Part shown: positions 1 through 39,855 of the stretch, one piece after another
Layout of the letters: the number at the start of each line of letters is the position of its first letter
Numbering within the stretch: the stretch's first letter is position 1
NCBI GenBank assembly: GCA_937139515.1
Contig: CAKZQI010000298.1
Location: 1-39,855 of the forward strand
From: an uncultured Armatimonadetes bacterium
Lineage (GTDB): Bacteria > Armatimonadota > Fimbriimonadia > Fimbriimonadales > GBS-DC
Direction of reading: 5' to 3'
Length of the DNA: 39,855 nt
Position numbers and translations under genes: made by a program
The notes under the pieces: model-generated
Database searches by the model: none
Told to the model about the DNA's origin: nothing
The model's input: only the letters and a program-made list of their open reading frames with translations

Positions 1-1
1 A

Positions 2-1951
2 CGACGACGAGGCGACTATGAAACGGCAGAAGAGCATTACAAGCGCGCACTGGAGATTTACGAACAAGTGGTGCCCGATTCGCTGAGCGTAGCCGACACA
101 CTCACCAATCTGGGGGTGCTGGCGCGCCACCGAGGCGACTTTGAAATGGCGGAGGCGTATCACAAGCAGGCGTTAGAAATCTGCGAGCGCCGTGTGCCCG
201 ACTCGCTGAATGTCGCCGATACGCTCACCAACCTTGGGGTGCTGGCGGGCAACCGAGGCGACTTAGAAACGGCAGAAGCCTATTACAAGCGGGCGTTGGT
301 CATCCGCGAACAACTGGCACCCAACTCTTTGGAGATGGTATTAATCCTCACCAATCTGGCGCACCTTGCATGCCAACATAAAGACTGGAGAACTGCCCAG
401 ACCTACCTCCAACGCGCCATCCAGATCACCGAGACCCAACGCCAAACCATCCGAGACCCCGAAACCCGCACCCTCTTCGCCCAACGCTACAGCGACCCCT
501 ACGCGCTGATGACCCTTACCTACCTCGCCACCAACCAGCCCCGCCAAGCGTTGGAAACCATAGAGCGCGCTCGCGCCCGCGCCCTCACCGAACTCATCGC
601 TGAACGCGAATGGCGCGTCGCCCCCGATGTACCCCCCGCTCTCCAACAACGCCAACAACAACTTCACGCCCGACGCACTTATGCCTACCGCCAGCTTGCC
701 AAAGCCGATAAGCGCACGCCTCCGCAAGAAGTCGCTCGCTGGCAACAGGAACTCCAGGAGGTCGCCGCGCTCCAGCGCGCCCTGAACGCCGACCTGCGCC
801 GTGCCTCGCCTCGCTACGCCCAACTGCGGTTCCCACCTCCGCTGAGCGCACAAACTATCCTGCGGTCGTTGGACGAGGGCACGCTGTTGGTCAGTTTCAT
901 CGTGGACGAGGCGGGCGTGTGGCTGTTGACCGCCACGCGCCAACAGGTGCGCGCCCATCGGCTCAACATCAGCGTGCGAGACCTGCGCCATCAGGTGAGG
1001 CGCTACTGCGACCTGCTCGCCCGCCCGACGCGCACCGCCAGCCCACAGTTGGTGCAGAGGGGCAGGGCGTTGTACCGTGCTTTGCTCCAACCTGCCGAGC
1101 GCGAGTTGCGCACCGCGAAGCGTCTGTTGATGGTGCCCGACGAGGCCCTGCACACCTTGCCCTTTGGAGCGTTGGTGGTGGGCACGAGTTCAGGGGGGCG
1201 TCCGACCTATCTGGTGGAGCGGTGGGCGGTACATCAAGTGCCGTCGGTGGGCACTTATCGTCAGGTGCGGGCGGTTCCGCGTGAGCGTCGTGGGGGGTAT
1301 GCGCTGTTGGCGGTGGGCGACCCGCGGTACGTGCCTGCGGGCACGGAAGTGGCTCAGCTTCGTTCTGAATTGGCGGAGCGGGGACTGAACCTAGAGCCGT
1401 TGCTCGCCACGCGTGAGGAGGTGCGGGCAATCGCACGCTTGTATGGCACGAACAGCAAGGTGTTGTTGGGGACTCAGGCAACGGTGAGGGCGGTGGTGCG
1501 CGAAGCTCCGAACGCGCAGGTGTTGCACTTGGCGTGTCATGGGGTGCTGGACATCAAAGACCCCTTGAGTTCGGCGTTGGCGTTGACGGCGGTGGATGGG
1601 GACGACGGGCTGTTGCGGGCGTATCAGGTGTTGGGCGAGTTGCGCTTGCAAGCGGAGTTGGTGGTGCTGGGTGCGTGTGAGACGGGTTTGGGTGAGGCGC
1701 GTCGTTCGGAGGGCGTGGTCGGGCTGAGTTGGGCGTTTTTGAGTGCGGGTTCTCGGAGTGTGGTGGTGTCGCTGTGGAAGGTGGACGACAAGGCGACGCG
1801 TCAGTTGCTAGTGGGGTTTCATCGCGCTTGGCGTGGGGGGCGGAGCAAGGATGAGGCACTGCGTGAGGCGCAGTTGGCGTTGGTGCGTTCGGAGGCGTAC
1901 AGTCATCCGTACTACTGGGCAGGTTTCGTGTTGATGGGGGACTATCGGTAG
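2..1951 (+). CDS. TPR-repeat + CHAT (caspase-like) protease domain protein, 5'-truncated by the window edge
   Basis: Frame is open from base 2 (RRRGDYETAEEHYKRALEIYEQV). TPR repeats of the form ADTLTNLGVLA..RGD.E.AEAY...AL. CHAT motifs VPDEALHTLPF, VLHLACHG, LVVLGACETG, SLWKVDD and HPYYWAGF are present. Confidence 0.93.
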   Translation, partial: RRRGDYETAEEHYKRALEIYEQVVPDSLSVADTLTNLGVLARHRGDFEMAEAYHKQALEICERRVPDSLNVADTLTNLGVLAGNRGDLETAEAYYKRALVIREQLAPNSLEMVLILTNLAHLACQHKDWRTAQTYLQRAIQITETQRQTIRDPETRTLFAQRYSDPYALMTLTYLATNQPRQALETIERARARALTELIAEREWRVAPDVPPALQQRQQQLHARRTYAYRQLAKADKRTPPQEVARWQQELQEVAALQRALNADLRRASPRYAQLRFPPPLSAQTILRSLDEGTLLVSFIVDEAGVWLLTATRQQVRAHRLNISVRDLRHQVRRYCDLLARPTRTASPQLVQRGRALYRALLQPAERELRTAKRLLMVPDEALHTLPFGALVVGTSSGGRPTYLVERWAVHQVPSVGTYRQVRAVPRERRGGYALLAVGDPRYVPAGTEVAQLRSELAERGLNLEPLLATREEVRAIARLYGTNSKVLLGTQATVRAVVREAPNAQVLHLACHGVLDIKDPLSSALALTAVDGDDGLLRAYQVLGELRLQAELVVLGACETGLGEARRSEGVVGLSWAFLSAGSRSVVVSLWKVDDKATRQLLVGFHRAWRGGRSKDEALREAQLALVRSEAYSHPYYWAGFVLMGDYR

Positions 1952-2022
1952 GAAGACGAGCACTTGTAGACCTCCCATAAGCAGGACAATCCCCCAACTC
2001 AACGAACCTACTGCAACAGGAG

Positions 2023-4212
2023 ATGGGGATGTTGATTGAGGGACTCGCTATGACACTAATCTGCCAGACGATGAGCAGTTATCAACTCCAGCCCTTTTTG
2101 CAAGACCGAGCGACCCACTACACGGTGCGTGAGGGGCTACCCGATGAGGGCGTCCACTGGATTGCGGTGTCGGGCAAGTGGGTGTGGGTTGCTACGCCCA
2201 AGGGAGTTGCCCGCGCCGACTGGAGCGCGCCCGCACGCTGGGAGCTGGTCGCCCCAACACCTGCCCGATGGCTCGTGCCCGATGGTCAAGGGGGCGTATA
2301 CTACGCAGACGAGCAGTCGGTAGGGCATCTTGCCCACGATAAGACTCACACCCGAAAGTTCACGATGGGCGAACTGGGTATCCAGATTGGGGCAAGCCGT
2401 ATCATCGGTATCCACCCTGCACGCGTGGGTGGGTTGTGGGTGTTGACTCCCGAATCGCTCCTCCACTGGGAGGGCACGCTCAAAGCGCATCACCCCGCAC
2501 CGACGAACCGTCAGTTTCGCTGGATGATAGAGGATGCTCAGGGCAGGCTCTATGCCTATGCCGAAGGCGAACTGGAGCGCCACCTGTACCGCTCCACGCC
2601 CGACGGCTGGCAGATTGTGGGTGTCAAAGACAATCGGGGACGCTACTACGATGACCTATGGTTCTGTGCGCTCAGCGACTCCAAAGGACACCTGTGGATT
2701 GGCACGCGCCCAGGCTTGCTGATTGGGGACGGCGAGGGCTGGTGGCTCACGCGTGAGGGGCGGGAGGGCGGTCCGCCGTATGGGATGGTACGTACGCTGG
2801 CTATCGCACCGAATGGCGACCTGTGGGCGGGTACACCCGAAGGTGCATGCCGACAGCGCGAGGGCAGGTGGAGCTACTTCTGGGGCAAACGCTGGCTCCC
2901 CAACAACCAAGTGAATGCGATAGCGATAGACCCCCAGAACCGCGCATGGGTCGCCACCAACGGGGGCGTCGCCTGTATCGAATCGGTGCGCTTGAGCCTG
3001 CGCGAGAAGGCAGAGCATTACGAGCAGATGATTGCCCTGCGCCACAATCGCAACGGTTTCGTCACCAACTGCGACTGGGACGACCCGAACGACCCCGACG
3101 GATGGAAGATTGAGGCGAGCGACAACGACGGGCTGTGGACGGCACTCTACAGCGCCGCGCAGTGCTTCCAATACGCCACCACCAAAGACACCCAAGCGCG
3201 CGAGCGTGCCCGCAAATCGATGCGTGCCCTGCTGGACTTGGAACGCTTGACGGGCATCCCAGGTTTCCCAGCACGCAGTATCATTCGCAAGGATGAGACT
3301 CGCTACTACCAATCGCGGGGCGAATGGCACGAATCGCCCGTAGACCCCAACTACATCTGGAAAGGTGACACCAGCTCCGACGAGCTGGATGGACACTACT
3401 TCATCTGGGCGGTCTACTACGACCTGGTGGCGGACGAGGGGGAGAAAGAGGCGATTCGCGGGGTGGTCAGGCGCGTGACCGACCACCTGATGCAAAACAA
3501 CTGGCGCCTGATAGACAAAGACGGCAAGCCGACCCGCTGGGCAATCTTCAATCCCGAAGCGATTAACGACGACCCGATTTGGGAAGAGGAGCGCGGGCTG
3601 AACTCGCTCTCGATCCTCTCGCACCTGAAAGTGGCGTACCATATCACGGGCGATGCGAAGTATCAGCAAGCCTATGAAGAACTCATCCGCAAGCACCACT
3701 ATCTCATCAACGCTATCACCCAGAAGATGCTCCCACCCTACGAGGTGAACCACTCGGACGACCAGTTGGCGTTTTTGTGTTACTACCCGTTCGTTATGTA
3801 CGAGCAAGACCCTGACTATCGGCGGATGTGGTTGATGAGCTTAGAGCGCAGTTGGCAGATAGAGCGCCCTGAGCGTAGCCCGCTGTTCAACTTCATCTAC
3901 GGGGCGCTCACGGGGAAGCCCTGCGATGTGGAGGCGTCGGTGCAGACCCTTCAGGAGTGGCCCCTCGACCTACGCAACTGGGAATGCCGAAACAGCCACC
4001 GTGCCGACATCGTGTTGGATACGCGCAAAGGACGTTTCGGCGAGTGGCAGTCGGTAGAGATTGTGCCCTACAGCGAGCGTTGTATGATGCGCTGGAACGG
4101 CAACCCCTACTGGCTGGATGCGGGCGACCCGCTGGGCAGGCGTGAGGAGGACGGCACAGCGTTCCTGTTGCCCTACTGGATGGGACGCTATCACAAAATC
4201 ATCTTGGAGTAG
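2023..4212 (+). CDS. Hypothetical protein with N-terminal ligand-binding-type beta-propeller repeats and a C-terminal alpha/alpha-barrel-like (glycoside hydrolase-like) domain
   Basis: Propeller repeats DSKGHLWIGT, APNGDLWAGT, DPQNRAWVAT. Acidic conserved-looking C-terminal motifs DNDGLWT, WKGDTSSDE, NHSDDQL. Start could be 2023, 2029 or 2050. Confidence 0.7.
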   Translation: MGMLIEGLAMTLICQTMSSYQLQPFLQDRATHYTVREGLPDEGVHWIAVSGKWVWVATPKGVARADWSAPARWELVAPTPARWLVPDGQGGVYYADEQSVGHLAHDKTHTRKFTMGELGIQIGASRIIGIHPARVGGLWVLTPESLLHWEGTLKAHHPAPTNRQFRWMIEDAQGRLYAYAEGELERHLYRSTPDGWQIVGVKDNRGRYYDDLWFCALSDSKGHLWIGTRPGLLIGDGEGWWLTREGREGGPPYGMVRTLAIAPNGDLWAGTPEGACRQREGRWSYFWGKRWLPNNQVNAIAIDPQNRAWVATNGGVACIESVRLSLREKAEHYEQMIALRHNRNGFVTNCDWDDPNDPDGWKIEASDNDGLWTALYSAAQCFQYATTKDTQARERARKSMRALLDLERLTGIPGFPARSIIRKDETRYYQSRGEWHESPVDPNYIWKGDTSSDELDGHYFIWAVYYDLVADEGEKEAIRGVVRRVTDHLMQNNWRLIDKDGKPTRWAIFNPEAINDDPIWEEERGLNSLSILSHLKVAYHITGDAKYQQAYEELIRKHHYLINAITQKMLPPYEVNHSDDQLAFLCYYPFVMYEQDPDYRRMWLMSLERSWQIERPERSPLFNFIYGALTGKPCDVEASVQTLQEWPLDLRNWECRNSHRADIVLDTRKGRFGEWQSVEIVPYSERCMMRWNGNPYWLDAGDPLGRREEDGTAFLLPYWMGRYHKIILE

Positions 4213-4215
4213 GCG

Positions 4216-5541
4216 TCAGCGTTCGGACGAGTCCTCGCTGGAAGCGCGTCGCAACCGCTCCAGAAAGGCGCGCAGGCGCTCCTCCTGACCGTGCGTAGTC
4301 GGCTCGTAGTAGGGCAGGCTCCAGTCGCCTTCGGGCATGTACACTTGGGCGACCCAGCCTTCGGGATAGTCGTGGGGGTACAGGTAGCCTTCGCTGTGTC
4401 CCATCGCTTTGAGCTGAGGGTGGGGCGCATTGCGCAGGTGAAGCGGAATGGGCGTCACAGGTTTAGAGCGCACATCGTCCATCGCACGCTTGATGCCCAC
4501 ATACGCCGAGTTGCTCTTTGGGGAGCAGGCTAAGTAAGTGGTGATATGCCCCAAGATAATCTGCGCTTCGGGCATCCCCACGCGCTCCACCGCCTGCGTG
4601 CCCGCTATTGCCAAAATCAGCGCCGTCGGGTTGGCGTTGCCGATGTCCTCGCTGGCAAGGATGAGCAAGCGACGCATAATGAAGCGTGGGTCTTCCCCCG
4701 CAACCAACATTCTCGCCAAGTAGTGCAACGCTGCGTCCGGGTCGCTCCCTCGGACCGACTTGATGAACGCCGAGATGGTGTCGTAGTGGTAATCGCCCTG
4801 CTGGTCGTAGCGGGGCATTGGTTTTTGGAGCAGTTGTTCTATCAGGCTCAGCGTAATCGTGCCCCCTGCAGGGGTTTGTACTCCAGCGGTCTCTAAGAGG
4901 TTCAGCGCCAGTCGCGCATCGCCATTCGCCACCCGAATGAGGTGCTGGAGGGCGTCGTCTTCAATCTGCAAGTTCAGGGTGCCCAACCCCCGTTCGGTGT
5001 CGGTGAGGGCGCGTTGGATCAGAAGGCGCAGGTGGGTTTCTTCCAACGGCTTGAGAGTCAGCACGCGCGCCCTGGAGAGAAGCGCTCCCGCCAACACGAA
5101 GAACGGGTTCTCGGTCGTCGCTCCAATCAAGGTGAAAGTGCCATCCTCCAAGTAGCCGAGAAGCGAGTCTTGCTGGGTGCGGTTGAAATGGTGGATTTCG
5201 TCCAGCAGGAGGATGGTGCGTTGTCCGCTGGCACGGCGTCGCTGGCGGGCGCGTTCTGCGACCTTGCGTATCTCCTGCACGCCTATCGCCACAGCACTGT
5301 GGCTTTCCACGATGGCGTTGGAGTAGCGGGCAATCAGGTGAGCGAGGCTGGTTTTGCCACAGCCCGGAGGCGCCCACAGGATGACCGAACCGAGTATGCC
5401 CTGCTCAATCGCTTGGCGGATGGGCATTCCTGACGCCAGAAGATGTTCCTGTCCGACATACTCGTCCAGCGTTCGGGGGCGCAGGCGCGTCGCCAGCGGA
5501 AGCGTCGGGTCATGCTCATCTCCAAACAGGTCTGCCTGCAT
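4216..5541 (-). CDS. rarA: Replication-associated recombination protein A (AAA+ ATPase)
   Basis: PLA.RLRP..LDEYVGQEHL, Walker A PPGCGKT, LDEIH, ATTENP, SAFIKSVRGSDPDAA, ASEDIGNA, PKSNS, YLYPHD. Start reassigned to MQADLF at 5541. Confidence 0.95.
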   Translation of the reverse strand: MQADLFGDEHDPTLPLATRLRPRTLDEYVGQEHLLASGMPIRQAIEQGILGSVILWAPPGCGKTSLAHLIARYSNAIVESHSAVAIGVQEIRKVAERARQRRRASGQRTILLLDEIHHFNRTQQDSLLGYLEDGTFTLIGATTENPFFVLAGALLSRARVLTLKPLEETHLRLLIQRALTDTERGLGTLNLQIEDDALQHLIRVANGDARLALNLLETAGVQTPAGGTITLSLIEQLLQKPMPRYDQQGDYHYDTISAFIKSVRGSDPDAALHYLARMLVAGEDPRFIMRRLLILASEDIGNANPTALILAIAGTQAVERVGMPEAQIILGHITTYLACSPKSNSAYVGIKRAMDDVRSKPVTPIPLHLRNAPHPQLKAMGHSEGYLYPHDYPEGWVAQVYMPEGDWSLPYYEPTTHGQEERLRAFLERLRRASSEDSSER

Positions 5542-5595
5542 AACCGTATCATACCTGCACAAAGCGTGGGGTATTATAACGCTGAGGTGATTGCA

Positions 5596-6528
5596 ATGAC
5601 GCAGACCGAAGTGAGGCTTTATCCCGGCATGGGGCTGACCACCACCAAAGCCCCTTTCATCGAGGTGGCGCGCAGTAAGGGCGAACTGTATATTGAGCAA
5701 CCTTACGAACTGTACTCCGAAGAGAACCACGAAGCTTGGCGAAGGCTCTACGCACGAATTCAAGAACGATGGCACAAATACGCCACTGACAAGTTTCTGG
5801 AGGGGATTTCTAAACTCTGCTTAGACCCGAACCGTGTGCCCCGCTTGGACGATGTGAACCAGTTCCTTGCACCGCTCACCGGTTTCAAGGCGAAGGCGGT
5901 TTCAGGCTATGTGCCTGCGTATATCTTCTTTGATTGCCTGCGCAACCGTGAGTTCCCCACCACAATCACCGTGCGTAGTATTGACTCGCTGGACTATCTG
6001 CCCGAGCCAGATATTTTCCACGACATTGCAGGGCATGTGCCGATGCACACCGACAAGCGGTTTGCCGACACGCTTGTGCGCTTTGGCGAGGCGGCGCACA
6101 CCGCCGCACGGCTCGTGCAGGAAATCAAAGACCCTGACCTCCAAGTTCAGCGCATTATCAGCATCACCAAAGCATTGGCGCGATTCTTCTGGTTCACCAT
6201 TGAGTTTGGGCTGATGCGCGGAACGAACGGCGAACTCCGAGTTTACGGCAGTGGGCTTCTCAGCTCGTATGGCGAGCTGGCACACGCCATCGAATCGCCC
6301 GATGTCCAACGCTACCCCATCCAGCTGGAGTGGGTGATTAACCAATACTTTGAGATTGACCACTACCAGCCGTTGCTGTTTATCGTCGACTCGTTTGACC
6401 ATCTGTTCGACCTGGTTGACCAGTTGGAGCGCTGGATGCTGGAAGGCAAGCTCAACAATGTCGCTCCGGGCGAGCCGAAGATGAGCGAGCAGGATATTCG
6501 TAGCTTCTTGGAGGCTTCGGTAGACTAA
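5596..6528 (+). CDS. phhA: Phenylalanine 4-hydroxylase (pterin-dependent aromatic amino acid hydroxylase)
   Basis: DYLPEPDIFHDIAGHVP, FWFTIEFGL and YGSGLLSSYGE carry the His-His-Glu iron ligands. RBS GAGGTG precedes ATG 5596. Confidence 0.92.
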   Translation: MTQTEVRLYPGMGLTTTKAPFIEVARSKGELYIEQPYELYSEENHEAWRRLYARIQERWHKYATDKFLEGISKLCLDPNRVPRLDDVNQFLAPLTGFKAKAVSGYVPAYIFFDCLRNREFPTTITVRSIDSLDYLPEPDIFHDIAGHVPMHTDKRFADTLVRFGEAAHTAARLVQEIKDPDLQVQRIISITKALARFFWFTIEFGLMRGTNGELRVYGSGLLSSYGELAHAIESPDVQRYPIQLEWVINQYFEIDHYQPLLFIVDSFDHLFDLVDQLERWMLEGKLNNVAPGEPKMSEQDIRSFLEASVD

Positions 6529-6550
6529 GCAAGTGCGTGTTTGAGAAACA

Positions 6551-6590
6551 GCAGGGGGGCTGGCGTCATTCACACTACTTGCCCCCCTGC
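6551..6590 (+). terminator. GC-rich hairpin downstream of phhA, possible terminator
   Basis: Perfect 10-bp inverted repeat GCAGGGGGGC / GCCCCCCTGC with a 20-nt loop, followed by ATCTTT. Confidence 0.45.
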
Positions 6591-6679
6591 ATCTTTCAGA
6601 GAACTTCAGTGTTCTCCTATCCTTTCTCGGTTTATTCATTCGTGTCATCCCGCTGTTTTTCAAAGGTATACTGCCGGGC

Positions 6680-7933
6680 GTGCGCTGGGTAATCGGGTTT
6701 TGGAGCCTTTTGGTAGTGCTGAGGCTGGGCTACGCGCTCTTGGCGCCCTCATTAGACCCATTCCTGCGCAACGACCCCCTGCACGGCGATGCGCGCGCCC
6801 ATGACCAGATTGCTTGGACGCTGGCAAGCGAGGGGCGCTACGAGTTCGTCAAGGGTCTACAAACCGCCCCAGCTTATTTGGTGCTGATGGCGGGCGTCTA
6901 TTCCTTTGTGGGGCACGAACCTCAAGCCGTGCGCCTGCTTAATGGGCTACTGGGCATACTGACGCTGTGGGGGATTTTTCGGTTGGCAAGGCGATGGCTC
7001 GGTGAGCGCCTCGCCTACTGGGTTGTGGGACTTTGTGCCGTTCATCCGCACCTGCTGATGACTTCGGGCTGGCTCTACACCGAGAATTTGGTGTTGCCCC
7101 TCGTTGTGTGGGCGATTGCACTGGCGGTTGGGGCGCGTAGTTACTCGGATGCCGTAGGGGTTGGACTGCTGTTGGGGCTTTTGGCGCTCACACGGGCGAA
7201 CTTTCTGCCTTTTATCGTGCTGGTGGCACTGTGGTGGGGGCTACTGGTGTTGAAGCGCACCAATGACTCGGCGCCAAAAGTGGACTATCTGGGCGCGGTG
7301 GTGATGCTCCTGACCGCCAGTATTGTGATGGCTCCCTACATCGCCTATCTGTACGGTCGGTTCGGGCATTTTATCCCGATTAGTTTGGGGGGGTACACCT
7401 TCCTCTGGGCGAACAACCCTGAAGCCGACGGGGGGTTCCGCGCCGATTTCTTGGAACTCAGGATGACGGTGGACGGGCAGATGGTGCGCGTGCGGGACTA
7501 CATCGCCTCGCCTGACCCTGTGGAGCGCGACCGAAAGGCGCTCCGACTGGCAGTGGACTGGATACGGCAGAACCCTACCGATTTCCTTAGCCTCCTCTGG
7601 AAGAAGACCCGACTGAGCCTGTCGGCATTCGGGCTTCAAGAGGCGGGCAATCGCCGAATGGTGCAACTGCTCCGATTGACCGATGGGGTCTATTGGCTCT
7701 TCTTGCTGGTGGCGCACATAGGGTTCCTATGGGGGGTGCGCGGGCACTGGCGCGAGTGGGGGCTGGTCGCCCTGCTGTGGGGCTGGATATGGCTCGGGAT
7801 ATGGCTCTACGCAGGGGGGAGCCGTGTGCTTCTGCCCGTGATGCCGTTCGTGGTGCTGTTTTTTGTGCGGGGCGTTGCGCTCATCCTGTCTCGGCGCCAG
7901 CGCCCAGCACACGCAGATACTGCTCCACAATAA
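6680..7933 (+). CDS. GT-C fold membrane glycosyltransferase (ArnT/PMT_2, GT39-like)
   Basis: Multiple transmembrane segments, D..AH..IA..LA, P.Y..LMA.VY...G, LYTENL, LALTR.N, LWANNP.ADG. Confidence 0.8.
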   Translation: MRWVIGFWSLLVVLRLGYALLAPSLDPFLRNDPLHGDARAHDQIAWTLASEGRYEFVKGLQTAPAYLVLMAGVYSFVGHEPQAVRLLNGLLGILTLWGIFRLARRWLGERLAYWVVGLCAVHPHLLMTSGWLYTENLVLPLVVWAIALAVGARSYSDAVGVGLLLGLLALTRANFLPFIVLVALWWGLLVLKRTNDSAPKVDYLGAVVMLLTASIVMAPYIAYLYGRFGHFIPISLGGYTFLWANNPEADGGFRADFLELRMTVDGQMVRVRDYIASPDPVERDRKALRLAVDWIRQNPTDFLSLLWKKTRLSLSAFGLQEAGNRRMVQLLRLTDGVYWLFLLVAHIGFLWGVRGHWREWGLVALLWGWIWLGIWLYAGGSRVLLPVMPFVVLFFVRGVALILSRRQRPAHADTAPQ

Positions 7934-8975
7934 CCCCCTCTTCAAACTGCTGAAGCCATTCGTCGGGCACGGATTGTCCGCCTCCCTCAAGCACTTCCAA
8001 GATTGCTTTCGCCATCGCGACGGGGTCAGCGACTGGCACGAGATGTCCATAGCGCCCGCCGTCCAAGATTTCACGCGGTCCGCTGGGGCAATCGGTGCTC
8101 ACGACGGGACAGCCACACGCCATCGCTTGGATGAGCGCATTCGGCAGCCCCTCAAAGCGTGAGGAGAGCACGAACACGCTGGCGTGGCGCATCGCAGGGA
8201 ACGGGTTCGGCGTGAAGCCTGGCAAAGCCACATGGTCGGCGATACCCAACGATTGCGCGAGCCTCTCAAGGTGAGAACGCTCGTTACCCTCGCCGAATAT
8301 CACCAAGCGCGCTGGGCGCACCTGCAACACAATCGCAAACGCATTCAGCAAGGTCGCAAAGTCTTTCTGAGGTTCCAATCGCCCCACCCCCAACACGACG
8401 GGCACTTCGGGCGTGTGGAACCACGGATGGGTGGGCATCTCCCGACTGAGCTGGCGCAGGCGGTCGTTCAACACGGGGTTGTAGATGACCACGGGGTTGG
8501 GTACGCCCAGCGCGCTCAGCGACTCGGCGACCCCACGCGACACGGCGACCACCACATCGGCTTGACGGTATATGCGCGCAATCAAGCGGGGCACGATGCG
8601 GTCTTTGAACAGTTGGGCTTGACGGAACTCTTGCGTGGGTGTGTTCGCCTCGCGCACCACCACGCGGGTCGGTACACGCGCCAGCCTGCGGGCGAGAATG
8701 GCGACTAAGTTTGGCTGGGAGAGCGTCGCCAGCAGGGCACTGGGACGCTCCTGCTTGAGATAGCGCGCCAAGCGTGGGAGCGCACGCACCATACGCCCAG
8801 CACCCAAGTCCACCACACGGATGGCGTGGTTCAGCTCTTTGAGTAGCTCGCCCTCTGCGCTGGACAGCACGAGTTCAACGGAGTGCCTGCGCGCACGGAA
8901 TCCGTGCATCAGAGTCGACATCACCCGCTCAGCGCCACCCGCGTGCAGGTGCGCCATAAAAATCGCCAGTTTCAC
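7881..8975 (-). CDS. Glycosyltransferase family 4 (GT-B)
   Basis: GGAERV, VGRLEPQKDF, SSRFEGLPNALIQAMACGCPVVSTDCPSGP. Confidence 0.93.
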   Translation of the reverse strand: MKLAIFMAHLHAGGAERVMSTLMHGFRARRHSVELVLSSAEGELLKELNHAIRVVDLGAGRMVRALPRLARYLKQERPSALLATLSQPNLVAILARRLARVPTRVVVREANTPTQEFRQAQLFKDRIVPRLIARIYRQADVVVAVSRGVAESLSALGVPNPVVIYNPVLNDRLRQLSREMPTHPWFHTPEVPVVLGVGRLEPQKDFATLLNAFAIVLQVRPARLVIFGEGNERSHLERLAQSLGIADHVALPGFTPNPFPAMRHASVFVLSSRFEGLPNALIQAMACGCPVVSTDCPSGPREILDGGRYGHLVPVADPVAMAKAILEVLEGGGQSVPDEWLQQFEEGVIVEQYLRVLGAGAETG

Positions 8976-9010
8976 TGAGCCAATTGTACCGCTCAGGTAG
9001 AATCGTGTCT

Positions 9011-9808
9011 ATGTCAGAGAAAGTCACCGTGCGTACCCTCAGGCAGATGAAGACGCGTCACGAACGGATTGTGGCAATCACTGCTTACGATTATCCCTCT
9101 GCCGCGCTTGCTGACTCGGCGGGCGTGGATGTGGTATTGGTGGGCGATTCGGTGGGCAACACGGTGCTGGGCTACGACACGACCCTGCCCGTGCGTCTGG
9201 AGGAGATAGAACACCACCTGCGAGCGGTTCGGCGGGGGCTGAAGCGCGCTCTGCTCGTTGCCGATATGCCGTTTCTGACCTACGGCGTGTCGGTGTCCGA
9301 GTCGGTTCAGAATGCGGGGCGCCTCATGCAAGCGGGCGCGGAGGCGGTCAAGGTAGAGGGCGCAACCGAGCCAGTGCTGGAAGCCATCCGCGCGATGGTG
9401 GGCATCGGCATTCCTGTGATGGCACACTTAGGGCTGACACCTCAATCCATACACCAGTTCGGCGGGTATCGGGTTCAAGGGCGTGGCGAGCAGGCGCGGG
9501 CATTACTTCAGTCTGCGCAGGCGGTGCAGTCGGCAGGGGCGTTCGCCGTGGTGCTGGAGGTCATTCCAGCCTCGCTCGCCCAACAGATTACCGAGACGCT
9601 GGAAATCCCCACGATTGGCATCGGCGCAGGCGTCCACTGCGACGGCGAAATCCAAGTGTGGCACGATCTGCTGGGACTGAACCCCCAGACATTCAAACAC
9701 GCTAAGCGCTACGCCAACCTTCACGAGGTCATCCAAGGCGCCTTGCGCGCGTACGCCCGGGAGGTGCGCGAGCGAAAGTTCCCCACCGAAGAACACAGTT
9801 TCGAGTAA
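9011..9808 (+). CDS. panB: 3-methyl-2-oxobutanoate hydroxymethyltransferase
   Basis: TAYD, LVGDS, ADMPF, VKVEG, HLGLTPQS, PTIGIGAG..CDGEIQV.HD. Start ATG 9011. Confidence 0.96.
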   Translation: MSEKVTVRTLRQMKTRHERIVAITAYDYPSAALADSAGVDVVLVGDSVGNTVLGYDTTLPVRLEEIEHHLRAVRRGLKRALLVADMPFLTYGVSVSESVQNAGRLMQAGAEAVKVEGATEPVLEAIRAMVGIGIPVMAHLGLTPQSIHQFGGYRVQGRGEQARALLQSAQAVQSAGAFAVVLEVIPASLAQQITETLEIPTIGIGAGVHCDGEIQVWHDLLGLNPQTFKHAKRYANLHEVIQGALRAYAREVRERKFPTEEHSFE

Positions 9809-9830
9809 GCCACTCTGCCCCAAACTGGGG

Positions 9831-9975
9831 TATAATAGAAGATTGTAGGGTTGGCGATAAGCTCCTTTCCGGTCTTTACCTACCAACCCCACCACAGAGG
9901 GAGGCGCGAAAAACCCCGCCGCGCCTCCCTGCCAACCTGACCAAGGAGAGGATGGTACTCGTATGACTGCCAACG
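9831..9975 (+). promoter_or_regulatory. TATAAT promoter and structured 5' leader of anmK (candidate cis-regulatory RNA)
   Basis: TATAAT 9831-9836. 11-bp perfect stem 9898-9908 / 9920-9930. CTCCTT..GGTC (9862-9874) is complementary to GACCAAGGAG (9939-9948), which is the SD region. Confidence 0.5.
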
Positions 9976-11174
9976 CGCCCGAAAGGTTCCCCCAAAAAGG
10001 TTGGATTGCCGAGTGGCTTAGCGATTTAGCCCAGAAGCCCGAACGGTACGCCATCGGCTTGATGGCGGGCACCTCTATGGATGGGCTTGATGGCGCGCTG
10101 GTGCGCATCACGGGCAAGGGCAACGAGCGACGCGTGCAAACACTCGCCACCCACCCAATCCCCTACACCCCCGAAGAGCGGGAGGCTCTGAACCGCCTGC
10201 TCCACAGCCCCGACTTGGAGACGCTGGTCGCTTGGGACGCCTACTTGGGGGAGCGGTTCGCCGAATGCGCCCTTGCCCTGATGGCACATGCTGAGGTGGA
10301 CTTCATCGGCTCGCACGGTCAGACGGTCTGGCATGTGCCGAATGCGAGTGTGCTGGGGCGCACGGTACGCAACACGCTCCAGATTGCCCAGCCTGAGGTG
10401 ATTTTTGCGCGCACGGGGGTTCCTGTGGTGGGCGATTTCCGAACGCGCGATATGGCGCTCGGCGGACAGGGTGCGCCTCTTGTGCCGTTTGTGGACTGGC
10501 TCCTGCTGAGCCACCCCACCGAACCGCGCGCCGTGCTCAACATCGGGGGTATCGCCAACCTCACCGTCCTGCCTGCCCAGCCCGCGCCCGAACACATCTG
10601 GGCGTTTGACACAGGTCCGGGCAACACGCTGATAGACAGCGCGCTTCAAACGCTCACAGGCGGGAGGCTTCGGTACGACCCTGGCGGCTCCCTGGCGCAG
10701 AAGGGGCAACCCCACCTGCCGCTCTTAGAGCGCTTGCTGGCACACGACTATTTGCAGATTGCGCCCCCCAAATCCACTGGGCGCGAGCAGTTCCATCTGG
10801 GTCTGCTGGACGCCGTTGACCCCTCGTGGCGGACGCTAGGGCTGGAAGACCTGTGTGCCACACTTGCCGAATACACTGCCCGCACGATTGGGGAGGCGCT
10901 CCAGTGCTGGGTTCTGCCCAGCGTGCCCGTCCAGCGGGTGATTGTTTCGGGTGGGGGCATTCACAATCGGTTTCTATGGAGCCGTTTGCGAGACCTGCTC
11001 CCCGCGCCGATAGCGCTCAGCTCCAGCGCTGAGTTCGGCATAGACCCCGACTACAAGGAGGCGATTGCCTTTGCGGTGTTAGCCGATTGCTACTTGTTGG
11101 GCGAGGCGGTTTCGTTCCCCGGCACGACGGGCGTCTTGCGCCCGGCGCGGTTGGGCAAGCTCTGCGTGGGATGA
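9963..11174 (+). CDS. anmK: Anhydro-N-acetylmuramic acid kinase
   Basis: IGLMAGTSMDGLD, IGSHGQTVWH, DFRTRDMALGGQGAPLVP, NIGGIANLT, FDTGPGN, PPKSTGREQF, SGGG, KEAIAFA. Confidence 0.95.
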   Translation: MTANAPERFPQKGWIAEWLSDLAQKPERYAIGLMAGTSMDGLDGALVRITGKGNERRVQTLATHPIPYTPEEREALNRLLHSPDLETLVAWDAYLGERFAECALALMAHAEVDFIGSHGQTVWHVPNASVLGRTVRNTLQIAQPEVIFARTGVPVVGDFRTRDMALGGQGAPLVPFVDWLLLSHPTEPRAVLNIGGIANLTVLPAQPAPEHIWAFDTGPGNTLIDSALQTLTGGRLRYDPGGSLAQKGQPHLPLLERLLAHDYLQIAPPKSTGREQFHLGLLDAVDPSWRTLGLEDLCATLAEYTARTIGEALQCWVLPSVPVQRVIVSGGGIHNRFLWSRLRDLLPAPIALSSSAEFGIDPDYKEAIAFAVLADCYLLGEAVSFPGTTGVLRPARLGKLCVG

Positions 11175-11188
11175 GTGGAGTCTGACGA

Positions 11189-11643
11189 GAAAACATTCGT
11201 TGAGTTCCAGTTTCCCGAACGCGTGCGAGGGTGTTTGAAAAATCGTGGCACGGGCATCCTGCCCGTGGAGCGAAGCACGCAAGCCATGAGGTAGGGTAGG
11301 ATGTGTCCGCTGGGAACGCATGCGTCTCGCCTGCACCACTGGTGAGAACATCTTGAGCAAGGATACCCAAGCCACGCAATGTAGCACGGGCATCCTGCCC
11401 GTGGAGAGTCTCTTGGGCAAGGATGCCCAAGCCACGAGCGGTGAGTTTCACCTCAACCCGAAAAGCCCACCCTATCACCCTGAGCGAAGCGAAGGGTCTG
11501 TGCTTGAGGTTGCATAGAGATTCTTCGCTTCGCTCAGAATGACAGAAGGGCATGTCAGAATGACAGTGGGGGACGAGGGACTGACGAAGGAGCGTCAGAG
11601 TAGGGGCGGATTGGTATGATATTGAACGCTGCGGTTGTACCCT
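11189..11643 (+). mobile_element. Family A MITE-like repeat, copy 1, interrupted by a family B element
   Basis: Colinear with the reverse complement of 19301-19661. Head ACATTCGTTGAGTTCC, core TCACCCTGAGCGAAGCGAAGGGTCT...GAGATTCTTCGCTTCGCTCAGAATGACA, tail TTGAAC...GTACCCT followed by TA. Confidence 0.7.
11227..11434 (+). repeat. Family B element (left TIR plus REP-like hairpins) nested in family A copy 1
   Basis: GAGGGTGTTTGAAAAATC at 11227-11244. GT(G/A)GCACGGGCATCCTGCCCGTG at 11245-11267 and 11381-11403. Matches 18929-19116, but no right TIR was found. Confidence 0.75.
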
Positions 11644-11651
11644 TATCAGCT

Positions 11652-11680
11652 CTAAACCCACCCCGCTTCCTGCCCGATAA
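11652..11680 (+). promoter_or_regulatory. Sigma28 (FliA/SigD)-like promoter of flhB
   Basis: CTAAA-N16-CCCGATAA versus the consensus TAAA-N15-GCCGATAA. It ends 9 nt before the flhB ATG. Confidence 0.55.
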
Positions 11681-11689
11681 TTTTACGGG

Positions 11690-12727
11690 ATGGCAGACGA
11701 GGAACGCACCGAACAGGCGACACCCCGTCGTCGGCAAGAGGCGCGCAAGAAAGGGCAGGTCGCTCGCTCAGTGGAAATCAACGGGGCGGTTATCTTCTTA
11801 GCTTTTGTGTTGCTGATGCCGATTGTGCTGAACTTGGGAGGTATTCGCCTGTTGAGTGCGTTCCAACACGGTTTAGCCCAAGCGGGGAGCGCTCGGTTGT
11901 CCGACGCCCTCCTTTTTAGTGCGCTGGCAATCCTGCTCCCGCTGATGGCGGGGGCGTTTCTGGTCGCCTTGCTCACCAACGCAATGCAGGTCGGGCTGGT
12001 GCTGAGCGCGCAACCGCTGGCGCCCGACCTCAAGCGGATTGACCCCCTCAAGGGCTTCCAGCGCCTATTTTCGCGTCGGGCATTGGTGGAGCTGGTCAAA
12101 GCGGTGCTCAAGTTCGGCTTGATTGCGTGGGTGGCGTGGGGAGCCATTCAGAGCCGTCTGCCCGAACTGGTTCAGGCGTCTCAGATGGCGATGCCTCACG
12201 CTCTGCATCCCCTCTCAGAAACACTCTATCAAATCGGGCTACGCGTGGGCATCCTGTGGCTGGTGTTGGCACTGCTGGACTATCTGTACCAACGGTGGGA
12301 TTTTGAGAAAAGCATCCGAATGTCGCGCTACGAACTCAAAGAGGAGTACAAGCAGACCGAAGGAGACCCGCATATCAAGTCGCGCCTGCGCCAGCAGATG
12401 CAAAAGATTGCCCGCCAACGGATGCTGAGCGATGTGCGCAAAGCCGATGTGGTCGTCACGAACCCAGTGACTTACGCGGTGGCGTTGCGGTACGACCGAA
12501 CGAGCATGGGCGCCCCGCGTGTGGTCGCGAAGGGCAAGGGGTGGTTAGCGCGCCGTATTCGTGAGGAGGCGCTCCGCTGGCATGTGCCGATTGTGCCCAA
12601 CCCACCACTCGCCCGAAGCCTACACGCTCAGGTTGAGGTCGGGCAAGAGATACCCTCCACCCTCTACCAAGCGGTGGCGGAAGTGATGGCTTATGTGTAT
12701 CGGCTACGGCGTGCCCGACGCGCTTGA
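11690..12727 (+). CDS. flhB: Flagellar export switch protein FlhB
   Basis: ERTEQATPRRRQEARKKGQV..S.E, PDLKRIDPLKG..RLFS, MSRYELKEEYKQTEGDP.IK.R, ADVVVTNP..YAVAL.Y, AP.VVAKG, LYQAVAEV. Confidence 0.95.
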   Translation: MADEERTEQATPRRRQEARKKGQVARSVEINGAVIFLAFVLLMPIVLNLGGIRLLSAFQHGLAQAGSARLSDALLFSALAILLPLMAGAFLVALLTNAMQVGLVLSAQPLAPDLKRIDPLKGFQRLFSRRALVELVKAVLKFGLIAWVAWGAIQSRLPELVQASQMAMPHALHPLSETLYQIGLRVGILWLVLALLDYLYQRWDFEKSIRMSRYELKEEYKQTEGDPHIKSRLRQQMQKIARQRMLSDVRKADVVVTNPVTYAVALRYDRTSMGAPRVVAKGKGWLARRIREEALRWHVPIVPNPPLARSLHAQVEVGQEIPSTLYQAVAEVMAYVYRLRRARRA

Positions 12728-12741
12728 GGTATCCTATCGCC

Positions 12742-13248
12742 ATGCCAGAACCCCTGAGCCAGATTGACCGCGAGGCTTGGCGCTTCATCAACTCGGTCAG
12801 TGTGATTACGGTCGCCGTGGAAGGTGTTGCGAATGCGATGAGTGCCGAATGGTGTGCCCCCGTCTCGCTCAAGCCGCCTTTGATTGGGGTGTTTGTCGGT
12901 GAGGAGCGTTTCACGCGCCGACTGATTGAGCGTGCTGACACCTTCGGGGTCAGCCTTCTGGCGGAGGACCAGGCTTGGATTGCGCGTGCCTGTGGGCGCC
13001 ACTCTGGAAGCGAGGTCAACAAACTCGCCGAGTTCAACATTCCCACCGAGCCTGCGCTTTATATCCCCGCACCGTTGATTGCTGGCAGTTGTGCCCAGTT
13101 TGAATGCCGTGTGTTAGACCGACGGGTGTACGGGAGCCATATGCTGGTGGTGGGGGAACCCTTGCGCGCGGTGGGCTATCCTCAAAAGCGCACGATGGCG
13201 TACCACCGAGGGCACTACTACACGCTGGGCGAGGAGCGGACTCCGTAG
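12742..13248 (+). CDS. Flavin reductase-like (FMN-binding split barrel) protein
   Basis: V.VITV....ANAM...W..PVS..PPLI.V, CG..SG...NK, APLI......ECRV....GSH.LVVGE. Confidence 0.88.
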   Translation: MPEPLSQIDREAWRFINSVSVITVAVEGVANAMSAEWCAPVSLKPPLIGVFVGEERFTRRLIERADTFGVSLLAEDQAWIARACGRHSGSEVNKLAEFNIPTEPALYIPAPLIAGSCAQFECRVLDRRVYGSHMLVVGEPLRAVGYPQKRTMAYHRGHYYTLGEERTP

Positions 13249-13277
13249 GTCGCTTAGGTTGTTGGAAAGGTCAGTCC

Positions 13278-13622
13278 TTATCCGGGGGGCCAGCCCATCG
13301 TGCGCCCACCCAACAGGTGTAGGTGTAAGTGATAGACCGACTGCCCTGCGTTGGCGTTCGTGTTGGCGACCACACGGTAGCCCTCCGGCTCGATGCCTTC
13401 TCGGCGGGCGAGCTCGGCGCAGACCCAAAGCAAGTGTCCCATTAGCCCCTCGTGTTCGTGGGTCATCTCGGCAAGGTTGGCGACATGGGTTCGAGGTACG
13501 ACTAAGATGTGGATGGGCGCTTGGGGATTGATGTCGCGGAAAGCGAACGCCTGCTCATCTTCGTACACGATTTGGGTGGGGATTTCGTGGCGCACGAACT
13601 TGCAAAAGAGGCACTCACTCAT
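13278..13622 (-). CDS. hinT: Histidine triad (HIT) nucleotide-binding protein
   Basis: CLFCK, AFRDINPQAP.H.LVVP, GQSVYHLHLHLLGGR...WPPG. Its RBS GGAGG lies inside the upstream gene. Confidence 0.95.
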   Translation of the reverse strand: MSECLFCKFVRHEIPTQIVYEDEQAFAFRDINPQAPIHILVVPRTHVANLAEMTHEHEGLMGHLLWVCAELARREGIEPEGYRVVANTNANAGQSVYHLHLHLLGGRTMGWPPG

Positions 13623-14355
13623 GGCGTTTTCCTCCGGAACGATTTAGGTACTGCTCGCGTGTCATCGTACGCATCCGTTCTAAGGCGTCGCGCTCGAATT
13701 CGCGCACTTCATCGGGCTTCAACGAGAGTTGTTCGGCGACCTCTTCGTGGGTGTGCGCCTTTTCGCCTTCCAAGCCGTAGAGCAGGCACATCACCACGCG
13801 CTCGGCAGGGAGCAGATGCTCCACCAAGCGCTCCATCTGGCGGGGGCTGAAAGGTTCGTTCTGTCCGAACACAATCTGCACGACCGCCTGTTCCTCGCTC
13901 TTGTTGCGCGATTGCCAGATTTTCAGGAGGTTGAGAATCTGGTTGTGGCTGAGGGTCTCAGCGAAGTAGCCTTCCGCCCAGAAGTTGCGCCTGCCAATCC
14001 GTTGCTCCAGGTCGGAAATCGTTTCAAAGAGGCGGTGCGCAGTGCTCCGCTTGATATTACTCACTATGTCGGCAATCGCATCGGTGGGTTTGAAGCCTAT
14101 TACGAGATGAATCTGATTCGGCGTAAGACGATATGCAATCAATTCGTACTCGTAGGTCTTGCACACCTCGGGTAGATGGGCACTCAGGATCGGAACCGCT
14201 TCCGAGTCGATAAGTGGGCTGCGAGCGCGGGCGTAGAAGGCTATCAGCGCATAAAGCCGATAGGCACTAGCTCCCGTCGTTCGCAACTTCTCAAACGGAG
14301 AGCCTTGCCCCTTTCGGCTGGACTGCTTCGTCTCTTGGGAGGACTGCTTCGCCAT
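13615..14355 (-). CDS. Inactive IS200/IS605 TnpA-like (Y1 HUH) domain fused to a sigma70 region-4 domain (246 aa)
   Basis: aa ~30-148 follow TnpA (AYRLYALIAFYARARSPLI; NQIHLVIGFKPTDAIADIVSNIKRSTA; FWAEGYFAETL). aa ~172-230 follow sigma70 region 4 (LLPAERVVMCLLYGLEGEKAHTHEEVAEQLSLKPDEVREFERDALERMR). RBS GAGGG and extended -10 TGGTATACT lie upstream. Confidence 0.85.
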   Translation of the reverse strand: MAKQSSQETKQSSRKGQGSPFEKLRTTGASAYRLYALIAFYARARSPLIDSEAVPILSAHLPEVCKTYEYELIAYRLTPNQIHLVIGFKPTDAIADIVSNIKRSTAHRLFETISDLEQRIGRRNFWAEGYFAETLSHNQILNLLKIWQSRNKSEEQAVVQIVFGQNEPFSPRQMERLVEHLLPAERVVMCLLYGLEGEKAHTHEEVAEQLSLKPDEVREFERDALERMRTMTREQYLNRSGGKRHE

Positions 14356-14491
14356 CGTATCCCTCACACGCACTAGCCGTATAGTTAGAGTATACCACAA
14401 GTCGGCTCGGGGCAACACGCAAAAAGCCACTCCCTCGCTGTCTACGCGGTTCCGCTGCTTGAGGTATATTAGTCTTGAAAGGAACAACCCT

Positions 14492-15646
14492 ATGAGCCAG
14501 TTAGACTATTCAGTATCGGGGCGATTTCGGGCTGGACGACGGCGTGTGTCAGTACGACGGGCAAATGGTTCCACTTTCAACGCGCAACTCTACTACCCTG
14601 CGACCGCAACAGGCGAGAACACTCCCTACGATGGCAGTGAGGCGCCCTATCCTGCGATCAGCTTCGGGCACGGGTTCCTCCAGCCGCCCGAACGCTACCG
14701 CTCCACGCTGGAGCATCTCGCTACCTGGGGCTACTGGGTGATTGCCACCGAGTCGGGGCAAGAGCTGTTTCCCAACCACCAGCGCTACTCTGAAGACCTC
14801 CGAGACTGTCTGACCTATTTAGAACAGCAGAATGCCGAACCGACCTCCATCCTCTATCAGCAGGTGGCGACCGACCGCTTCGGCATTTCGGGGCACTCGA
14901 TGGGCGGAGGTGCCAGTGTGTTGGCGACCGCCAGCGACGCCCGTATCCGAGCGATTGCGACGCTCGCCGCTGCCGACACCAACCCGTCGGCAATCCAGCA
15001 ATCGCCGAACATCACCGTGCCTCACAGCCTGATTTCGGGCAGTGCCGACACAATTACCCCGCTCGCCAATCACGGGCAGCGGATGTACAACGCGGGCTTC
15101 GCTCCCAAACTGCTCCCCGTGATTCAGGGAGGGTGGCACTGTGGGTTCCAAGACAGTTCCATCATCGGGTGCGACAGCGGTCCGATGTCGCGTGCCACCC
15201 AGCTCCAAATCACGCGCCGATTGCTCACCGCCTTTTTTGAGCTTTATCTGCGAGGCGATTTGCGGGCATGGGACGATGTCTGGGGCGCTGGGGTGTTGGG
15301 CGACCCACGCATCGTGCTGTCGGCGGAGTCGGGCATTGCTGTGGAGCCTGACTTTCAGCGGCAAATAGCGTTCACACCGCGTATCCTGACTTATGGGCTT
15401 GCAATTGCCAACCTCAGCCGATACCCTCAGCGCTATCAAATCCTGATTGAGGGCAACCGCTGGCAGACCGAAGCCCTGCCGAACCCCACGCCTCAGGTGG
15501 CTCCGGGTGGGGTGGTGAAGGTGCAGGTGCGTGTGCGTGTACCCCGCGCGCGACCGGGGAGTAGCGACCTCGCTCAGGTCAGTGCGCTCTCCCTTCGAGA
15601 TGGGGGCACACGTGCGATTGCACGGATACAGACCGTCCTGCGCTGA
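14492..15646 (+). CDS. Alpha/beta hydrolase (chlorophyllase/cutinase-like) with a C-terminal Ig-like extension
   Basis: YPAISFGHGF, LATWGY, nucleophile elbow GHSMGGG, SGSADTITP (Asp), GGWHCGF (His), beta-rich C-terminus. Confidence 0.85.
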   Translation: MSQLDYSVSGRFRAGRRRVSVRRANGSTFNAQLYYPATATGENTPYDGSEAPYPAISFGHGFLQPPERYRSTLEHLATWGYWVIATESGQELFPNHQRYSEDLRDCLTYLEQQNAEPTSILYQQVATDRFGISGHSMGGGASVLATASDARIRAIATLAAADTNPSAIQQSPNITVPHSLISGSADTITPLANHGQRMYNAGFAPKLLPVIQGGWHCGFQDSSIIGCDSGPMSRATQLQITRRLLTAFFELYLRGDLRAWDDVWGAGVLGDPRIVLSAESGIAVEPDFQRQIAFTPRILTYGLAIANLSRYPQRYQILIEGNRWQTEALPNPTPQVAPGGVVKVQVRVRVPRARPGSSDLAQVSALSLRDGGTRAIARIQTVLR

Positions 15647-15649
15647 GCG

Positions 15650-16438
15650 CTACATCCGTCGAACAGCCTCTTGCAGGGCTTGTAAGCACTCGCGCAGAGC
15701 AGGCATTGGCTCGTCGGGTTCCTCTTCGTATTCCAGAGCGAACGAGCCTTTGAAATCGATTTGGCGCAGGGCGCGCAAGAACCCCACCATGTCCAAATCG
15801 CCTTTGCCCAAGCGAGTGTACTGGGTGCGGTCTTTCACATCTTTGATATGCACGGCGTGAACCCGTTCCTTGCCGAAGCGCCGAACCGCTTCCACAGGGT
15901 TCTCCCCAGAGCGCAGGAGGTGCGCCGTATCAATACACGCCCCAATCCAGCGAGGTTGACCGCGCATCGCCTCCTCTATCGAGCGGATGGTGTCGTAGCG
16001 TGAACCCGGTCCGTGGTTGTGGATGGCAATCGGGATTTTGAACTCTTCGCACAGCCTGTTCAGAAAGCCGAAACTGGCGGGTTCAGGGTCCGCTGTGATG
16101 ACCTCAATCCCCATCGCCTTGGCGAACTCAAATACCTGTCGAGCGTTCTTCTCGTCCCGCCCGAAACTCACCACGCCGTAGGCAATTAGCTTCCTGCCCG
16201 AGTCGGCAATCATGCGTGCCGACTCGCGCCATTTTTCGGGTGGGGCGAAATAGGGCAGGTGCATCGGGAACGCCTCCACATACTCCAAACCCAGCTCGCG
16301 GGTCATTCGTAGCGCCTCTTGAAAACTGAACTTGCGCATCGAATAGCTCTGGATGCCCATTCGGAACGGTCCGTACGGATTGCGTGTTTGTCTTCGCATC
16401 GCGTTCTCCAGCAATAGGATTCGGCAAGGTCGTGCCAT
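15650..16438 (-). CDS. Sugar phosphate isomerase/epimerase (xylose-isomerase-like TIM barrel)
   Basis: GIQSYSMR, IAIHNHGP, CIDTAH, VHIKD, LEYE. Start is uncertain (16438 or further downstream). Confidence 0.88.
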   Translation of the reverse strand: MARPCRILLLENAMRRQTRNPYGPFRMGIQSYSMRKFSFQEALRMTRELGLEYVEAFPMHLPYFAPPEKWRESARMIADSGRKLIAYGVVSFGRDEKNARQVFEFAKAMGIEVITADPEPASFGFLNRLCEEFKIPIAIHNHGPGSRYDTIRSIEEAMRGQPRWIGACIDTAHLLRSGENPVEAVRRFGKERVHAVHIKDVKDRTQYTRLGKGDLDMVGFLRALRQIDFKGSFALEYEEEPDEPMPALRECLQALQEAVRRM

Positions 16439-16523
16439 CTCCTTTTTTCGCTCTCACTCTTGCCTGACCAGCCCTTCAACTAAGAATCGGAACGAACCCC
16501 CCAAAGGGTATCCTATTAGGCTA

Positions 16524-17735
16524 ATGGAGACGCCTCGTCCTCTCTCGGAGCGCGCTCGGCAGGTACAGCCCTCGCCGACCTTAGCCTTGACCGCCCGTGC
16601 CCAAGAGATGCGCCGTCAGGGCATCGATGTGCTGTCGTTCACGGCAGGCGAACCCGACTTTGACACGCCCGACTTCGCCAAAGCAGGCGCGTTAGAAGCC
16701 ATCCACGCAGGTTATACCAAGTACACCCCGACCCCTGGCATCCTGCCCCTGCGCGAAGCCATCTGCGAAAAACTTTGGGAAGAGAACCACCTGCGCTACA
16801 CGCCCGACCAGATTATCGTCTCGTGTGGCGCGAAGCACTCTATCTTCTGTGTGCTGATGGCGCTGTTAGACCCCGGCGACGAGGTGATTATCCCCACGCC
16901 GTGTTGGGTCTCGTACCCGGAGCAGGTGCGGTTGATGGATGCAGTGCCCGTGTTCGTACCCGCCGATGAGCAGACCGATTTCTTGCCTGATTACGACGCT
17001 ATGCGCCGTGCCATCACTGCGCGCACGAAAGCGATTATCCTCAACACGCCTTGCAATCCCACGGGGGCGGTCTTCCCCCGCCAGAAACTGAAGGAAATCG
17101 CCTCGCTGGTACTGAGCCACAACCTCTGGATTGTGGCGGACGAAATCTATGAGAAGTTGACCTACGACGGGCACACTCACGAGAGCATCGGCGCGCTCGG
17201 CAAGGAGGTGTTTGCCCACACCATCACCATCAACGGCATGTCCAAAAGCTATGCGATGACGGGCTGGCGGATTGGCTATATGGCAGGACCGACCGAGGTC
17301 GCGCGCGCCGTCAACCGCCTGCAAGACCAAATGACCTCCAACGCCTGCTCCATTGCCCAGTATGCCTCGCTTTCCGCCTTGCAAGATAAGAGCGATTGGC
17401 ACGAGCGGGTGCGCCGAGCCTACGACCGCCGTCGGCAAATCATCGTGGACGGCTTGAACGCTATTCCCGGCATCTCGTGCTGGCGTCCGCGTGGAGCGTT
17501 TTATGTCTATGCGAATGTAGCGGGTCTGCTGGGCACATGCGCCAACGGTAAGACCTTAGAGACCTCCGCCGATGTCGCCGAATATCTGCTTGAGCGGGCG
17601 CGGGTCGCTGTGGTGCCCGGTGAGGGCTTCTGTGCGCCTGGCTACATTCGGCTCTCCTACGCCACCGCCGATGCGATTATTGAACAGGGGATTGCCCGGA
17701 TTGCCGAAGCGGTTCATCAGCTGGAGGGACTATGA
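16524..17735 (+). CDS. aspC: Pyridoxal-phosphate class I/II aminotransferase (aspartate aminotransferase)
   Basis: GEPDFDTP, GAKHS, NTPCNPTG, DEIYE, SKSYAMTGWRIGY, GAFY, RLSYA. Start ATG 16524. Confidence 0.9.
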   Translation: METPRPLSERARQVQPSPTLALTARAQEMRRQGIDVLSFTAGEPDFDTPDFAKAGALEAIHAGYTKYTPTPGILPLREAICEKLWEENHLRYTPDQIIVSCGAKHSIFCVLMALLDPGDEVIIPTPCWVSYPEQVRLMDAVPVFVPADEQTDFLPDYDAMRRAITARTKAIILNTPCNPTGAVFPRQKLKEIASLVLSHNLWIVADEIYEKLTYDGHTHESIGALGKEVFAHTITINGMSKSYAMTGWRIGYMAGPTEVARAVNRLQDQMTSNACSIAQYASLSALQDKSDWHERVRRAYDRRRQIIVDGLNAIPGISCWRPRGAFYVYANVAGLLGTCANGKTLETSADVAEYLLERARVAVVPGEGFCAPGYIRLSYATADAIIEQGIARIAEAVHQLEGL

Positions 17736-18289
17736 CGCTGGACGAAGCGTGGAACCTGCTTTGTGAGTACACTCAGTCGGAGTCGCTTCGCAAGCACGCT
17801 CTGGCGGTTTCGGCGAGCATGCGCTACTACGCCCGCCTGTTCGGCGAAGATGAAGAACTCTGGGGCGTGGTGGGACTGCTCCACGACTTTGACTACGAGC
17901 GCTACCCCTCGCTGGAGGAGCATCCGTTTCGCGGGATGGAGATATTGCGCCAGCGGGGTGTGTCCGAAGTGATTGTGCGGGCAGTGGGCGCGCACGCCAA
18001 CCACACAAGCATCCCGCGCGAAAGCCTACTGGAGCACGCTATCTTCGCCTGCGACGAAATCAGTGGGTTCGTGATTGCGGTGGCGCTGGTTCGCCCCAAC
18101 CGTTCGCTGAGCGAGGTGGACGCCCAAGCCGTGCGCAAAAAGATGAAGGACAAGGCGTTCGCACGGGGCGTGAACCGAGACGACCTACTCAACGGCGCGG
18201 AGGAGCTCGGTATCCCTTTTGACCAGCATGTACAAAATATCATCGAGGCGCTCAAACCCATCGCCACTCAGTTGGGGCTGAACCCTTGA
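17732..18289 (+). CDS. HD/HDIG-domain phosphohydrolase
   Basis: SLRKHALAV, GLLHDFDYE, AH, ACDE..G, KKMKDKAFARGVNR. ATGA overlap with the upstream gene. Confidence 0.9.
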   Translation: MTLDEAWNLLCEYTQSESLRKHALAVSASMRYYARLFGEDEELWGVVGLLHDFDYERYPSLEEHPFRGMEILRQRGVSEVIVRAVGAHANHTSIPRESLLEHAIFACDEISGFVIAVALVRPNRSLSEVDAQAVRKKMKDKAFARGVNRDDLLNGAEELGIPFDQHVQNIIEALKPIATQLGLNP

Positions 18290-19261
18290 AATCGGCATCC
18301 ACGCGCCTTCCGAAACCCGTGATTGCGCTGGGCGGTGTGAGCCTGCTCAACGACACCAGTAGCGAGATGCTCTACCCCGTGCTACCGCTGTTCCTGCGTC
18401 AGTTGGGCGCACCTGCGAGCGCGATTGGGCTGATTGAGGGCGTTGCGGAGGCGGTAGCGAGCCTGCTCAAACTCTTCTCAGGTTGGCTGGCAGACCGCTT
18501 GGGGCGCCACCGTGAACTGGCGTTTTGGGGCTACGCCATCTCGGTTCTCACACGCCCCTTCTACGGATGGGCGACCACCCCGTTCTATGTGCTTGCCCTG
18601 CGCACGACCGACCGCTTCGGCAAAGGCATTCGGAGTGCCCCCCGCGACGCCCTCTTAGCCAGCGCTGAGAGCCGATGATACGGGGGCGTGCGTTCGGCTT
18701 CCACCGTGCGATGGACAACCTCGGCGCGATGCTCGGTCCGCTTTTGGCGACTTTGGTGCTGACGCTGGCTTCCAACGACTATCGCTGGGTGTTTTGGGTG
18801 TCGGCGGTTCCTGCACTGCTATCGCTGGCGGTTTTTCGGTGGGGGGTGCCCGCTGTGTCGTTGTCTACAGCTCAGCACGTCGGTCGTCATCCGCTATCGG
18901 GTGCGAGGGCGCTGATTCGGGGCAGGTTGAGGGTGTTCGAAAAATCGTAGCACGGGCATCCTGCCCGTGAAAAATCGGGTAGGTCGGGGCAGAATGGGTC
19001 CGCTGGGAGCGCAGGCGTCTCGCCTGCATTGTCGTTGAGAACCGCTTGGTGAGGGATGCCCATGCCATGCATGCGGGCGGGACGCCCACGATCCCAGTGA
19101 TTTTTCAAACACCCTCGGGCAGGTTCGGTTGGTTCTTGCTATGGGACACCTTCGGGATGGCATTAGCATTCAGTTGGAGCGCTGGGCTGAGCCTGCTGGC
19201 GTGTGTGGGGCTGATGAGGATTCATAACGAGGGATGGCGTTCCGCCTGTGTCCTTAGTTGA
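18286..19261 (+). pseudogene. MFS transporter pseudogene (frameshift, MITE insertion and internal deletion)
   Basis: N-half motifs VSLLND.SSEM.YP.LP, GWLADR.G, DRFGKGIR.APRDAL. An extra AG in GAGAG (18667-18671) shifts the frame before RGRAFGFHRAMD. Family B insertion at 18929-19116. Only the last helix (WDTFG..LAF) of the C-half remains. Confidence 0.85.
18929..19116 (+). mobile_element. Family B MITE (188 bp) with 18-bp TIRs and a 9-bp target-site duplication
   Basis: TIRs GAGGGTGTTCGAAAAATC / GATTTTTCAAACACCCTC (1 mismatch). Flanking direct repeat GGGCAGGTT at 18920-18928 and 19117-19125. Internal REP-like hairpins. Confidence 0.9.
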
Positions 19262-19300
19262 GAAGCTTGTATTTACCTCACCCCTGACCCCCTCCTGGTA

Positions 19301-19661
19301 AGGGTACATCGCTTGAGTTCAAAATCACGCTAACTCATCCGTATTTTGACGGCTCTCCGTTAGCCCTCTCGCCCCAAATGTCATTCTGAGCGAAGCGAGG
19401 CTTTTCGCCTTCGGCTCAGAGTGACAAGACCCTTTGCTGACGCTCAGGGTGACAGGGTAGAGGACTGTCATTCTGGCGCCCCCCTTTTGTCATTCTGAGC
19501 GCAGTGAAGAATCTCCGTGCCACCCGAAGTAGAGACCCTTCGCTGGCGCTCAGGGTAACAGGGTGGGGTGTTCGGGTGGAAGCGAATCTCACGGCTCAGG
19601 GCTACTGCCTGCGTCTCAAAGTGGCAGGCGTTCTGGAAAATTGAACTCAACAATGTACCCC
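19301..19661 (-). mobile_element. Family A MITE-like repeat, copy 2 (complete, about 360 bp, TA-flanked)
   Basis: Imperfect TIRs AGGGTACATCGCTTGAGTTCAA ... TTGAACTCAACAATGTACCCC. TA at 19299-19300 and 19662-19663. Internal TGTCATTCTGAGCG-type palindromes. Confidence 0.75.
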
Positions 19662-19712
19662 TATCGGGGGGACTAAGCGGGGTAGGGTACAATTTCGAAG
19701 CAGGAGCAAGGG

Positions 19713-20210
19713 ATGAGAACGCAGGTTCAGTTTCTCAAGCGGTTATTAGAGCAGGCATACGAGGGCAGTCGCTGGCACAGTTTCCGTTCCGCTGTAGAGG
19801 GTCTCACCGACGACGAGGCGCTATGGGTGCCCCCCACAGGCTTCAAAGGATTCCGTTGGGCAGATGGTTCCATCCTCAAAATCATTTTTCATGTGGGCGC
19901 GGACAAAATCGTGCAGATTTCCACCGCATTTGGCGAGGGCGGAGTTGACTGGCTGGCGATGGAACACCGCTTCAAAGCGATGGGAGGCAACCTGCAAGCG
20001 GCGCTCCAGATTGCCCAAGAGGGACACGAAACGGTGCTGGACGCCATGGCTCCCCTGACCGATGACGACCTGGAAGTGGAGCGCCCCACCTACGGGAGCG
20101 GACGCATCACGACGGGCAGCCTGTTCTTGATGCTCGCGGAACACGATTTCTATCACGCAGGGCAAATCCAATACATTCGCGGTCTGATTTCCGCACAGCG
20201 AGGGAAGTAG
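19713..20210 (+). CDS. DinB/YfiT family metal-binding protein
   Basis: WHS...[37 protein letters not shown] and TACAAT upstream. Confidence 0.85.
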
Positions 20211-20212
20211 CC

Positions 20213-21385
20213 ATGACAAAGAAAACGGTTCGGGATGTGGAGGTTCAAGGCAAACGCGTGCTGGTGCGCGTGGATTTCAATGTCCCCCTCCAAGAGGGGC
20301 AGATTACCGACGATCGGCGTATCCGCGAGGCGCTCCCCACCATCCAGTATCTGCTGGAGCGAGGCGCGACAGTGGTGTTGATGTCGCACTTGGGGCGCCC
20401 GAAAGGTCAACCTGACCCGAAGTACAGCCTGCGTCCCGTTGCCAACCACCTCAGCGAACTGCTGGGGCGCCCCGTGCCCTTTTTTGAGGACTGTGTGGGC
20501 GAGGCGGTTGTAGAGGGGGTACGGTCGCTTGCGCTCGGCTCGGTGGCGCTGTTGGAGAACCTGCGCTTCCATCCTGAGGAAGAGGCGAACGACCCAGAAT
20601 TCGCTAAATCGCTGGCTCAGCTGGGTGAGCTGTATGTGAACGACGCGTTCGGCTCGGCACACCGCGCCCACGCCTCCACCGAGGGCGTAGCGCACTACCT
20701 GCCTGCGGTAGCGGGCTTGCTGATGGAGAAGGAGCTGAACTATCTGGGAGGGGCGCTCGCCCAGCCCGAACGCCCCTTCGTCGCTATCTTGGGTGGGGCG
20801 AAAGTGCACGACAAAATCGGCGTGATTGAGAACTTGCTTCCTAAGGTTGACCGCCTGCTCATCGGAGGTGGAATGGCGTTTACCTTCCTCAAGGCACAGG
20901 GCTACGAGGTGGGTAAGTCGCTGTTGGACGCCGAGAGCTTAGAGTTCGCACGCCGAGTGTTGGATCAAGCAGACGACAAGATTGTCTTGCCGACCGATGT
21001 GGTCGTCGCCGAGCGATTGGAGCCGAACCTCCCGACCGAGGTCGTGCCTGTCAGCGCTATCCCCGCCGATAAGATGGGACTGGACATCGGTTCGGAGACC
21101 GCCCAGCGTTTCAGTGAGGTGGTTCGCTCGGCACGCACCGTCGTATGGAACGGACCGCTGGGCGCTTTTGAGACCCCGCCGTTTGAACAAGGCACCCGCT
21201 CCGTGATGCAGACGCTGGCAGAATCGGGGGCACTTTCTATTCTGGGAGGGGGCGACACCGCCGCCTGCGCCGAGCAACTGGGCTTGGCAGACAAGATGAG
21301 CCACATCTCCACAGGTGGGGGCGCGTCGCTGGAGTTCTTAGAAGGGCGCACCCTGCCCGGCGTGGCAATCCTGCAAGACCGATAG
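20213..21385 (+). CDS. pgk: Phosphoglycerate kinase
   Basis: [62 protein letters not shown]. Confidence 0.98.
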
Positions 21386-21402
21386 GCAGGTATACTCGTT
21401 AG

Positions 21403-21798
21403 ATGGAGGTGGAAATGGCGAAAAAGGCGGTTTTATCCCACGACGCTCCTGCTCCTATCGGACCCTACTCCCAAGCGGTTGAGGTCGGCAGTTGGATTTT
21501 CATTTCGGGGCAAATCCCCATAGACCCCACAACAGGCAAACTGGTGGAGGGGGGGATTAGCACGCAAACCCGACAAGTTCTGAACAATCTACAAGCCGTG
21601 CTGACCGCAGTGGGACTAAATATGGACGCGGTGGTCAAGACCACGATTTATCTAACCGACTTAGGTGAGTTCAGCCTAGTAAACGAGATTTACGAGGAGT
21701 ACTTTCAACCGCCCTATCCTGCACGCGCCACCGTGGAGGTGTCAGCACTGCCGCGGGGCGTGCGGATAGAAATAGAGGCGATCGCCTACAAACGATGA
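21403..21798 (+). CDS. ridA: RidA/YjgF/UK114 family enamine deaminase
   Basis: APAPIGPYSQA, SGQIP, VVKTTIYL, YPARATV.V..LP....IEIEAIA. Start is 21403 or 21415. Confidence 0.92.
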   Translation: MEVEMAKKAVLSHDAPAPIGPYSQAVEVGSWIFISGQIPIDPTTGKLVEGGISTQTRQVLNNLQAVLTAVGLNMDAVVKTTIYLTDLGEFSLVNEIYEEYFQPPYPARATVEVSALPRGVRIEIEAIAYKR

Positions 21799-23225
21799 GA
21801 ACTGCACAGAAGATGCTCATCGGTGGGCACCTGGTGGGTGCCAACCAGTGGCTGGAAGTGTTAGACCCCTACTCGGGGGAGCCTTTAGACCATGTGGCGC
21901 GCGGAACCGCGCAACATGTAGACCAAGCGGTGGCAATCGCCCGACACGGCGCCGACCTGATGCGCGAAATGCCCCTCTCTCAACGGGCGCATGTGCTCAA
22001 GCAGGTTGCGCACCTGATTCGTCAGGAGCAGGAGGCATTGATTACTCTGCTGGTGCGCGAGACGGGCAAGCGTCTTGTAGAAGCGCGGGCGGAGGTGGAG
22101 CGTACTATCATCCTGTTTGAACTCGCTGCGGGGGCGTGCCATCACCCCCGAGCCACTCAGTTCTCGCCCGAAACCTTCTCCGATGGCGTCTCGCGGTTCG
22201 GCTTCTGGGCACGGGAGCCTCGCGGGGTGGTCGTATCCATTCTGGCGTTCAATCTGCCCTTGGTGAGCGCTGCGCAGAAGACCGCACCGGCGATTGCAGC
22301 GGGGAATGCTATCCTCCTCAAACCTTCCACCGATGCGCCGTTGACCTGCTTGCGTCTGGGGTTGCTTCTCTATCGGGCGGGTCTTCCCACCGAAGCGCTG
22401 AGCATCCTCACGGGCAAGGGCGACGAGATAGGCGACGCGCTCGCTAAACACGAGGCGGTGGACCTGCTGACCTTTACCGGGAGCCGAGAAGTGGGGCTGA
22501 AACTACCAGCCAACGCTAGCTCCAAACAAATCTGGATGGAGTTGGAAAGCGTCGGCGGGGTGGTCTTGACCGAAAGCGCCTCGGTGGAGCGCGTCGCAGA
22601 GAAGGTCGCCTGCTGTGGGTTCATCATGGCGGGGCAGTCCGCAAGTGCCATTCAACATGTGTGGGTGCCAAGCAAGCTGCGCCAAGCGTTCTTAGACCAC
22701 CTGATACCACGATTGCAAGCCCTCCAGGTAGGCGACCCGATGGACGAGGCGACCACCCTCGGACCGCTGATTAACCCCAATGCGCTGGAGCGGGTGAGCC
22801 GATGGGTTCAAGAAGCGATTGAGGGACGCGCGAAGGTGCTGTTGGGCGCGCAGGCACAACCGCCGTTCTACCTGCCCACCGTGTTGGAAGAGGTACCCAC
22901 CAACTGTATGCTCTATCGCGAAGCGGTGTTCGGTCCTGTGGTGCTCCTGCACACCTACGACGACCTAATGGCGCTCGTGCCCACCCTGAATGCGCTGGAG
23001 CCGGGGCTTCACTTGGGGCTGTTCACGCGCGACCTGCACGAGGCGTTCCAAGTGGCTCGGCGTGTGCGGGCGCTCTCGGTGCATATCAACGAGGTGCCCC
23101 TCTCGCCCACCGACCCGCTCATCAAAGGCGACCTTCAGGAACACCATATGTGCTTGGAAGATATGCGCTCACGGATTGAGCAGATGAGCCTTCCCAAATA
23201 TGTGGTGTTCTCGGCGATGGAATAG
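21795..23225 (+). CDS. Aldehyde dehydrogenase-fold protein lacking the catalytic cysteine
   Basis: ETGK, REPRGVV, FNLP, APAIAAGN..LKPS, FTGS, MELE and FGPV are present, but GQxC reads GQSA. Confidence 0.85.
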   Translation: MRTAQKMLIGGHLVGANQWLEVLDPYSGEPLDHVARGTAQHVDQAVAIARHGADLMREMPLSQRAHVLKQVAHLIRQEQEALITLLVRETGKRLVEARAEVERTIILFELAAGACHHPRATQFSPETFSDGVSRFGFWAREPRGVVVSILAFNLPLVSAAQKTAPAIAAGNAILLKPSTDAPLTCLRLGLLLYRAGLPTEALSILTGKGDEIGDALAKHEAVDLLTFTGSREVGLKLPANASSKQIWMELESVGGVVLTESASVERVAEKVACCGFIMAGQSASAIQHVWVPSKLRQAFLDHLIPRLQALQVGDPMDEATTLGPLINPNALERVSRWVQEAIEGRAKVLLGAQAQPPFYLPTVLEEVPTNCMLYREAVFGPVVLLHTYDDLMALVPTLNALEPGLHLGLFTRDLHEAFQVARRVRALSVHINEVPLSPTDPLIKGDLQEHHMCLEDMRSRIEQMSLPKYVVFSAME

Positions 23226-23231
23226 GCAGGG

Positions 23232-23915
23232 ATGACACGGCTTGGCGGATTCGGGATGGCGCTACTGCTCCTTTGGTTGGGTGGATGTGCGCGTTTCCCC
23301 GATGCCCCTCCCGGAGGCGGGGTGCGTCGGCTGGTGATAGAGATGCAGGTGGCAGGACGGATTCGCCCTGAATACCACTACTTCGTGCTGTTCAACCTCA
23401 GCAACGACCCCACTGGGCAAGCGGGTCCCGTGCCCGTGCTGGTTCCGCCTTGGGGCAACGGCTTTGCAGGAGGCGCCTTCACCCACTTCATGCGCTTTGA
23501 CCGCTTCCAACCCCAAGCGCGCTACGCCCTCTACCGCGTAGTGCAGGGCACGAACCTCTCGGTCTTTGAGTTCCTCGGCGTGCCCATCTCGGTTCAGCCA
23601 GTGAGTGCCGAGTCGAACCGCTTGCGCTTTGAAATCCTGCTCACCCAGTTCATCCCCGACCCTGAAGATGCTCAAGCGATGCAGTTTATCCAGTTGAACT
23701 TTATCGCCACCGACCGCGTGCCGATAGACCCCAACGACACCACCCCCAAGGTGAGCGATGCGCTTGGAGCGCCCGGCTTGGGACAGTACCTGAACCTGCG
23801 CATTGACCAAGACCGGATTATTCGTAATCTGGACACGGGGCTGGAGAGCGGGGGCGATGTGGCAGACCCTGATTTAGACATCGTGGACTGGCGCGTGGAG
23901 GTGCGTACCCTGTGA
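23232..23915 (+). CDS. Predicted lipoprotein of unknown function
   Basis: Signal peptide ending in the lipobox LGGC, followed by a beta-rich domain. Lies in the pgk-ridA gene run. Confidence 0.7.
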   Translation: MTRLGGFGMALLLLWLGGCARFPDAPPGGGVRRLVIEMQVAGRIRPEYHYFVLFNLSNDPTGQAGPVPVLVPPWGNGFAGGAFTHFMRFDRFQPQARYALYRVVQGTNLSVFEFLGVPISVQPVSAESNRLRFEILLTQFIPDPEDAQAMQFIQLNFIATDRVPIDPNDTTPKVSDALGAPGLGQYLNLRIDQDRIIRNLDTGLESGGDVADPDLDIVDWRVEVRTL

Positions 23916-26278
23916 AGCCCGAGATGCCCGCGCTCACGCGCCTTGAGGTCATGCGCGGACTGCGCTGGGCGAACTGGGACGCTATCTTCATCACGCTCTA
24001 TATCGCCCTCACGACGGGCGCATTTCAGATTGGTTTAGCACGCTATTTTGGAGCGAACGACCTCTGGATTGGTATCATCACCTCGGTGCCCTCGTTGGCG
24101 GGCGCACTCCAGATTTTCACCGCCTACCTCGCTGACACCACACCCAGCCGCAAGCTGATGGTGCTGAAGTACGCTACCCTCTCACGCATTCCGCTATTGC
24201 TGATTGCGGTGTTGCCGTTCCTGTCGCCCGATTTCCCGCGCCTGTTCTCCTTCACGGCGCTCTTAATCCTCTCAGCGGTGATTGGGGCGTTTGCGGGACC
24301 TGCGTTCCTTGCATGGCTGAGCGACCTTGTACCACCTGACCATCGGGGGCGCTATTTCGGCAGGCGCAATATGATTTTGGGGCTGGTCTCGGCGGGTGCG
24401 GCGCTCCCTCCAGCGATTTTCTTGGACCAAGCCGTGAAGTACGAGCGTTTCCCCCAGACGGTGGCGTTCGGGGTGCTGTTTGGGTTGGGGGCGTTGTTCA
24501 CTTTCGCTTCGCTGTGGGCGTTGAGCCGAATGCCCGAACCGCCTCGCATACCTGCCACCGCGCGCGGGTTGAAGGGGATACTGGACTTTTACCGTGAGCC
24601 GTTCCGCTCGCGCAACTTCCGCCTCCTGCTTGGGTTCAACTCCTTCCTGGTGTTCGGGCAGATGTTCGCAGGGCAGTTCTTCACCGTCTACATGCTGGAG
24701 CAAATCAAGATGCCCTACCTGATGGTGCAGGTGACGGGGTTGGTCGCCGCTCTGTTCAGCAGTCTGGCGATGCCGGTGTGGGGCTATCTGGCGGACAAGT
24801 TTGGCAACAAGCCCCTGCTCATCCTCTCGCTGGGTGGGGTGACCTTTTTGCCCTACCTGTGGTTTTTGACCGACCCTGAACGCTACTTGTGGAGTGTGGG
24901 CGTGATTATGCTGATTCAGGTGTTCGCTGGGTCGCTCTGGGCGGGAGTCGGTTTGACCCAGTTCAACTTGAATGTGGCGGTGGCGCCTCCTCAACAGCGC
25001 GCGGTGTACATGGGAGCGCTGTCTACCGTCGTGGCGGTGATGGGGGGCATCGCCGCATTCGGCAGTGGTGCGGTGATGGAAGCGCTCAAGCCATATGTGG
25101 CAGACCCAGCGCGCTTTTTCATTCTGTTCGCCTGCGCCTCAGCCTTCCGACTGCTCGCCTTTCCGTGGCTCAGGGGCATCCAAGAACCGGAGGGGCGCAG
25201 CGCAGGCTATGTGATTGCCCAGCTCCGTTCCTCGGTGCGCCCGCGAGGGTGGCGCGCGATGCGTCAACTACGCCGTCAATCGGACGAGGCGACCCGCCTG
25301 CAAGCGATACGCACTCTCGCCCAAGAGCGCACGCCCTTGGCGGTGGAGGAGCTGGTCAGCGCGCTGAGCGACCCTGTGCTGGAGGTGCGCCGTGAGGCGG
25401 CGCGTGCGCTGGGCGAGATTGGCGATGCGCGCGCCGTGCCCGCCCTGCTGAGAGCGATGCAAGACCCTGCCAGCAACATCCTGCTGGAGTGCGCAGAGGC
25501 ACTCGGCAAAATCGGCAGCCCTGAGGCGGTGCCCGAGCTCGTGCAGTTGTTAGACCATCCGACGATTGAGGCGCGGATGTCGGCGATTCAAGCCCTCCGC
25601 CAGATTGTAGACCCCCGCGCCCTCACGCCCCTGATTGAACGGCTCCCTCACGTGCCCGGTCCGCTGGAGCAGTCCAGTTTGCTGGAGGCAATTGAGGCGA
25701 CGCTCAGCCGAGTTTCAGACCCGCACCTGCTGAGCAATGTTTCGGGGTTGGAGAGCCTCCCTGCGTGGCTCGATTCGCCTCATCCGAATGTACGCGCTGA
25801 TTGTGCGGGTGCGCTGGCGCAACTACCCTCTGACCCCCAGCTGGCTCCGATTTTGCGTTCCCACCTGAAAGACGAGACTGACCCTGCGGTGTTGACCAAC
25901 TTGGCGCGCGCTATAGCCCAACACGGCGCTCTGGGCGACCTACCGTTGTTAGCGCAAGGGATGGCGCGGGTTCAGTCGCCTCTGGCGCGTCAGCAGGTGG
26001 CGCTGAGTATTGCGCGCTTGGCAGGACAATACGAACGGCTCTATGCCCTACTGACTGCCGACGAGATGGGGCGCGACCGCTTATTGGAGCGTCTGCTGGC
26101 GCCTCACCTGCGGGAACATCCCGAACTGTCGGACGCACTGCGTGCCTACGCTTACGGCGACTATCGCACGGCGTTGGAAACCCTGCTCAGCGTCTATCCA
26201 GACCACCCCCTGCTGACAGCGATACGCGCCGTGCCCGATTGCGTTGAATCATGGTTGCTCGCAGTGAGTTTGATTTAG
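23912..26278 (+). CDS. MFS transporter fused to C-terminal HEAT/PBS-lyase repeats
   Basis: About 12 hydrophobic segments with WLSDLVP...RGRYFG.R and WGYLADKFGNKP, followed by repeats LSDP..EVRREAARALGEIGD.RAVPAL. Confidence 0.87.
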   Translation: MKPEMPALTRLEVMRGLRWANWDAIFITLYIALTTGAFQIGLARYFGANDLWIGIITSVPSLAGALQIFTAYLADTTPSRKLMVLKYATLSRIPLLLIAVLPFLSPDFPRLFSFTALLILSAVIGAFAGPAFLAWLSDLVPPDHRGRYFGRRNMILGLVSAGAALPPAIFLDQAVKYERFPQTVAFGVLFGLGALFTFASLWALSRMPEPPRIPATARGLKGILDFYREPFRSRNFRLLLGFNSFLVFGQMFAGQFFTVYMLEQIKMPYLMVQVTGLVAALFSSLAMPVWGYLADKFGNKPLLILSLGGVTFLPYLWFLTDPERYLWSVGVIMLIQVFAGSLWAGVGLTQFNLNVAVAPPQQRAVYMGALSTVVAVMGGIAAFGSGAVMEALKPYVADPARFFILFACASAFRLLAFPWLRGIQEPEGRSAGYVIAQLRSSVRPRGWRAMRQLRRQSDEATRLQAIRTLAQERTPLAVEELVSALSDPVLEVRREAARALGEIGDARAVPALLRAMQDPASNILLECAEALGKIGSPEAVPELVQLLDHPTIEARMSAIQALRQIVDPRALTPLIERLPHVPGPLEQSSLLEAIEATLSRVSDPHLLSNVSGLESLPAWLDSPHPNVRADCAGALAQLPSDPQLAPILRSHLKDETDPAVLTNLARAIAQHGALGDLPLLAQGMARVQSPLARQQVALSIARLAGQYERLYALLTADEMGRDRLLERLLAPHLREHPELSDALRAYAYGDYRTALETLLSVYPDHPLLTAIRAVPDCVESWLLAVSLI

Positions 26279-26282
26279 GCAA

Positions 26283-28907
26283 TTACTTGATCTGACGCTT
26301 CCACGCCTCTATCTTCATCAGCGCCTCTACAGGGGTGATGGAGCTGGTGTCCAGCTGGCGTATCTCTTCCAGCACGGGATGCTCCTCGGCTTCAAAAAGC
26401 GTCAGTTGCAGTTTGCGCGTTTGGATGGACGGTGCGCTCTCGCTGGGGGGTTGAATGGCGCCCTGTACCCCACGCTTTTCAAACTCACGCAGGACGCTCT
26501 CGGCGCGGTTCACCACTTCGGGGGGTGCGCCTGCCATTCGCGCCACATGCACGCCATAACTGCGGTCGGTCCCGCCCGGAAGCACCTTATGGAGCCAGAT
26601 GATACGGTCGCCCTGTTCCTTGACGGCGACGCGGTAGTTGGCTACGCCCTCCAAGCGGTTCGCCAACTCGTTCAGATAGTGGTAGTGGGTGGCGAAGAGG
26701 GTCTTACAGCCGACGGCGTGCAGGTACTCGGCGACCGCCCACGCAATCGCCAAGCCGTCGTAGGTGCTGGTGCCCCGCCCGATTTCGTCCAGAATGACCA
26801 GACTGCGCGGGGTGGCGTTGTTGAGGATATTGGCGGTCTCGCTCATCTCCACCATGAAGGTGGATTGCCCTGTGGCGAGTTCGTCGCGTGCGCCCACGCG
26901 CGTGAAGATGCGGTCTACTAGTCCAATCTCGGCACTGTCGGCGGGCACGAAACTGCCCAGATGCGCCATCAGCACAATCAACGCACACTGGCGAATATAG
27001 GTGCTTTTGCCACTCATGTTGGGACCTGTGAGGATAATCAAGCGTTGTTGGGGGTGCAGGTGGCAGTCGTTGGGCACGAAGGGGTTCTCGCTGTAGCGCT
27101 CCACAACGGGATGGCGTCCTCCCTGAATGAGGATGCGGTCTTCCGTGTCCACTATCGGGCGTACATAGTTGTAGCGCACGGCGTTCTCTGCGAAGGTGCA
27201 CAGGCAGTCTAGGTCGGCAATTGCACGGGCGACCTCCTGAAGCGCGGGCGTCTGGCGCGCCACTTCGTCCCGAACGGCGCAGAACAGGTTGTATTCCAGC
27301 GTGGTAATCCGTTCGTCGGCGCTGTTGAGGATGGCTTCTTTCTCTTTCAGTTCGGGCGTGATGAAGCGCTCGGCGTTGGTGGTGGTCTGCTTGCGGATGT
27401 AGTGGCTGGGCACTTTGCTCAGGTGGGGCTTGGTGACCTCGATGTAGTAGCCGAACACGGCGTTGTAGCCGACTTTGAGGCTGGGGATGCCTGTGCGCTC
27501 CCGCTCTTGACGCTCCAGTTGAGCAATCCACACCTGCCCTTCCTGCTTGATGGTGCGCTGGCGGTCTAACTCAGGGTCGTAGCCCTCTCGGATGAGCCCG
27601 CCCGATTTGAGGTCGGCGGGTGGCTCGTCCACCAGCGCACGCTGGAGCAGGGCACAGAGCTCCTCCAGTGGGTTGAGGCGCCACTCAATCTGCCTAAGCA
27701 GGCTGGGCGGGTTCTCTTGCTGGGCGAGCAGTTCAGTGAGGGTGGCGCGCAGGGTGGGCAGTTGCTCCAGCGAGGTGCGCAGGGCGACCAAATCGCGTGC
27801 GTTCGCGGTGCCTGCGCTGGCGCGTGCGCTGATGCGCTCTATGTCATTCAGCCGATGTAGGCTCTCACGCAGGGCATCACGGATAGTGCTGTGGCGCACG
27901 AGCAGTTCAACCGCATCTTGGCGGGCGTGGATGCCTTCCAAGTTCAATAGAGGCTCGTCCAGCCAGCGTCGGAGGGTGCGGGCGCCCATCGGTGTGCGGG
28001 TGCTGTCCAGCACTGCCAGCAGGGTGTAGCGCTTGGAGCCGTCCAGCTGATTGCGCGTGAGTTCCAAATGACGCCGTGCGACCGAGTCGAGGTACATAAA
28101 CTGCCCAACCGAGTAGGTGGCGAGCGTGCGAATGTGGCTGAGCGCAGGGAGCTGGTTCTGCTGGAGATACTTCAGCACGAGCGCGGCGGCGTCCAGCCCG
28201 CGCGTGTACTCCTCACAGCCGAACCCGCGCAGCGACTCCACTTGGAAATGCTCCAGCAGGATGGTGCGCGCTTCGCGTCCCAGCCACTGCTCGGCGCACA
28301 CGGGGGTAATCGTCGCTTGGGTCTGTTCCTTGAGCAGGCTGATGAGTTCCTCTTGGTGTTCGGGCACGAGGATTTCGGCGGGTTGCAGGCGGAAGATTTC
28401 GTCTAAGAGTTTCTGCAGGCGCTGTTCGCCCGCCACTTCGGTCGTCAAGAACTCGCCGGTGGACACATCGACCACGCTCAGCCCGTGCGCGGGTTCGCCA
28501 ATCACCGCCGCCACGAGGTAGTTGTTGCTCTGGGCGTCGAGCATTGAGTCCTCAAGCAGGGTGCCGGGCGTCAGCACGCGGGTCACTTTGCGTTTGACCA
28601 GCCCTTTGGCGAGCTTGGGGTCTTCCACTTGGTCGCAGATGGCGACTCGGTATCCCTTCTGGATGAGCCGTGCGAAGTAGCGTTCGTAGGCGTGGATGGG
28701 GATGCCCGCCATCGGGATGCGCCCGTTGGAGCCGTCTTCGCGTCCGGTGAGGGCGATTTCGAGTGCCTGGGCGGCGATTTCGGCATCGGCGCCGTAGAAC
28801 TCGTAGAAGTCGCCCACCTGCATCGCCAGCAGGACATCCGGATGCTCTGCCTTGATACGAAAATATTGCTGAAGCAGTTGAGTTTGGGGTCTAAAACTCT
28901 GCGCCAT
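26283..28907 (-). CDS. mutS: DNA mismatch repair protein MutS
   Basis: QVGDFYE, TPGT, TGPNMSGKSTY, DRIFTRVG, STFMVEM, LDEIGRGTSTYDG, FATHY, SYG.HVA. Confidence 0.98.
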   Translation of the reverse strand: MAQSFRPQTQLLQQYFRIKAEHPDVLLAMQVGDFYEFYGADAEIAAQALEIALTGREDGSNGRIPMAGIPIHAYERYFARLIQKGYRVAICDQVEDPKLAKGLVKRKVTRVLTPGTLLEDSMLDAQSNNYLVAAVIGEPAHGLSVVDVSTGEFLTTEVAGEQRLQKLLDEIFRLQPAEILVPEHQEELISLLKEQTQATITPVCAEQWLGREARTILLEHFQVESLRGFGCEEYTRGLDAAALVLKYLQQNQLPALSHIRTLATYSVGQFMYLDSVARRHLELTRNQLDGSKRYTLLAVLDSTRTPMGARTLRRWLDEPLLNLEGIHARQDAVELLVRHSTIRDALRESLHRLNDIERISARASAGTANARDLVALRTSLEQLPTLRATLTELLAQQENPPSLLRQIEWRLNPLEELCALLQRALVDEPPADLKSGGLIREGYDPELDRQRTIKQEGQVWIAQLERQERERTGIPSLKVGYNAVFGYYIEVTKPHLSKVPSHYIRKQTTTNAERFITPELKEKEAILNSADERITTLEYNLFCAVRDEVARQTPALQEVARAIADLDCLCTFAENAVRYNYVRPIVDTEDRILIQGGRHPVVERYSENPFVPNDCHLHPQQRLIILTGPNMSGKSTYIRQCALIVLMAHLGSFVPADSAEIGLVDRIFTRVGARDELATGQSTFMVEMSETANILNNATPRSLVILDEIGRGTSTYDGLAIAWAVAEYLHAVGCKTLFATHYHYLNELANRLEGVANYRVAVKEQGDRIIWLHKVLPGGTDRSYGVHVARMAGAPPEVVNRAESVLREFEKRGVQGAIQPPSESAPSIQTRKLQLTLFEAEEHPVLEEIRQLDTSSITPVEALMKIEAWKRQIK

Positions 28908-28933
28908 TGCGAGAGAGTATACCCCGCCTCTGC

Positions 28934-29836
28934 TTATGTAAAGAGGAGCTTCTGCTCAAGAATAGCGCTAATCCGTTTCTGGGCAGTACGAATATACTCT
29001 GGCTCCAGCTCATAGCCGACGAACTGCCGTCCTGCCTTGAGCGCAGCAACCGCTGTGGTTCCACTTCCCATAAATGGGTCAAGCACTATCTCATCCGAGT
29101 AGGTGTACAGTTGGATACAACGGTAGGGAAGCTCTACTGGAAACGGGGCGGGATGCCCTACTTTGGACGCTTGTTCCGCTCCGAATCGCCAAACGCTCTT
29201 CGTGTACTCTAAAAACTCGTCGCGAGTGATGGTGGCTCGGCGTCCCTCTACTTCGGGACGGCCAAAAGTCTGCTTAGAAAACACCATGATATACTCGTGA
29301 GTATCCCTTAGCGTCGGGTTGCGTGGCGAGCACCAGCTTCCCCATGCGGTGGAGGGGCTGGCGCTGGACGCTTTATCCCAAATGATTTCCCCACGCATCA
29401 GGAAGCCCATCTCAAGCATATCTTCGATGAGGAATCCATGCAGGGGCAGGTACGGTCGTCGCCCCAAGTTCGCCACATTGATACAGGCGCGACCTCCGGG
29501 CACCAGCACTCTGTAAACTTCTGCCATCACGCGCTTCATAAAGGCGCGGTACTCGTCCAGCGTCATGTCCTCGTCATAAGTTTTTCCAACATTGTAGGGC
29601 GGTGAGGTCACCATCAAGTGTACCGACGCATCAGGCAGTTCCTCCATCACTTCAGAACTTTTGCAGAAAATCTTGTTGAGGTGTTCCTCAGGGATGGGAT
29701 TTTCAAAGTAGTCCACGGACACTTCTTTAGGCAAATCCTCGTAGAGCCTTCTGCTGTAGAAGGTGGACGAGTCGTGTCCTATCCGTGCTGGACTGCCGAA
29801 ATCGCTGGTTTTGGAGCCTTTGCGTCGTCGATTCAT
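28934..29836 (-). CDS. Site-specific DNA methyltransferase (N4-C/N6-A, beta class)
   Basis: Motif IV TSPPY precedes motif I DPFMGSGTT. HPAPFP is present. SPPY suggests m4C. Confidence 0.92.
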   Translation of the reverse strand: MNRRRKGSKTSDFGSPARIGHDSSTFYSRRLYEDLPKEVSVDYFENPIPEEHLNKIFCKSSEVMEELPDASVHLMVTSPPYNVGKTYDEDMTLDEYRAFMKRVMAEVYRVLVPGGRACINVANLGRRPYLPLHGFLIEDMLEMGFLMRGEIIWDKASSASPSTAWGSWCSPRNPTLRDTHEYIMVFSKQTFGRPEVEGRRATITRDEFLEYTKSVWRFGAEQASKVGHPAPFPVELPYRCIQLYTYSDEIVLDPFMGSGTTAVAALKAGRQFVGYELEPEYIRTAQKRISAILEQKLLFT

Positions 29837-30500
29837 TGCTCATCCTCCTGTTGCCACAGCTCAATCCACTGCTGGAGCGACTGTTCTCTTAGTTCGGCGC
29901 GACTCTTCGAAATCCTCCAAGAGATGCTCAATCGCTTTGTGTGAGGTTGTGCCAACATCTGGCTGACCGCCTCACGAGAGATTTCAACTCCACGCGGGTT
30001 AGTGCCTGGTTTGGGCAGGTTCAAGAACTTGCTCCTGCCTATATCCTGCAACACTCTGTTTTGCACCTCTATCGGTATGACGAACAAGCCTCCCTCACAG
30101 TCTTTGCAAATTGTCGCAAGTAGAATGTCAACTTTGGGGTTATAGGTATCGTAGAAAGCTTGTGCCGCGCTTGCATCCACCGTCCAACTGACCTTGAACG
30201 AGGGAACCGCTGTAGGCGTAGAGAGCGTGATGGTCTTTATGGATACACCGTAGCCTCCGACCAGCACATCGGCTTCGGGTTCTATCACCGAGACATCTGG
30301 ATTAACTTGGTGCTTCCCGAACTTGTAGATAAGTAAGGCAATCAAGACCTTCTCGCGGAGTGTGCCTGCTTCCATTCCCACACGCCCACCCCGCTCCACT
30401 TGAACCTCGGCTAAGGCAAACAGCAGAGGAAGTTTGCTCTGTATTTTAGGTTGAGCGCTGGGTCATCAAACAGGTTCAGTATGGGTCGCTTGCTTTGCAC
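29833..30500 (-). pseudogene. ThaI-family type II restriction endonuclease, frameshifted near the N-terminus
   Basis: KLPLLFALAE..ERGGRVGMEAG..RE.VLIALLIYKFG, SIKT, WTVD, LPKPGTNPRGVEIS. The GTG at 30500 (MQSKRPILNLFDDPAL) is out of frame with QPKIQSKLP... by 1 nt near 30453. Confidence 0.75.
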
Positions 30501-30576
30501 GATAGGATTTTACTATACCTCATAGGTGGCGCATAAGCAAGGGGTGAGACAGCGAATTTCAAAACCTGCTTACCCC

Positions 30577-31149
30577 TCACTCACTCGCGGTTGGGAGTTC
30601 CATCGTCTCGCCGAACATCGGGCTGAGTATGCCCCCAACCGCCTGAAAGACCCAGTAAAGCCCCAGCGCCCACCCGAACAGCGGTATCCACACCACCGCG
30701 ATGAACAACGCCGTGCCGACCAATACCGCCCAGCCGGGCGCGACCTCAGGGCGGGCGAAAACCGACAGCACCAGTGTGCCGAGGTTCCACATCACCGCTC
30801 CAAACCCCAGCAACACCAACAACACAAACCCCAACAGCAGAAGCGCAATCACCAAGTTCACTGCTTGATTGTTGCCCACCCGCTCACTGAGCAAGCCGAG
30901 CAGGGCTATCACCAGCGCGAAACCCAGCGTGATGAGCGCACCGCGTATCACGACCGTGCGATGGGCACGGGTAATCCCTTGCAGGCACTGGCGCGACAGA
31001 TTGCTAAACAGGCTAATCGCCACCAAGCCCACACCCGACAGCGCCAAGTAGATTAGCAGAACCCCAGCAATCCCTGTTCCCACTGGCTCCTCCTGAGCAA
31101 GCGCGAGGGTCGGCAGAACCGCTAGCCATGCTGTCAGCAATCGCCTCAT
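30577..31149 (-). CDS. Integral membrane protein, last gene of the ECF operon
   Basis: Signal-like N-terminus, about 5 transmembrane segments, IPLFGW motif. Overlaps the anti-sigma stop. Confidence 0.75.
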   Translation of the reverse strand: MRRLLTAWLAVLPTLALAQEEPVGTGIAGVLLIYLALSGVGLVAISLFSNLSRQCLQGITRAHRTVVIRGALITLGFALVIALLGLLSERVGNNQAVNLVIALLLLGFVLLVLLGFGAVMWNLGTLVLSVFARPEVAPGWAVLVGTALFIAVVWIPLFGWALGLYWVFQAVGGILSPMFGETMELPTASE

Positions 31150-31562
31150 CCCAGCACCCCCTGCAGGTGTTTCCAGAGGCTTAGCGCAAGGTTCAGAATC
31201 TGCTCAGAAAACACGGCGAATTCGGAATAGGGCCAATAATTCCCCAACTGGCTCAAATAGCCCTGAGCGAACCACCGGCTGACTAACCACGCCGAAGGCA
31301 CACACAACACCAGCCACAGCGCCGCCATCTCGCGCAGGGCGAGTGTGGGCGGGAGCGATACAGCGATTCGGCGCCCTCGTGGGGCGGGCAGGCGGGGCAG
31401 GTCGCGTAGGGCGTCGCTAATCCGAACCCAGCCCACCACCTTGCGCTGACAATCCGGGCACTCCCGCAGATGCGCCTCCACACGAGCGCGCTCAGACTCT
31501 GCGAGCCAGCCCTCTACAAAATCGTGTAGGTGCGGTTCCAACTCAGCGCATTCGGTTCTCAT
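31146..31562 (-). CDS. Zinc-finger (ZAS, zf-HC2) anti-sigma factor
   Basis: C....L.DFV.G.L...ER..VEAHLRECPDC followed by a transmembrane segment. ATGA overlap with the sigma gene. Confidence 0.88.
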   Translation of the reverse strand: MRTECAELEPHLHDFVEGWLAESERARVEAHLRECPDCQRKVVGWVRISDALRDLPRLPAPRGRRIAVSLPPTLALREMAALWLVLCVPSAWLVSRWFAQGYLSQLGNYWPYSEFAVFSEQILNLALSLWKHLQGVLG

Positions 31563-32095
31563 CCTAACTCTTCCTCCATCCACTGCCTGAGGCTCTCACG
31601 GGCGCGGTAGAGCCAAGTCTTCACTGTGCCCACCGGCACATCCAACGCCTGCGCCACCTGCTGGAGCGGGAGCTCCTCGTAATAGTGGAGCAACAGTGCC
31701 GTCCTTTGATTAGGAGGCAGGCGCAGGATGAGCCGTTGAAGCGTGCGTTGGCGCTCTCGTTCGTAGAGCTGCTCCTCCCAAGTCAGGCTTGGTGGCATCG
31801 CCTTCAAGGCGCGTTCCATCTTTTGCTGTTCGGTGTTTCGGTTGCGTCGGGCGTTCAGACATAGGCGCGCTGTGAGACACAAAAGCCAAGTCGCAAACGA
31901 CTGGCTGGGGTCATACAGCGCCAGCCGTGTGTAGGCGCGCAGGAACGACTCTTGCATCAAATCCTGCGCCCAGTCCGCCTCGCCCAGAATGCGGAACGCC
32001 AACGAGAACACGCGGTCGCGGTAGCGCTCCACCAACTGGTCAAAGGCGGTCGTATCGCCTTGTAAACACTGGTTCACAAGTTCGGCATCGCTCAT
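31559..32095 (-). CDS. ECF RNA polymerase sigma factor (SigW/RpoE-like)
   Basis: SDAELV..CLQGD..AF..LV.RY, AQDLMQESFLRAY, FATWL, LPP.QR..L.L.YYEEL....VA..L..PVGTVKTWLYRAR. Confidence 0.94.
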   Translation of the reverse strand: MSDAELVNQCLQGDTTAFDQLVERYRDRVFSLAFRILGEADWAQDLMQESFLRAYTRLALYDPSQSFATWLLCLTARLCLNARRNRNTEQQKMERALKAMPPSLTWEEQLYERERQRTLQRLILRLPPNQRTALLLHYYEELPLQQVAQALDVPVGTVKTWLYRARESLRQWMEEELG

Positions 32096-33169
32096 CTAAC
32101 GCACCTTCTGCACCGAGCGCACCACCCAGCGGTTGCTCGGTGTGCCCATCTCCATAAAAATACCCACATCAATCAGGCTCACCAGCTTGATTTTGGCGGG
32201 GTCTAATTTGCCATCGCCTTTGCCCTTCGTGTCATCGGTGATGGTGAGGGCGTTCCAGAGGACTTGATAGCTCTCGGTTTTCTCCTCGCCCCCGATTTCG
32301 CTCGTCACTTGCCATCGCTCGCCATCCTCCTCTTCCACCACGAGCGCCAGCACGGTCATGTTGCGCACGGACAGGCTCACCTGAATCCCGCGCGTGCCTT
32401 TGAGGCTCCCGACAGGGATTGGCTTGAGAACGGCGAAGATGCCCGGGATAGGGCTATCGTATTCCACACGCATTGCGTTGCCTTCCTTGCGTATCTGCAC
32501 GCCCTGCGTGGGAATCCAAGTGAGGTAGTCGCGCTGAAAATCGTCAACGCTGTCGGGACGCTGGGGGCGTGGGGGAGCCTTGCTGAGGAACTCAAAATCG
32601 TCCAGCCAGAGCATCCGTGTGCCTTTTTGCTCGCCGAACAGGATTGCCACTTCGGGATTAGCGAAGAAGAGCGCACCCACATCCACAAACCCTATCCCCG
32701 CAACATCCTGCATATCCAGTTTGCCGTTTTGGCGGGGGCTATCTTCGGCGCGTTCAAAATCGCTCAGCGCCAGCGTGACCTGTTGCCACTGGTTCCCACC
32801 GACCCAGAAGGCGGCTTGCCAGCGCTCCTCGCTCTCTTCCGAGACGGCGAACGCCACAATCGTCGGTCGGCTGGTCTTAATCCAGAACCGAAAGCCCTCC
32901 GCCCATGGCTCGGCTTCCAAGCGTAGGATAACATTCAACACATCCTTGCCTGCGATGTAGGTGTACTGGAGCGCCTGTTTGCCACTTTTGACATCAACGG
33001 CGTTGGTGGTCAGCTCCAGCTTGCCATCTGCCCCAGGTAGCACGAACCAGCCGTGGTCGCTCTTTTCAAAATCAATCACCGAACGGGGGTCTTGCTGGGC
33101 GTTTCCGATGCTCTCTCCGAGAGCCATCCACCCCAGCGTCATCAGTCCCAACAGCGCGTAGGCTCGCAT
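32096..33169 (-). CDS. Secreted protein with two tandem galactose-binding-like (CBM11/CIA30-like) domains
   Basis: Signal peptide, then a duplicated pattern (AVSEESEERWQ...W..V...LSDF....NGKLD / VVEEEDGERWQ...W..L....DGKLD). RBS GGAGG before ATG 33169. Confidence 0.7.
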   Translation of the reverse strand: MRAYALLGLMTLGWMALGESIGNAQQDPRSVIDFEKSDHGWFVLPGADGKLELTTNAVDVKSGKQALQYTYIAGKDVLNVILRLEAEPWAEGFRFWIKTSRPTIVAFAVSEESEERWQAAFWVGGNQWQQVTLALSDFERAEDSPRQNGKLDMQDVAGIGFVDVGALFFANPEVAILFGEQKGTRMLWLDDFEFLSKAPPRPQRPDSVDDFQRDYLTWIPTQGVQIRKEGNAMRVEYDSPIPGIFAVLKPIPVGSLKGTRGIQVSLSVRNMTVLALVVEEEDGERWQVTSEIGGEEKTESYQVLWNALTITDDTKGKGDGKLDPAKIKLVSLIDVGIFMEMGTPSNRWVVRSVQKVR

Positions 33170-33187
33170 TTTTGCCTCCACTAAGTC

Positions 33188-33214
33188 TACACAGGTGGTG
33201 GGTGTGGGGTTTCA
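33188..33214 (-). promoter_or_regulatory. ECF-type promoter of the ECF sigma operon
   Basis: Minus strand reads TGAAAC-N17-TGTA, close to the SigW-type consensus TGAAAC-N16-CGTA. Confidence 0.55.
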
Positions 33215-33307
33215 AAAGAGTGGGGAGTTTTGAGAATGTTGACCTTGGGCGGGATACCCCATCCGCCTTTTGGTTTCCTTGTCCGTCAGCGGGTACACTT
33301 TAGGCGT

Positions 33308-34252
33308 ATGGAAGCACTCAACAGCGTGGAGAAGCTCATTATCATCGGCTCAGGTCCTGCAGGCTACACCGCCGCACTGTACGCTGCGCGGGCGAGTTTA
33401 GAACCTCTGTTGTTCGCAGGCGTGCAACCCGGCGGGCAACTGATGATTACGACCGATGTGGAGAACTATCCCGGCTTCCCTGAGGGCATTCAGGGACCCG
33501 AGATGATGGAACTGTTCCGCCAACAGGCAGAACGGTTCGGGACGCGGATTTTGTATGAAACAATTACTCAAGTGGACTTCAGCCAGCGCCCGTTCACGGT
33601 CTACAGCGATGTGGGCAAGGCGTATCAGGCGTATGCAGTGATTGTGGCGACGGGCGCGTCGGCTAAATGGCTCGGCTTGGAATCGGAAGCACGCCTGCAA
33701 GGGCGTGGGGTCTCTGCCTGCGCCACCTGCGACGGCTTCTTCTTCCGTGGCAAGCGCGTGATTGTCGTGGGCGGAGGCGATACCGCGATGGAAGAGGCAA
33801 TCTACCTCACCAACCACTGCGAAAAGGTCTATGTGGTGCATCGGCGCGACGAACTCCGCGCTTCCAAGATTATGCAAGACCGTGCCTTCCGCAACCCCAA
33901 GATAGAGTTTATCTGGAACACTGTGGTGCGCGACATCCACGACCCTAACTTAGGCAAGGTGGTCGGTGTGCGCCTGCACAACCTAAAGACCGACGAGGAG
34001 TACGACTTCCCCATCGATGGCGTGTTCATCGCCATCGGACACCAACCCAACACCCAGATTTTTCAAGGCATTCTGGAGATGGATGAGCAAGGCTACCTCA
34101 TCACGCACAACGGCACCTACACCAACATTGAGGGGGTGTTCGCTTGCGGGGATGTGATGGACAAGGTCTACCGTCAGGCAGTCACTGCCGCAGGCACGGG
34201 GTGTATGGCAGCGATCGACGCGGAGCGATGGCTGGCTCTCCATTTCCACTAA
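33308..34252 (+). CDS. trxB: Thioredoxin-disulfide reductase
   Basis: IIGSGPAG.TAA.Y, GGQL..T..VEN.PG, SACATCDG, VGGGDTA.EEA, HRRD, FACGD, QAVTAAGTG. Confidence 0.97.
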   Translation: MEALNSVEKLIIIGSGPAGYTAALYAARASLEPLLFAGVQPGGQLMITTDVENYPGFPEGIQGPEMMELFRQQAERFGTRILYETITQVDFSQRPFTVYSDVGKAYQAYAVIVATGASAKWLGLESEARLQGRGVSACATCDGFFFRGKRVIVVGGGDTAMEEAIYLTNHCEKVYVVHRRDELRASKIMQDRAFRNPKIEFIWNTVVRDIHDPNLGKVVGVRLHNLKTDEEYDFPIDGVFIAIGHQPNTQIFQGILEMDEQGYLITHNGTYTNIEGVFACGDVMDKVYRQAVTAAGTGCMAAIDAERWLALHFH

Positions 34253-34266
34253 GAGGTGAACAAACT

Positions 34267-34878
34267 ATGCGACGACTCGCCGTTGTTGGGATTATTATCA
34301 GCCTTTTGATGTTCGCAGTGGCACAGCAGGCACAGCAACCCGACCAGCAACCGAAACAGCCTGCTGGAAACGCCTCCAACAACCAGTCTCCTGCTGGGGG
34401 TACGCCCCCGCCTCAATTCCCAGTGCCCAAGCGTCCAGGGGTGCTAAAAGCGGAGGGGCGCCCGCTCAGCTTCTTCGCACGCGGGGAGGGCACGCTCACC
34501 CTGCGCGGGCGCGGCTATGTGCTCATCAACGACCCGACGGGCAATCTCAAGATTGAGGTCTCTGGCTTCCAAGAGGTCAAGGAACTCCCGCGCAATGTGC
34601 GCCTCCAAGCCCCGATGAACCAGCGTATCCGAGTGTTTCAAGGGCAGGGCACAATTACGGTGCGGGGCAAGTTCGATTCGGTGCGCGCCGTCCTGCGTCA
34701 AGGCACCGTAGATTTCAAGGGCATCGCTGCTTTCAACATAGGCGGTTCAGGCAAGGCGCTTTTGGATGGCGTAGAGCGTCAGCTCTTCCCGACCAGCACC
34801 TTCACCCTGCTGGTGCCTGAACCGAATTGGCAACAACAGCAGGAGGATGTGAAACCCGCGCCGAATCCACGCGATTAG
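34267..34878 (+). CDS. Secreted hypothetical protein with a Q/P-rich linker
   Basis: Signal peptide MRRLAVVGIIISLLMFAVAQ, RBS GAGGTG, Gly-rich beta domain. Confidence 0.7.
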   Translation: MRRLAVVGIIISLLMFAVAQQAQQPDQQPKQPAGNASNNQSPAGGTPPPQFPVPKRPGVLKAEGRPLSFFARGEGTLTLRGRGYVLINDPTGNLKIEVSGFQEVKELPRNVRLQAPMNQRIRVFQGQGTITVRGKFDSVRAVLRQGTVDFKGIAAFNIGGSGKALLDGVERQLFPTSTFTLLVPEPNWQQQQEDVKPAPNPRD

Positions 34879-34884
34879 TAAACA

Positions 34885-37707
34885 ATGCGCCTACAATCGC
34901 TGGAACTGGAGAACTTTCGGCAGTATGCCCATGCCCGAGTCCAATTAGATACGGGCATCACAGCGATTGTGGGCGCCAACGGAGCGGGCAAAAGCACGCT
35001 CGTAGAGGCTATTTTGTGGGCGCTGTACGGCGCGCGGGTCGTGCGTGAGGGGGCTAAAACGCTCCGTTTCCACTGGTCTCAAGGCGGCACGAAGGTTCAA
35101 GTCAAGTTGGAGTTCAGCTTGGGCAACCAATCCTATCGTGTAGAACGCACGCCCACCGATGCACTGTTGGCTCACCTTCAGGGAGCGAGTTGGGTCTCCA
35201 TCGCACGGGGCACCGCGCCCGTCAACCTCTCCATCCAGCAACTGTTGGGGATGGACGAACGCCAGTTCCAAACCAGCTTCTGCGCCCGACAGAAGGAACT
35301 GGAGTTTATGCGCTATCAACCCCAACGCCGACGCGAAGAAATCAGCAAAATGCTCGGCTACGAACGGGTGAGCAAGGCATACGACCTCATCACCAACGAT
35401 ACCCGCCAGCTGAACGCCCGCGTGGACGGCTTGAAACAAGGCATCGGAGACCCCCAAATCTTTGAACAGCAAATCGAGCAGACCGAACGCACAATAGAGA
35501 GCCTCCAAAAGGAAACGACCCAGCTGGAGCAACTTCTGAGCCAGCATAAGCAAGCACTGGAACAAGCCCGCGAGGAATGTGTCCAGCACGAGCAGAAACG
35601 CCAATCCTATCAAGAACTCACCAAGACCAAACAGGTGCTGGAGGCACGCCTGAGCGAAATCGAACGCCGATTGGAAGAGCAACGCAAAGAGTGGGACGAG
35701 GTACAACAAGCGAAAGAGCGACACAAAGCCATCAAAGACAATGTGGAGCGTTATTCCCACCTCGTCAAGGAGCTGCGCCAGTTAGACCAGCTCGCTCAAT
35801 CGGAACGGGAACGCACTCGGCTCACCACCCAAATCGATACCGCCCTCCAACAGGCAAATCAGGTGCAACAAAAACTCGACGCGCTCCAGCAGAAGCGGGA
35901 AGAGTACGAGGCGCTCCAGCCTGAGTTGAAGCGCGTGCAGTCTCTGGAGCGGGATTTAGCCGAGATTCGGAAAGCGGGTCAGCAGGCGGGTCGCCGTGCC
36001 CAGCTTGCTGAGCGGTATCAGCAACTGCTTCAGCGTATTCAAGAGCTGGATAGGGTAGCGGAACAACTCGCTCAAACCGAAACGCAGCTTACCCAACAGC
36101 GTCAAGACCTCAAAACGCATCAGCAGGTGATAGAAGCACAGAGCCAGCGGGTGCGCGAAGCACACGACGCATGGATGCACCAGCGTTCTGAGGCGCGGGC
36201 AGTGCTCCAATCGCTTCAGCGCGAGCACCACCAACAGAAGGAGCGCTACGACCAGCTTCAGGCGCTCGGTGCGGAGGGCACCTGCCCCACCTGTGGTCAG
36301 ACCCTCGGAGAGGGCTATCAGCAGGTGCTGGAGGAGCTGAACGCCGCGCTGAGAAACCTGCAAACACAAATCCAGCAAGCACGCCAGCAGGTAGAGGCGT
36401 TGGAAAAAGAGCCAGAGAGCCTCGTTGCCCTACGCAAGGAACTGGAACGGTTTCAGGAAGAGGGCAACCAACTGCGCACGCGTGAAGCCCAACTTGCCCA
36501 ACAGGTTAGCCAGCTTAAAACCCAACTGAGCCAGCGTTCGGATCTCCAAAAACAAGCCGAGCAGACCCAACGCGAGATAGCCTCCATCCCCGAATACGAC
36601 CCCGAACAGGAGCGCAAACTGCAAGCCCAACGGGACAGCTTAGAACCTATCGTTCAGCAAGCGCGCACGCTGGAGATAGAACTGCGTGAGGCGCCGAAAC
36701 TGGAGAGTGAACTGAAGCAAATCCAAGCCCAAATCGCCCGACTCCAACGCCAGCTAAACGAGCTCCCTCAAGGCTACGACCCCGTCCTGCACAAGCAGAC
36801 CCGCCAAGAGGTGGAGGCGCTTACCCCGTTTTATGAAGAGTACAACCAGCTGGTGCCCATCCTGAAAAAGAAGGATAGCCTGTGCGCTCAAATCAAAGCG
36901 ACACGCGCCGAACAAGAGGAGCAAAAACGCCAGCTGGAACAGACCGAGGAACAAATCGCCCAGCTCGGCTACGACGAGCCAGCCTACCTGCGGGCACTTC
37001 AAGCTTATCAAGTCGCAGAACAGCAGTACAAGCAGACCGAGCAACGCTACACCGACCTGAAATCCCAAATAGAGGCGCAGAGTCGGCTTCTCCAAACGCT
37101 TCAGGAAAATCTTAATCAGATTCGTGCACGCCAGCAGGAACTTCAGGAGGCGCAGAAGGCGCTGAACCTGCACCAGGTGACGCGTCAAGCCCTGCAGGAT
37201 TTCCGTTCGGAACTCAACACCCGCCTTCAGCCTCTGCTCTCCAGCTATGCTACCGAGTTTCTCACTGCGCTCACCAACGGGCGCTACACCGAGTTGGAAC
37301 TCAACGAGGATTTTGAGTTCTTCATCAAGGATGAGGGCATCCGCAAGGAAGTGATTTCGGGCGGTGAGGAAGATATTGTCAACCTGAGCATGCGCCTTGC
37401 GCTGGCGCGACTCATCACCGAGCGCGCGGGGCAACCGCTGTCGCTCCTCATCTTAGACGAGGTGTTCGGCTCATTGGATACGGACCGTCGCCGAAGCGTG
37501 ATGAACCTGCTCAATAGCCTGCGCGACTGGTTTGAGCAGATTTTGGTCATCTCGCATATTGAGGAAATCAACGATTCGGCAGACCGATGTTTGTATGTGG
37601 TGCGCGATGAGCGCACGCGTGCCAGCACGGTGATGGAACGGCTCGCTGCCGATGCTGAGGGCCTTATGGAGCAGCTGCTCGCTGAGGACCCCAGCGAGGC
37701 AGTCTAA
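34885..37707 (+). CDS. sbcC: SbcC/Rad50-like SMC ATPase
   Basis: L.NFRQY, Walker A GANGAGKST, long coiled coil with zinc hook CPTCG, ISGGE signature, LILDE.FGSLD, ISH. Confidence 0.92.
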   Translation: MRLQSLELENFRQYAHARVQLDTGITAIVGANGAGKSTLVEAILWALYGARVVREGAKTLRFHWSQGGTKVQVKLEFSLGNQSYRVERTPTDALLAHLQGASWVSIARGTAPVNLSIQQLLGMDERQFQTSFCARQKELEFMRYQPQRRREEISKMLGYERVSKAYDLITNDTRQLNARVDGLKQGIGDPQIFEQQIEQTERTIESLQKETTQLEQLLSQHKQALEQAREECVQHEQKRQSYQELTKTKQVLEARLSEIERRLEEQRKEWDEVQQAKERHKAIKDNVERYSHLVKELRQLDQLAQSERERTRLTTQIDTALQQANQVQQKLDALQQKREEYEALQPELKRVQSLERDLAEIRKAGQQAGRRAQLAERYQQLLQRIQELDRVAEQLAQTETQLTQQRQDLKTHQQVIEAQSQRVREAHDAWMHQRSEARAVLQSLQREHHQQKERYDQLQALGAEGTCPTCGQTLGEGYQQVLEELNAALRNLQTQIQQARQQVEALEKEPESLVALRKELERFQEEGNQLRTREAQLAQQVSQLKTQLSQRSDLQKQAEQTQREIASIPEYDPEQERKLQAQRDSLEPIVQQARTLEIELREAPKLESELKQIQAQIARLQRQLNELPQGYDPVLHKQTRQEVEALTPFYEEYNQLVPILKKKDSLCAQIKATRAEQEEQKRQLEQTEEQIAQLGYDEPAYLRALQAYQVAEQQYKQTEQRYTDLKSQIEAQSRLLQTLQENLNQIRARQQELQEAQKALNLHQVTRQALQDFRSELNTRLQPLLSSYATEFLTALTNGRYTELELNEDFEFFIKDEGIRKEVISGGEEDIVNLSMRLALARLITERAGQPLSLLILDEVFGSLDTDRRRSVMNLLNSLRDWFEQILVISHIEEINDSADRCLYVVRDERTRASTVMERLAADAEGLMEQLLAEDPSEAV

Positions 37708-37724
37708 GCACAAGCGCCTCCCCT

Positions 37725-39008
<1,284 letters not shown>

Positions 39009-39146
39009 TTATACCGCCCCTACGCAACTTACTCCCGTAAGAAGGAGTCTAACCAAGCGCAGGAGGATCGATGTGAAGATTGACGAGCACCTGTGGAATA
39101 TACCCTATGCGGGCGGCAAAAACTCAAGGAACGAGGTGGCAAAACA

Positions 39147-39407
39147 ATGAGCCAAAGGGATTGGCAAACGCGCAGTAAGCCCGTTCGGCTAACGAAGCGC
39201 GAGATTGAGGTGCTGAGCCTGATTGCACAGGGACGCTCGTCACAGGAAGTGGCGGACACGCTCTTCGTGAGCAAACGCACGGTGGACTTCCATTTAGCCA
39301 ACATCTACGAGAAGCTCAATGTGAACAATCGGGTGAAAGCCTTCCGACGCGCAGCACAGATGGGGCTGATACCGGTCGAAGCCTTCTTCGGCGAAGTCGC
39401 AGACTAA
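39147..39407 (+). CDS. Stand-alone LuxR/GerE-type HTH transcriptional regulator
   Basis: LTKREIEVLSLIAQG.S..EVA..LFVS.RTV.FHL.NIY.KL.V.NR with no receiver domain. RBS GAGGTGG before ATG 39147. Confidence 0.9.
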   Translation: MSQRDWQTRSKPVRLTKREIEVLSLIAQGRSSQEVADTLFVSKRTVDFHLANIYEKLNVNNRVKAFRRAAQMGLIPVEAFFGEVAD

Positions 39408-39415
39408 GGCTCAGG

Positions 39416-39445
39416 GGGGCAGGGGTCATCCTGCCCCTTCTCCTG
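39416..39445 (+). terminator. Hairpin after the LuxR gene
   Basis: GGGGCAGG-GGTCAT-CCTGCCCC followed by a pyrimidine run. Confidence 0.5.
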
Positions 39446-39475
39446 CTTCTGTTCCCTTCCTGAGATGTTCTCCTA

Positions 39476-39855
39476 GCTGACAACTTTGTTAAGTTCAAGT
39501 TTCAGAAACACCTGCCTACTTTCAGAAGCACTGACCAGAGAGGTTCGGCTCAACGCCAAAACCCCATCCTGTCACCCTGAGCGTCAGCGAAGGGTCTCTG
39601 CTTTGGATGCCACAGAGATTCTTCGCTGCGCTCAGAATGACAGAAAGGGGGTGTCAGAATGACAGCCCCCACCCTGTCACCCTTAGCGTCGGTGAAGGGC
39701 CTGGGGTAATCCTTCAACCTCACCCCCCTGTGTCCCCCCTCTCCGCAAGCAGAGAGGGGGGAAGTACACTGCTACTAAGCCCCCTCTCCGTTTACGGAGA
39801 GGGGGTCGGGGGTGAGGTCAATCAGGTTGCACCGAGATTCTTCGCTGCGCTCAGA
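39476..39855 (+). repeat. Family A repeat, copy 3 (runs off the window), interrupted by a family C palindrome
   Basis: Head ACTTTGTTAAGTTCAAG after TA. Core TGTCACCCTGAGCGTCAGCGAAGGGTCT...GAGATTCTTCGCTGCGCTCAGAATGACA, which resumes at about 39834. Confidence 0.7.
39717..39818. repeat. Family C composite palindrome (ACCTCACCCC...CCCCTCTCC..GGAGAGGGG..GGGGTGAGGT)
   Basis: Outer inverted repeat ACCTCACCCC / GGGGTGAGGT enclosing two CCCCTCTC(C)/(G)GAGAGGGG hairpins. A split remnant lies at 19275-19300 and 19664-19687. Confidence 0.75.

Follow-up and report, generated by a model that had tools for sequence, protein, structure and literature searches.

The window (39,855 nt from an uncultured Armatimonadetes bacterium, contig CAKZQI010000298.1) encodes on its minus strand a protein of 246 aa that combines an IS200-type Y1 transposase domain, devoid of its catalytic residues, with a C-terminal region 4 of the primary sigma-70 type. 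Judging from the sequence, the protein belongs to the host and probably serves as a regulator. The domestication of the Y1 transposase domain is well supported by its conservation, its inheritance and the context of the gene, and a coupling to RNA polymerase may be proposed.

Domain architecture and loss of the catalytic set

The fusion gene and the adjacent elements are as follows:

13615..14355, minus strand: Y1–sigma region 4 fusion gene, 246 aa plus stop, ATG to TGA
14275..14355, minus strand: basic N-terminal tail, residues 1-27, ending in the conserved segment S-P-F-E-K-L-R-T-T-G
13906..14274, minus strand: Y1 (HUH-fold) transposase-derived domain, residues 28-150, predicted to be catalytically dead (Pfam, NCBIfam, PDB profile, alignment)
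14107..14118, minus strand: HUH remnant N80-Q81-I82-H83, residues 80-83 (alignment)
13906..13935, minus strand: catalytic-helix remnant, residues 141-150 (alignment, PDB profile)
13840..13905, minus strand: interdomain linker, residues 151-172, longer in the deep-branching relative P0057
13657..13839, minus strand: sigma-70 region 4 (4.1 + 4.2) of the primary-sigma type, residues 173-233; the Arg set for contacts to the -35 element is missing, and the net charge is -5
13615..13656, minus strand: residues 234-246 plus stop, holding the hinT ribosome-binding site (RBS) GGAGG (13631-13635) and overlapping the hinT start by 8 nt
13278..13622, minus strand: hinT (HIT domain, 100.6 bits), translationally coupled downstream gene
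14360..14365, minus strand: RBS GAGGGA, 4 nt upstream of the fusion ATG
14389..14399, minus strand: extended -10-like element TGTGG-TATACT, upstream of the fusion gene

The Pfam analysis identified Y1_Tnp (PF01797) in residues 31-141 (E 2.6e-18, 66.7 bits against a cut-off of 23) and Sigma70_r4 (PF04545) in residues 179-229 (E 5.3e-6, 26.3 bits against a cut-off of 24.1), and both domains were matched in 26/26 aligned family members. This architecture, which the original prediction had proposed without any database search, was confirmed by comparison of the family profile with the PDB, which returned the ISDra2-type TnpA (E 2e-13) and SigA region 4 (E 3e-10). The best NCBIfam match was to the IS200 type and not to the REP type (transpos_IS200, NF033573; 67.1 bits against a cut-off of 55), and the ESM Atlas returned no more than the cluster of the fusion protein itself and folds of the IS200 type. 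Among fusion sequences that share as little as 44% identity, some 50 positions do not vary. An alternative longer frame of 290 aa would start at a TTG; the homologues begin at the ATG. The N-terminal tail has a mean net charge of +4.4 in 25 orthologues; together with the Y1 domain it is net positive, and clades with a neutral tail show a more basic Y1 core. PADLOC reported only a weak match of region 4 to MzaA (15.3 bits), and no Rfam RNA family was matched within positions 12800-14800 at E up to 1.

The catalytic site was compared between 57 relatives of the fusion protein and 10 canonical TnpA proteins. The first His of the HUH motif, present in 10/10 canonical sequences, is replaced by Gln in 57/57 relatives (NQIH in the window), while the second His is retained in 44/57. 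The helix that follows FWAEGYFAETL reads LNLLKIWQSR, where 9/10 canonical proteins exhibit Y-xxx-Q; the catalytic Tyr, found in the same 9/10, occurs in 0/57 relatives, a Trp (W147) is conserved in 55/57, and an Arg (R150) takes the place of the Gln of Y-xxx-Q in 54/57. The first-strand His (Y-H-l-V-W) is Leu in the fusion protein. Structural motifs such as K-R-x-T-A-H-R-L-F and F-W-A-E-G-Y are kept, and several invariant Tyr residues are found elsewhere in the domain. The loss of the catalytic set, first-strand His included, had been noticed in the window protein alone; the lack of the first HUH His and of the catalytic Tyr turned out to be common to all 57 relatives. On the evidence of these alignments the Y1 domain is catalytically dead, the catalytic set having been lost in every member.

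The sigma region 4 half

The C-terminal domain aligns without gaps with region 4 of Thermotoga RpoD over 67 residues, including a part of the C-terminal tail of primary sigma factors, and is 35% identical to region 4 of one sigma factor encoded in its own genome. No match to region 2 (Sigma70_r2) was found in the fusion protein, regions 1-3 being absent according to Pfam and NCBIfam, and the models of sigma factors match only residues 153-239 or a part thereof, far under their cut-offs. In sigma factors, Arg residues of the recognition helix of region 4 touch the -35 DNA. In the alignment of the recognition helices K-P-D-E-V-R-E-F-E-R-D of the fusion protein stands opposite T-R-E-R-I-R-Q-I-E-V-K of Thermotoga RpoD; across the family R-E-R-x-R is replaced by P-D/E-E-x-x, and a nearly invariant Glu (E216) stands where sigma factors have Arg. 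The net charge of the recognition helix is about 0, where the sigma factors encoded in the same genome have +5, and the whole domain averages -2.5 across the family, compared to +4 and +5 for region 4 of the genome's own sigma factors. Because the Arg residues of the recognition helix have been lost and the domain is acidic, a recognition of the -35 element by this domain is improbable. Binding to the -35 element, which had been listed among the properties of region 4 in the original prediction, is not to be assumed for this half of the protein.

The same features weigh on the explanation that we are dealing with an ordinary dimeric DNA-binding transcription factor, in which the helix-turn-helix (HTH) of the sigma domain would recognize a double-stranded operator, possibly in its own promoter, and the dead Y1 domain would serve only for dimerisation or sensing. 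Region 4 is indeed an HTH domain, Y1 TnpA proteins are dimers according to the available part of one report (PMC3597680), and the available part of another (PMC6006769) describes Y1 proteins with a C-terminal HTH to which DNA binding is ascribed; moreover, short inverted repeats were seen by eye to overlap the -10 region in several orthologous promoters. Such a factor is nonetheless unlikely, given P-D/E-E-V-x in place of R-E-R-I-R of Thermotoga RpoD, the neutral helix in an acidic domain and the conserved E216, and given that neither the sequence nor the position of the inverted repeats is shared from clade to clade.

Linkage to hinT and expression signals

The overlap of 8 nt between the fusion gene and the ATG of hinT is present in the window as first described, and the GGAGG of hinT lies inside the last fusion codons. 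An overlap between the fusion stop and the hinT start recurs in 23/23 complete related loci (4-8 nt there and in the window), and hinT adjoins the fusion gene in 23/24 related loci, the 24th being interrupted by a contig end. The fusion gene is translationally coupled to hinT in most genera; in two deep genera of the family it is located away from hinT, and the proposed synteny holds for the complete related loci but not for these two genera. No further conserved neighbor was seen.

The constancy of the overlap suggests that the two proteins are made in matched amounts, which would agree with the sigma domain serving as a decoy or adaptor for a binding partner that is not the polymerase: a regulator that binds region 4, such as an anti-sigma factor, or HinT, or, in a kind of autoinhibition, the basic N-terminal half of the same protein. 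The conserved acidic surface on the formerly DNA-facing side would also fit a basic partner. However, the two deep genera possess the fusion without an adjacent hinT, and the neighborhood offers no other conserved candidate, which makes a non-polymerase partner rather improbable.

The gene's own extended -10 element and RBS, both recognized in the initial inspection of the window, were found at the positions listed above. The sequence GGTATACT, which the -10 element of the fusion gene matches, is kept upstream of the gene in 23/25 loci and is enriched genome-wide; the RBS is of the GGAGG type. A strict -35/-10 scan revealed no full promoter upstream of the fusion gene, which fits a promoter relying on the extended -10 alone. 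Inspection by eye revealed a hairpin in the 5' leader that overlaps the RBS in one genus and is not conserved across the family. An origin of the fusion gene by insertion between mtaB and hinT was considered and rejected. An mtaB-like gene immediately precedes hinT in one genome of a sister family; in the genome studied here mtaB resides on another contig and is absent from all related fusion loci.

Proposed function

The gene belongs to the host rather than to a mobile element, and its product joins a dead IS200-type Y1 domain to a primary-type sigma region 4. The reading that we favor, tentatively and without calling it probable in its entirety, is that this protein acts as a transposase-derived transcription regulator. 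According to this proposal, the N-terminal tail and the Y1 core would bind nucleic acid without cutting it, the likeliest substrate being DNA or RNA in single-stranded or hairpin form, as for Y1 transposases, and the Y1 halves would probably act as a dimer. Arg150 at the former site of the metal-binding Gln and the invariant Trp147 beside the lost Tyr may hold the substrate. The acidic sigma domain would serve as a protein-docking module that does not read the -35 element, and its likeliest target would be the ancestral one, the beta-flap tip of RNA polymerase. The fusion protein could then either deliver to the polymerase the nucleic-acid structure that it has bound, or take up the place where sigma docks.

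The beta-flap tip is the site of sigma at initiation, and during elongation it is free and lies next to the RNA exit channel. A more specific version of the proposal sees in the protein an accessory factor of RNA polymerase derived from a transposase, with region 4 on the flap tip and the dead Y1 domain reading hairpins in the nascent RNA or single-stranded DNA that has been displaced, and modulating pausing, termination or promoter escape. We regard this version as quite doubtful; if true, it would add a novel class of structure readers that are bound to the polymerase and made from a transposase. The hydrophobic positions kept in region 4, which might be taken as a sign of docking to the flap, are also demanded by the fold alone. 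High expression of a protein that binds the flap would bring it into competition with the housekeeping sigma, which might harm the cell, and the variable length of the linker in the deep branches speaks against a rigid sigma-like geometry.

Distribution, inheritance and absence of mobility

The fusion is not confined to one assembly: the gene gave one match each in 27/29 genomes of a single GTDB family of Armatimonadota, including 19/19 high-quality ones, and its frame is intact in these 27 genomes from six genera. One of the two family genomes with no match has a contig break inside the fusion gene. The gene was found in 0/122 other genomes of the order, from the four sister families, and in 0/300 genomes across the phylum. 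The family is narrow, with about 30 species of hot-spring bacteria, mostly represented by metagenomes only. The distances between the fusion proteins correlate with those of hinT (Mantel r 0.88; 0/2000 permutations as high), and the Y1 domains of the family form one clade (SH-aLRT 97). The fusion gene is vertically inherited and restricted to one family, and both halves of the protein are under purifying selection: the median dN/dS is 0.12 overall, 0.11 for the Y1 domain and 0.10 for region 4 (pairwise NG86, 153/300 pairs with usable dS, many of them with dS near saturation). Vertical descent and a dN/dS below 1 had both been expected for a host-recruited gene. A functionless, decaying IS200 relic, or a frame open merely by chance or annotation, might be suspected from the lost catalytic residues and from the public records, which label the family proteins 'IS200/IS605 family transposase' or 'RayT' (database names that are misleading for counts of mobile elements). 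The intact frames, the dN/dS of about 0.1 on both domains, the roughly 50 invariant positions despite 44% identity, and the conserved promoter, RBS and hinT coupling render it highly improbable.

Searches for traces of mobility agreed with the earlier view that neither tnpB nor insertion-sequence ends accompany the gene: no TnpB domains were found in the whole assembly, and no inverted repeats flanking the fusion gene. The gene is single-copy, as anticipated, and no other Y1_Tnp gene exists in the 97% complete genome; its GC3 (0.69) is like that of the neighboring genes. A full-length match was found in 0/69 matching plasmid records, in 0/5 matching phage records and in none of IMG/VR. An unusual working transposase with other catalytic residues, to which the frequently retained second HUH His and the invariant Tyr residues might point, has a vanishingly small chance of being correct, as the nucleophile position is never Tyr and the gene occurs once per genome at a conserved chromosomal site, with no element ends and on no plasmid, phage or viral contig.

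REP-like hairpins were suggested as the ligand because the genome is full of them (588 copies of the commonest repeat core) but has no active Y1 protein. The nearest such repeats are located at 11227-11540, about 2 kb from the fusion gene. The core is present in only 0-6 copies in 16 of 19 other family genomes (the exceptions being G301 with 143 and G324 with 43 copies, and G328, which was not searched), and the commonest core is abundant only in G000, G301 and G324 and in a single sister-family genome. As a general ligand these hairpins were rejected, because most of the gene-bearing genomes contain the core only at background numbers. Since their abundance does not track the fusion gene, no conserved hairpin ligand was identified.

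Relationship to known systems

To our knowledge, few transposases of prokaryotes have been domesticated: Y1 TnpA gave rise to the RAYTs, and TnpB or IscB to the TldR and Cas9/Cas12 lineages. The fusion protein would be a clear case of the Y1 TnpA itself deprived of catalysis, maintained by the host since at least the origin of the bacterial family and joined to part of the transcription apparatus. It would also constitute a natural experiment, with the HUH fold separated from its chemistry and sigma region 4 from both the rest of sigma and the DNA-reading residues.

Compared to TnpA of the IS200/IS605 elements (ISDra2, 2xm3; 2fyx), the fusion protein belongs to the same sequence family and shares the same fold by profile match (residues 31-147), but it lacks the first His of HUH, the catalytic Tyr and the metal-binding Gln, is encoded by a single-copy gene with neither element ends nor tnpB, and possesses about 95 additional C-terminal residues with sigma region 4 as well as the basic N-terminal tail. 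RAYT (TnpA-REP) is described, in the part of the source available to us, as a domesticated single-copy Y1 transposase tied to REP elements (PMC8266576), and the preservation of a Y1 protein as a single-copy chromosomal host gene is common to both. According to the available text of Quentin et al. 2018 (PMC6006769), RAYTs retain HuH/Y and have REPs on their flanks, whereas the active site of the fusion protein is predicted to be dead, its score with the REP_Tyr_transpos model is 35.3 against a cut-off of 80, its gene is not flanked by REPs, and REP abundance does not follow the gene.

We found no published account of a Y1–sigma region 4 fusion, and to this extent the claim that no known family has such an architecture stands; a Y1 domain with a C-terminal HTH, however, is known. 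In the same available text (PMC6006769), TnpAY1 subclass 2.1 (TIRYT) has the like order of a Y1 core followed by a C-terminal HTH (Bac_DnaA_C, HTH_23 or HTH_28), with no REPs nearby, but its HuH/Y core is intact and it has terminal inverted repeats. None of these HTH types is sigma region 4, while Sigma70_r4 is the sole C-terminal Pfam match of the fusion protein, in which the core appears dead and inverted repeats are lacking. The concept closest to our proposal is that of TldR, nuclease-dead transcription factors derived from TnpB (PMC10705468, as far as the available part of it goes): there a protein of the IS200/IS605 elements was recruited by the host for gene regulation after the loss of catalysis, as would be the case for the fusion family. 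TldR, however, originates from another protein, the RNA-guided TnpB, and has a known mode of action, while a regulatory activity of the fusion family is only inferred. With respect to the primary (group 1) sigma factors, the fusion protein is ungapped relative to regions 4.1-4.2 of RpoD/SigA, but differs from them in the absence of regions 1-3, in the replacement of the -35-reading Arg residues, and in a net charge that is negative instead of +4/+5.

Domain composition of the Y1-sigma4 fusion

The features of the window that concern us here are as follows.
11227-11540, 18952-19117 and 39577-39800: REP-like hairpin repeats, also present genome-wide
13278-13622, minus strand: hinT, a HIT-domain gene downstream of the fusion
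13615-14355, minus strand: Y1-sigma4 fusion, intact frame of 246 aa with an ATG start
14459-15646, plus strand: divergent neighbour of the fusion, an alpha/beta hydrolase similar to PETase and dienelactone hydrolase and bearing an Ig-like domain at its C-terminus, not conserved beside the fusion in other genomes

The original prediction that a Y1 TnpA domain and a sigma-70 region 4 are joined in one intact frame was supported for both halves by Pfam, NCBIfam and structure-profile matches. Pfam identified Y1_Tnp at residues 31–141 (E-value 2.6e-18, 66.7 bits, cut-off 23) and Sigma70_r4 at residues 179–229 (E-value 5.3e-6, 26.3 bits, cut-off 24.1). Among the NCBIfam models, the IS200 transposase scored 67.1 bits (cut-off 55) and the REP-associated transposase just 35.3 bits (cut-off 80), and all sigma-factor models were confined to the final 60–90 residues. 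A profile of 26 relatives matched solved ISDra2-type TnpA structures (E-value ~2e-13) and region 4 of SigA/RpoD (E-value 3e-10). The upstream TGTGG-TATACT and GAGGGA and the 8-nt overlap with hinT are present in the window as first read. The sequence GGTATACT upstream of the fusion is kept in 23 of 25 loci and is enriched genome-wide (171 found, ~51 expected), as is GGTATAAT (227 found, 36 expected); we read the upstream element as a strong but ordinary promoter rather than a special site. The hinT product is confirmed as a HIT domain (100.6 bits), and the GGAGG serving hinT coincides with conserved C-terminal Gly-Gly-Lys/Arg codons of the fusion.

The sigma region 4 half and the predicted function

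Over 67 residues the C-terminal half shows a gap-free alignment with region 4 of Thermotoga RpoD, which takes in some of the tail found after region 4.2 in primary sigma factors, and it is 35% identical to region 4 of a sigma factor from its own genome. Its origin is therefore a primary-type sigma factor, as opposed to an HTH of the LuxR or transposase type. The RpoD segment T-R-E-R-I-R-Q-I-E-V-K-A-L-R-K-L-R is matched by K-P-D-E-V-R-E-F-E-R-D-A-L-E-R-M-R in the fusion. Residues 546–603 of E. coli sigma-70 correspond, again ungapped, to residues 176–233 of the query, with R584 and R586, which contact the -35 element, replaced by Pro and by a nearly invariant Glu, respectively. The recognition helix has a charge of about 0 (vs +5 in the two sigma factors encoded by the window's genome) and the whole domain averages -2.5 (vs +4/+5). 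Binding to -35 DNA, listed in the original prediction among the known properties of sigma region 4, is unlikely for this domain: its former DNA face is conserved but acidic, which speaks against classical binding to an operator or the -35 element and in favour of contact with a protein (or within the molecule). In the N-terminal half the basic tail carries a mean charge of +4.4 and the Y1 core of +1.4, their sum being positive, and in the clade with a neutral tail the core reaches +5 to +6, as a conserved nucleic-acid-binding role would predict.

Our tentative reading of these features is that the Y1 module would bind nucleic acid without cleavage, probably as a dimer, and that the sigma-4 module tethered to it would dock on a protein, most likely its ancestral partner, the beta-flap tip of RNA polymerase; the fusion would then be a transposase-derived transcription regulator. 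An ordinary HTH transcription factor would have a precedent in the known Y1 + HTH architecture, but with the acidic face arguing against operator binding we consider it unlikely. Similarly doubtful is that sigma-4 serves as an adaptor for another partner, be it HinT, an anti-sigma-like protein or the fusion's own basic half; a protein or intramolecular contact would agree with the acidic face, and the linkage to hinT is discussed below. The remaining probability belongs to functions outside the readings considered in this work.

In the beta subunit of the window's genome (contig C265, rpoB frame 107-4177, frame residues ~960–990), the flap-tip helix (E-Q-K-L-V-R-I-I-F-G-G-K-A) is soon followed by a zinc-ribbon-like insertion with four Cys (C-x-x-C ... 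C-x-x-C).

Linkage to hinT

The predicted synteny with hinT holds for all 23 complete related loci but not for the two deepest genera. In the species-genome collection a same-strand hinT lies downstream of the fusion in 23 of 24 related loci, the 24th being cut by a contig end; the neighbourhood scan also covered five loci with ordinary Y1 genes from other phyla, which we set aside. The stop codon of the fusion overlaps the hinT start in 23/23 complete loci, by 4 nt in 17, 8 nt in 5 and 17 nt in 1 (automatic start call), and the upstream gene differs between loci. In one deepest genus the fusion is flanked by a glycoside-hydrolase-like gene and by nrdR, in the other by pyrB and a VKOR/DsbA-like gene and hisS (names by reading translations), with hinT on a separate contig in both. 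Because these genera carry the fusion elsewhere, it is older than the linkage and persists where the linkage is lacking.

In a sister-family genome (G337, locus L047, 1498-3189) an mtaB/miaB-like methylthiotransferase gene immediately precedes hinT with a 15-nt gap, an upstream partner other than in the window's family. In genome G324 (locus L048, 7473-11438) the ribonucleotide reductase gene adjoining nrdR has 1321 codons and, by eye, seems to include an intein-like insertion.

Loss of the active site and vertical inheritance

A word-indexed search returned 56 family proteins including the query, with 86–100% query coverage and 44–86% identity except for one 171-aa fragment; the named source organisms are Armatimonadota or Fimbriimonadales metagenome-assembled genomes. 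An exhaustive HMMER search yielded only 5 hits at E-values up to 1e-30 among 1.84 billion cluster representatives, two of these hits being more distant fusions (268 and 233 aa, 38–39% identity) with both domains present. The catalytic motifs are as first read, N-Q-I-H for HUH and L-N-L-L-K-I-W-Q for the Tyr helix, with no His in the first strand, and the expected loss across homologues was borne out by an alignment of 57 family proteins (P0001-P0055, P0057, P0059; fragments P0056 and P0058 excluded) with 10 canonical Y1 transposases that the same search had returned. At the first His of HUH 57/57 have Gln (His in 10/10 canonical proteins); at the second, 44 have His, 9 Asn, 2 Tyr, and one each Gln and Thr; the nucleophile Tyr occurs in 0/57 (9/10 canonical). 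Directly after the lost Tyr stands Trp (55/57), and the Gln three residues past the nucleophile is Arg in 54/57; this Arg and the near-invariant Trp would fit a site still holding phosphate and base, yet unable to cut. The Y1 domains of 28 members form a single clade against 9 canonical proteins (SH-aLRT 97, in a quick tree with long outgroup branches), so that inactivation and fusion occurred a single time.

Seven proteins of about 280 aa (P0060, P0066, P0071, P0072, P0075, P0077, P0095) contain tandem Y1_Tnp domains, the first without HUH but with the Y-xxx-Q helix, the second with D-H-V-H-L-L but without the Tyr helix. Each resembles a pseudo-dimer in one chain, rebuilding one 'trans' active site.

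The fusion is a non-mobile, vertically inherited gene. It is single-copy in the window's genome (97% complete), where no other Y1_Tnp match and, in agreement with the absence of tnpB noted at the outset, no TnpB domain was found; no inverted repeats flank it, its GC3 resembles that of neighbouring genes, and no full-length relative occurs in 69 matching plasmid records, 5 phage records or any IMG/VR contig. Among GTDB species genomes it occurs once each in 27 of 29 of the window's family (19/19 of high quality; in one of the two exceptions a contig ends within the gene), and its protein distances correlate with those of HinT (Mantel r 0.88, 0/2000 permutations as high), as anticipated for vertical inheritance. 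It is absent from the genomes searched, nearly all of them metagenome bins, of the order's four sister families (f47 0/3, f2 0/98, f48 0/1, f3 0/20; f3 tallies from the analysis of hinT linkage include a genome flagged as unpublished, G341, as most probably do the f3 counts given here and for the REP core) and from 300 sampled across the phylum, the latter with just partial Y1-only or sigma-only matches (best E-value 2e-15). Median pairwise NG86 dN/dS, calculated on the 153 pairs out of 300 whose dS fell in the range 0.05–1.5, many of these dS values being near saturation, is below 1 as predicted: 0.12 for the whole gene, 0.11 for Y1, 0.10 for region 4 and 0.17 for tails and linker, beside 0.07 for hinT. 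The lost active site might suggest a functionless relic, which with such dN/dS values is highly improbable; a still-active transposase is even harder to credit with Tyr in none of the 57 proteins.

Comparison with known families

Quentin et al. 2018 (PMC6006769) classified the TnpAY1 family, with subclasses bearing C-terminal Bac_DnaA_C, HTH_23 or HTH_28, and describe the HuH/Y core as common to all members; 'sigma' and 'inactive' are absent from its main text. The literature searched yielded no work combining Y1_Tnp/PF01797 with Sigma70_r4/PF04545, or HUH and IS200 with 'sigma factor' and 'region 4', and on domesticated or inactive TnpA the parts consulted cover RAYT and TldR and nothing resembling the fusion. 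The first impression of a novel architecture is therefore to be narrowed: domesticated IS200/IS605 proteins and Y1 + HTH are known, and the fusion shares both, whereas its combination of a dead site, a sigma-derived region 4 without DNA-reading residues, family-wide vertical inheritance and hinT coupling is undescribed.

REP-like repeats

REP-like hairpin repeats number in the hundreds in the window's genome; they are clustered and fall into at least four families, despite which no intact Y1/RAYT transposase was found in it. The core CTGAGC-N3-4-GCGAAG alone has 588 copies; elsewhere among 61 genomes of the order, only the congener G301 (143), G324 (43) and one sister-family genome (52) hold it in abundance.
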